Shown piece by piece: positions 1 to 64,000 of a DNA stretch of 64,000 bases (positions within the stretch are counted from its first letter, which is position 1; every line of letters begins with the position of its first letter). The position numbers were made by a program, and so were the translations under genes. This DNA comes from Mytilus californianus (lineage: Eukaryota), in contig NW_026262668.1 of NCBI RefSeq assembly GCF_021869535.1, forward strand, positions 18,104,001 through 18,168,000, read 5' to 3'. The notes below the pieces were generated by a model. That model had not been told where the DNA came from and did no database searches. It saw only the letters and a program-made list of their open reading frames with translations.

Positions 1-176
1 GTTTGCCTCAACCAAATGTTATGAAACTTATATACACAATACTTATTACTACAAAACTCAGATCAGTAACAAATTTGTGTCACTTTTACCGTTCTTCAGT
101 TATGTCCCTTTATAACTTTATATGATATGCAAGCGGGGGCATCATCTGTGTCCCATGGACACATTCCCCATTTATT
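1..176 (+). mobile_element. Helentron-type non-autonomous element (family A), 3' part; 5' end lies outside the window
   Basis: Same core and 3' end (GCGGGGGCATCA sub-TIR, TGTGTCC-CAT-GGACACA hairpin, CCCCATTTATT) as the copies at 35812, 37661, 39053 and 49325. Confidence 0.75.
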
Positions 177-222
177 TCCTTTTGTTATGGTATCTGTTAT
201 ATGTCTGTTTTTCTGCAACCTT

Positions 223-404
223 CTGTGGATTCATTTATTTTCGCGGATTGAGGGAAAATTTAATTTTTGTTAATATTTAATTTCGCGGTTTTGCAGAAGT
301 CACTATAGAAAATTTGTACTTTGCTGAACATTTAAATTCGTGATTCACCTGTACCCACGAAATCAACGAAAATTGGTATCCCACGAATAACAACGATACC
401 ACAG
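223..404. mobile_element. MITE with CTGTGG...CCACAG termini, TA on the right flank
   Basis: Inverted termini and internal TTTTCGCGG/CCACGAA sub-repeats; related to the MITE at 32359-32565. Confidence 0.55.
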
Positions 405-1076
405 TATATGATCTCTGTTAACCCCATTTGTATCGTCTTCTCTCTTTCAGACAACAGATTGAATAAACAGTAAACTTTTTACGCTTAAATTATTTTCGAA
501 AAATAAAACATTGCATCGTCGTTTTTATCTTGGAATGCTTGTTGAAATTCGCATCTCGATGTATATAAGCCAGTACATTTGCAAGATGAGTTATTAGGTC
601 ACTTTGACATACTTAAATTCATGCATACTACGCTATCGTAAAGAACTGACATCTACAACATACATTAGTAGTTTCAAATATAGAAAAAAGTGAGTGCCAC
701 AAGGCAAAAATAAAAAAAAAGATATTGAAAAAGATAACTGAAAATGTTTAGGTGCCACAAACATATTTTGCTTCAACATAAAGGGAGGTAACTACTATCA
801 ATCCGACAGGCAGGTGTCCGGAAGACGAATATTTGTGGTTAATATACAACAAAATCATTCATCAAGGTACACATTAAGACGAGAAAAATTCGCTTCGCGG
901 TGTCCGATTTGGAGGAGTTATCTCCTCTTATGGAGAAGAATGGATAAATAAATGATCATCAGTGCATAATAATATATCGGATATGTATAAACATTATTGT
1001 AAACAATGACATTGATTTAAACAAAACTTAATGGAAGTTAAGTCAGAGAAACCAAGGATTTAGGGGGAGGGTTGAG

Positions 1077-1379
1077 ATCTCAAAACACATGTTTAACCCC
1101 GCTGCATTTTTGAGCCTGTCCCAAGTCAGGAACCTCTGGCCTTTGTTAGTCTTGTATCATTTTTAATTTTAGTTTCTTGTGTATAATTTGGAGTTTAGTA
1201 TGACGTCCATTATCACTGAACTAGTATACATATTTGTTTAGGGGCCAGCTGAAGGACGCCTCCGGGTGCGGGAGTTTCTCGCTGCATTGAAGACCCATTG
1301 GTGGCCTTCGGCTGTTGTCTGCTCTATGGTCGGGTTGTTGTCTCTTTGACACATTCCCCATTTCCATTCTCAATTTTAT
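1077..1379 (-). repeat. Dispersed ~300-bp repeat, inverted near-identical partner of 13470-13773
   Basis: Its reverse complement matches 13470-13773 along the whole length with few substitutions. Confidence 0.85.
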
Positions 1380-3676
1380 TTGTATAGTAACTATAAAAAT
1401 CCTTGGAGAAACTAAACAAACAATAGCTAGCATATTAGCGCAAGCTTGATATTGTCCGTCATTTCTAATAAAAGACATTTTTTTTAATTATCAATCTTGA
1501 ACAAAAGGTATCTTAATAAGAAAAGTAAATATTTTCTAGCTAGATGAGTGTGTCATATGTTTATAGATACAGATTTTGCAAGGTATGCTGGTGATCATAC
1601 AGCCATAATACATATTTGTACATGATTTCAAGACTCAAGACACATTTAAACGTGTAAGATGAGGTCAAGTCTATAATACAATATGTATAAGCATCACGAC
1701 AGAAGAACAAGAAAACAAATGATTTAAGTCAATACATAAAGCTGTAAAAATCAAACTGGAAATTAAAATGATGATAATAGTTACATTACATATATGGATC
1801 AATATGACACAAATCAAAGGAATATAATAACCTATCTTATATGATTAATATTTTGCAGAGTTTAGTATTACAAATATATAAAAAAAAACATTTTTGGAAA
1901 TATTGATGGTTGTTGAACGTCCAGTGACAAATATTTCATGAATATTCAGGACGAGAGCAAATAAAGCCATAGACCTTATTTACGGGTATTGCAAAGTAGC
2001 TTGACGAAGACGGAGCAGTTAAATGCCATTTGAAAAGGAAGGCATTTCAATAGGGTAAGAAATTTAGCATTGCGATAGACCAACTACGGACAATGCAATC
2101 AGTTGTTGCAAGTAAGATCTCTTGAAATGTAGATATCGGACACGAGGCATCGGAATCAACGAAACTATGAGTTTTAAAAAAGTCTTAACAGTTTAATCAT
2201 TTTGAGGGTTCCTGTTTTAGTGTATGAGTTTAAAATTTTGATCACCAGTAAATTGCTTCTGTCGTGCTCGTTCGAAAGTAAAGTGGGTAGTTACCATGGA
2301 TTTAGACAATTATTTTTATTGGGTAAAAATCGATCCGGTATTTTAACGCCGATTCTTTTATTAAAGAACAAGTAAAGAAGTAAAGTGATTAAATTTGAAA
2401 TACGCCAAAGTACAGAATGTATAGGAAGTCAGTGACGTTCAACGCGAAGACCGACAAACATATATTTAAAAACAAAGATTATCCGAGGAAAGATTATAAT
2501 TTACGTTGAATACCAGAAGAAATGTTCCAAACCAGACTGAAAACTGCAACATGTATTGATTTTGATACTGTATTTACGGATCATTATGTTTTAAAAAACA
2601 ATACACAATAAGAATATTAATAGCAATGAATAATACCAACACATCATAGTAGTAATAATATAAAACTAAACTAAAAACCCTAGACAGAAAACCTTGTTAA
2701 AAATGTCATTATATATAAGTAAATAACACAATATATATATATATAAATAAGTCTAAATTGAAAACAACGTTCAAACCTATATATATATTACATTTATGAA
2801 AAATACGGTTAAAAACGTTAGCATCAACAGCCTCACATATTCATTCCTGCTATCGATTATGGTTTCTGCAGCTGTATTCTATAAGCGCATGCGTACCTAA
2901 ATATTTAGAATTGTAATAGCATTATAAAGAAACATGGTATGTGTAGAGTAAAAGACAAAAGAGGAAAAACAAGCAAATGTGAGTATTTAATATTTTTTTA
3001 TTCGGTAAAGAAGAATCATATTTCAATATTGCAGTGTCAAGCCTCCATGAATTTGGGAGTCATATGTATACCATACGTCTACACTAGCATACGCAGTAAG
3101 ATATTGATACTACAAGTTCCAACCAAAACAAATTCGATTTGGGATAGAGCCAAGAAAATCTTGAAGTTAACTTATAAATGAGATACGAGTTGCGTTGTCA
3201 GGTCATTTTGTAGAGGTCCTGCAACATTGTTCTAATGTAATTATACATCGTTCAGAATCCTACGTTACACAGAATATAGTATGTTACAGAATAGTATAAC
3301 CGTTTATTTTGTTGCATAGGAAGAATTTAAACTGAACGAATGCATATAACTGTGTCTGATTTGTCCATTTTTTTGAATGATTTGTAAAGTTATTCATATT
3401 CATAGTCAAACTGTGTACCCCACGTTTCTCGTTAACATTGATGAATTAGGGTTTTAATTTCTGCTAATTCTATTTCGAAGATTAATTTGTTATAATTGAT
3501 ATACAAGCATTGTTTGCAGACATTCGGTGTTTGTTCAATAGCACTAAAGTTTGTATGTGCTACAAATCTAATTCAGCCATCTGTAATGCCAGAGACATTA
3601 TACTTTTTGCCCTTTTTGGTTTCTGGCTCTTCATCTTTTTAATAAGCTTTGGATTTTCAAATATTTTGGCCTCGAT

Positions 3677-3718
3677 CATCACTGAAGAGACATTGATTGT
3701 TGAAATGCGCATCTGGTG
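3677..3718 (+). ncRNA. Minimal type-I hammerhead ribozyme
   Basis: CATCA CTGAAGA GAC-ATTGATT-GTT GAAA TGCGCA TC|TGGTG: conserved core, palindromic stem III loop, 5-bp stem I; the stem II closing pair is G-U. Confidence 0.8.
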
Positions 3719-4011
3719 CAGAACAATTGGTACCGTTTATGTTATTACTACCGCTGGGTCGATGTCTCTGCTGGTGGACTGTTAGTCCCGAGGGCATCAC
3801 CAGCCCAGTAGCCAGTACTTTGGTACTGGCATGAAATTATTAGAATTTGCTGTTACAAAATTTTGGAAATTATTTAAAATTAAGGAATGTATCTCCCTCA
3901 TGCAAAGCTCTGATTCCTTGTCCGGCTTTGGCTATACTTTTTTGTCCTTTTTGGTTTCTGGCTCTTCATCTTTTTAATAAGCTTTGGATTTTCAAATATT
4001 TTGGCCTCGAG

Positions 4012-4053
4012 AATTACTGAAGAGACATTGATTGTCGAAATGCACATCTGGTG
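4012..4053 (+). ncRNA. Minimal type-I hammerhead ribozyme (second copy)
   Basis: AATTA CTGAAGA GAC-ATTGATT-GTC GAAA TGCACA TC|TGGTG: intact core, weaker stem I, stem III palindrome broken (G to A). Confidence 0.7.
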
Positions 4054-5532
4054 CAGACAAATTGGTACCGTTTATGTTATTATAACAAGGTTTCCAGTTT
4101 ACATTAGACGGATCAAATATACGTTAACACCACCACTGAAGTTAAATCACATTTTATGATTTAGAAATAAAGCTTTTAGCTTTTCCTGCTTTCCACTCGA
4201 TATATACATATACATGTTAGCAGTTAGATTTTAGTCTTTTTCCTGTAACCACCGAATTTATTAACATGTTTACAGCTAAATTTCAATGTTTTTATCATAA
4301 GTTCATAAGGTCAATAAAAAATATCACCTTGTCAAAAAACTAATTTCGCGTTTACATGAATTCCCCTTAAGCGACATATCTAAGACATGAAACATTTTAT
4401 TATAAGGTAGTTTTCATTTAGTAACGTGGACTAGCGGTTTTGAAAAGGTAGGCTAAAAAAAATTTTTTAGGTAAAAAACAAGAAAATAGATACAAAGGAC
4501 ACAAAGAAACTTTGACGTGACTGATAGGTTATTGATCAAAGACAGACAACTCTGGTGTAATACCAAAAAGTAGCTAGTATGAGGTTTCCCGCAAAGGAGG
4601 GAGAACGGGGGTGAGGTGGGGGGGGGGGGGGTGTAAGGAAATAAATATACAGATCTGGTAAGACCTGAAACAAATATTGTCAATGACGGGATGTAAATTA
4701 AGATTGTGCCCTATAAAATGCATAAATAATTGCGTACAAAAGTGAAAATAAATTTTCGCGTGGCTGTGCCAAGCGAAATAAAACTTCCGGCTTAGCGAAA
4801 GACAAAAAATCCTCCCGGTCCTCCAACCATCAGGGTACAGGTCCCTGGCTTGGGACAAGAATATGACGGGAGCAAGCATGTTTGTGAGTGCTCAACCCTA
4901 CCTTAACCTTGGACAATGGTATAAAAGCACATGTCAAGATTAGAACTGTAAAATTGTTGAAAAGGGCCTGACGCATGATATCAATACAAATTATATGTGA
5001 GAAAAAAAACAAACTATAACAAAATTTCAAAAGACACAAAATACCGTTTTAACAGCACTTTTTACATTTTGGCCATTTTCCAAACCAGAAACTTGTTATC
5101 AAGTGGCTGCTATTGTCATATTTTAAATCTGACCGAGTGTTGTTTCTTTACATTGTTCATATGTATATATGTTTATCTATCAAGAGGCATTTTTATTTGC
5201 AGTGCGCTATGAATCGTTGAATTATTCTATTTAAACAACAAGAAAAACTTAAGGTAGTTTTCTTCTGTGTAACTGTCTCATCTGAAACCACTTATATTTC
5301 CTTAAAATAAATGTTTTTCATTCAAACTGATACCAAATTAGCATTGTCCTTATGTGAATTACAGTGTATGTTAAAAAGCAGTTCTTTCAACTTGCATTGT
5401 TAAGAAAACAAAATATTCGGTATCACGCATTTATTTTCCTACCACTACATCGAGGGTACCATATATATATACAGAGTAGTCATTTATATTTAAATTATAC
5501 ACTAGAATTGTCAATTTCAGTTCATTAATTAT

Positions 5533-5820
5533 GTAAATAAACTCATCATTGATATAAACAGGGTTAAAAGTTATTACGACAGACGCGAAGGGTTCGTCTA
5601 CAAGACTCATCAGCGACGCTCGTAAATAAACTCATCATAGGTAACAGGGTTAAAAGTTAGTACGTCAGACGCGACGGTTTCGTCTAAATAAGACTCAACA
5701 GTGACGCTCGTAAATAAACTCATCATAGATAACAGGGTTGAAAGTTAGTACGCCAGACGCGCGTTTCGTCTACAAGACTCATCAGTGACGCTCGAATAAA
5801 AAAGTTAGAAAGGCCAAATA
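5533..5820 (-). repeat. Three tandem 88-89-bp units, each carrying a hammerhead ribozyme motif (second HHR family)
   Basis: Units start at 5533, 5622 and 5710; the flank matches the repeat at 59300-59485. Confidence 0.85.
5751..5790 (-). ncRNA. Intact minimal type-I hammerhead ribozyme
   Basis: Minus strand reads CGTCA CTGATGA GTC-TTGTA-GAC GAAA CGCGCG TC|TGGCG: perfect core, palindromic stem III, 5-bp stem I. Confidence 0.88.
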
Positions 5821-5939
5821 TGCAAGGCTTATACGATTTTGGTACTCCTTCAAGCAAGTCTTTCTAAACTTTTTGTGCAGAGCTCACATAATTATAATTA
5901 TTACACAAACAAGTCATGCGTACTGAAATCGTTAACATA

Positions 5940-6264
5940 CACAGGCGAGTTGTGCTGACGTGAATTTCAGATAAATCTCACGTGTTTTACGTGAAACTCA
6001 CGTGAATTTCTCGTGAACTTTACACACAAAAATAGTATCCTTCATGATTTTAATTAAATTTGAAATATTTGATGTTATTTGAATAACTTTATTTTGAAAA
6101 TTCACATGAAGTTCACGTGAAAAAAATTTCATGTGATTTTCACGTATAAGCTCGTTTGAGGTGAAATTCACGTGCATTGAAATGTTCACCTTATACGTGA
6201 ATTTCAAGTGAAAATCACACGATTTTTTTTCACGTGAAATTCCCGTGAGTGAAATTTCGCTGTG
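5940..6264. mobile_element. MITE with CACAG(G)CGA...TCGCTGTG termini and TA flanks, rich in CACGTG
   Basis: TA|CACAGGCGA at 5938-5948 and TCGCTGTG|TA at 6257-6266; CACGTG at 5979, 5999, 6114, 6169 and 6231. Confidence 0.65.
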
Positions 6265-6389
6265 TACTTTTAGAATACCTCATTACATTACTTGCCAAAA
6301 TATTACAATTGTTTACTGACAACAGTTTTTAACCAAATACCATTGTTTTACTACTTGTACTACTTCAAATTTCTGTTATCTATTTTCAG

Positions 6390-7427
6390 ATGCTATCAAT
6401 GGAGGAGATTAACTTTGTTATTAACTATACTGAAAGCGATGACTTATCCATCGATGCCACCCCCGAAATAGGAGACAAAGACACACTGTTGATTATAATG
6501 GACTGTTTAGTAAATGTATTTGTTCTACTGCTAAATATTTCTCTTGCAGTATTAATACTCTGTCACTCAAAGATACGACAACAATTATTCTATTGGCGGG
6601 TTTTAAATTTATGTTTGTCTGACCTTGTCGTTGGAGTATTAGTGCTGCCGTTCGGAATAAGTTACACGCACAATTATGCTTGGCTACATGGTCATGTACT
6701 TTGTCAAACGTATGTTATCCTCGATGTAACACATTTTGGTTTTTCTTCTTTAGTCATTACAACGATGTGCGCGGACAGATTCTTGTCTAAACTTTTGGAA
6801 CTGTATCCGGATAAGCTACAGATTATAAAATATTTGCAACTGTTTCTGTTCATCATGCCGTGGCTTTTCACATTATGTGTTTTCTTGCCGTTACTTTTAT
6901 CTAGCATAAAGACGATGGGTGTTGTGTTTCGCCATACTTGTGGCTTTATATTACATGATGATATGCTAGTTCCGACAGCCGTTGTTGCATACTTGATACC
7001 AAATTTACTCTTAATCTTGACAACTGTTATCATGTTGATTGTTTACAAAGTAAAACGCCCTGTTTGGTATAGAATGGACGAAACGGAGACTCCTGGGAGT
7101 CACATCACTCCACATCTCAGATCATCAACCATTGCTACGTTAATTGTTAGTTGTATTACTATGTTGTTTTGGTTCCCTTATTTGGTCAATATGTTTATAA
7201 TGGTAACCTGTAGATCACACAGGTGCTTTCCAGGATTAGAGGTATTCAAAGCAACATTGATACTGTGCACGTTGACATCATTATTTACACCTTGCCTCTG
7301 GTTAAGTGACGAGGAGATTAGAACCGCTGCGAAACAGTCTGTTCGGAGGATACGGGCGTTTTGTTTGAAACCATTGGTTGTGCGAGAACAACAGTACAAT
7401 GAACATATAAACGAAGAAGATTTATAA
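6390..7427 (+). CDS. Class A (rhodopsin-like) GPCR, aminergic-like orphan, single coding exon, 345 aa
   Basis: Seven hydrophobic segments; TM2 LCLSD, C3.25 plus ECL2 Cys, D3.32, DRF motif, TM4 W, TM5 P, TM6 FWFP; N-glycosylation site NYT. The ATG directly follows a TTTTCAG acceptor, implying an unlocated 5' UTR exon. Confidence 0.93.
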   Translation: MLSMEEINFVINYTESDDLSIDATPEIGDKDTLLIIMDCLVNVFVLLLNISLAVLILCHSKIRQQLFYWRVLNLCLSDLVVGVLVLPFGISYTHNYAWLHGHVLCQTYVILDVTHFGFSSLVITTMCADRFLSKLLELYPDKLQIIKYLQLFLFIMPWLFTLCVFLPLLLSSIKTMGVVFRHTCGFILHDDMLVPTAVVAYLIPNLLLILTTVIMLIVYKVKRPVWYRMDETETPGSHITPHLRSSTIATLIVSCITMLFWFPYLVNMFIMVTCRSHRCFPGLEVFKATLILCTLTSLFTPCLWLSDEEIRTAAKQSVRRIRAFCLKPLVVREQQYNEHINEEDL

Positions 7428-7789
7428 TTGTCCGATGTATTTGTGCTCTGACAGTATATATATCTTCAATTAAGCTTTAAAAGTCAATATGTCTATACAT
7501 AAGAAAGCTGGTTTTTTTTCGACTATTAACTGATTATGTTTCAACTATTTAATGTAAGCAAGTGCTTAAATAAAATGTGAATTGTTGCCAATTATTCTAT
7601 GATTTAATATCAGAAAAATAAATCATTCCGATTTATAGTTCAGTAGTAGAGTTTAAGAATGTCGTAATTATCAGAAAAATGTATTAATTTAAAATCCAAA
7701 CAATATGATTGTTACTAAATAGCAACAAAATATGACATCTACATAAACAATACAACCATGTGACATTGCCGAAAATTAAAAAAAAATCT

Positions 7790-9020
7790 AATCTAAGGGG
7801 TAACATCTCCATCTGACAATAATATCGAAGGGAGCAACGCTCTCACACAAAGATATCTAAGATAGCAACTCCGTCAGAAAAAGATATCTAAAGGTAGAAA
7901 CTCTATATTATATCTAATGTAGCAACTTTATCAGACAAAGATATCTAGGTAGAAAATCTATTAGACAAAAATTTTTAACGTAGCAACTCTAGCAGACAAA
8001 GTTTCATTGCCGAAATAAAAAAAAATCGAATGGTTACAATTATATCTAAGGTGGTAACATCTCCATCTGACAATACTTTCTAAGGTAGCAACGCTATCAG
8101 ACAAAGATAGCAACTTCATCAGTGTAGCAACTCAATAGCACAAAGATATCTATGGTAGCTTCTACATCAGACAAATTTTCTAAGGAGCAACTTCATCAGA
8201 CAAAGACGTCTAAGGTAACAACTCAATCGGACAAAACATCTATGGTAGCTACTTCACCAACCAACGTTTCTAATCGGGCAACTTCATCTGACAAAGATAT
8301 CGAAGGTAGCATCTCCGTCGAACAAAGATATCGCAGGTAACAACTTCATCAGAAAAAATATATCTAAGTTGGTAAAAAATCCATCAGACAAAGCTATCTT
8401 AGGTAGCAACTCCATCGAACAAAGATATCTAAGGTAACAACTCCATCAGACAAAGATATCTAAGGTAGCAAATCCATCAGACAATGTTATCTAAGGCGGT
8501 AGCAACTCCGTCAGACAAAGTTATCTAAGGTAGCAAATCATACTAACAAATATATCGAAGGAAAAAACTCCATCAGACAAAGATATCTAAGGTAGCAACT
8601 CCATCAGACAAAAAAGTCTAAGGTGGCAACTACATCAGACAAAAAAAACTAAGATGACAACTCCAACAGACAAAAATGTCTAAGGTGGTAGCAACTCATT
8701 CAAACAAAGATATCTGAGATAGCAACTCCATCTGATAAAGATATCTTAGGTAGTCGCAACTTCATAAGACAAATATATCTCGGGTAGCAACTCCATCAGA
8801 CAAAAATATTTACGGTAGCAACTCAGACAAAGATATCTAAGGTGACAACTTCATCAAACAATGTTATCTTTCTAAGGCGGTAGCAACTCCACCAGACAGA
8901 GATTTCTAAGGTAGCAACTCATACTTACAAATACATCCAAGGAAACAACTCCATCAGACAAATATATTTAAGTAGGAACTTCATCAGAAAAAGATATCTA
9001 AGGTGGTAGAAACTTCATAA
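7790..9020. repeat. Degenerate 31-bp minisatellite (AAGATATCTAAGGTAGCAACTCCATCAGACA)n
   Basis: 31-bp period confirmed (CTAAGGT at 8587 and 8618); several dozen diverged copies. Confidence 0.9.
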
Positions 9021-10386
9021 GATTAACACGACCGTGGACGGTTTTAGTTTGAATGTTCTCGATATACATGTAGGTCTTTCAAGACACTGATTTCCCAAAC
9101 GTTTTACTTATTTTGTTTTACTGGCCTTTGATCTGCAGCGTATCTCGGAAACATGAGTCTTACATAAAAAATTCTGTATCATTTATATATATATATATAA
9201 TCATAAACATTACATTCCGTCGTTGGTGGACAGTTTTAACTGGAACATAACAAAATTCTTTCACTCAGAAACAATATATGTCCTAAATATGCATACAATA
9301 TATGCCACTGGACTTTCAACAAACAATAATCGATCAATCAACCAGATATCGTGTTAAACTTATTACATTTCAATTTCATATATCGTGAACGTTGGTCAAA
9401 CAAATATACGTTGGAATGGTAACTAACTACAATAACACATGCATACAAAAATGAATAAAACATCAGATTTTTGTGTTTCTACTGCTCTCCCACATTGTTA
9501 CAGGATTAAATTTACTGCCCATTGCCATGGAAATTAGTTGAAATATTTCAGCGGGGTTCATCAGAACTTAAGATCATCATGCTTAAACTTTTATGGCTTC
9601 CACTATACTTATCTTCATCATAAACATTGGGAAATTAAGATGTATAAGGCGCCTGCCATTCATCTATGGGGGAGGGGATTGACTTTCTAGATAAATTGTC
9701 GATACTAATTTTTTTCGGAAAAAAATATTGTTTCAGAAGGAAAATGAAAAAAAAAACACATTAGTTTGTTTCCATGAAAGAGGAGGGAAACGGTTTCAAC
9801 GTCGAGTTGGAAAAAAAATATTCTTAAAATTCTAGTTCTAGTATGTTTTTGAAAAAAAATGTTTGCCTTTGATTAAAGTCGAAAAATGTGTTTGTCCTGA
9901 GAAAAAACCTTTGCCCCCCAGAAAAGATCGATGGCCGGTGCATAAATACACATGGAGCTGAAAAGCCAAAAGGAATCTGCTTTGCAGAGCTTATCAATGA
10001 ATTCAATTTTTAATTGTTCCAGTCTTTAATATTCAAGAAAATATTTACCATTGAACGTAAAGACAAACAACAAACAAAACACTTTATACAAAAAAAAGGA
10101 GAGAAGATACTACTAGAGGGGTCAAACACCGTAGATCGTAAAAAAACAGTTAGTACCACGACAAAAATGAAATGTCGAATATACCAAAACGCTGTCACAA
10201 AACATTCCATCCTCATTCTCTGTTCTATATAAATATAGTTGTCTCATTTCAGATACCAAGTATTCTGATTTTTACACAATAACTAAAGAGTGAACAACAC
10301 GAACCAAACCAAATATCTCGGGTAAAACGGAAGGGTCGACAGTTCATGCTCCACTATAGTGACACCCACCGTGTTATATTCCTGTA

Positions 10387-10648
10387 AACATATGAGCTGC
10401 GTCGGATAAAAATCGACCTTATGCAAGTACATATATACGTGTACATGTATACGACTTTGATTAATTATGGAACATTCAAATACGAAATAAAAGATAAATG
10501 TCAGTCTGTTTTGTAGGGTTCTTATAACAACTCACTTTTCAAACAGTAACAGATTTTCCGTAGAGATTTTTCATCCCGAGATAGGTTAACAGATATATTG
10601 ATATTAATGTGCATAAGGTCGATTTCTATCCGACGCAGCTCATATGTT
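10387..10648. mobile_element. MITE with ~39-bp terminal inverted repeats
   Basis: AACATATGAGCTGCGTCGGATAAAAATCGACCTTATGCA ... TGCATAAGGTCGATTTCTATCCGACGCAGCTCATATGTT. Confidence 0.75.
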
Positions 10649-10849
10649 GATGTCATGAGTCAATATGGCAGTCATGGTTGCAGGAGGGCCAGAATAACGC
10701 GAATGCTAGGTATACTTCATTCGTCATTGTTCTGTAAATGACAATAGTAATATTGTTTTAAACAACTTTTTTATCTATGTGGCGGCTCTTTTGTCTGACT
10801 TTTAACAATAAAATTTACATATCGAATATAGCGAAAAAGGCAAACTTCA

Positions 10850-11075
10850 TGATTAATTTCTTTAGAAGAAACTTAAGTCGCTGCCAACAGGAATGCAAGA
10901 AAACAGCATTATTTTGCTAGTAATCCGTTATAAACTATGGAGTATGGCGCAATAGTATGGGACAAATACCGGTATCACAAACTAAAAGGGATGCAACGAC
11001 AAGCAAGATGATGAATCAAGAGTGGATAGATGTATCTCAAACATGCTTACAAACTGGAACTTCGAGAACACAAGT
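10850..11075 (+). pseudogene. Highly decayed LINE RT C-terminal fragment
   Basis: Residual translation resembling (T)MEYGAIVWD...KLxxxQRQA, with indels. Confidence 0.45.
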
Positions 11076-11089
11076 CGGGTGAACGAATA

Positions 11090-13175
11090 TAAAAATAAGG
11101 AGATGTGGTATGATTGCCAATGAGACAATATCAACCAAAGTTCAAATGAAGTGGATGTAAGCAATTATAGGCAACCGTACGGCATTCAACAATGAGAAAA
11201 ACCCATTCCGTATGGTCGGCTATAAAAGGCCCCGACAAGAAAAATATGAAACAATTCAATTGAGAAAAACAACGGTATGTCCAGTGCACGATGTAGTGAC
11301 GATATCGCCGATATTGTCAACTTCGTTCATGATTTTATACCTGCTCGCAACATTGTCTACATCGTCCCCTTTCCTGTCTACATCGTTGACATCGCCGACA
11401 TCGTGATGTTGACAACATCGTGACGACATCGTCTACATCGTTGACATCGCCGACATCGTGATGTTGACAACATCGTGACGACATCGTCTACATCGTTGAC
11501 ATCGCCGACATCGTGATGTTGACAACATCGTGACGACATCGTCTACATCGTCCCCCTTTCCTGTCTACATCGTTGACATCGCCGACATTGTGATGTTGAC
11601 AACATCGTGACTACATCGTCTACATCGGTTTTCTTGCTGTCTACATCGTTGACATCGCCGATATCGCGATGTTGACAACATCGTGACGACATTGTCTACA
11701 TCGTCCCCCTTCTCTGTCAACATCGTTGACATTGCCGACATCGCGAAGTTGACAACATTGTTACAACATCGTCTACATCGTCCTACTTGCTGTCTACATT
11801 GTTGACAACGCCGATATTACTGTGTTAGTTATACGATACACTCAGTATATGTTTCATAATTGGCATTGTACGACTTCGTATTTTGTCTTTTAGTTTATGA
11901 AACTATAACTCTAGACCCATTTTAATGGAAGAGGAATGCCGGAATAAAGTCTAAATTGGCAATTTCGAGGACTGATCTTTTCTAAATGTATCCTTAGCTA
12001 GCTTTCATAACTGCGAGCTATCTTTTTTAAAAAGCCTTTTTTGTATTTTATGTTTAATTGTCATGTGGCGTTTCCTTTTTGGGTTGGATACATTAAGGAT
12101 GTATTTTTACTGTGGGTACTTTTTCTATTTTTCCTTTTCATCTCTGACCAGGTAGAGGGGGACGGTTCGAATCCAACAAAACTCAGTTAAACTCCACCGC
12201 ATTTATATGCGCCTGTGCTAAGTCAGGAGTGTTTTGGTCATTGATGTGTCATTGTCTTATTAAACCTTTTAGTTTTAAATTAGATACTTGGATATTTGCT
12301 GTGCTCTTGGGTTTGATTCTTCTTGTTTTGTTTGGGGCCATCCAGATCTGGCTGCCTGTAAGTGGGAAGTTCCTTCTCCATTGGTGTCTACTTGATAATC
12401 ATGACATGTCATAGATCATGCATGACAAGTTTCAAAAAGTTTGCTTATTCAAAAAGTTTACAGATGACATACAACGGAAACATAGTGATACAAAAGCTCT
12501 GATTGCCCTTCATGGCCAAATGAATTAAAAATACCTTTAATAAAATTACATCGTTTAATCATGGATTACTATTTCTCCTTATTAATGATTACAATCAATA
12601 ATATAATATTAACAATTAACAATGTAAACACGAGTAATGTGTTAGCGATATCGGCAATGTCAACGATGTAGACAAGAGTATGAAACGATATCGACAACGT
12701 TGTACAATATCGTGTCAACATTGTCTACCTCGCGATATCGTCAATGTCAACGATGTAGACAGGAGTATGAAACGATATCGACAACGTTGTACAACATCGT
12801 GTCGACATTGTCTACTTCGCGATATCGTCAATGTCAACGATGTAGACAAGAGTATGAAACGATATCGACAACGTTGTACAATATCGTGTCGACATTGTCT
12901 ACTTCGCGATATCGTCAATGTCAACGATGTAGACAAAAGTATGAAACGATATCGACAACGTTGTACAATATTGTGTCGACATTGTCTACTTTGCGATGTC
13001 GACAATATCGGTACTACTTTGTACACTGGACATGAATGCAAATTTATAACAAAACAAATTTACGAAAAAACAAATATGACAGACATGAACAAACGACAAC
13101 CACTGAACTACAGGCTCCTGACTTGGGACAGGCACATAAAGAATGTGGCGGGGTTAAACATGTTTGTGAGCGCTC
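11090..13175 (-). repeat. PLE-tail-derived dispersed repeat split in two (11090-11276 and 13034-13175) by a TIR element
   Basis: The two pieces are colinear with the reverse complement of 57120-57432 and resume exactly across the insertion. Confidence 0.75.
11277..13033. mobile_element. 1.76-kb non-autonomous TIR (foldback-like) element with two internal satellite arrays
   Basis: ATGTCCAGTG at 11277 and CACTGGACAT at 13024-13033, plus longer degenerate inverted ends; arrays of 55/76-77-bp units (~11340-11815) and 87-bp units (~12640-13005). Confidence 0.7.
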
Positions 13176-13469
13176 AACCCAGCCCGTTTGGCAAGCCGTT
13201 GTACTATTTATTTTAACTTCAAGATATCTCGGGCAGATCCAGGATTTTAGGTTAGGTGGGCGCAAATTGAAATTTTCGAGGTAAAATTATCGAAATATTT
13301 ATTTAGAGTGGGTGCACTGTAGATATCTCGCCAAGCCAAGCGTGGCGAGAAATATTTTGTGGTAAAATTAGCGAGAAATTAAAGTTTCAAGCTAAAACCG
13401 CCTAAATCCACCCCTGACAACAATCTAAAATCACCACAATAATCAACATACAATCTAGTACATACACCT

Positions 13470-13773
13470 TATAAAATTGAAAATGGAAATGGGGAATGTG
13501 TCAAAGAGACAACAATCCGACCATAGAGCAGACAACAGCCGAAGGCCACCAATGGGTCTTCAATGCAGCGAGAAACTCCCGCACCCGGAAGCGTCCTTCA
13601 GCTGACCCCTAAACAAATATGTATACTAGTTCAGTGATAATGGACGTCATACTAAACTCCAAATTTTACACAGGAAACTAAAATTAAAAATGATACAAGA
13701 CTAACAAAGGCCAGAGGCTCCTGACTTGGGACAGGCGCAAAAATGCGGCGGGGTTAAACATGTTTTTTGAGAT
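13470..13773 (+). repeat. Dispersed ~300-bp repeat (partner of 1077-1379)
   Basis: Near-identical reverse complement of 1077-1379. Confidence 0.85.
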
Positions 13774-14216
13774 GCATGCAATACAAAGTATATATTAGTT
13801 AGGACGAGAGAAATGTGAAGAGTTAACAGATAGACGGGCGAACCGACGGACACAAAGTGAGATGAGACATATGACAATAGCTCACCTGACCAATATTAGA
13901 TTTTGCAAACGAACTTGAATTTCTACTTTTACCAGCGATTTTTAATTGTCTTTTCATAACATCTGTTTTTAATTTTAGGGGGGACGCACGCCCACCACGC
14001 CCCGCCTAAATCCGCCCCTGGATATCTTCTAAAGTTTATAAGATATCTTATTAAAAAAATTTATATGAGATGATATCTTATAATTTATATAAGATATCTT
14101 ATCAATTATATGATTTTATATAGTATATGAGATAAACTATATTTTTCATCAACCCATTTGTGAAATCAAATATCGACATTTTCAAATGAAAATTTGATAT
14201 TTGATTTTATATTTAT

Positions 14217-14700
14217 TAAAGTTGCATTAGCTGTCAAATTCATGTTCACCGATTTGACTCAAATTCTCATATTTGATTTATAACATACCAAAACGTATAT
14301 CTAAATTACAAAAAGTCTAAAATAAACAATTAACAATGCATGGACTCGATAATTTGTATCAATATATCGCGTGTATTTTTGTCTAGACTTCATCTAATTA
14401 ACCATCGAGATGATCTCCGAAAACTGCCGACGGACATATAACCCGATATAAACATAAATATAAATATAAATAGATAGCAACCACGTGCAATTGGATTTTC
14501 CTAGGTCTGTTTGATTTCATATTGTAGGTTAAAAAAAAGTATGTTTATCATCGATTTTACCTATATAAGAATGATTTTTTGGTGGATCGAATGAGTCAAC
14601 CAAATGGTTCATCCTTGTGTCACTTTCATTGTTGATATTCGTTTCCCTTTAATAGCTGAATACATGCGTTACCCATCTCCAGCAAAGGGGTTACGAAATA
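14217..14700 (-). mobile_element. Partial copy of the TTAA-flanked MITE at 26724-27312
   Basis: TTAA|AGTTGCATTAGCTGTCAAATTCATGTTCACC... is the reverse complement of the 27300 end of that element. Confidence 0.7.
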
Positions 14701-15929
14701 TACGAAAGTTTTATTTTATTCGGTTCACATATAACAGTTCAAACATAAGCACTTGAGAGCTTTTTACCAAATATTTTAGTGACATATACATAACATTAAA
14801 ACACAGAACATGCAGATAAGACATATAAGCAACAACTATTCCAATGCATAGATACAGCACAGGCATATTGAAGTACATGTAAAGCACTACTAAATTACAC
14901 ATCTAAACATGCCAAAACTGAAGCATAACTAAAATTGAAGCACAACTAAAATTTAAGCACAACTAAAATTAAGAGCAAAAAATAATTTTAAGAGCAAAAA
15001 ATAATTTAAAGCACAAATAAAAATTAAAAAAAAACACATGCAAAATTTAAAGCATAATGCAAACATTTAGAGCAATCGCTAAAAATGATATATGAAAAGC
15101 TTATCTACATGCAGAACAACGGCATTCCAGTCCATTCCAGGACTGTATAAGGCTCTTGAATTGTGAAAAATTATTTTCAGTCCTGGAATGGTCAGGTAGA
15201 GTAGCAGCTGCATATCTAAAACTTTTCTTTCCAAACTATGCTTTTACATGTGGAATATCTAGTATATTGCTATATCTGAGAGAATATTTACAATCTTTTA
15301 CATTTAAGAGATTATGCAAACTGACAGGTACTAATTTATTAACTATTTTAAAAGGATCAATGTCTTTGAATATGCAGTGAAGGCATCTTAGCCTTTTCAA
15401 GCAACTGTTTAAAGCTTGGTTGGTCTTCATACACAAACCTTAGTGCTCTTTCTTGCGCTTTTTCTATTTTTTGAATTTTCTCAGTACAAAAATGCCATGC
15501 CAAAAGGCAGAAATTGAAATTGCTAAAAATAAATGTATCATGAATATAGTACGCTTACTTACCTTGTGAATAAGTTCCCAAAAGTTTCAAAATATTAAGT
15601 TGCTGAGATGCCTTCCTGGTTAAATTAAAGGTCACATGAATACAGATTCAACGAGGTCGAATTATTCATTAATGATTGAATAAAACAAATCATATTTTTT
15701 TTATATCTCGAAGCTAATGCCCGTTTAATTAGATTATTTGATCTAAATTTGAAGTCAATCCTTTAAGAAGTAAACAAAGTTATTTTTTTCGATCGATTTG
15801 AAGTCATTTATTTGTATATTTTGTTATCAGCCTGTGAAGAGAGAAAGCTAATGCAGGTCACCTGGAAGAAGAAGAGGAATACAGGGCATTGGTCATGACA
15901 TAGCGAAAGTCAATGTGTCATGACATTTG

Positions 15930-16029
15930 TCAGGGCATTAGTGTAACCCGGATTCCGGGAAGGTTTCCGCTATCTAGATATCAATTTGTACCGGAAGTCT
16001 CACAAATTGGCAATTCGGCATTTCGAATC
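15930..16029 (+). promoter_or_regulatory. Probable TFIIB core promoter / 5' UTR with an ETS-type motif
   Basis: Locally GC/CpG-richer; CCGGAAGT at 15991-15998, about 30 nt upstream of the ATG; no obvious TATA box. Confidence 0.45.
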
Positions 16030-16049
16030 ATGGCATCAACAAGCAGAGG
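16030..16049 (+). CDS. GTF2B: TFIIB exon 1 (MASTSRG)
   Basis: ATG at 16030, GTAAG donor at 16050, phase 2. Confidence 0.9.
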
Positions 16050-19000
16050 GTAAGAAACATAGTGTGTACGACAATAACTACCAACACACCAGTTCTAGAA
16101 GAGAGACTCTCTCTTTTTTCCTATAAGAATTGAAATACCCCCCTTTGGACCTGTCACCAACGAGGGAGGTCTAAATTACCATATTTTCACCCCCCTCCCC
16201 CTTAAGGACTTATTTAAATTTGAGTTGTTTTTGAAAATTCAACCTAAAGTCTGTCAATAAGACAACCAGGACTGTCTTTTTACTTTCAACTTGGACCGTC
16301 TATAATGCAAACTCTAACAAAGTATAAACATAAGAGTTTGGGATATTTCAGGGCTGTCAGTGTCGAGTTTTCATGAAGCAAATGTGTGAGTTTTGGAAAA
16401 AAATTGAAAGATCAAAGAGAAAAAACTGCTTTTTATATTATAAAATATGATATTTAACAGAAATGTATCCTTTATATACCTTGCTGCAATGGCAAATGCA
16501 GTGCCGTGCAATAATTGATTTAATGTAAATTTAAATTTTTACTTCATCATGGTGCTTCGAATACAATCTTCATTAATTCATTAAACAAAATGGATTTATA
16601 CGTTAATTGAGAACCTTATTTATTATATTTGTTTCTTATAATCTAATTTCATTTTATCTACAGTCATAATAATTAAATTAAATTAGCTCGAAGTTGTCTT
16701 TTTTCAACATTTTTATATACAAATGGGCGTCAATACTCACCCTTTTAAGTTTATTCTTTGCCTTATAGACAGTCCAACTTCTCTTAAGGTAAAGTCTTTT
16801 TCGTCAATGACACTCATTAAATCATTTATATAGTCAAAACTCTCCTTTTATAATTTGTCTGAAATGGCAATTATAGACATAATTTGTCTGAAATGGCAAT
16901 TATAGACAGGCCAAGTCATCTTCAGGCAGAGTTGTCTCGCACCCAGATGTAAAAGGTTTATATCAGCAATGTCTTGGACTTCAAAAATCAGTGCTGATCA
17001 ACTTCTTTAAAAAGAGTTATGCCCTTGGAAGTAATAAGTTATACATGTATGCAGGGTTTTCACTAAGGACTTTTGAAGTGAGTCTGGTGACTTGTCATTT
17101 ATGGCCATGGCAAGTCCAACACAGAGAAAATAAATATATATCTGACAAATTAGAAAATCAGTGTCAGTCAACTATGTTTAAAAGGGTTATGCCCCTTGTA
17201 AATATTAATAAGGAAATTTTCTTTGGAAGCACTCTCAAGTCTACATTTCTTTTAAGATATTTCTGAATAGTTTTAAAGAATCAAATTATTGTTTAATTAT
17301 CTACATGTACAAACATGACAAAAATTGAGCGTTTCATCTTAATATTTAACCTCAATGTCTGCCTGAGATTCCAGTTGGATACCAATCTTAAAAATTATTC
17401 ATTTATTTGATAACATTTTGAATTATGGTCTAATTACCCTTACCATTTTTATTCAAAATTGCTGCTGCATTATCACCACATGAAACATACATTCTACATA
17501 GAATTTGAAAGTATTAAACACAATTGCTAACTTCTATGTTACAATGTAAGTATACTGTTAGTTATGCTACATGTACAGTAAGCTTTATACAAGATAGGAA
17601 AATATTTATTCAGAGCTCCAGATAAGCTGCGTACATGTATTTGCGTGATCACGCAATACAAATAATCAAAAACCCAATGAAATTGCCCATTGCAGGGTTC
17701 AAAAACCCAATTCATTCAAAGGAAAACCCAATTATATGCCAAAACCATGAGTTCTTAACGCTTTTATTCGCTATCGTTTGCGTTATTTACCCTTATCTGA
17801 TTACAGTCGTTGCATAAATCTATTTTTATAATATTTATAATTGGAAATGTCCTTTAGTTCTGAAAATAGAGCCCTGCATCAAGTAGCCGAAATGGGTCCC
17901 TGTTGGAATTTTCCGTTGCTCAAAAGGTACACGTGTTTATGGAAATATTTCGATCTTCTCGGCATTTATCCAATTAGCGTTTGTCTTGTTGTCATATTTT
18001 TTTAGAATTGCTCGGGATTTATCATAACATACATGTACAATGAATTAAAACAAAAGTAAATATCCGATAAAAATATAGAATAGAAGCATGTTTTCAGCTT
18101 CTTTTTGATACTTTAGGGAAAGTTATTATGATGATAACAAGACCCGTTTGCGTACCTTAACGAGAACATTGCTAGAACGATAAACACGGGGTTTTGTCAA
18201 GAACGAAATCAGTTGGAAAAAGTGAAAGGCCAAATCAATTATGACATGATATATGTAGTTGGAAAGCATCAGAAACCAAAAGTTCTAATCAGCTGGGACA
18301 ACTTAACCCAGATTTATGTAAATTAAATTAAACAAAAACATTCAAGTATAATTTTAGTTTATATATTATTTTTTTCATTTTAGTTGATGAGTGAATACAC
18401 ATATCCGTTTTTTACGTCAGTGCATCTTGACACTTTCTTTGATTTGGTCTTATTGTTCTGTATGCTTATGATAGTTGTCTTATTGGCAAGTGCAGTTTAA
18501 CATTGTCATTTATTTATTTGATGTTACAGAATTATTTGTAAATTTAACTCTGTAAATTTAAGTTGAATGTGGTCTCCGTCATTAAACCTATAAACCTATA
18601 AACCTGGTCAAGGTTTTGGGGTATATCTTAAATCTGGGAGCTACTTATTATTTTTATTAAAAAGTAGATCTGGTAAATAGGTGAAAGGACTGGCAAAACT
18701 TTCTTACAGCACCTAAATTTCACATTTATTACATAAAAATCGAAACACTTAGCCACGCCTACCCCAACTAAACTGTAAGGTGATCATATGGAATCTAGAA
18801 AGGTAATTAGTAACTGTCCAACTAGTGACACCAGCTGCAGTTTATATAAGTAGTGAGAAAATACAAAACTGGCAGAACGTTTAAAATCGGACACAAATTA
18901 AACGTACAATTGCTCGTCAGTGAATAAACCAAATAAAACAGCTAGCATATATACAAAGAAAGAAACACATTTAAGATGGAAAAACATCTGCATGGGGTTG

Positions 19001-22000
19001 ATATAATGTGATTATAAAATGCCTAAACATTCAATATTGTGTTGATGAAAAAACCCAATACATTAAGGAGCTTGGTGGTGAAAAACCCAATTTGATATTT
19101 GCTTGAGGGGTGAATTGGAATTGATAATGCAATTTAAAAACTTTATCACCCAATTACATAAAAAAATGGTGAGTAAAAACCCCAATTTGTGAATTCTTAT
19201 CTGGAGCTCTGATTTATTGTATATTTTTCAGACCAAAGACAAAACAGATATGCTGTCCAGAACATCCTTATGCTAACTTAATAGAAGATTACCATGCTGG
19301 AGACATGATCTGTCCTGAATGTGGACTTGTGGTTGGAGATCGGTAAAGTTACTGATTGTTGTAATTATTATTTAGATCTGTCTGTTTTTCCTTCACACTT
19401 TTTCATTGGAATTTCCACAGCAACTACAAATAACAGGTTCTTAATGATTGAATAAATATTTGTGTTTAATGTTACTTTCATTACAGTCTTGTCTATAGTG
19501 TATCATGGTTTTTGTCGGTGCAAGAAGTCTAAGTACCATTGGAGAACCTTCAGTATTTGCAATCCTAGTCAATTAAGATTGGACAAATTTTGCCAATAGC
19601 AGGGTTGGAACTCTCAACCTACATGCATTTGTTGACTGGCTAAAGACAAATATACACATCAAACATTTGTAAATCAAATATTACTTCAAGAAGAGGAAAA
19701 TTATATTTACAAAATGTGAGATCAGTTCAATTTAATTCTGTTTTGTTGTGAGGTTCAGAAGTCGCAAAGACTTAATTGATATTAGTTAATTTAGTATAAC
19801 ATATTATAAATGTTTGTTGACAGTGTTGTAGATGTTGGGACAGAATGGAGAACTTTTAGTAATGAAAAAAGTACCGGTAACAAGGATCCATCTCGTGTTG
19901 GAGCTGCAGAGGTAAGATTCTAAAAAAATAAACAAACATAATAGAATATGATGTAGATTAAATAGCATTAGATATACATAAATTGATAATTGATAATAAA
20001 TTGTCAATGAGACAGTAACATAACAACACACAATAAACCCAACAGACATCTAATGGTCATCATACAGACTAAAAACACACAATAAACCCAACAGACATCT
20101 AATGGTCAATTCACAGACTAACAACACACAATAAACCCAACAGACATCTAATGGTCAACAAACCAACTAACAACACACAATAAACCCAACAGACATCTAA
20201 TGGTCAACACACAGACTAAAAACACACAATAAACCCAACAGACATCTAATGGTCATCATACAGACTAACAACGCACAATAAACCCAACAGACATCTAATG
20301 GTCATCATACAGACTAAAAACACACAATAAACCCAACAGACATCTAATGGTCATCATACAGACTAAAAACACACAATAAACCCAACAGACATATAATGGT
20401 CAACACACCAACTAACAACACACAATAAACCCAACAGACATCTAATGGTCATCATACAGACTAACAACACACAATAAACCCAACAGACATCTAATGGTCA
20501 ACACACCAACTAACAACACACAATAAACCCAACAGACATCTAATGGTCATCATACAGACTAACAACACACAATAAACCCAACGATCTAATGGTCATCATA
20601 CAGACTAACAACAACAGACATCTAATGGTCATCATACAGACCAAAATTGTCAATTGACCCCTTAAGGAGTTATTGCCCTTTAAGGACAATTTTACACAAT
20701 TTGTTTATCATGTTTTCTAACTTTAAAAATCTTCTCCTCTGAAACTACTGAACCAAATTAAACCAAACTTGAGTTTAATGATTCTTAGGTTATCTAGAAT
20801 AAAGTTTGTGTTATATTTTCTGTTTCCTCAGAAAACATGGCTGCCATGGCTAAAAATAGAACATAGGGTAAAATGCAGTTTTTGACTTATATCTCAAAAA
20901 CTAAAGCATTTAGAGCAAATCAGACAAGAAGTTAAAGTATTCATTAGGTCAAGGTCTATCTGGCCTGAAATTATCAGCCAAATCTGTATCTGATTTTCTG
21001 GTTATTGCCCCTGAATTGATGATTTTAAGGAAATTTTGCAGTTTTCGGTTACAATGTATTATCTTGAATATTATTATAGATAAAGATAAACTGTAAACAG
21101 CATAAAAGTTCAGCAAAGTAAAATCTACAAATAAGTTTCATGACCAAAATTGTAAATTGACCCCTTAAGGAGTTATTGTCCTTTATAGACAATTTTTCAC
21201 AATTTGTTCATCTAGTTTGCTTACTTTATAACATCTTCTCCTTTGAAACTGCTGATTTTTAATTCTTATGGTTTTAGTAAATCCAAAGGTATAAGGATTT
21301 GTTCTCATAATGTTAATAGGATTGAAAGTAAATATGAAGAAATTAAACATAACCTTATGTTTTCTGATAACCAACCTGATGTATTAGGATTGTGTGAAAC
21401 ATTTTTAACAAAACACACTACTGATAATGAATTACAAGTACCTGGTTATGTATTTGAAAGAAAGGACAGAACATCACAAGGCGGGGGTGGTCTGATTGTT
21501 TATTTTTCTGAAACAATTAAATTTTTAAGAAAAAACAACATCGAAATAGGGGGTATTGAAACAATGTGGGTTGAAATTAAACCAGATTACAAAAAATCCT
21601 TTTTATTATGTTTTGTGTATAGGCCACCAAAGTCACTGATAGATTGGGTTGATGATTTTGAAAAAGAAATAAGAGTGGCAATGACCATGAATTCAGATAT
21701 AACAATTATGGGTGATTTTAATTTTAATTTTAAAGCACCAAACAAACCTCCTCAAAAATGGCTGAATGTTTTAGAATCATACAATTTTCAACAACTGATT
21801 GTAGATGCCACAAGGGTAACAAAAGATTCTAGTACATTAATTGATCATATTTATGTCAATAATCCAAATATGGTACATGAATCACATGTGTGTAGATATG
21901 CAATTAGTGACCATTATCCTATCTGTTTAACAAGAAAAGAAGCAAATATAGGAAAAAAGAATACACACAGTACAATTACTTATAGAAATTTCAAAAATTT

Positions 22001-25000
22001 CAACCAAAATGAATTTTTATTAGATCTGCAAAATACACCTTTTCATAAAATTGAATTTGAAGAAAACCCCTCTGACTGTCTACAATTGTTTTATGATATG
22101 TTGAACAAAGCTTTAGATAAACATGCTCCTGTTGTTAAAAAGAGAGTTAAAAGGGACAGACAGCCTGAATGGTATAACAGTGAAATCATTTAGCTAGGAA
22201 TATGAGAGATAAATATAATGCACTTGGTTTATGGAGTGAGTATAGATTTTGGAGAAATAAAACTAAACATATCATAGATAGCTCAAAAAAGAATTATTAT
22301 AAAAATATGGTAAAAGACTCCAATGACCCTAAAACTTTATGGAAATGTCTTCACAGTCTGAACCCAAAAGTTAAAAATACACCATATGAGTTAGCCACAG
22401 AAGATAACAATACAACTAAAAGTAAAAAATCAATAGCAGAAACTTTTAATAACTTTTTCACTTCCTGTGCTGAAAAATTAAGAGAACAAGGAAGTTATAC
22501 ACCTGTAAACAAAGCAGATTTCAGTAATCTTGGTAAATTTGTTAAAAATAAATTACATAAACATGATAAATTTTCTATGGATAATATAGGACCAAAAATT
22601 CTAAGATTAAGCGCCCCTGTTATTGCATCACCTCTCACATACATATTTAACCGAATGATAGATACTGGTATATATCCTTCTTTACTGAAGAATGCTAAGG
22701 TAACACCAGTTTTCAAGGATGGTGACAAGCTTTTAGCAACAAATTACAGACCTATATCTGTTCTTCCAACTTTATCAAAATTAATAGAAAGGCATGTTTC
22801 TAATAACATGTACAAATACTTATCTAAACTTAAACTTTTACACCCTACACAATCTGGTTTCAGGCCGCAGCATTCTTGTCAAACTGCACTTATTAATATC
22901 ATTGACAAATGGTTGCAAGAAATGAATGATGGTAATTTAAACCTAGCAATTTTATTAGATTTTAAAAAAGCTTTTGATTTGGTAGATCATGACATTCTTT
23001 GCTTAAAGCTTGAAATTTATGGATTTAGTGAGGCTACTGTTAGTTTTTTCAAGTCATACCTGAATAACAGAAAACAGCAGGTAAACATTTGTAATGTTTA
23101 CTCTGAACAACAACATGTAAAATTTGGTGTACCCCAAGGTTCTATACTTGGTCCTCTATTGTTTGTGCTATTTATAAACGACCTTCCCTTATGCATTGAA
23201 AATTGTGAAACAGACCTATATGCTGATGACACCACTCTTCATAAATCAGGGAAAAACATAGAAAATATACATGATGATGTTCAAGAAGATTTATACAGGG
23301 TTGAAGAGTGGTGCAAAATGAATAACATGTTCATTGATGCAAACAAAACAAAATGTTTGGTTACTGGAACAAAGCAGAAACTATCAATTCAGACTTATCA
23401 ACCAAACTTGATAATAAATTCAAAAGTATTACAAAATTCTTCATGTGAAAAATTATTAGGTGTTAAAATTGACAGCACACTTAGCTGGAGAAATCAAATT
23501 GACCAAGTTTGTGCTAATATATCATCCAGAATATACCTTCTTTCTAAAATAAAGAAATTTTTAGATATAAATGCAAGGAAAACATATTACAATGGGTATA
23601 TTCTGCCCCTGATTGACTACTGCTGTATTATTTGGGGTGAATGTAAAAATGAAGGGATAACAAGAATTTTAAAACTCCAAAAAAGGGCAGCAAGATTAAT
23701 TCTAGATGCAGATCCTTTATCCCCCTCAGCCCCCTTATTTACAGAACTTGGGTGGATGACAGTTGACAATAGAATCAAATACCACAAATATTTACTTCTA
23801 TATAAATGTATGCGTATGGAAGCTCCAATGTACCTAGTTCAAAAGTTTAAACTGAAATCAGATAATAATCCTTAATCCTTGAGAGGTGTCACTCAAGGTA
23901 ATCTGATAGTTCCTAAGCCAAAAGCTGAGCTATTTAAGAAATCTTTTGTTTATTCTGGATCAGTGTTATGGAATGGACTACCACACAAAATGCGTAAAGC
24001 TCAAAACACTTATACTTTTAAACAAAGTATCAAGAAGTACTTAACACAGTCCTGATAAGATTATGTTTTCTACAATGTATTTGTATATTCTTTTATTTTT
24101 ATTTTTATTTGATTTTTTGACTACATGTGCATCTTGAACAGCTTTATATCTTATCATGTTAGTAATATTACATTGAACTAATTGACTGTAAATTAACTAT
24201 GTGTAAATATCTGTTTTTGATTGTATTGTAATTTGTATGTGAGGGCCTCAGGGAAGATTAGTTTATTGTAACTAACTGAGTTTACCCTCTTTAAGTAAAG
24301 AATTTATTATTATTATTACAATGTATTATTATATAATCAATTTCAGCCAAACTTGGGCTGATATGATTTTCAGAGTATCTAGTATAAATTTTGTATTTTA
24401 TTTTCTTGTACGTCAAGAAACATAGCCACTATGGCTAAAATGGAACATAAGGGTAAAATGCATTTTTTTGCTTTTGAAGAAAATATGACAGATACAAAAA
24501 ACATTTAAATGGCATTTTTAAGCCACTCATTATTTTTTTAAATTTTTTTATAAATGTTTTATTCCTAAATATTTCCTGTATACAATTACCTTAGTCGTCC
24601 AGGAACAGGCTAAGGGTCCCTGTTTACAAAATGAACCATCTATCCAGGGGTAATAGAAGGCAATAAAAATGTAGTCCACTTTTTACCTTGTATTTAAATT
24701 AGTGTCAAAAATATATCCATATAATGTTAGAAGCATCTAACAGTTCTATACCTTAATTTCAAAATAGTAAGTAAATAATAAGATACCCACACAAAAGATG
24801 TGCATTTACTACAATAAACATGATAGGCTAACACTTTTTTATCATTTCGATATTCTTATACAATAAACCATAAAAAAATGTACTTTGACTCAAGCTTATA
24901 CTGTCTAAATTTTCGTTATCACCGACTCCAATTTTGTCTTATCAATGATGTCAATGCCTTTCAATAGAAGAACAATTTTTAGATTATTTTTCAAGTTATG

Positions 25001-28000
25001 TTTCCAGATATTATAAATATCTTGAGGTGCTTTAGGTGTTTTGTTAAATTTTATTGAATTCCTAATTTTCCTAATTTTTCATACAGTCCATTTAGAATAT
25101 ATGATAATTATGTTTAGAAAATTATCATATTTTAGTATTCCCGTGTTTTTACCTAACAGAATGTCCTTTTCAACAAGAGGATTATTTATTTCTATGTTTG
25201 ATTTGATAAGTATTTCTTGGAGATTTTTTAAAATTAACTGTGATGTACTACAACTGAAAAATAAGTGTTGCAGGGTTTCTATATTGTTGTCATTTTGACA
25301 AATGTGAGTTAAGCCATTCATTAATATATATTGAAAAGCAAAAATAATAGTTGATGAAAGATTTAAGCAAAAAATTACAGGTGAGCGATTCAGGTTCTTG
25401 AGAAGTTGAGAGCCTCTTGCTCTGATAGATGGACTTTGTTTTTTACAGTTAACATTTACTTTTTTTGACATGATAAATTTGTAAACCTTCATGGATTGTT
25501 ATGAAACTTGGACAGAAGCTAATATTCAAGACCAAGAAATAGCATCTAAAGTAAAAGTTAATTTTTTTTTTAATTCTGTATTTCACTGATAAATGGACTC
25601 ACTTTTTTAAATCAACATTATACTTTTACTCTTACAACAGCAGTTGCAGGAGAGGTTCAGGGTTCATCAGAACACCTTACGAATTTTTTAACAGGAATTT
25701 TGTTTGCACATAATTTATTAACATATAATGGACTACCAAAAGTCAGTTCTAGCAATGTAGACTCGTCTTCAAATCCTCTCATAAATGAGGCAAAGCAGTG
25801 TACTATTGTGGCAATTGTGTGAAATGTTTTGAGTAAAAGGACCAGTTACTGTCACTTCAGAATCTAACTACTAAATAGAAGTTTTTCGCTTAATCTGAAC
25901 TATAGTCATATTTTGATATTCAATGGTAGGAAGATAAAGTTGGATGTCAAATAAACCTAACATATAGTTCTTGCATCCAAATTTCTGGAGCTTTTCTTCC
26001 TATTACTAAATCTGAACTGATTAAGAATTTATTTTACTTGAAATCAACAGCTTACATTGTATCCAATAAGAGCAAAGAAGTTAATTTTCAAATTATTAAA
26101 ACTTTTTTAAATTGTCAGGAAAGAAATTTTTGTTCTAAAGCATGCTTTGATATTACTTTGTCTGAAAACGATAAGTTTTTTAAAATCGAGGACGTCATGT
26201 TCCCGCATGCCTATCTTCCAACAACGTGTTAAAAAAAATGAAAACTCATAATTTTTTTGTTTTAATCAGATCAAATAAAACAAAGCCTCTAAAAATCAAA
26301 TGAAAGTTATAGTGTGCAGATGATAGCAGTATGCCGTATTAACAAAAAGTGTCCATTATTGCATAAAATGCCAGGTGACGGTAACTGGTTACTGACAGTA
26401 ATTGGTCCTAGGTCAGTAGGTCAGTACAGTATGTGGACAAAATTAATTTTTTTTTCGTATTTCTGTGTATTTTATATAAATCAATAAATTTCAAAAAATT
26501 ATGTTGAGCTCATTTCATCTCCAATTTTCATGACTTTTCACTTATAATCTCAGAAATATTTGCTTAATATGTAAAATTATTTTTGAAATTTTAATTATAA
26601 TTTTCAAGGATTCATGTTTTAATTTAATTGCAGACTTAAGTTTTGAAGTCAAAATATTACTACATTTGTATATACATTTGCTCATATTAACATAAAATCA
26701 TATGAACAAAAAAATTGTCTCAAAGGGGCATTAGCTACAAGATATAAAAAAAAAATATTATATTCTTTTGTTCAATCATTAATGAAAGTGAAATAGTCAA
26801 ATAATAATTTGCTTTTAGCAGCCGGTTTTGTTTGATTTTGCCAAAAAAAAGCTATGAAACATTGCTGATAATTCGACCTCATTGAATCCGTATTCATGTG
26901 ACCTCCAATTTAACCTCAGGCCCTCTTAGCTAGAGATGGGTTACGCATAAACTAGGCGTTTTCAGTGATTTAAAGGAATAGAATTTAACATTGAAAGGGG
27001 AACAAGGGTAAACTATTTGGTTGACTGATTCGATCCACAAAAACTTGCACATGTTCATTATCTATTTATATCTATATTTGTGTTTATATCGGGTTATATG
27101 ATCGTTGGCAGTCTTCGAAGGTCACATCGATGGTTAATTAGATGGTGTCTAGACTAAAATACAAATGAAATGCTGATACATATTATCAAGTCCATACATC
27201 GTAAATTGTTCATATACTATTTATAATTTGGATATACGTTTTAGAATGTTATCAATAAAATATGAGAGTTTGAGTCAAATCAGTGAACATGAATTTGACA
27301 GCTAATGCCCCTTTAATAATGCATACATAAAACAAAAAGCAATGTGGGATGAGAAATCACACTGATCAGTTTTGACAAAAACAAAGGAAATATGCAAATA
27401 TAAAAGAATGAATATAGTAACTTGTGATGTCAAAAAAATAATGCTCATGTTTAACTTATGAAATCTAAAAAACTAAGGTTTAAACAAAACTATGAAAATT
27501 TAATTGAGAAAAACTGCAAACATTTTTGAGTTTAATGATGAAAATTTCAGGAAAATGGTTATGAAAAGGGTTCAAAATTTACAAATTTGTATAGAATAAA
27601 AGATAGAATTGACTTTGTTCACGTATTGCAGTTCTCAAAATGTCCAGGATTCCATATTTTCAACAAAATGTGTTTGTTTGATTGAATATATTTTACATTG
27701 CACCACATTTTGTTTTTACAGAATCCATTATTAGATGGAGGAGACTTGAGTACAATGATAGCAACAGACCCGACCAGTATGTCGTATGACGAACATGGAA
27801 AACCAATGTATAAAAACAGACGAACGGTAAGTAATATATCTATTGAGTACAATGATAGCAACAGACCTGACCAGTATGTCGTATGACGAAAATGGAAAAC
27901 CAATGTATAAAAACTGACGAATGGTAAGTAATATATCTATTGAGTACAATGATAGCAACAGACCTGACCAGTATGTCGTATGACGAACATGGAAAACCAA

Positions 28001-31000
28001 TGTATAAAAACAGATGAATGGTAAGTAATATATCTATTGAGTACAGTGATAGCAACAGACCTGAACAGTATGTCGTATGACAAACAGGAAAAACCAATGT
28101 ATAAAAACAGACAAACGGTAAGTAATATATCTATTGAGTACAATGATAGCAACAGACCTGACCAGTATGTCGTACGACGAACATGGAAAACCAATGTATA
28201 AAAACAGACGAATGGTAAGTAATATATCTATTGAGTACAATGATAGCAACAGACTGGACTAGTATGTCGTATGACAAACACAGAAAACCAATGTATAAAA
28301 ACAGACGAACGGTAAGTAATATATTGAGTACAATGATAGCAACAGATCCGACCAGTATGTCGCATGATGAACATGGAAAACCAATGTATAAAAACAGAAA
28401 AACGGTAAGTAATATATCTATTGAGTACAATGATAGCAGCCGATCCGACCAGTATGTCGTATGACAAACATAGAAAACTAATGTATAAACACAGTAGAAT
28501 GGTAAGTAATATATCTATTGAGTACAATGATAGCAACAGATCCGACCAGTATGTGGTATGACGAACATAGAAAACTAATGTATAAACACAGTAGAAGGGT
28601 AAGTAATATATCTATTGAGTACAATGATTGCATCAGATCTTACCAGTATGTCGTATGACAAACACAGAAAACCAATGTATAAAAACAGACGAACGGTAAG
28701 TAATATATTGAGTACAATGATAGCAACAGATCCGACCAGTTTGTCGCATGATGAACATGGAAAACCAATGTATAAAAACAGAAAAACGGTAAGTAATATA
28801 TCTATTGAGTACAATGATAGCAGCCGATCCGACCAGTATGTCGTATGATGAACATAGAAAACTAATGTATAAACACAGTAGAATGGTAAGTAATATATCT
28901 ATTGAGTACAATGAAAGCAACAGATCCGACCAGTATGTGGTATGACGAACATAGAAAACTAATGTATAAACACAGTAGAAGGGTAAGTAATATATCTATT
29001 GAGTACAATGATTGCATCAGATCTTACCAGTATGTCGTATGACAAACACAGAAAACCAATGTATAAAAACAGACGAACGGTAAGTAATATATTGAGTACA
29101 ATGATAGCAACAGATCCGACCAGTTTGTCGCATGATGAACATGGAAAACCAATGTATAAAAACAGAAGAACGGTAAGTCATATATCTATTGCCCTTATGT
29201 CTGTTAATTTCATATTTAATTTTTGGTGAAAATGACATATTGCTGGACTCACCTGAAAGAAAACTCTGAACCCTGAGTATCAGCAATTTTGACTTGATGA
29301 TTTCTGTAGGTGCTGTGTTTTATTGTAAGTGAGATTATTTGTATTTTCTAGATGAGTAGTGCTGACAGAGCTTTGATAAATGCCTTCAGGGAAATAGGAA
29401 ACATGGGAGACAGACTTAATCTTCCTAAAATGATAGCAGTAAGTTTAAAAGGACATAAATCTTATTCTTTTAAGATTTTATGCGTATAGATTGAGGTTTG
29501 ATCAACATTACTTGTAAATTATCATCCTTCCTATAAGAAATTGTTTAAAAGTCAGGGTACAGCTATTGAGAAGTAGAATTTGAAATGATAACTTATAAAC
29601 AGTATGGAAATAAGAAATATGTAAATAATGGTAAACATGTTTCAGACTTTATGGTAACAAAATTAAAGTTTTCATGTAACATAAAATTATTAGAAGATAT
29701 GGCATGATTGCCAATGAGACAACTCTCCACCAGAGATCAAATGATGTGGTAAAGAAGTTAGCAACTATAGGTCACCATACAGCCTTCAACAATGAGCAAA
29801 AGCCATACCACACAGTAAGCTATAAAAGGCCCTGAAATGAAAAATGTAAAACAATTTAAATAATGAACAAAAACATAAGGCAATTTAAGCTTACTATCAA
29901 CCAGTTTTTGTCTCGCCTTGACGGAGTCAAAAAGCGAGACATAGGTATGCTGTTTCCGGCGTCGGCGTCAACAATGTATTAGTTTGTGATTAGGTCAAGT
30001 TTAAGGTGAACCACTAGTGGATGGTCAATGATATTTGTTATGCAGTTGTATTAGCACTGGCACATCTCATTTCCGTGGAGATTATTTGGCCCTGCCCCTC
30101 AGTCATGGTCTATTGACTTTGAAACTTTTGCTTAGTTTACATGTCTTAGTTTGTGATTAGGTCAGTTTATGGGGAACCACTAGTGGTAAGTCAATGATAT
30201 TTGGTATGCAGTTGTAAAAGCATTGACATATCTCATTTCCATGGAGATTATTTGGCTCCACCCCCTCAGTCATGGTCTATTGACTTTAAAACTTTTGCTT
30301 AGTTTACATGTATTAGTTTGTGATTAGGTCAGTTCAAGGGGAACCACAAGTGGTAAGTAAATGATATTTGGTATGCAGTTGTACAAGCATTGACATATCT
30401 CATTTCACTGGAGAATATTTGGTCCCACCCCCTCAGTCATGGTCTATTGACTTTGAAACTTTTGCTTATATTTCATGTATTAGTTTGTGATTAGGTCAGT
30501 TCAGGGGGAACCATTAGTGGTAGGCCAATGTTAATTGGTATGCAATTGTAAAGCATTAACACATCTCATTTCCATGGAGAATATTTGAACCCGCCCCCTC
30601 AGTCATGGTCTGTTGACTTTGAAACTTTTGCTTAGTTTACATGTATTAGTTTGTGATTAGATCAGTTTAAGATGAACCGCTAATGTCAATGATATCTGGT
30701 ATGCAAATTTATTGGCATTTGCAAGTCTCGTTTCCATGGAGATTATATAGCCCCACCCCCTCATCATGGTTCATTGACTTTGAAATTTTTACATAGTTTA
30801 CAAGTCAATGTTTGTGTTTAGGTTTGTTGAAAGGGATTGACTTATGATAAGTCTATGGTATTTGGTATGCAGTTGTATTAGCATTGGCACATCTCATTTC
30901 CATGGAGATTGTTTTGCCATGTACCTTCAGTCATGGTTCATTGACTTAGAATATTTGCATAACTTACATGTTAAAGTATTGCTTTTTTGATTTCAACATT

Positions 31001-34000
31001 TGCATTAACAAAAGTACAAAAAGGCGAGACATATCTCTGTGTTAACAGTTTATTGTTTGAAATAACAGGCGTGATGACTAGATCATTTTAAATATTAGTG
31101 AAAGATTCCCTAAAGGGTCTTTATCTCCCATAATCCTTAAAAGGATTTTAATTAATTTATGAATATCATATAGATGGGGGCAATTTTGAGATTAAGAAAA
31201 TATTCAAGTATTTTGCAGTTGATCATGTGGAAAAAACCTTAGAAACTCTTTTTAGAAAAAAAAGATATGGGAAGGGGTTTCCTATCCATATAGCTGGTAC
31301 ATTTATTCAATAAAGTTGCTGGAGCGATTTATAAACAAGACACCTTAAAGGTTGTTCTTTGTTAATACAGCTGTTTCTTAAACCACGCCTCTTTTGGGGA
31401 GATATATAATATTCATAGGTATTTCGTTTTGTTTACGTACTGGTTCCCAGATATGATCTCTATGTTTCATCTCATAGAGACATTACTTGGGAATGTTACC
31501 AGTATAAAAGCATATTGTTGCGGTGAAAATTGAATTCTGAAGTAGACACAAAGTGAAGGTAGGGGTAGTACAGAATTTTAGTATACATTTAAACTCTAAC
31601 AAGTTCGGGGCATAATAATGTTGAAAATATGCCGCACAGCCCTATGTCTTGACCTTTGAATAAAATAGTAGTGCATATCAACTTTTCATTCTAGGATATA
31701 ATTTTTTACGAAACTTCATAGTAAAAGTGGCAGAGTTTTAGCCGCAAAGGGAGTTCCTATGGGAAATTGCATTGTCCTTATTAACAGAAATGCAACCCTT
31801 TAAGGATTGTTATGGCTCAATTTTAGTTTCACTATGATAAAAAGGATGAATGAGGCAAAGTAATGAGTAAAACTCACATAGGCATGTTTGGTCAGGTAAG
31901 TTTTCACCATGTCATAGTGGTAGAAATTATTGTTTTCATCCAAATTTAACTGCACATAAAAAATTATTACTAATTTGATTTAAAGTATAATTAAATGTTT
32001 GTTTTGTAGGATAGAGCTAACAATTTATTTAAACAAGTAAATGATGGAAAAGCTCTGAAAGGCCGAAGTAATGATGCAATAGCAGCTGCTTGTATGTATA
32101 TAGCTTGTAGACAAGAAGGTGTTCCTAGGACATTCAAAGGTAAATATTGTGTATGTTCATTGCTTGTCAACGAGAAAGTGTTCTTTGGACATTCATAGTT
32201 AGATAGCCTGTATGTACATAGCTTGTCAACAAGAAAGTGTTCTTGGGACATTCATAGGTAATAGCAACAAAATATTTGTTCATAGCAAATTTTACAATCA
32301 TTCACTTACATGTAGTTGATAAGAATAATGATTTCTTCAACTATCTAATTTCAGATTACTGTAGAAACATTAATTTTCGTGGGGTTAAAATTTCGTGGTT
32401 TTGTCTCTATATAAAATTTCATGGGGATTTAATTTCGTGGTTTCCATTAAATGGAAGTGATATTTTATGAAGGTGAAATTTTCGTGGGGGTTTTAATTTC
32501 GTGGATATATTCTTTCCACGAAATAAAAAAAATTAAGTCCTCCACGAAAATTTCTGCTTTTACAGTATTTCTTTTTAAAAATTTAAACCACACCAAATAA
32601 TGTTAACTTTCAACCTAAAACAAGATAAATCATCATATAAGATTCTTTATTTAACACTTAGGTACTTTGCTCTTTGAAAAGCATTATCAATGCAGTGTTC
32701 AATATTTTTCCTTACACATGTTGGTGCATGAACTTGCTTCTTTTGCTTTAGGATACAATTATGCAACAGAATACTTTAAAGCTGTTGTGAATTGAATTTT
32801 TACTGAAATATATAACGGTTTTATTTTATTTACAATTTGCAGAAATATGTGCTGTGTCCAAAATATCTAAGAAAGAGATTGGTAGAGTGTTTAAACTGAT
32901 CCTGAAGAATCTAGAGACAAATGTAGAGCTGATTACTACAGGAGATTTTATGGTAAGATTTGATCAGATCTTAAATGGTTGCTTTTGTATGAAATAAGAA
33001 GGATTGTAGATGTCTCATGTTTACGGTTGTGCAGCATAACTTATATTCTTGTGACAAGTCACTGTGTTAGCCATGTTCAGCAATGTTCTTGTTTTTTTTT
33101 TGGCATTCACAGTACAAAGTGTAGTGTGGTGAATTCTTTTTTAGGTCATATTCATGCCAAGCAAAAACAGATGCTCAATTTACAAAATGATGTGTATGTG
33201 TATTACCATTTTATAAAAAAAAAACAGATGTGAATGGTGCATGAATCTACCTGTTCTGTTATGGACAAATATTAAAAAAATTGTCATGTTTGATTAATTT
33301 TAAATATTCTAATACAATGCAATGTTTAATTTTAAGTTCACAATGCACAATAAAATCAATTTTTATCCTGTTAGTGCTTGCACTTTGATTTCTTTTCATG
33401 AAGTATTTAAGTATATGAAATTCATTGTACCGGGTAAGTAACTGAACTAAGCATTTAATATTGTTTCTGATTCAGAAAAGATATATTGCTTATCAATGTT
33501 AAAAGCAAGCAATGTTTTATTTATTTCAGTCCCGATTCTGTTCCAATTTGGGTCTACCAACATCAGTACAGAAAGCAGCCACACATATAGCTAGGAAAGC
33601 TGTAGAAATGGATCTAGTCGCAGGGTAGGTAGAATTATTCAACATAAAATTACAAACTATAGCTAGGTATGCTTTTGAATTGGATCTAGTTGCAGGTTAA
33701 TCTTATTTTCATGCATTTTGTTTTAAGTATAGCGAGAAAATATTGTATTGACGGGTACAGGTCGTATGAATATCTAATAGGGTCACCTATAGTAACTAAT
33801 GGATGTACTTTCTAGTAATAAAGCATAGGGTAACTTTTTAGCTGTGCTGCAACAATTTAACACTCAATTTATATTTTGAATGTTTATAAGATACTATAAT
33901 TTATGATTAAATTTTGATTTGCCAATACACACATTTTTAGGTGTAGGTATGAGCACCTGACCCTGGAGACTGAATTGCGCACATGGCAACGATTGACACA

Positions 34001-36581
34001 GGTTTCTAGATCTTTTTGATCGATTATATCGTTTTTATCTCTAGTTGATCCTGGCCGGCAATGACCGTCTATGAAGGGGTGTATTTAGTCAAAGTTGGTT
34101 TGGTTTGTTGTATTTATGATTATTTATACATAGGAATTTTAATGATTTTGAATTATGTATGCATTGCAATGATAATATTTGTGAATATTTATATAAAACA
34201 ATCTGGGGTCCATTGAGCATGATGGGTTGTCAGCAAACTTAGATTATGTTTGCATTATTTATATTTGGCACGAGTATGTAGCTAAAACAATGTACATAGA
34301 ATTAGACAATATAGAAATAACCAGGACAGCTTTTAACCTTCCTTGTTTTACTGAGTAACACAGATCCTATTTAACTCTCAGTCAAATTATTGCATCGACA
34401 TATTGCCTTTTTAAATTAGTTTAAAATTATTATTTATGCATACAGAACAGATCAGATATTTAAGGTGTTACCACTACAAAATTATGACAATTATAGCTTT
34501 TTTTTTTACATTTTCCAGTGCAGAACAGACATCAAAATTGTTTTAAATGAGTTTTCATTTTACAAATTTTGAATACCAGAGTATGGGTCAGAAGCTAGGA
34601 ACATGTTTCAGATTATCTCCCCTCAATTAATATGTTATGTTGACATGCACTTAGATTGAATTATAATCTGTTCACAGAATACCTGCAATAATTTTTGCTT
34701 TAGGTGAACTGGAACACTGGCATATAGTTCTATGGAGAAATTAACATTCAATGGCAAGTTAATCACAATATCTGTTATTATATCATATTAAATGACTTTG
34801 GACTTAATGATACTCATAGCTGTTGGTATAATGATGATGTACATATTGCTGATTTTGTTTTGTAGGAGGAGTCCTATCTCTGTTGCTGCATCAGCTATTT
34901 ATATGGCTTCTCAGGCCTCAGCAGACAAAAAGAACCAAAAAGGTAACGAGAGTGATTGTTTTTTTAATTGCATCTAGTCATATTTGAAATAGGTATACTT
35001 TATATTGCACTTTTACCTAAATATTCAATTTTAATTATATCCTAATTGCAAAGGAAAATATATGGTAAGGCTACGTTTTTGCTCCTTGAACTTTAAAATC
35101 AAAAAGTATAAATCTACTAAATAACATCCTTCAGATGTTCATAAGACATTAGTCTGTCCAGATCTCAGTATTCGTATTTTTGAATTTTGTCTTACATATT
35201 TGCATTAGAACTTCAGCCTTCTTGCATTTATTGCAAAACTGAAATTACTGCCAAAATAGCCTCATTTTGGGCTCTTGTCATTATTATATAGATATAAACA
35301 AGAGCTTTACCTAAAGCCCATCAAGAGGAGACATATCTTGATTTGATAAGCAAAGTTATCTCCCATTTTATTTTGAAAGTTCTTTCTCCTTCCAAAGGAG
35401 GAAGTTTTGGTTAAATATTATACATTTATTTCCCTTGCCATTGGGAGATATGAAGATTTGTTCACCCAAGAAAATTCATATTTCACGAGTGCATTGCCAG
35501 AGGGAAATATGACTTTTCTAACCATTTGATTATACATTCTACTTAAAAAGAAACAGCTACCGGTAGAGGAATGCATGAAGAGATACGATCCTACATTGCC
35601 CTAAAATTAATGAATAAATAACACTATCTCTGAATTTGTAATTTTAGTAATGAAAAGGAAAAACATATTGGTTAACCTGTGTCTTGCAAGGAATTGAAAT
35701 CACTACATGAACAAAGTTTACAATAAATTCTACAGAAAGTTTCTGATATTACAATGAAGGTTGCAGTGTGAATAAGCTGAATTATCAAAATACTCATAGA
35801 AAATTTCTTAATTATGCCCCCACCGTAGCGAGGGGGCATTAAGTTTTACCCTTGTCCGTCTGTATGTACGTACATACATGTATGTACGTCCCAAAATTGG
35901 TTTCCATTCTCTAACTTAAGTTTGCCTCAACTAAATGTTATGAAACTTATAAACAATGCTTATTACTACAAAACTCAGATCAAGTACAAATTTGGGTAGC
36001 ATCACTTTTACAGTTCTTGAGTTATGTTCCTTTATAAAGTTATATGCAAGCGGGGGCATCATCTGTGTCCCATGGACACATTCCCCATTTATTGATCTAA
36101 ATGTTTTTATGCTAATCAATAAGACAACTATCCATAAAGTCTTATTGGCAAGTGTAGTACAACATTCTCATTTATTTATTTGATGTTGCAGGATAATTTA
36201 AATTAAATGTGGTCTCAGTCATGAAACCACCCCATGGTCATATCCTTATTTAACCTGGTCGTTCTAGTCAAGGATTTAAGGCGTATCTTAATCCAACTGG
36301 GAACTAGTTTATTCAAGCTCTGACACTTACATGCTTTAAATTGATTTTTATTTTTTTTTTCAATATGCTTCCATGAAGGTATTGTTGTTGACTTTCAAAA
36401 TTAGTGCCAGAATTAAAACAACAACTAATTGGTGATTTATATTACAGAGATTGGTGACATTGCTGGTGTAGCAGAGGTAACAATCAGACAGGCCTACAAA
36501 CAGATGTATCCCAGAGCACATGACTTATTCCCTGCCGACTATAAGTTCCACACACCAGTAGAACAGTTACCAACACAGTGA
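16030..36581 (+). CDS. GTF2B: Transcription initiation factor IIB, 10 coding exons, 318 aa
   Basis: join(16030..16049,19232..19342,19824..19911,27722..27826,29352..29438,32010..32139,32843..32952,33530..33624,34866..34942,36448..36581) = 957 nt, all introns GT-AG and phase-consistent. Translation MASTSR...CPEHP...[22 protein letters not shown]...[27 protein letters not shown]...GRSPISVAA...[15 protein letters not shown] matches the animal TFIIB Zn ribbon, B-reader and two cyclin folds. Confidence 0.97.
19232..19342 (+). CDS. GTF2B: TFIIB exon 2 (Zn ribbon)
   Basis: [37 protein letters not shown]; TTTTTCAG acceptor, GTAAAG donor. Confidence 0.95.
19824..19911 (+). CDS. GTF2B: TFIIB exon 3 (B-reader)
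   Basis: [29 protein letters not shown]; CAG acceptor, GTAAG donor. Confidence 0.95.
20020..20642. repeat. 49-bp minisatellite, about 12-13 copies, in TFIIB intron 3
   Basis: CAATAAACCC recurs at 20031, 20080, 20129 and onward. Confidence 0.9.
20643..24510 (+). repeat. ~500-bp-unit dispersed/tandem repeat (20643-21255 and 24336-24510) interrupted by a LINE
   Basis: Unit 2 breaks at GAAACTGCTGA (21255) and resumes at ATCAATTTCAGCC (24336); another copy lies at 40410-40975. Confidence 0.7.
21256..24335 (+). mobile_element. 5'-truncated CR1/L2-group LINE (APE endonuclease + RT), near-intact ORF2
   Basis: APE motifs (GLCETFL, YRPP, GDFN, LIDH, SDH) and RT motifs ([22 protein letters not shown]). 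One frameshift at ~22190 and one TAA at 23873-75, after which the frame continues to TGA at 24053-55. 3' UTR hairpin GAGGG-CTCAG...CTGAG-CCCTC and a (TTA)n tail. Confidence 0.93.
24780..25330 (-). pseudogene. L1/Tx1-type LINE C-terminal zinc-knuckle fragment
   Basis: Minus-strand translation contains [18 protein letters not shown]...ILLG, typical of L1/Tx1 ORF2 C-termini. Confidence 0.6.
26724..27312. mobile_element. TTAA-flanked MITE (Kolobok-like)
   Basis: TIRs AGGGGCATTAGCT / AGCTAATGCCCCT; flanks TCAA (left) and TTAA (right). Confidence 0.7.
27722..27826 (+). CDS. GTF2B: TFIIB exon 4 (B-reader/linker)
   Basis: [35 protein letters not shown]; TTTTTACAG acceptor, GTAAGT donor at 27827. 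Confidence 0.95.
27746..29191 (+). repeat. 15-copy tandem array (97/93-bp units) made of the TFIIB exon 4 3' end plus its 5' splice site
   Basis: Unit starts at 27746, 27843, 27940, 28037, 28134, 28231, 28324, 28421, 28518, 28615, 28708, 28805, 28902, 28999 and 29092. Confidence 0.97.
29352..29438 (+). CDS. GTF2B: TFIIB exon 5
   Basis: [29 protein letters not shown]; TTTTCTAG acceptor, GTAAGT donor. Confidence 0.95.
29905..31054 (+). mobile_element. Helentron-type non-autonomous element (family B) with about six 167-bp internal repeats
   Basis: 5' TTTTTGTCTCGCCTT with adjacent inverted AAGCGAGACA; 3' sub-TIR AAGGCGAGACA plus a short hairpin; unit marker at 29980, 30147, 30314, 30481 and 30647. 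Confidence 0.8.
32010..32139 (+). CDS. GTF2B: TFIIB exon 6
   Basis: [43 protein letters not shown]; phase 1 donor at 32140. Confidence 0.95.
32091..32265 (+). repeat. Three 59-bp copies of the exon 6 3' end and donor
   Basis: TGTATGT..ATxGCTTGT..ACxAGAAxGTGTTC...GGACATTCAxAG starts at 32091, 32150 and 32209. Confidence 0.85.
32359..32565. mobile_element. MITE, TA|CTGTA...TACAG|TA (Tc1/mariner-type target)
   Basis: Inverted termini, TA flanks, internal TTTCGTGG/CCACGAAA sub-repeats. Confidence 0.75.
32843..32952 (+). CDS. GTF2B: TFIIB exon 7
   Basis: [37 protein letters not shown]. Confidence 0.95.
33530..33624 (+). CDS. GTF2B: TFIIB exon 8
   Basis: [32 protein letters not shown]; phase 2. 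Confidence 0.95.
33586..33700 (+). repeat. Diverged duplicate (72-bp offset) of the exon 8 3' end
   Basis: TATAGCTAGGAAAGCTGTAGAAATGGATCTAGTCGCAGG (33586) versus TATAGCTAGGTATGCTTTTGAATTGGATCTAGTTGCAGG (33658). Confidence 0.8.
34866..34942 (+). CDS. GTF2B: TFIIB exon 9
   Basis: [25 protein letters not shown]. Confidence 0.95.
35812..36093 (+). mobile_element. Helentron-type non-autonomous element, family A (one core unit)
   Basis: TTATGCCCCC...GGGGGCATT 5' hairpin, GTCC/GTAC microsatellite, 3' GGGGGCATCA plus TGTGTCCCATGGACACA. Confidence 0.8.
36448..36581 (+). CDS. GTF2B: TFIIB exon 10 (last coding exon)
   Basis: [44 protein letters not shown]; TGA at 36579-81. Confidence 0.95.
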
Positions 36582-37660
36582 GCCAACCCTAGCCTGAATG
36601 ATGTGGATAGATTTGACTTCCTGCAGGAACCAGATAGTTGTCTGGTGTGTAACAGGAAGATTTTTTTACATCTATCTGTGATAGTTGTAACAGAGCAAAC
36701 ATTTAAAACAAATATAGAACTCTGTCAATCAGAGAATTTTTTTTAATCATTATGATTGATTCTGTTACACTATTAGCATACAGAAAATCAGTCATTTTTA
36801 GCGTAATATGTGTTGTTTAGTATCTGAAGATATGACTGCATTGCTCTCAGTTTTGATGATGTCATCCTGACAGTGAAACAAAGTATTAATGATAAAATGT
36901 ATGTTATAACTTTATGGCAATTCAAATACAACCTGAATGAAATATTTTTAATGATATGCTTCATAAAAGGCATTCAATATTTTGTCATCACTTGATATCG
37001 TTAATCATTTTACATCCATAACATAATGTGGGCTCGTGTACTAGTCAATTATGTAATTAATCGATTCTCAAGATCAATTTATTTACATAAATATAAATCT
37101 TCTCATATAAAAATAAATCAACAAAGCAAGAATAAATTGCCACAATGTCAGCAAACTGAAATAAGTGTGAAAAAATAATTAGGTTACAGTCATACATTTA
37201 TTGAAATGGGACACATTGGAAAAATATGGTTGTCTACACTTGAATGAAGGTAGACTGGAATGAAAATGAAAAATAAAATGAAGTAGACTAATTTACTTTA
37301 TATTATTGAGTTTTATTATGTTCTATTATTAGTAGTATATAATGTGTTGTGATAATTGTAGTATGGTTAAACAAATGTCTATATACATATGTATGTCTTA
37401 ATATATGTCTGTTAGATTCTGTCAACACACAAATGTTTTAAGCATTACTCAGTTGCAGTTTATAAAATGCATTAAATTCTGCAAATATATTTATTCTGAT
37501 TTCACACTAAACAGAAAATTTTGAGAGAAAACTTGTTATATGTTACAAATGTAATGTTTTGTAGACTGTTCTTAGTCTTTTTCTCGTCTTGTGTCATGAT
37601 TTTATCGATTTCTCTTCGACTTATGAGTTTTGATTCTCTCTTTGGTATCTTCTGACGTTT

Positions 37661-37950
37661 TTTTATGTCCACGCTGTAGCGGAGGGGGCATTAAGTTTTA
37701 TCCTTGTCCGTCTGTACATCCGTCTGTCCGCCCGTACACCTCAAAATTGGTTTCTGTTCACTAACTTTAGTTTGCCTCAACCAAATGTTATAAACTTATA
37801 CACAATGCTTATTACCACAAAACTCAGATCAAGTACGAATTTGGGTAGCGTCACTTTTACCATTCTTGAGTTATGTCCCATTATAATGTTATATGTAAGC
37901 GGGGGCATCATCTGTGTCGGACTGTCCCATGGACACATTCCCCATTTATT
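37661..37950 (+). mobile_element. Helentron-type non-autonomous element, family A
   Basis: Same termini and core as 35812-36093. Confidence 0.8.
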
Positions 37951-39052
37951 CTGATTATATGAATTGATTAGATAATGTGAGGGAGAACATTTTTATTTCA
38001 TGGGCCTATGGAAATCATACTTGTATTATTTTCTACTATTAATAAAAAAAATAGCAAATGCATGCAATGAAATACAGACTTTAATGTATTGTCACCCAAT
38101 GTGTTGGAATTATGGAGAGGAGGGTTATAGGTCAATAAGACAGCAACCCTAAACACAATAAAAATAGAAAAGACATTATGAGGGCAACAACCATTTTTCA
38201 AAAATGAACAAGTTCCTAAACCATATATGTCCTGCTTTAAACATCCCAAGTCTTTGCCTGTAACAATAAAAGCACCAAAAATGTATGTTTTTGTATGATA
38301 ACTTATTTTCTACAGTACTTCATATTTCATATTTTTTGTTGTCGCTGGGAAGCAAGGATTTGTATTTATAGTAAGCGGTAAGATTAAAAATTAAGCTGGT
38401 AAAAATTATGGTAGTATACATAGATATTATTGCCAAACAAATATTTGTTTGGTAGATTTAACACTTTATGTAATTTTTGAAATAATTTTTTATGGAAAAT
38501 AAAACAGTTGTTTTGTTATATTTTGTTTTTATTACAGTCAAACCAGTTTAACCACCTGCATTTAGTGATGAACTGCTGTATGCAACCTCTTTTTAAAGCC
38601 CCTCAATAGATTTCCCATTTATGTTTAAACTGTATTAAGGGACTACTTACTTTATGCAACCACTGAAATTTGTTTGTAATGACCACTAGCTCTGTCTTTA
38701 AACACCACATATTTACTTGGAAGGATCAACAACTATTGAAAAAGTCAACCTTGAAATTGTTGTATGCTGTATGTCCAGTTACAAATGTATAATTAAGACG
38801 ATATCAAATTAAACAATACATTAAAAAGTATGTTCTAGAAAGTTAGTTGAGTGGGATAGAGGATGGAATTAATTGACTGTCTCTGTAAAAAATATGGTAT
38901 GATGAATTGGTTTCGAAATCTTGCAACAAATCAGCAACAGACGACTAATAAATGTGTGGAGATGGTTTGAACGCTAGCTTAAAAAAATGAACTAAAATGA
39001 AATTTTTTCATATGTCAAGCTATTTTATTTACAATATGCAGTAGATAAACAA

Positions 39053-39639
39053 TTTTTAAGCCCCCGCCGTAGCAGAGGGGTTATTAAGTTTTACCCTTGT
39101 CCGTCTGTATGTCCGTATGTCCCGAAATTGGTTTCCGTTCTCTAACTTTAGTATGCCTCAACCAAATGTTATCAAACTATACACAATGCTTATTACCACA
39201 AAACACAAATCAAGTTTGAATTTGAGTGGCATCACTTTTACTTTTCAAGAGTTATGCCCCTATACAAATGGAAAAATTGCTGAATTTTTCGTTTCCGTTC
39301 TCTAAAGTTTGCCTCAACCAAATGTTATGACTCTTATACACAATGCTTATTACCACAAAACACAGATCAAGTTTGAATTTTGGTGGCATCACTTGTACCG
39401 TTCTAGAGTTATGCCCCTTTACAAATGGAAAAATTGTTGATTTTTTCGTTTCTGTCCTCGAACTTAAGTTAACCTCAACCAACTAATGAAACTTATACAC
39501 AATGCTTATTACCACAAAACTCAGATCAAGAATGCATTTGGGTAGCGTCACTTGTATCGTTCTTGAGTTATGTCCCTTTATAACATTATATGTAAGCGGG
39601 GGCATCATCTGTGTCCCATGGACACATTCCCCATTTATT
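39053..39639 (+). mobile_element. Helentron-type non-autonomous element, family A, with expanded internal repeats
   Basis: Same termini; about three internal units. Confidence 0.8.
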
Positions 39640-39691
39640 CTGATTATACTTTTAAAAATAATATATTATGCAATACAAACACAAAAGATAC

Positions 39692-40410
39692 ATGATACAT
39701 ATGCACATCCATGGCTCTAAAAACTGTCGATACCTGTATCTTGGCATTGCACAAGGTCATGTTTTTCTCTGATTGTCAATGATGTCTATACACTAAATCC
39801 ATTGGATGTTGGATGTGCACTGGTTGATATTTTAGTTTTAGATGCATGATTTTTTTATTAGTTGTTACTGGCTTTGAACTAGCTGTCAGTAACTGTGAGT
39901 ACTCTCAGATCTGTACTTAGTGTCTTTTTTGTTGTGGGGATGTAAAGTACCCTGCCAAGCCCAGTCTGTATTTTTTTATATGTATTTCTGCTTTGTATCA
40001 ATCTGATGAGTTAAGCCTTTTCTTATGTTGTACTGTTACACGACTGTCCCAGGTTAGGGGGAGGGTTGACACCTTCAAATTAGTTTACCCCCCTCCCCCC
40101 CCCCCCCCCCCCCCGCCACATTCTGTTTGTGCCTGTCCCAAGTCAGGAGCCTGTAATTCAGTGGTTGTAGTTTGTTGCTGTATATCATATTTGTTTTTCT
40201 ATCATTGCTTTGTACATAAATCAGGCTGTTAGTTTTCTCATTTGAATTGTTTTACATTTGTCATTTGCCTTTTATAGCTGACTAGGCGGTATAGGTTTTG
40301 CTCATTTTTGAAGACCGTACGTTGACCTATATCTGTTAACTTCTATGTCATTTGGTCTCTTGTGGAGAGTTGTCTCATTGGCAATTATACCATATCTTCT
40401 TATTTTTATA
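39692..40410 (+). mobile_element. 5'-truncated copy of the PLE 3' region (homologous to 56715-57432)
   Basis: Colinear from ATATGCACAT..CATGGCTCT to ATCTTCTTATTTTTATA. Confidence 0.85.
39768..39840 (+). promoter_or_regulatory. SECIS-like stem-loop (form 2)
   Basis: ATGA-N12-AAA-TCCA/TGGA mini-stem-helix II-TGAT; the quartet is intact, helix II has three mismatches. Confidence 0.5.
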
Positions 40411-40975
40411 TGGCTGCTGTTTCTAAAAATGGAACATAGGGGGAATTGCATATTTTGGCTTATATCTCTAAAACTAAAGCAGTTAGAGCAAAACTGACAT
40501 GGAGATAACAATAATTAGCAGGTCAAGTTATATTTACCATAAAATTTTCAGTAAAACCCAATTTTGAGTAGTTGCCCCTGAAATGTCTTTTGTTTTGGCA
40601 AATTTCAGCTTTTGGTTATTATCTTGAAAACTGTTATAGACACTGAAATGGTAAAATTACCAGTACAATAAGATCTGATTAATTCTGGTGTCAATGATGA
40701 GTTTGTTTATATACTTATGAGTCAACCTCATTGAAATCGTTAATTGACAGCTTTTATGTGTTAATTCCCTTTAAGGATTTTTTTCTTCAATTTTTTGGCA
40801 TCTTCCAAAGGAATTATTAGAGATAGAGAGAATCTGTAAATTACAAACATTTTTAGCACAATAAGATTAACATCAAATGCAACAAGGCCAAAATGGTCAA
40901 CTGACCCCTTATAGGAGTTTTTGCCTGATATTTTTACCAAGTGAGACTCTTGGGAGCCTCTTGTTTTTGTCCAAT
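40410..40975 (+). repeat. Copy of the ~500-bp-unit repeat family of 20643-21255
   Basis: Shared blocks such as AAAAxxGAACATAGGG, GCTTATATCTC.AAAACTAAAGCA.TTAGAGCAAA, GTTGCCCCTGA and TGACCCCTT. Confidence 0.7.
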
Positions 40976-42910
40976 GGAGCATTTATCACCACCAAGTATC
41001 ATTCATAGTATTAGCGGTCGTGTGGGAAATATTTGTGCCGACTTTTAACAAACTTTATTTGCTTGTATAAACTGGTTAAGAAAATCCATTTTCACTGCAA
41101 ATACTGTCCAGTCGTATAAAAAAGAAGAAAATATGTAATGATGCAAGATTTTTCATTTTACACTTGACTTACAAAAATATACTGTCTTCGTTATTTACTT
41201 AGACATATATAACCATTACGATTACAGAAAACATTAATTTGCATGTACTTCAACAATGTTCTCTCAAATTAATCTTCATATTAAAAATAACATTAAACAG
41301 AATGGCGCACATGAAAATTGAATAATAGCAACATATAGGTTTACTGACCAAATTTTCTTTCACGTATATATATTCGCGGTCTTAGACATACGTATATTGA
41401 CTATATTTGAAAAACGTTAAAGTTGGGAGAAACAGACAGAGTACAGAATTAGAAATTTGGTTGAGTTTTTACTTCAGTTTATTTTTCGCTTATAAGGTGT
41501 ATAGTATCAGGTATTTTGGAGTACCCAAACATCTGCATCCAGTACCAGTTTGAAATATAACTTGGCACAAAGAAGCATCTCGAGAAAGATAATGTTCCAA
41601 GAAGATCACTTCACCCATATTTCATTCGGTCTAGAAATAATGACGTTCAGTTGACGTCCAATTTATTCTTGGATTAATCAATGTGCATCCGGGAATTTAT
41701 GGTGCCATAAGTAATGATGTGAATAAATAAGGCAATGTTTGCACACAGACACAAAAATGTTTTTATCTTTACAATTTTTGTCTAATTAAGGATCAATGTC
41801 CAAATTGTGCACACGAACTTGGTAAAGGAATGAACTCTGTATGAAGTTATGTGACAGCATCCAACCGAAGGTAAACTCGCCAATTGTCCAATTAAACTTC
41901 AAGTACAATAATCTAACTTGGTGTACACCATACCATAATTAATCCTGACAAGGACAACATTACATTGACATAGTTGAAACTTACGATTTCCAGGCACCTT
42001 TTTCATGTAACTCACTCCCTTATCACCATACTACGAGTAACCCGCTAACGCAGATATTATTTGATTTATAAAGACTCGAAAACTGTTAAATCATGTATAC
42101 ACTCATTTATGGCAACATGCAAACATATTTACTAGTTATGGAGAGCAAAGGGTTACAGTTTTCTGAAAAAATGAACATTATAACTACGATTTTTTTGGAT
42201 AGTTTAGTATCAGTTTGATATTTTTAAAGCTTATGCTTATACACATACAAATCTTTATTTTGAAAATATAATGTCGATAACAAAGCAAATAAGTTTTAGC
42301 AGTGTCCTTTTGTCCTTCTTGTACGCATTGTAAATTCTATGACTTTACTATTGTTGTTAAAATTTTATGCCTGGTATTTTGCTTTGGCACTCATACACTG
42401 TTGTAATTTTTGCCATGTGGAAAAAAAGAATAGATTGACTGCATATATAAACCTCTTTTATTGTAATATTGTATGGAAAAGACAAGAACACATTTCAAAT
42501 GCAAAATTTGTTGAGTTGCTGTTTTAAATTGAAAGTTACCCAATATCTCATTTTATTGCATGTATATTACTCTAAAATGGCTTATTCTCTGAATTTTTCT
42601 GGGTTTTTTTTATTCTTTGAAGATTTTTTTCCCCGTAAGTCAGCCCTGGTGATAAGAACATTGGAAATCATTATATTTATTATTTATAAATTGCCTAAGG
42701 TTACTCCCATTGTCGGAAAATGAGAGGTCATGTATGAAGAAAACATCTGTTTGATCCTGTCTGTTCCTCACTTCACAGCATATGGCATAACACTACATGT
42801 TATATTGTTTTATTGTCAGTTGTCATCTTTTGCAAGGTTGGTGAATATATCAACGGTTGATAAAAAATAAATCATCTGTTCACAACATACCGGTGTGTGG
42901 AGGGTCAGTC

Positions 42911-45900
42911 ATGGATGTTAAATTTGTGGTAAGTTGTTAGTAAAAAAAAGATTCAGACTTTATTGTGATATTTTTATGATTTTGAAATTAAGTTTTATAA
43001 CTATGGATTCAAACAAATTTGGTCCTCCAATAGTTGTTAATGGAAAATAAAAAAATAAATAAAAAATCGATGTAAATTTCATTGAATACGATTTTTTTTT
43101 GCTCTTCAATTTCCGAGACTCGATATTATAATTGTCCTTTCTTCTGGAAGTGACTAATGTCTTAAAACATTGAGATCAAACATGCTTTTAAACAGTACGA
43201 CTCGTAAGAACCGCTTTATTATTATAGATGAAATGAAAAAGAAATTCCAAAGTCTATCAGAAATAAACCCATCACTTTCTACATTAAGATTCTTCTAAAT
43301 TAAGATGTTCGAATGTAAAATTTCGGATTGAAACTAGAATCATAATTGTAAACAAATTAAAACAGTTATGATAAAAAGTAAGTTATTTTTATACAAAAAT
43401 ATAAAAGTTGGTCCAGATAAAGAATTTAACTTAATGTACCACGATTTTATTATCAGAATGTGTTTCACCGAGATAAGATAAGAAAACTTTATTTTGATTC
43501 GGCATGGTTTAAAACATACAAACATAAGCTCGTGAGCTTTTCACCGAATATATAAAACAATAACACATAAAATAAAACAGATATACATACACATATAGAC
43601 ATAGAATGAATATGATATACACGAAAGTCAATCAAAGCATTCATATATGTCAGTATAAGCAGAACATATAAACACACATAAAATGAAGAGTAGCCATGCA
43701 AAGCAATCAAAATCATTAAGCACTATAAGCAACTAAAAAGTAAATGAAAAAAAAAATGAAAAAAATTAACGTATATGTTACAACAACCTTCAAATTGAAA
43801 CGTGTAAATATTTTACAATTCCTATAGAAGATTAGCATGCAATCTATGTCATGTTCTTAAAAACGAGGAACATTTCCTTTTGGAGTTTAATATATGAATA
43901 AGATATTAAGATTAGATCTATTTAAAAAGTTTAAGTAGGAAGATAAATTTATGTCACTTCCAAAAGACCCCCCCCCCCCCCCCCCAAAAAAAAAATATAA
44001 TGATTTAACCCTATATAGCTATAACAAATTAAAGGCAAAAAATCCGCTCTAGAAACAAACCCTATTTTCCATGCAGTTGCAGCCTAAAGTTTCCCGTCCT
44101 TCATCCTGGTCGTCCCATTTTACAGAACCTATAGATACATATTTCAGGGGCGTAGCTACCTTCTTAATGAAGTGGAATCACAAACTAAAGGGCGAGGGGT
44201 CTGGGCGCCGCCTAAGGCCCCCAGTAGGCCCAGGGCAAAGCCCTAGTAGGGGGGGGGGGGGGGCGGGGGGGGGGGGGGGGGCAGGAGGGCGAAGCCCCCC
44301 CGGAAGATCCGCATTTATAGCGCTTCAAAACAATCACAACCGTAATAAAAATTGTACACTTTTGTTGTGGTTTTTTGGTCAACTATTTGTTTAACTTCGA
44401 GTCGAATGAAGACTAAACATTGTCGTTTGCGTTTTTTGTACGCCGTGAGAGCTTTTAAAATCATGGAGATTTGTCCCATATGCTAGTATTTGTATTGAGC
44501 AAAGTAGATGAATAAAAAAAAAACAATAAACAAAACACAATACTATATGTGGAGTTTCTGTTAGAATAAACATCTTTGGATACCAAATACTTGGTGGACA
44601 CATTCTCCAATATTTTGCTGAACATATGGATTTAGATGTTTAAAAATTCTGTGGGTAAACTCTACATGCAAGAGAGAGATAGGAATGTCTAATTTTACGC
44701 AGTTAGGAATTCTCGAAGTTGAAATTAATGAACTTTTTCAGAGGGAATGGTACTTTGATCACGATCTTTTCATGATCTGCGTTTGTTAATCATCCAGCTA
44801 ATTAACAACTACATGTGCATTCGACCAGTTGTATGGCAATATCTAGATGATAACAGTGAAGATACGTGTATTAAAAGTTTGGTGTTTCTTTCGAACAAGA
44901 ATCAGCAGTTTAGTGTCCGACTCGGACATAAAATTCGTTATAAAATTGAATGACCAAATAGTCCAGTAAAACGAGTTAGAATTAACAATTTATTTAAATG
45001 CTTTTACAATCAACTATTCGTATAGCCGGCCCATATAGAAACGACTTCGAAGTATCGAATCTATATACAAGATGTTTTTTTGGAAAATAAATAAAAACGT
45101 AATACATGTACTGGAAAATGAGTACTTTCTTTATAATAACAGCAGTTCCAACTTCTCATCTATTAGTTTACGGAAACTATTGATTGATCGAATGGTTATT
45201 AATGTCCAGTAGCAAATATTACATGCACACCAGGACGGGAATACGTTTACGTGTTGTGAAAATGAAGTATTCGTGTTGTCAAGACCTACATACTTGGTCA
45301 ATTTTGAACTAGTTCACAAGGTAACAGTCATTATTCCCGGATCGATACGAGTTAAAGTCTTCGTTCTAGTAAGATGTGTGTTTTGGAGCGAAGCGGAAAA
45401 TAATAATTTTCAAGTTTTTTTGTTAATCCTAAAGGGCTTATGTTGTTTTTTTTGCACTCAAGGCGAGTATACGTTATGGTGGTGGTACCGACAACTATGT
45501 AGCTGTTTTTTTCCCTAAACAATGTGCTTAATATAAAAAGTTCCGCCATGTTTACACCAGTTGTATGTATTTATCGTCTTACAGGATTAAAATTTCGCTG
45601 CATGTGTATTCCTCTTGCTCTTATTCTTTGTGTAGTTTTTAAAATGCATACATAGAAAGACTAATTCCTATAAGTTAACTTTGTCCCTCTCTCTCTCTCT
45701 GTTTTTTTTTTTTGATGAAAACGACGTGGATGCACGTGCTGTCATGCCTCCGGGTAGCTACGCCCCTGTATTTGATTAATTGTAAATTTGTCCTCATTAT
45801 AAATATGCATGAAATATTAGCCACTGGACGTTAAGCTCACATCTATTGATCCAAAACTCCAATAAAACATTGTTACGGTCAATGCTGAGAATTTTAATTA

Positions 45901-48900
45901 AATTGGTAAATGTTAATTTGACAGACCATAGAGACTTCTGTTCTCGATTCCGTTAAATTTAATCATTTATTAATTGGTTGTAGCTTGTTTAACGTTCATC
46001 GGCAATAATTTCGAGAACAAATACACAATTAATAAAACAAAATAGGTTCTGAAAGGTATGAATACATGGATGAAGGGCGGAAAAGACTGCCACTGGACAG
46101 TGAGGTATGTTGGAGAGGAGCAGAAATTTTGCCGTGCAAACAGCTAATGTCAACGAACTCCTTAGAGAGTTGATTCAATATTTTTTTAACGTGCGTAGCG
46201 TGGCATTCACCCTACACAGGGTATCGATTCTAATCTTTCCAATCCACTGGACAAGGCTGCGTATTTATACATATCGCACAGCGAATTGGACGCATAATAT
46301 TAGCGAGAGTTTAACTTCCGAGCGGGAGAAGTCAAGGTATGATCAACATTACTTTTCCCCAGTCATCCCTTGTGAATTTAAGTGTTTTTAAAATAGCAAT
46401 GGTTAATAATGGGTTAGTAATTTTTTGTAGAATATTTATCCTTCATTTTTGAGACAGTACAATGAACATTATATTGTCATTGAGGGGGGTATTGTGTATC
46501 AATAAAATCGCACGATAACGGTCGAAATTGTTCCTGTCATAACCTTAGGGGTTGCCAGGAATGAAGGGATGATACATGGGACAGCAGTTAAAATAGGAAC
46601 AACGCTATTACCATTAAACGCGTTTATTGCTTTTTCTATCTTAATAATTGCTTGAAGGCTAAAGAACTCACACCTAGCGTCCGGCTCAAGATGACCACTG
46701 GGGTCGATTTAAACTTGAAACTACTACATATCTTTTTGTACTCGGAATGTGTATTACATAAGTAAAGTAAATTTACAAGTAGTGCGTTTTATATTGTCAT
46801 TAAACTAGTAACTGAACTATGCTTATACTTTTTTTTATTGTAAATAAATTATTATATTTCATTCACTGACCGACATATTAACATAAATATTACTGTAAAG
46901 GACAAATCAGTTGACAGGCAATATACTTGTAACGTCAATCACTGTCCGTCACACCTGTCACTTCCTCACTACAAAAAAGAAGCGGTATTATCATACCAGG
47001 GGCTGGATTGCTGATGTTTAATTAAAGAAACATCGTGTACTACCTAAAACACCTAAAGCCCAGAAAGAGTACGTATTGTTCCGCCCTTAATTTGTCCTGC
47101 ATAGAGATAGACAAAACATTAATTGTTAGACGAATAAAAATGCGTTAATATTTTATTTGCAGTTTCGGTTCAACATGTCAATGTTATATTACAAATCTGT
47201 AGAAATATGTAACGTAACTCATTTACTATTCCCTTTAAACATTTCTCGGTATACATTTTTTTTGTACTTTTACTATGAATACTCCTCTAACACATTTTCA
47301 AATACCTAGCCTCATTATATTTATCATATACTGGTGTAAATAACGATTGCACTTTACAATACATTGTTGCATACAAAGCGTTTTTATGGATTTTCTCCAA
47401 TCAGAAACGCTCAAAATCAAAAGTTTGAAAGTCAAGGAAACGTATACTTGAGGAGTTATATGATCCAAAAGAGACCTTGAATGAACAGCTAAAAAATACA
47501 TCTAATTTCAAATTTGCCTGACGGAAATGAAACCTTAGTTTCTTAATGAATTGAAATTTTTATGCAAATAATGGAATGTGAGTTATATATAACGGGATGC
47601 ACCATACCCGTTCTATCCTATTTCTCTTTTCTGGTTTGTAGCATTACTTGAAAAAGACTTTGATTGTTGTATTGTAAAAATTTTATTTTACTTTTTTTCA
47701 GATATGGTCGTACGTCCTTTGCTGTTTAGCAAATATTGTGAAATCCTTTCACTCCAATTCCATGAACAGATTTAGACCAATGGGGCAGATGAAACAACCA
47801 CCTCCAGGTGTGTTCCATGTTGGCCCATTACCACAACACCGACAAAATCAAGGCAGAGTTCACGTTTTCACAAATCCTCGTAAGTTATTGCTCATTTTTA
47901 GAATTTACACGTGAAAGGATTTTTTTATTTTTTCCCCTAGGTTTAGTTTTGAATTTTTGTTTTGTTTTGTTCTGTTTTGTTTTGTTTTGTTTTGTTTTTT
48001 GTTTTGTTTTTTTTTTTTTTGGGGGGGGGGGATTTTTGATTTTGGAAAGGACCAAATGTCAGGAGATAACAATAGTCCCATACTTTTCAATGAAAATACT
48101 GCAAAAAATTATCCAGATTCCCCCCAGAGAAATTTTATTAGTAGAACCCTTAAAAATCAGAAGATTTCTTCCTTCTTAATGTATACTCTCTAAATATGCT
48201 TATCAGACAATATTGAAATAAGCGATATACTTCAGATTATTCTCCTTCAACTGTTGTATGTTTTATTGGATTAAACAACAATTTTATAACCATCTTGAGT
48301 TATAGCATAAGTGCTAGAAGGCTTACATAACATATATGTTATTTGTGTCAAATTTAAACATGAGAGAAAACCAGAATTATTATAATAATTAATGACACTA
48401 AAATAGACTAAGATCATGTCTACGAGCACCTGTTGCTACAGTTTATATTGAAGTTTGAAAGTTCGTTATTATTGTTGTGTATTTTCAGTGTTTATGTAGC
48501 TGTATAAGCCGTTTAATCTCAGTCAGTTTCTTATTCTATATGACCTATAAAACCTTTGATAAAATTTCGTTTATTGATAAAACTCCATTTGAAAAGGCTG
48601 ACATTAATTTTTGTAAATTTTTGCTGGGCACCAGAAAAATAGCTTCAAATATAGCAGTCCTATCAGAACTAGGAAGAAGCCCCCTTGAACATCTATCACA
48701 GTCTCTATCTTACCTAGCAAGACTGAATTCTGAAAATATAAATCCTTTACTTGAAGAAGCATTTATATTGTCAAAACAGCTGTACTCTTTAAAGCCCTTG
48801 ATTAAAAATGAATTTAAAAAAAATATAAGAATATTTTTGAGAATAGAATAAAAAGTATGATCAAACTATTACTTTATAAAAAATCTATTTAAAGTTAGCT

Positions 48901-51040
48901 TGGAAAGAGAATTTTATTTAGCTTCCAATAACTATTCTATAAGAAAATGCTTCACACTAAAGGAGAGGTGAAATATACTAATTAAGGGGACATTCAAACT
49001 CATAAGTCGAAAAATGTAAGTTGAGAATTAGTGACCATAAGTTAGAAATAGAAAAAAGGTCGCTATTCATAAAATTCCGAGAAAGGATAGAATATGTTAA
49101 CTGTGCCACTTGCTGTAGGATGAAAAACACTTCCTCCTTGAATGTAAAATTTCCAAAATCTAAGGGATAATCTATTTTCAAAATTGTTTACCTTCTCAAA
49201 ATTTTACGTCACCTACCGAAGAACAAAAAGTAAAAGAAATGCTAAACCCCTTCATCATGTAACATGTTGAAAATATTGGCTCCTTTATAAAACTGTCATA
49301 AGAACTGAGGGCAGAAATCCTATATTTTTATGCCCCCGCCGTCGCGGAGGGGGCATCAAGTTTTACCCTTGTCCGTCTGTACGTCCGTACGTACGTCCCA
49401 AAATTGGTTTCCGTTCTCTAACTTTAGTTTGCCTCAACCAAATGTTATGAAACTTACACACTATGCTTATGACCACAAAACACAGATCAAGGTTGAATTT
49501 TGGTGGCGTCACTTTTACCGTTCTAGAGTTATGCCCCTCTACAAATGGAAAAATTGCTGGAATATTCGTTTCTGTAATCTAACTTTAGTTTGCATCAGCC
49601 AAATGATATGAAACTTATGCACAATGCTAATTACCACAAAACACAGATCAAGTTCGAATTTTGGTGGTGTCACTTTTACCGTTCTAGAGTTATGTCCCTT
49701 TACAAATGGAAAAATTGCTGAATTTTTCGTTTCCGTTCTCTAACTTAAGTTTGCCTCAACTAAATGTTATGAAACGTATACACAATGCTTATTACCACAA
49801 AACTCAGAGCAAGTACAACTTTGGGTAGCGTCACTTTTACAGTTCTTGAGTTTTGTCCCTTTATAACGTTATATGCAAGCGGGGGCATCATCTGTGTCCC
49901 ATGGACACATTCCCCATTTATTTTCCATGTGTTCATTTATTATAGAATTGTTATTTCTTTGCAATATAATGTTTGTTTTTGTTTTTTGTCACAAACTAAA
50001 TATGTTTATATGAGAATAAAGATATTATTATATGATGATAAAGTTAATCTTAATTTTTGTAAAATACGCCCTTAAGGATCAAGCAATAACACAGCAATTT
50101 TAACATTTATCATGAAATTGTCGACAGGGCTCCTACACCATCAGTTCAAAAAAAACTTTTTAACGAAGACTTCAATGTGACAAACACGTTCAAGGATAGA
50201 CTGACTAATTTACTTATTGGATAAGGACAATACACGATTTTCTATAACTGGTTGGACAAGTACAAGATTTTATAGTTGGTCGATTGCCATAGCTGTGACT
50301 TAACTACTATATTTTATTTTTTTCATTAGATAGTCAGGCCCACAGCTTTTCCCTTATTTAAAAAATAAAATCAGATACGTAAACTGGACTATCAGTACAA
50401 CACTTATGTTCTAATGTTCTAATTACAATTGTTTTGGAAAACATTAAAGATGCACTCACTCAGATAAATGCAGTTTAGAAGACCATCCAAAAGAATAAAT
50501 TTAACTGACTCTTGAATATATTCTAACTCTTGTCATATAGTTGTGGACCAGTAACACTTAATATTGTGAAAGTGACGCATGATTATTCTATTATTCTATA
50601 TATGCTTCTTTGCAGTGTTATTATACTTTTAAGTATTGTAGCTTAAAAAAATGCAATCGCTCATGGCGCAAAGCACTAATTGTTTTTCTTTTCTTTTAGC
50701 AATACCAACTACCCATGCACCACCGTTGACAACAACTCCGGTTCCAGTTCCCATAGCAACAACAACACCAATACCAACAACAACAAAACCGTATGACTGG
50801 GGAATGTATTTTGCAACTACATATCCTTCTACAAAAAAAGGAATGTGTCCCGATTTTGATGCGGTACATGCCAATTGCTATGGACGTTGTCATAGAGACG
50901 ATGATTGCTTTTATGAACGTAAATGTTGTCGAGACGGATATGGATTTGGATGTTGTATAGACCCCGTTCAACCTGGAATGTTCAACAACTTTTTTGGAGG
51001 CGGTCCTACAACTAATGGTTTCTTTTGGAAGAAGAAATAA
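42911..51040 (+). CDS. Secreted Pro/Thr-rich WAP (four-disulfide core) domain protein, 178 aa
   Basis: join(42911..42928,47702..47879,50700..51040) = 537 nt, phases 0/1 consistent, GTAAGT donors and pyrimidine-rich acceptors. Signal-peptide-like MDVKFVIWSYVLCCLANIVKS, mucin-like PT linker, WAP-like KKGMCP...C...C..DDDC....KCC.....GCC.DP. Confidence 0.82.
44145..45768. mobile_element. 1.6-kb non-autonomous DNA transposon with 16-bp TIRs
   Basis: CAGGGGCGTAGCTACC / GGTAGCTACGCCCCTG; TATTT on both flanks (apparent TSD); lies in WAP gene intron 1. Confidence 0.75.
48480..49310 (+). pseudogene. Decayed LINE 3' fragment (RTE-X-like C-terminus)
   Basis: FCKFLLG...ASNIAVLSELGR.PL and downstream KLRISDHKLEIEKGR...ICQLC...DEKHFLLEC remnants. 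Confidence 0.7.
49325..49922 (+). mobile_element. Helentron-type non-autonomous element, family A, three ~161-bp units
   Basis: TTTTTATGCCCCC 5' hairpin, GTCC/GTAC tract, GTTCTAGAGTTATG repeated ~161 bp apart, canonical 3' hairpin. Confidence 0.85.
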
Positions 51041-52998
51041 ATATATTGAATAGTGAGTGTATGTGTGTGTGTCTCCTTTCTACAAATACTCAAAGCAGTT
51101 TGCCATGGACAAAATGTCACAAATTGTTTAACATATGTTTCCGAAAGGAAAAACGAACAACGATTGGACATCTGGTGAAGCCTTATTAAGAATACGTTTA
51201 GTTATGCATGTTGCTAGAATTCTAACGTGGGCTCCAGTTCCTAAAGCAAGAATACAGTTTGTAAAGTTCCACAGAAACCTTTTATTAAGATGTTTAGTCG
51301 TTTAATTGTTTTTTAATGATAACCTTACACGAATTGTCAGTTCTTTTGTTTCGCAGTTAATAATAGACCTCTTCAATATGATGTTTCAAGCAAATAAAAA
51401 ATAGAGTAACTTTTTCCATATTTAGAGCAATAATGTTGTTCAAATGTTCCCATTAAAAGAAAAAAGGACGGAAATATAATGATGTATTTTTTCATAGTTT
51501 TATTTGCAACTGTGTTCCATTTAATGTATTCATAACATGTTATATGCATTCAATAATCCAACAAAATATCCACATTGTTATATAAATCTTAGCTAAAAAG
51601 CTCGAACAGTTCATAATATGAGTTAAACATCTAGCATACAAAATAGGAATGTACTGATTTTGTGTCATGGATGGATACCCCATATCCTTTCTTTTTCTAT
51701 TATATGGATTGATTCTCAAGTATTACTTCATATACACATTGCTTACATTATATAGATCTCTTTACGTTGTAGTCAATCATCCTATATGAAATTTGGTTGT
51801 TTTTTTTTCATCAGTAATTAAAAATCATAAAAGTATGTGTTCAAATGTATTGATTACTCAGGAATACAAGGTAGTCAAGCTTTTTTTTATGTGTTTTAAT
51901 TTTTCTGCTTGTTAAGATTTGTTGCATAAAAATTAACATGGAATTTCTTCACAATTTAGATTTTGCTGCACCTCATGTCCAGTAAATAATCAATACATCA
52001 CACAAATAAGCAATACATTGCAGAAATAATACATACATCATTGCATACAAAGTTTTCTTATCTTTCCATCTCTAATTTTCCTATCTTTCCATCCGTAGTT
52101 TTCCTTTCTTTCCATCCCTGCTAAAGCAGTTTGAATGATCTTTCCATTAATATACTAGTAGTCTTTTAAGTATTTTCTACATAGTTTCATAGTATGAGAA
52201 ATATGAAAATTGTCAGGTGTTTTCCTCCGATCAGATTGAAATGAGAATTATATATTATGAGGGACATTCCCACCATTATTTATATTTAGTTTGGTATAGA
52301 TTGGCCATGGAATTACAGAAAAGAAGACGAAACTGTGATTTAACTTATGGTCGAATGAGGAAAATATAAAGCATCATGTGATTCTATCAAGAAGAATGAT
52401 ATTTTTAAGTAAGCGTATGAATGTATTCGCCAATGTACATGCTTATATATACTCAATCAAAACATGTTATACCCAGATCTTCACGAATCTGTTTGGAGGC
52501 GTACGTCCATAATCTATGAACAATCACGGTCAGGTATGTACACGTTTTTCCGTTTACAAATCTGCCTCTGTGAAACCTTACTTTAGAATAGTAATACGGA
52601 GAAATTTCTCTGAAAAAAAAAATTATTATCTGGTAGGGTAGCCGGATACTAAAAATTTCAACTGCATTAGCGGAACAAATTTAAAAGAAAATACATTAAA
52701 CATTCATTGTTTTCCCGCTTCCTGTCTAAATCATTGTTCTGTTTTTCAAGCAAGCATAATTTGATATGCTCAACAGTATTACTCTGCCATTTTAACCTAC
52801 GTTCAGTTTGGAAATATTATCCTTGTTCTGCCAATCCCGTCATTCTCTATTCCATCTTCTCTGTTCTGTCCCTCAACTAAACATCTGTTTCTATTTGTCG
52901 CTTTTTGAATTTGTTTGCTTTTCTGTCCTCGCAATCTCTAATCTATTTGTCACCGACATTAACCTTTTATCAGTCATTTACAAAGGATGTTAATCATT

Positions 52999-53932
52999 AC
53001 AATTTCTGTCCTGTCTGACAACGTCTCTGTCCTGACTTACAACGTCTCTGTCCTGTCTGACACCGTCTCTGTCCTGACTTACAACGTCACTGTCCTTTCT
53101 GACACCGTCTCTGTCCTGACTTACAACGTCTCTGTCCTGTCTGACACCGTCTCTGTCCTGTCTGACACTGCTTCTGTCCTGTCTGATACCGTCTCTGTCC
53201 TGTCTGACACTGTCTCTGTCCTGACTAACAACGTCTCTGTCCTGACTAACACAGTTTCCGTCCTGACGTACAACGTCTTTGTCAGATGGTTAAATTTAAC
53301 CACTGAATGAACAACAGAAAATAACCAAGGGTTTTGATATTTAAGAGATGAACAACCGGGTCCTGACTTACACCGTCTCTGTCCTGACTCACACCATCTC
53401 TCTCCTAATTTATACCGTCTCTGTCCTGACTCACACCATCTCTCTCCTAATTTACACCTTCTCTGTCCTGACTCACACCATCTCTCTCCTAATTTACACC
53501 TTCTCTGTCCTGACTCACACCATCTCTCTCCTTATTTACACCTTCTCTGTCCTGACTCACACCATCTCTCTCCTAATTTACACCTTCTCTGTCCTGACTC
53601 ACACCATCTCTCTCCTTATTTACACCTTCTCTGTCCTGACTCACACTATCTCTCTCCTAATTTACACCTTCTCTGTCCTGACTCATACCATCTCTCTCCT
53701 TATTTACACTTTCTCTGTGCTGACTCACACCATCTCTCTCCTTATTTACACCTTCTCTGTCCTGACTCACACTATCTCTCTCATAATTTACACCTTCTCT
53801 GTCCTGACTCACACATCTCTCTCCTTATTTACACCTTCTCTGTCCTAACTCACACCATCTCTCTCCTAATTTACACCTTCTCTGTCCTGACTCACACAAC
53901 CTCTCTCCTTATTTACACCTTCTCTGTCCTGT
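52999..53932. repeat. Two adjacent 21-bp minisatellite arrays; the second is a 42-bp dimer repeat
   Basis: 52999-53282 (ACAxCGTCTCTGTCCTGxCTx)n; 53360-53932 (ACACCATCTCTCTCCTAATTT-ACACCTTCTCTGTCCTGACTC)n. Confidence 0.92.
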
Positions 53933-54719
53933 TTCTTGACGTCCGACAATATATAGAGGGGCCTAATGGGTTATTTTCGTTCTTCGTGATCGGCGCATTT
54001 TCGCTATCGTGATCCGTTTTTCTACAGATTTATTTTTTTTTATATTTTCGTGATCCGTGATCAATGTGTTAATTTTTTATAAATAATATGTCATGTGATT
54101 TATATAGTTTTTTTTTCTTGCTTACAAGTATATCTGACAAAAAAAATCGATACTCTGAAAACAGAGAAACCCAACATCACAAGACAACCACAAAGACAAC
54201 ATACGGTCTTCTACAAGAGACACGCATATATCATGTGAACCTCGAGTTAAAAAAAATAATATATCAAATTCTATGTAGACATCTCATTAAATGGACTAAT
54301 ACAGCAACGCCAGAAGAATCAATCAAGGACGAAAAAGTATTTTTGGTGCCCTTTATAGTGTTCAGTGTGAGCCAAGGCTCCGTGATGAAGACCGTACTTT
54401 GACCTATAGTGGTTTACTTTTACAAATTGTGACTTGGATGGAGAGTTGTCTCATTGGCACTCATACCACATCTTCTTATATCTATTTGCTGTTAATGTTG
54501 TAGTTTGCAAAAAAGGGGAAAAGATACCAAAAAGGGGCAATTAAATCGTATGTCGGAGAAATGCATGAAAAGACAAACAGTCAACAAAACATTAAAAAAA
54601 TCTCTACAGTTTAAGCGCATTAAACCAGCCAAAAATCGTGGGTGAACTCATATGATATGTAAAGGTAAGCATGTTCTTGTTTCACTTGTGGCGCCTGTCG
54701 CTAATAAACAATGAAAAGT

Positions 54720-55075
54720 CGTCATAAATCAAGAAAGGAGAACATGGATTATGGATACGACAAATGGAACAATCATATAAAATGTAAAGGGAAACAGGTT
54801 CTTGTTCCACTATTGGGTACTGTCGTGTCGCTTATAAAAGATGACAAGGAGCATTTGACGATGTCATAAACTTTAAGGAAGAAAGGAGAAAATGGATAAT
54901 GGATACAACAAATGGAAAAATCATAATGATCTGTAAATGTAAACAGGTTCTTGTTCTGTTAGTGGCATCTGTCGCTTATAAACAATGATCAGTCGAATTT
55001 GACAATGTCATAAAGGAAGAATGGAGAACAGGGATTGTGGCTACGACAAATGGAACAATCATGTCCATGTGACAC
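54720..55075. repeat. Three degenerate ~145-bp repeats
   Basis: GGAGAA..GGAT..TGG.TAC.ACAAATGGAA.AATCAT recurs near 54738, 54885 and 55023. Confidence 0.55.
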
Positions 55076-55129
55076 ATGTATTCCATTAAGGTAAAACGAT
55101 ATAAAGGTATTATTTTGAATGTAATTTAG

Positions 55130-57432
55130 AAATAAATAAAAGAGTACATAATACGCCTATTTCTAGAATAAGAAACAAACTTCAAGCACTTTCGAAGCGG
55201 TTTGTGTTTGTACCGCCGACAAAGCAGCCAACAATGTGGTGGTGGTATGCCGTAAATACTACACGGACGTACCTAAGAATGAAATTTTAAATTCTTCTAC
55301 ATTCAAGTCCGTGCTCTCCACAGAGAGTCATATATTAAACAATCATATCATAACCACATCACAGCTTAAGGCCTCTTCTGAACATTTGAAGGTCCCTACT
55401 ATGTATATTGGTTACCTAAACTACACATAAAACCAGTAAAATATCGTTTCATCTCGGCCTCTAGTAAGTGTTCTACAACTAATCTTTTAGTGATTTTAAC
55501 TAGTTCCTTAACTACTATCAAAGAACTTATCATTCACTTTTGTAATAAAACATATGAAAATAGTGGAATAAACTATTTTTGGAGTGTAAAACATTCTTTG
55601 GATGTTTTAGATAAATTACGTGCTTGTGATGGTCCTTTTGATTCTGTTGACAATTTTGACTTTTCAACTCTTTACACTACACTTCCATACAATCTTATCA
55701 AACAAAAGTTTTCCTATTTAATTTTAAAAATGGTCGTTTGGTAAATCCAAATGCAAATATATTTGCTGTAACTCATTTAAAGCCTTCTTCTCTAACGAGA
55801 AAGGTAAATATGCTAAATATACTTACTAGAGGTGTGATGAGATGATTGAAGCTGTTAATTTTCTCCTTGATAATATTTATGTACGTTTCGGCAATAAAGT
55901 TTATCGACAGGTTGTAGGTATTCCTATGGGCACCAATTGCGCCCCTTTAATAGCAGACTTGTTATTGTATTGTTATGAATCAAAGTTTATGACCAAACTC
56001 AGTAATGACCTGTCTAAATTGCATTTAATTGATAAATTCAAGAAAACTTACCGTTATCTTGATGGTATTTTTTCGTCAAATAATCAAGAATTTTATAAAT
56101 ATACTGCCGAAATTTACCCAAAGGAACATACTTTAAATAAATCAAATATAAACCGTAATAGCTGTCCTTTCCTAGATTCAAATATTTCAGTTTTACATAG
56201 GAAACTCTACACTAAAATTTACGACAAAAGGGATGATTTTTCGTTCCCTATTTTTAATTTTCCTTTTTTGGACGGTGATGTTCCTTTTGCACCAACTTAC
56301 GGTCTTTATATATCACAACTCGTTCGCTATACCCGTGTCTGTTGTGACGTTTTGGATTTTAGTGAACGTATCTATGTATTACTGGTAAATTATTAAGTCA
56401 GGGATTTCGTTACCACAAATTACTTAAAACCTTTACTAAATTCTTCTATAGATATAAAGATTTGGTTTAGAAGTTTGGTTGTACCTGTAGAAAACTTATT
56501 TCAAACGGGATAGCACATCCTAATTTTTACTGAGATGTTGTTTACTGAGCCCGGAAATTTAGATACGATTCGGCTAAACTTATCGATCCTTTATATACAC
56601 TTATTCTAAAAGGTTACCAATTCAACACTGTAATTCGATCTTTGAATATTGTTTTATTGGGATTACTATTGATTTTGTTATCAGTAAATTAAAACCAAAC
56701 TAAATATTATTTTTATAAACATATGCACATTCATGGCTCTAAAATCTGTCGATACCTGTATCTTGGCATTGCACAAGATCATGTTTTTTCTGACTGTTAA
56801 TGGCGTCTTTACACTAAATCCATTGGATGTTGGATGTGTACTGATTGATATTTTAGTCTTGGATGCATGATTATTTTATTAGTTGTTATTGGCTTTGAAC
56901 TAGCTGTCAGTAACTGCGAGTATACTCCCAGATCTGTATTTAGTGTCTTTTTGTTGTGGGGATGTATAAGTACCCTGCCACGTCCACTGTCTTTGCTATA
57001 TGTATTTCTGTTTGTATCCATCTGATGAGTTAAAGCCTTTTTCAATTGATTTTTATAGGTTGTTCTTATGTTGTACTGTTACACCACTGTCCCAGGTTAG
57101 GGGTAGGGTTTGGCGCCCGCTAACATGTTTAACCCCGCCACATTCTGTATGGGCCTGTCCCAAGTCAGGAGCCTGTAGTTCAGTGGTTGTCGTTTGTTTC
57201 TGTATCATATTTGTTTTTCGTTCATTATTTTGTACATGATTTAGGCCGTTAGTTTTCTCGTTTGAATTGTTTTACATTTGTCATTTCGGGGCCTTTTATA
57301 GCGGACTATGCGGTATGGGTTTTGCTCATGTTGAAGGCCGTACAGTGACCTATAGTTGTTAATTTCTGTGTCATTTGGTCTCTTGTGGAGAGTTGTCTCA
57401 TTGGCAATTATACCACATCTTCTTATTTTTAT
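55130..57432 (+). mobile_element. 5'-truncated Penelope-like retroelement (RT at the C-terminus, Naiad-like), pseudogenised
   Basis: Motifs ADKAANNVVVVC, WLPKLH..P.KYRFI, FDFSTLYTTLP, GIPMGTNCAPLIADL, YRYLDG (D to G in the catalytic motif), KIYDKRDDF.F.I.NFP; several frameshifts and stops; no GIY-YIG after the RT; ~750-nt 3' tail. The clade assignment is an inference. Confidence 0.8.
56789..56862 (+). promoter_or_regulatory. SECIS-like stem-loop, copy in the RT-bearing element (ATGA mutated to ATGG)
   Basis: Helix II GTCTTTACAC/GTGTACTGAT, apical AAA, TCCA/TGGA mini-stem, 3' TGAT, helix I GACT/AGTC. Confidence 0.45.
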
Positions 57433-57520
57433 ATTAAAAAAAGAATCTGATATCATTAACAATATAACTGAAAAGATGGACGTGTATAGCTACAAATCGA
57501 GTATGATAAATCAAGAATTT

Positions 57521-60500
57521 TTATTTAATCCAAACTTGCACACATCTATTGGTAGGCGTGATTCCATAATCAAGAAACAATGTCTGGTCTGCAATCAATT
57601 TGCCATTTTGAATTCGACCTCTGTGGATCCTTATCCGTGTGTAATAGAGTGGAGCAATTTCACTGGAAAAAAAAACAACATTAATTTATCTTTAAGATAT
57701 ATACAAATACAATTATTAACTGTATGCTACGTCTTACTTACACCCATCTGGTTGACATGTTATTTTTCATAAGACACTTGCCCCAGGATTTCGTTATAAA
57801 AATGCAAACAAACCATTTAACCCAATGATCTTCATTGACTTCGTTTTCGAGGTCCAGTATTTTGAACTTTTTTTATTTAAGAATTTAACAAACTTAAATG
57901 CAAGTGGTATTTTCTCTGAATAATTTTCATCACAACAAAGGAAAACGAATGACAAGGAATGACCAGGAACAAAAACTATTTATCTTGCTTTAAAAAGATA
58001 TTGGCGAACAGTTTTATAGTGAGGAAAAGAAATATACATATCTAAAGAAATATAAGACTTGATTGCTAAGAGTACAAATTTCATTAAAGAACACATGATT
58101 TTGACTTGACAATAAAATGTATAATTCTAATTTTGTTTATTGATGTAAATGTGGTCACATGTCATTCTTTTATCTACAGTAAAATATCCATCCATCATCA
58201 TAATGATAATGCCCGTTCGCATTATCATAAAAATGACCGCTCACGATTTTAGGGTAATATAAAAATAAGGAAAATGATATGATTGCCAGAGTTCAAATGA
58301 CGTGGATGTGAGCAACTATAGGTCAACGTAATCACTACTGCCTAGACAATGAGCATAACCCATACCGTAAATTTAGCTATAAAATGCCTAGACGTGACAA
58401 AATGTGAAACAAAATTTAAACGAGAAAACTAACGGCCTGTTTTAGGACAAAACAATAAACGAAAAACAGATATGACAAAACAGCAACCAACGACAACCAC
58501 TAAGTTATAAGCTCCTGACTTACTAGTATGTCCCTTTTTGTCTAAAATTAAACGTTTTTTATTTATTCAATGAAATACACATTTAACTTAAGTAAACGGC
58601 ACTATCGTGATAAATAAACTTCCAATAAAACAGAAGTCTTGATTTTAATAGATACAATGCTCTCGCCTGCGACTCGATAATTTTAAATGTTTCTATCAAT
58701 GCTACTATCTTCTTAGCTACATATATTTCACGATAATGCCCTCTTCAATAGTAACCATAGTTATGTATCTTTTAACAGTCATGGTGACCAGCTGTTGTGT
58801 AAATAGTGTACATCTACCATTGCTAAAAGTACGAACTATACATAATTTGTCTAGCTAGTATTTACTTATATCAAATAGATTGTACCTGACCTGATTTTAG
58901 TTATTTATTGCATAGGATCATAGGTATCTCGTCTATTCGTGATACATGAACTTTGGTGCACTTATGTTGTCATTTACTCTTAAAAGTTTTAAAATATAAA
59001 CAGGATATATCTAGACGTCAGTTAAATCAGAAGCCTGGGTACAAATGGGTCAACATGGGAATAAAAACAATAATATACCTACATCAGTTGAATCAGAAAG
59101 AAACCTGGGTACAAACAGGTCAAAACAGGAATTAAATTACATCAGATGAATCAGAAGCTTGGGTACAAACAGACCAAAATGGAAATAAAATCAACCGTAT
59201 ACCTACGTCAGCTGAAAATGTAGGTACAAACAGACTTAAAATAATTCTCCAAATCTTCAAAAAACTTTGAATTGTTCGAAAAAGAAATTATTTTCCTACC
59301 CAGGAATAGATTACAGGTCTAAGCTGTATTGGCAAAATCTTTCGAAATTTTAGCTCCACAATGCTCTTCAACTTCGTACTTTATTTGGCCATTTAACTTT
59401 TTTGATTCGAGCGTCACTGATGTAAACGTAACTCGTATCTGGCGTACACAAGTTTAAGCCTGATATCTTTGATGACTTTTTATGTGCTGTCAGTAATTAT
59501 GCTGGGTTGGAGAGCATATGGTAAATAAATGAAGTCTACTTACAACCCTGATTCAGGTATTGCCAGGAGCAATTAAAATGTAGGTGAATACTGGTCTACC
59601 GTTTGCATTCCGGTAAAAAATTGCTATCCTTTAAGATATATATCGCATTTTAGAGTAGGACACCAGGATGTTAAATGATAATAACTTGTTGCCAACAGAC
59701 TGATGACAATATAATATAAAAGTAGCAGAATAATAGTATTTATTATACCTCAGTTATCATTTTCTATATAAAATAAGTACACAATATTTTGACTATTTTT
59801 TTTTAAATTGCAAGCGTTGATCTATTTGACCGGTCAATAGTTTCCAACTATTGGACCTCGATGAAACTATTTGACCGCAAGCGTCATTATATTTCGATTT
59901 CGCGGAATTTCAAATGCAGCTACGGGATTGGAGGATGTTGAGAATACCGCGGGAGTTGCGACTTCGCGTTTTACCTATTGTATCTTGGGTTGACGTCAGT
60001 GCAGTACGTAGCCTTAGCATTCAGAATATATATGAAGTAAACGTTAATTAACAGTATGGTTGTGTTTCTGCTTTTTATATTACGATAGTTGATTTAGTCC
60101 CGACATTTATTGTCTGTTGTCTCTTTCGGTATAATAAAACACTTACTGACTGGATATTCGTGGAATAGTAAGTTTATTGTCCCCTCGGATACAACTATTG
60201 CCCTCGACTACGCCTCAGGGCAATAGTTGCACCTCGGGGACAATAAACTTACTATTCCACTCATACCCAGTCAATAAGTATACACTGTTTGTCAACCGGT
60301 TTGCAGAAACAAGAATTACACGTTAGCTTTGAATGTTATTAACTTATAGTACATAGAGTATAAAAACTCTTTTATCTTATATCTTTAACTTTGAACAACG
60401 GTAAATAGATTACTAGTGATTAACATACCTGACAGCTGTATGATGAACTGGACAGTCCCTCCATTTTTCAATGGCATCAAATGATTTAAGAAGTACCAAG

Positions 60501-61454
60501 TTACCCCATTCTCCACCTATGGATCGTTCTGCAGACACGTACGCAATAATATCTTCATGGTTAGAAAATTCCTCAACTAGTTTCCCATCAATATCCCACA
60601 CTTTATCCCTGAGAGTTTCTGACACTTGCTCTAATGGTTTGTTAAAACCAATGAAGCCAACAAAATTGATATCACTTTCAAGAGAGACACTTCTAAGCAC
60701 ATGATAACCATGAGGTAGCACTAATCTGATGCTACGACCATCCACTAATTTGGAATATATCCCCTTATTTATTCCGTCTTCCACATTTTTCGAAGCATTT
60801 GTTTCTGCATATTCTTTCAAATATGATTTGAGTTCTATGAGGAAAGTGAAATCGTTTGCATAATCTTTAAGGTCACACATGCTCTTGGTTGACTGGTATT
60901 TTTCGGTTTTGTTATCTCGAACCTAAGTGTAATCAATACAACAGTGATAAATATATAAATCACAATAACATATTCGTTCATTAATGCGATATCAAAACAA
61001 ATAAACTAGTTAAAAACGTTAAAATATTTGTTGAATCTAATAATGCAAATATATATATATGAGGTTGTTGTAGAATAAAATTCCTATTGATACTGATTAA
61101 TGCATGGGTTGTGTTGTTATTGTAGCATAGAAACTGTACTTTATTTTTGTAACCCAAATGTCAGTATATACTATGTTAAACACTTTATCTAACTTTATAC
61201 TGTGATATACAGTTGTCGATTCCAGTAAGGTCCAGATCGATCACTCACCTAGCCTGGCATCCTGACCCAATCTAATACTTCGTCGACTGTCGAGCAGTGA
61301 GCCAGGATCCCAGGCTATCACTCACCTGCTGATAGGGCACCCGCTGATATAGCACCATCAGATGGCGATATGGTACCTTAGAGAGTAAATTTGATTTACC
61401 TCCCTTTGCACAGAAGCTTAAGTTTTCAGATACAATTTGAAATATATGGGTCAT
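57521..61454 (-). CDS. ABM-like (dimeric alpha+beta barrel) protein, about 254 aa
   Basis: complement(join(57521..57662,60429..60922,61326..61454)). Exons 2-3 are well supported (TTAG and TTTCCAG acceptors, GTATGT donor, phase 2 join gives ...KSFDAIEKWRDCPVHHTAVSEIAPLYYTRIRIHRG...). Exon 1 (GTGAGT donor, phase 0) is tentative. Confidence 0.72.
59300..59485 (+). repeat. Decayed copy of the second HHR repeat family, stem II deleted
   Basis: TTCGAGCGTCACTGATG-[deletion]-TAAACG...TCTGGCGTA; the upstream flank matches the reverse complement of 5789-5820. Confidence 0.7.
60141..60279. mobile_element. 139-bp near-perfect palindrome (hairpin MITE)
   Basis: Arms ACTTAxTGACTGG.TAT..GTGGAATAGTAAGTTTATTGTCCCC..GG..CAACTATTGCCCT and their reverse complement around a short loop. 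Confidence 0.8.
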
Positions 61455-62104
61455 TTCCGTTTTATCATAGACAAGATTTAAATTTAAATTGTTTTGTCAG
61501 GATTTGCTTGAATAAATATTTTTAAAATGTAAGTATTTTTATCGCCCTTATAGTATCTGCTTTAGATTTAAATATTATGTAATCTATAAGGTAAAGGACT
61601 AAAATGTAAATTTCGTTCCAAATATGTTAATATATAACTAGACAAATAATGATGCATTGCCCTCCCATATGCATGAATAAAGGTCTAGGTGTTTATAATA
61701 TAGCCAAAGAGTACAGAACGGATTAAAAAAGAATAGAAAATAATAGGATAAAGATATAGAATAATGGGACTTTATTTGGGGTGCTAAAATTTTAAGAATA
61801 GAGAATATTGGGAAACTAAAATATAAAGATCAGAAAAACATGGGGTGCTGAAATACAAGTGATAGGTGTTTGCTTTACGCAGCATCAGCCCCAAAAGGAT
61901 ATATCGCAGCGATTCTAACATACAAAGAAAAGAGACTACTGGACAAAATGAAAAGAAAAAAAGGACCTAAAGGAATTTAACAATACAAATGATTGATTAA
62001 TTGGTTGATTGATGGCGTTTAATGCCACTTTAGTTTCTATTGGTGGAGGAAGCCGGAGTGCCGTGAGAAAACACAACCCTTAGGCAGGTAAACTGGCAAT
62101 CCTA

Positions 62105-62380
62105 AGTCCCAAGTCAGGAGCCTGTTATTCAGTGGTTGTCGTTTGTTTATGCGTTACATATTTGTTTTTCGTTCATTTTTTGTACATAAATTAGGCCGTT
62201 AGTTTTCTCTTTTGAATTGTTTTACATTGTCATTTCGGGGCCTTTTATAGCTGACTGTGCGATATGGGCTTTGCTCATTGTTGAAGGCCGTACGATGACC
62301 TATAGTTGTTAATTTCTGTGTCAATTGGTCTCTTTTGGAGAGTTGTCTCATTGGCAATCATACCACATCTTCTTTTTTAT
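62105..62380 (+). repeat. Short 3'-tail copy of the PLE-derived repeat
   Basis: Matches 57160-57432. Further fragments at 54360-54485 (+), 29690-29860 (-) and 58258-58520 (-). Confidence 0.85.
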
Positions 62381-62989
62381 AATCCTAGTCAATTAAGATT
62401 GAAGCAGAACATGTAGAACGCACCTCCCTCGAACTCACAACCTCAGCGTTGACAGGCTGGTGATAACTGTCAATGGATTACTTAGACCACTCGACCACAG
62501 AAGCCCCTACAAATAAACTCCAAACCAAATCTCATGAATACAGTTACAAGAGATGGCCGTTGTGTCTGTAAGATACGTTTCTTTCCCTGTAATGAGTTAT
62601 AATAAATTCCATAATACAGGACAATTAATTGTAACAACAGTTTTGTTGTTGTTCCTAACAGACTTTTATAGCGCAAGTTCGACAAAGTTTACAGGGGGAA
62701 TACAATGTGATATTTGTAATAATACAAAATCAAATCCGATATAGCTAGTTAACAATTGTTCTTGTGACTACAAGTATAGAACTGATGTGATAATTTTTTT
62801 TAGAAGAAAATTCATCATAAATGCATATAATAGTCATTGAAATTTATCATGAATTCGTTCTTACATATTCTAAAATTAATAACAAACAATGAGAGCTTGA
62901 TAATAGAATTTTATAAGAAGTGCTACGATTTTTTCTTTCCTTTTGTTAATTTTCCTATCCAGTGCTTCACAAGCTCACGAATATCATGT

Positions 62990-63430
62990 CAAATCATGTT
63001 GCCTTTTGTTCTTAAATTTACAAATAAAATCTTAGATATCAAATTATATCGCAAACCAACAGATAACTACCAGTACCTGTAAAGGTCATCATCCCACCCA
63101 TCTTCTGACTGTATTCAAAGGTTTTATTACAGGAGAAATTATAAGATTTATTCGGTCATCTAATAATGTAGAGGACATAGAATCACAAATTAAATTGTTC
63201 AGAGACACACTCCAGAAACGAGGTTATGTTGAAGGCGAAATTGATAATTGATCCCATAATAACGACGACAATGAGAAAAACAAGAGAAAGTACTTTACGG
63301 TACAAAGCAAAGAATAAAGGGAAATCACCACCTTTATGCTTTATAACAAAATATAATCCCAGAGTTAAACAACTGGGAAAAACTTTAAGAAAACACTGAC
63401 ACTTAATTTTGAGTGATAGCACATCAAACC
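62990..63430 (+). pseudogene. Canonical-type PLE RT thumb/linker fragment
   Basis: LYRKPTDNYQYL*..SSHP..VFKGFITGEIIRFIRSSNN...L.KRGY...FITKYNP..KQLGK.LRKH, with stops and frameshifts. Confidence 0.7.
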
Positions 63431-64000
63431 AATTATTTAAAAAATTCGTAAGGGTTCCGCGGAACCCAGTGTCTCGCCTACTTTTGCTGTTAATCGCAGA
63501 CTCAACAAAAATGAGGAAAAAAAATAATAAAAATATTCCTCTCTATAAACATCTCTGAAGATATATGCTGTTACAAGAATAGAATTGTATCTTAGGGATA
63601 GTATTGAGTTGTTTGGATTGGTTAATGACTCGTTTTTGTTTAAATATTGGACCATTCAGTTAAAAGAATCATAGAAAAAAAACTTAAATAAAATTTCGGG
63701 ACATTCAGAATTTGAATTGTGGAGGTCTTGAACAAGTAGAGCTGTGAGCTATTGCTCTTTTATAAAAACCCCGCTTTGAAATGTCTGGAATGAGATGTTG
63801 AAGAGAAATAAATCTGAAAACGATTTACATGGTATAGCATGTTCACATGAAGCCCGATTAAAAATTTCAAGAAGTTCTTGTTTCTAGTTCCCAAGATAAA
63901 TTCGTCAAACTCAATATAATACATAGCCTGTATCAGGCTGTATGTGTTAATGTAATATAGAGGTATTCAGTAAATAAGATGATGATGAACAATGTATCTG

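What the first reader, a model, noticed from the sequence alone, without database searches (positions are those of the whole stretch)
27746..29191. TFIIB exon 4 end plus splice donor amplified into a 15-copy satellite with 15 intact GTAAGT donors
Seen: each unit is the last 81 nt of coding exon 4 plus the first 12-16 nt of the intron. The boundaries share a TTG microhomology (exon GACTTGAGT, intron CTATTGCCC), which suggests slippage or unequal crossover. The exon-derived parts have diverged, yet all 15 copies keep G|GTAAGT. The last donor (29173) is only 179 nt from the exon 5 acceptor. Only donor 1 gives full-length TFIIB; any other donor includes TGA 27884-86 and predicts a 127-aa product (Zn ribbon + B-reader only) or an NMD target. 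Inference: an essential gene carrying a decoy 5' splice-site array whose copy number could tune TFIIB output, or one that relies wholly on exon definition to skip it.
Basis: partly seen in the sequence, partly recalled or inferred. Interest (0 to 1): 0.86.

Follow-up and report, generated by a model that had tools for sequence, protein, structure and literature searches.

The report
Silent splice-donor minisatellite in mussel TFIIB
The end of one coding exon of the California mussel TFIIB gene, with its splice donor, is copied 15 times in tandem inside the next intron; this repeat type is already known from human genes and amphioxus, and the available RNA gives no sign that the extra donors are used.

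Summary
Window 27746-29191 holds 15 tandem units of 97 bp (three of 93 bp). Each unit is the last 81 nt of TFIIB coding exon 4 plus 12-16 nt of intron, and each carries G|GTAAGT. The array is real: independent DNA contigs bridge unit joins, and Mytilus coruscus has the same unit in 6 copies.

The "tunable decoy array" reading is not supported:
- The 15 intact donors are not more than chance gives (0 of 41 substitution events; P 0.05 uniform, 0.18 after CpG correction). In M. coruscus 3 of 5 extra donors carry consensus changes.
- In stranded RNA reads, exons 4-8 sit at about 7-12x while units 3-15 sit at about 0.05x, the intron background.
- RefSeq models in four Mytilus species (318 aa) join donor 1 to exon 5.
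- Copy number runs from 1 to 15 among Mytilus species.

This is a new member of a known kind: minisatellites whose first unit spans an exon-intron boundary. Examples are human F7 IVS7, LMNB2, PDGF, IFI6 and CBS, and the amphioxus "mirages". In most of these only the upstream donor is used.

Extra points: TFIIB exons 6 and 8 carry the same kind of array, varying from 1 to 27 copies across Mytilus. This scan had already noted such arrays elsewhere in this genome. I did not obtain direct junction reads, and use of donor 2 followed by NMD is not excluded.

The parts
27722..27826 (+). TFIIB coding exon 4 (35 codons, NPLL...KNRRT). Its last 81 nt are the exon part of unit 1.
   Evidence: Translation and acceptor/donor context. 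Exact match to residues 74-108 of the 318-aa M. californianus protein.
27827..27832 (+). Authentic 5' splice site GTAAGT (donor 1), phase 0.
   Evidence: The RefSeq protein joins KNRRT to MSSADR. A distant mollusc has an intron at the same position.
27746..29191 (+). The minisatellite: 15 units of 97 bp (units 6, 10 and 14 are 93 bp). Fourteen extra G|GTAAGT pseudo-donors have their G at 27923, 28020, 28117, 28214, 28311, 28404, 28501, 28598, 28695, 28788, 28885, 28982, 29079 and 29172.
27746..28230 (+). Units 1-5, a monomeric part that is 91-98% alike.
   Evidence: Pairwise identity matrix and tree.
28231..29191 (+). Units 6-15, a higher-order repeat of 384 bp (93+97+97+97), 2.5 copies that are 95-99% alike. 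This is a sign of recent unequal exchange.
   Evidence: TRF period 384. Identities between the higher-order copies are 97.1%, 98.9% and 94.7%.
27884..27886 (+). In-frame TGA, reached if any donor other than donor 1 is used. It predicts a 127-aa product or an NMD target.
29192..29351 (+). Unique rest of intron 4, ending in the acceptor ...ttttctag. Without the 14 extra units the intron would be 179 nt.
   Evidence: The homologous flank is seen in M. coruscus and M. trossulus.
29352..29438 (+). TFIIB coding exon 5 (MSSADR...KMIA).
32091..32265 (+). Same kind of array in the same gene: the last 49 nt of exon 6 plus 10 nt of intron, 59 bp x 3. The donor is lost in copy 2 and kept in copy 3.
33562..33700 (+). 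Same kind again: the exon 8 end plus donor with one degenerate second copy. This is the remnant of a 76-bp unit that has 12 copies in M. coruscus.

Best explanation
This is a selectively neutral, unstable intronic minisatellite of the exon-junction ("mirage") type.

Origin (inferred): a 97-bp segment bounded by two TTG triplets was duplicated by slippage or another microhomology-mediated event. The segment is 81 nt of exon 4 plus 16 nt of intron 4. Unequal exchange then expanded it, most recently as a 384-bp four-unit block.

Why it is tolerated (inferred from precedents): the first unit is the real exon end, so every unit carries a copy of the strong donor. The spliceosome pairs the exon 4 acceptor with the first donor downstream, giving a 105-nt exon. 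This is the upstream-most-donor rule shown experimentally for the human F7 IVS7 minisatellite. The other 14 donors are removed with the intron and stay silent.

Shown here:
- the structure of the array;
- its presence in independent DNA;
- its lineage-specific and variable copy number;
- the absence of array sequence from steady-state mRNA;
- the lack of excess donor conservation.

Inferred, not shown: the mutational origin, and the scanning or exon-definition mechanism of donor choice.
For: - Structure and higher-order repeat.
- Donor conservation is no more than chance: 41 parsimony events over 97 columns with 0 in G|GTAAGT, P=0.046 uniform and 0.18 once CpG columns are set aside. Other invariant runs of 9-10 nt exist.
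- In M. coruscus, 3 of 17 events hit the donor core (-1 G>T, -1 G>A, +5 G>A).
- RNA: run X21, stranded raw reads. Sense depth is 4.11 in the bin holding exon 4 and 5.47 in the bin holding exon 5. It is 0, 0.36, 0, 0, 0, 0, 0 across 27890-29289. That is about 8x on exons against about 0.05x on units 3-15.
- Gene models: 318-aa RefSeq proteins of M. californianus, M. edulis/galloprovincialis and M. trossulus all read KNRRT-MSSADR. The window exons splice exactly to that protein.
- DNA: contigs of two runs bridge unit joins (X18 27985-28112, X20 28394-28526), at depths like the single-copy flanks.
- Relatives: M. coruscus has 6 copies with identical unit borders. M. trossulus and two M. galloprovincialis assemblies have 1 copy. 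A distant mollusc has a 128-nt intron here with no array.
- Same-type arrays at exons 6 and 8 vary from 1 to 27 copies, including 27 against 3 and 9 against 1 between two M. galloprovincialis assemblies.
- Precedents: PMC1557585 and PMC3087553.
Against: - No junction read was listed. My read laying stretch included very high-copy repeats (29690-31900) that filled the joints table, so the join 27826>29352 is inferred from depth and gene models, not seen directly.
- Exon depth was only about 8x. The bounds are therefore loose: under about 6% for use of the last donor, under about 28% for donors 3-4, and donor 2 is not resolvable.
- NMD would hide PTC-bearing isoforms at steady state.
- The intron part of the unit as a whole is somewhat less variable than expected: 1 event against 4.4 expected, P=0.047 after CpG correction.
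- Two of the seven tandem arrays in the gene start inside an exon end. That is more than random placement gives (P=0.026), so junction arrays may not be purely random events.
Confidence: 0.85

Rival explanations
1. Functional decoy array. The extra donors capture a share of transcripts, send them to NMD or to a 127-aa Zn-ribbon/B-reader fragment, and copy number sets TFIIB output.
For: All 14 extra donors are as strong as the real one, and all lead to the TGA at 27884-86. In human IFI6 and CBS the two pseudo-sites nearest the real donor are used (PMC1557585). Donor 2 use cannot be resolved in my depth bins, and NMD would mask it.
Against: Units 3-15 have no RNA depth. No excess donor conservation in M. 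californianus, and donors are eroding in M. coruscus. Copy number is 1, 6 or 15 in close relatives, and the exon 6 array has 3 or 27 copies within one species; that is hard to square with a dosage dial on a basal transcription factor. No short N-terminal Mytilus TFIIB product turned up among public predicted proteins of 59-189 aa, though that is a weak negative.
Confidence: 0.08
2. Assembly artefact. The 15 copies are an expansion or mis-join made by the assembler, not the genome.
For: Short-read contigs of runs X18 and X20 leave holes over 28490-29089, so the exact count of 15 is not independently verified.
Against: The units are diverged (82-100% pairwise) with an ordered higher-order pattern, not identical stutter. 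Contigs from two runs bridge unit joins at single-copy depth. An independent assembly of M. coruscus carries the same 97-bp unit six times.
Confidence: 0.03
3. Junction-specific mutational hotspot, or a positive role for the arrays. Exon-donor junctions in mussels seed minisatellites more often than other DNA through a transcription- or splicing-coupled process, or reiterated U1 sites help expression.
For: Three of the eight donors examined (exons 2-9) carry such arrays, at the same junctions across Mytilus species. Within the gene, 2 of 7 TRF arrays start in an exon end (P=0.026). Unverified scan notes list many more in this genome.
Against: Acceptor-side arrays are also noted in this genome, so the effect is not donor-specific. 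Tandem repeats cover 19% of the gene. Readers notice exon-derived arrays more readily than anonymous ones. There is no mechanistic evidence.
Confidence: 0.1

Closest known systems
Human F7 intron 7 VNTR (37-bp minisatellite, 5-9 copies), PMC1557585
   Same: The first unit spans the exon-intron boundary, so the authentic donor is followed by identical pseudo-donors. The array is polymorphic in length. Physiologically only the most upstream donor is used, and the paper explains this by 5'-to-3' oriented scanning.
   Different: The F7 unit holds only 4 nt of exon and 33 nt of intron, against 81 nt of exon and 16 nt of intron here. The F7 donor is weak (UGG/gugggu), while GTAAGT here is near-consensus. 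F7 splicing was tested with 50 constructs. Here the only evidence is depth and gene models.
Human LMNB2 (100-bp unit, 10-15 copies) and PDGF intron 4 (81-bp unit, 16-18 copies), as listed in PMC1557585
   Same: Very similar unit size and copy number. The first unit spans the exon-intron boundary. Only the authentic donor is reported to be used.
   Different: Vertebrate genes. I read only the summary of these cases in PMC1557585, not the original papers.
Human IFI6 (6-16) intron 2 and CBS intron 13 minisatellites, as listed in PMC1557585
   Same: Reiterated donors behind the authentic one.
   Different: [quoted passage not shown] Here I could not resolve donor 2, and use of donors 3-15 is not seen.
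Amphioxus "mirages" (Adh3 and globin genes BflGb6/BflGb9), PMC3087553
   Same: Minisatellite-like tandem duplications of exon-intron boundaries in an invertebrate. Units are 10-160 bp. Regular splicing is not disturbed. Length differs between haplotypes, and there is concerted evolution within clusters.
   Different: A different phylum. Here three such arrays sit in one gene and can be followed across five congeneric species.

Membership tests
Exon-junction minisatellite ("mirage" / F7-IVS7 type) | Head-to-tail tandem array of minisatellite unit size | tested here: met
   97 bp x 15, 89% matches.
Exon-junction minisatellite ("mirage" / F7-IVS7 type) | The first (or last) unit contains the authentic exon-intron boundary, so the unit is exon end plus intron start | tested here: met
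   Unit 1 is 27746-27842, holding the exon 4 end at 27826 and the donor at 27827.
Exon-junction minisatellite ("mirage" / F7-IVS7 type) | [quoted passage not shown] | tested here: met
   15 GGTAAGT.
Exon-junction minisatellite ("mirage" / F7-IVS7 type) | Regular splicing uses the authentic site and the pseudo-sites are silent | tested here: inconclusive
   RNA depth is about 8x on exons and about 0.05x on units 3-15. The 318-aa gene models use donor 1. No junction reads were listed, and donor 2 is not resolved.
Exon-junction minisatellite ("mirage" / F7-IVS7 type) | Length instability between alleles or close relatives | tested here: met
   15 copies (M. californianus), 6 (M. coruscus), 1 (M. 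trossulus, M. galloprovincialis). The sister arrays at exons 6 and 8 differ between two M. galloprovincialis assemblies, 27 against 3 and 9 against 1. Polymorphism of this array within M. californianus was not tested.
Exon-junction minisatellite ("mirage" / F7-IVS7 type) | Concerted evolution or turnover within the cluster | tested here: met
   A 384-bp higher-order repeat at 95-99% identity. Units cluster largely by species.
Regulated unproductive splicing (decoy or poison splice site coupled to NMD) | The unproductive isoform is detectable in RNA | tested here: not met
   No depth over units 3-15 in stranded RNA reads. Coverage was low and steady state only.
Regulated unproductive splicing (decoy or poison splice site coupled to NMD) | The decoy sites are conserved beyond the neutral rate | tested here: not met
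   P=0.18 after CpG correction in M. californianus. In M. coruscus 3 of 17 events fall in the donor core. The array is absent in the M. edulis-complex species examined.
Regulated unproductive splicing (decoy or poison splice site coupled to NMD) | The isoform rises when NMD is blocked | not testable with these tools
   Needs cycloheximide or UPF1 knock-down RNA-seq.

The most novel reading that the evidence does not exclude
Exon-donor junctions in Mytilus are true hotspots for minisatellite birth and long-term persistence. TFIIB keeps arrays at the same three donors across the genus, with copy number from 1 to 27. That would point to a transcription- or splicing-coupled duplication process, or to a mild benefit of reiterated U1 sites. 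On this reading the proximal pseudo-donor (donor 2) diverts a measurable share of TFIIB pre-mRNA into NMD, so that array alleles differ in output.
Probability: 0.08. Interest if true: 0.6.

Novelty: new member of a known kind. Interest (0 to 1): 0.27.

Why it matters
Taken alone this is an ordinary, probably neutral repeat of a described type, so it should not be counted as a regulatory discovery. Its modest value is as a natural test set for 5' splice-site choice. One conserved gene carries three junction minisatellites, with unit sizes of 97, 59 and 76 bp and near-consensus donors, at copy numbers from 1 to 27 across five congeneric mussels and between assemblies of one species. That allows a direct test, outside mammals, of the rule that the most upstream donor wins. 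It also allows a test of whether such arrays arise at splice junctions more often than chance. For annotation, the arrays are traps for gene predictors: older Mytilus models of this gene are 234, 249, 351 and 509 aa.

Tried and rejected
High-copy repeats at 29690-31900 and 32290-32690 flooded the tables of joints, loose ends and pieces, so no TFIIB junction was listed. Only the depth table and a few contig pieces were usable. A narrower stretch would have been the right choice.

2. A search of public predicted proteins with exon 4 plus its read-through (54 aa) found one protein, a distant mollusc's genomic ORF, and no array-derived or read-through products.

3. A search with residues 1-108 of the mussel TFIIB for short N-terminal products such as the predicted 127-aa protein found nothing closer than 70% identity. 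This is a weak negative, because only proteins of 59-189 aa are seen.

4. MAFFT alignments of single exons to a full-length TFIIB were badly misplaced. I used only three well-placed exons for the profile search.

5. Short contigs L001 and L002 from other bivalves show exon 6 without the 59-bp repeat, but they are too short and too diverged to say more.

6. A paper search for such arrays in Mytilus or bivalves found none. An abalone hit was an ordinary intronic minisatellite.

7. Rejected: the idea that exon 4 took its sequence from a dispersed satellite. The exon sequence is conserved in species without the array, so the direction is exon to array.
Full report
**What is there.** Tandem Repeats Finder reports window 27746-29191 as a 97-bp repeat, 15.0 copies, 89% matches. 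It also reports a 384-bp period, 3.8 copies, 94% matches. A script finds exactly 15 GGTAAGT between 27826 and 29172, spaced 97 nt, or 93 nt after units 6, 10 and 14. Each unit is the last 81 nt of a coding exon plus the first 16 nt of the intron; the three short units have 12 nt. The triplet TTG stands at the left edge (27746-48, inside the exon) and just after the last unit (29189-91). Units 1-5 are monomers 91-98% alike. Units 6-15 form a four-unit higher-order repeat whose copies are 95-99% alike.

**The gene.** The + strand carries TFIIB.
- Exon 1 ATG is at 16030.
- The later exons are 19232-19342, 19824-19911, 27722-27826, 29352-29438, 32010-32139, 32843-32952, 33530-33624, 34866-34942 and 36448-36581.
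- Spliced together, they translate exactly to residues 8-318 of the 318-aa protein that NCBI names transcription initiation factor IIB-like of Mytilus californianus.
- The window is identical over 16000-37500 to the locus fetched from assembly GCA_021869535.1.

**Are 15 intact donors more than chance?** No.
- On a neighbour-joining tree of the units, parsimony counts 41 substitution events over 97 columns, 18 of them in 14 CpG columns.
- None falls in the seven columns of G|GTAAGT. That gives P=0.046 if all columns are equal and P=0.18 for GTAAGT once CpG columns are set aside.
- Three other invariant runs of 9-10 nt exist in the unit.
- The 16-nt intron part as a whole is slightly quiet: 1 event against 4.4 expected, P=0.047.
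- In the sister array of M. coruscus, 3 of at least 17 events hit the donor core (-1 G>T, -1 G>A, +5 G>A). Pooled, that is 3 of 58 events against 4.2 expected.
- In the exon 6 arrays several extra donors have lost GT.

**RNA.** One run of stranded raw RNA reads (X21, about 6% of the run read) gives sense-strand depth as follows.

| Bin | Content | Depth |
|---|---|---|
| 27690-27889 | exon 4 | 4.11 |
| 27890-29289 (seven bins) | units 3-15 | 0, 0.36, 0, 0, 0, 0, 0 |
| 29290-29489 | exon 5 | 5.47 |

- Scaled to exon length, exons 4-8 sit at about 7-12x. Units 3-15 sit at about 0.05x, which is the level of other unique intron bins.
- From Poisson counts, steady-state use of the last donor is below about 6%, and use of donors 3-4 is below about 28%.
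- Donor 2 lies in the same bin as exon 4 and cannot be judged.
- The joints table listed no TFIIB junction.
- The donor 1 to exon 5 join therefore rests on the depth profile, on the 318-aa gene models of four Mytilus species, and on a 318-aa Logan-derived protein that reads KNRRT-ISSADR.
- NMD could hide unproductive isoforms.

**Is the array real DNA?** Yes. Contigs from two other runs bridge unit joins: X18 at 27985-28112, and X20, labelled as another organism, at 28394-28526. Their depths (29 and 23) match the single-copy flanks. The diverged, ordered units are not what an assembler stutter looks like. An independent assembly of M. coruscus has the same unit six times. The exact count of 15 is not independently verified.

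**Relatives.** I reached the orthologues by an exon search of protein representatives, a profile search and cluster look-up, and then fetched the gene loci. blastn of the window exons against these loci gave the copy numbers below.

| Species (assembly) | Exon 4 end | Exon 6 end (59-bp unit) | Exon 8 end (about 76-bp unit) |
|---|---|---|---|
| M. californianus | 15 | 3 | 2 |
| M. coruscus | 6 | 6 | 12 |
| M. trossulus | 1 (207-nt intron) | 2 | 1 |
| M. galloprovincialis GCA_900618805.1 | 1 | 27 | 9 |
| M. galloprovincialis GCA_965363235.1 | 1 | 3 | 1 by blastn; 1-2 decayed copies seen by eye |
| M. edulis (partial loci) | not covered | at least 2 | about 7 |

- The M. coruscus exon 4 unit has identical borders to the M. 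californianus unit.
- A more distant mollusc has a 128-nt intron at the same position and no array.
- The exon 4 array is therefore specific to the M. californianus and M. coruscus lineages.
- By general knowledge these two species group outside the M. edulis complex; I did not test that here. Alternatively, the array collapsed to one copy in the other species.
- All three arrays are highly unstable in length.

**What it is.** This is a known kind.
- In F7, LMNB2 and PDGF only the authentic upstream donor is used. In IFI6 and CBS the two nearest pseudo-sites are also used.
- For F7 the authors show with 50 constructs that the pseudo-sites are functional but lose to the most upstream site. They interpret this as 5'-to-3' scanning, with some contribution from exon definition.
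- PMC3087553 describes the same structures in amphioxus as "mirages". There they leave regular splicing undisturbed, differ in length between haplotypes and evolve in concert.
- Earlier notes of this scan list further donor-side and acceptor-side junction arrays in this same genome. Follow-up agents reached the same class for three of them. I checked the literature myself but not those other loci.

**Mechanism.**
- Inferred origin: a microhomology-mediated duplication between two TTGs 97 nt apart. The unduplicated M. trossulus intron also has TTG about 12 nt after its donor. Unequal exchange followed, and the higher-order repeat is its recent trace.
- Inferred tolerance: the exon 4 acceptor, with a strong pyrimidine tract, pairs with the first donor 105 nt downstream. 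The later donors would make exons of 202 to 1451 nt and are removed with the intron.
- A purine-rich stretch just upstream of the unit (27735-27745) belongs only to the real exon and may help define it. This is conjecture.

**Is junction anchoring more than chance?** Within the gene (19232-36581), TRF finds seven arrays covering 19% of the sequence, and exons make up 5.4%. Two arrays start inside an exon end and run across the donor. Random placement gives two or more in 2.6% of trials. A third such array, at exon 8, is below the TRF threshold. This is suggestive only. A genome-wide census is needed.

**Verdict.** The interpretation as a tunable decoy array is not supported. The feature is a new, well-documented member of the junction-minisatellite class, most likely neutral. 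Use of donor 2 with NMD remains untested.

Noticed in passing
window 32091-32265 and 33562-33700; loci L006 10535-12060 and 13502-14200; L010 6002-6360 and 7834-8750: TFIIB exons 6 and 8 carry the same kind of exon-end-plus-donor array. Copy number runs from 1 to 27 across five Mytilus species. It differs sharply between two M. galloprovincialis assemblies: 27 against 3 for exon 6, and 9 against 1 for exon 8.
   Followed up: partly
window 29690-31100 (167-bp tandem array at 29974-30951) and 31290-31890: These are extremely abundant repeat families, with summed contig word depth of 10^5 to 10^6 in DNA runs. The 167-bp array is also transcribed mainly from one strand: depth up to 322 on one read orientation against 2-13 on the other in run X21.
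   Followed up: no
window 32290-32690: An intronic repeat with RNA depth 70-140 on the read orientation opposite to TFIIB exons. It ends sharply at 32569, where 134 reads share a loose end with 0.97 agreement. It looks like an antisense-transcribed repeat or a transposon end.
   Followed up: no
window 21243-24055: Two long + strand ORFs (316 and 557 aa, then 58 aa) with the look of a non-LTR retrotransposon (endonuclease plus reverse transcriptase) sit inside TFIIB intron 3. I did not run them against a family library.
   Followed up: no
window 20021-20613: A 49-bp x 12 tandem array begins about 110 nt downstream of the exon 3 donor. It contains no exon sequence.
   Followed up: no
protein cluster (P0269, P0273): A 178-aa cysteine-rich protein, named a WAP-domain protein by one source, is fused to TFIIB in an older 509-aa M. 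edulis model. It is probably the downstream neighbour gene. Older Mytilus TFIIB models of 234, 249, 351 and 509 aa look like mis-annotations around these arrays.
   Followed up: no
L006 8795-9500 (M. galloprovincialis intron 4): Intron 4 is about 880 nt in both M. galloprovincialis assemblies because of an insertion of about 700 nt unrelated to the exon 4 unit. The authentic donor there reads ACT|GTAAGT.
   Followed up: no
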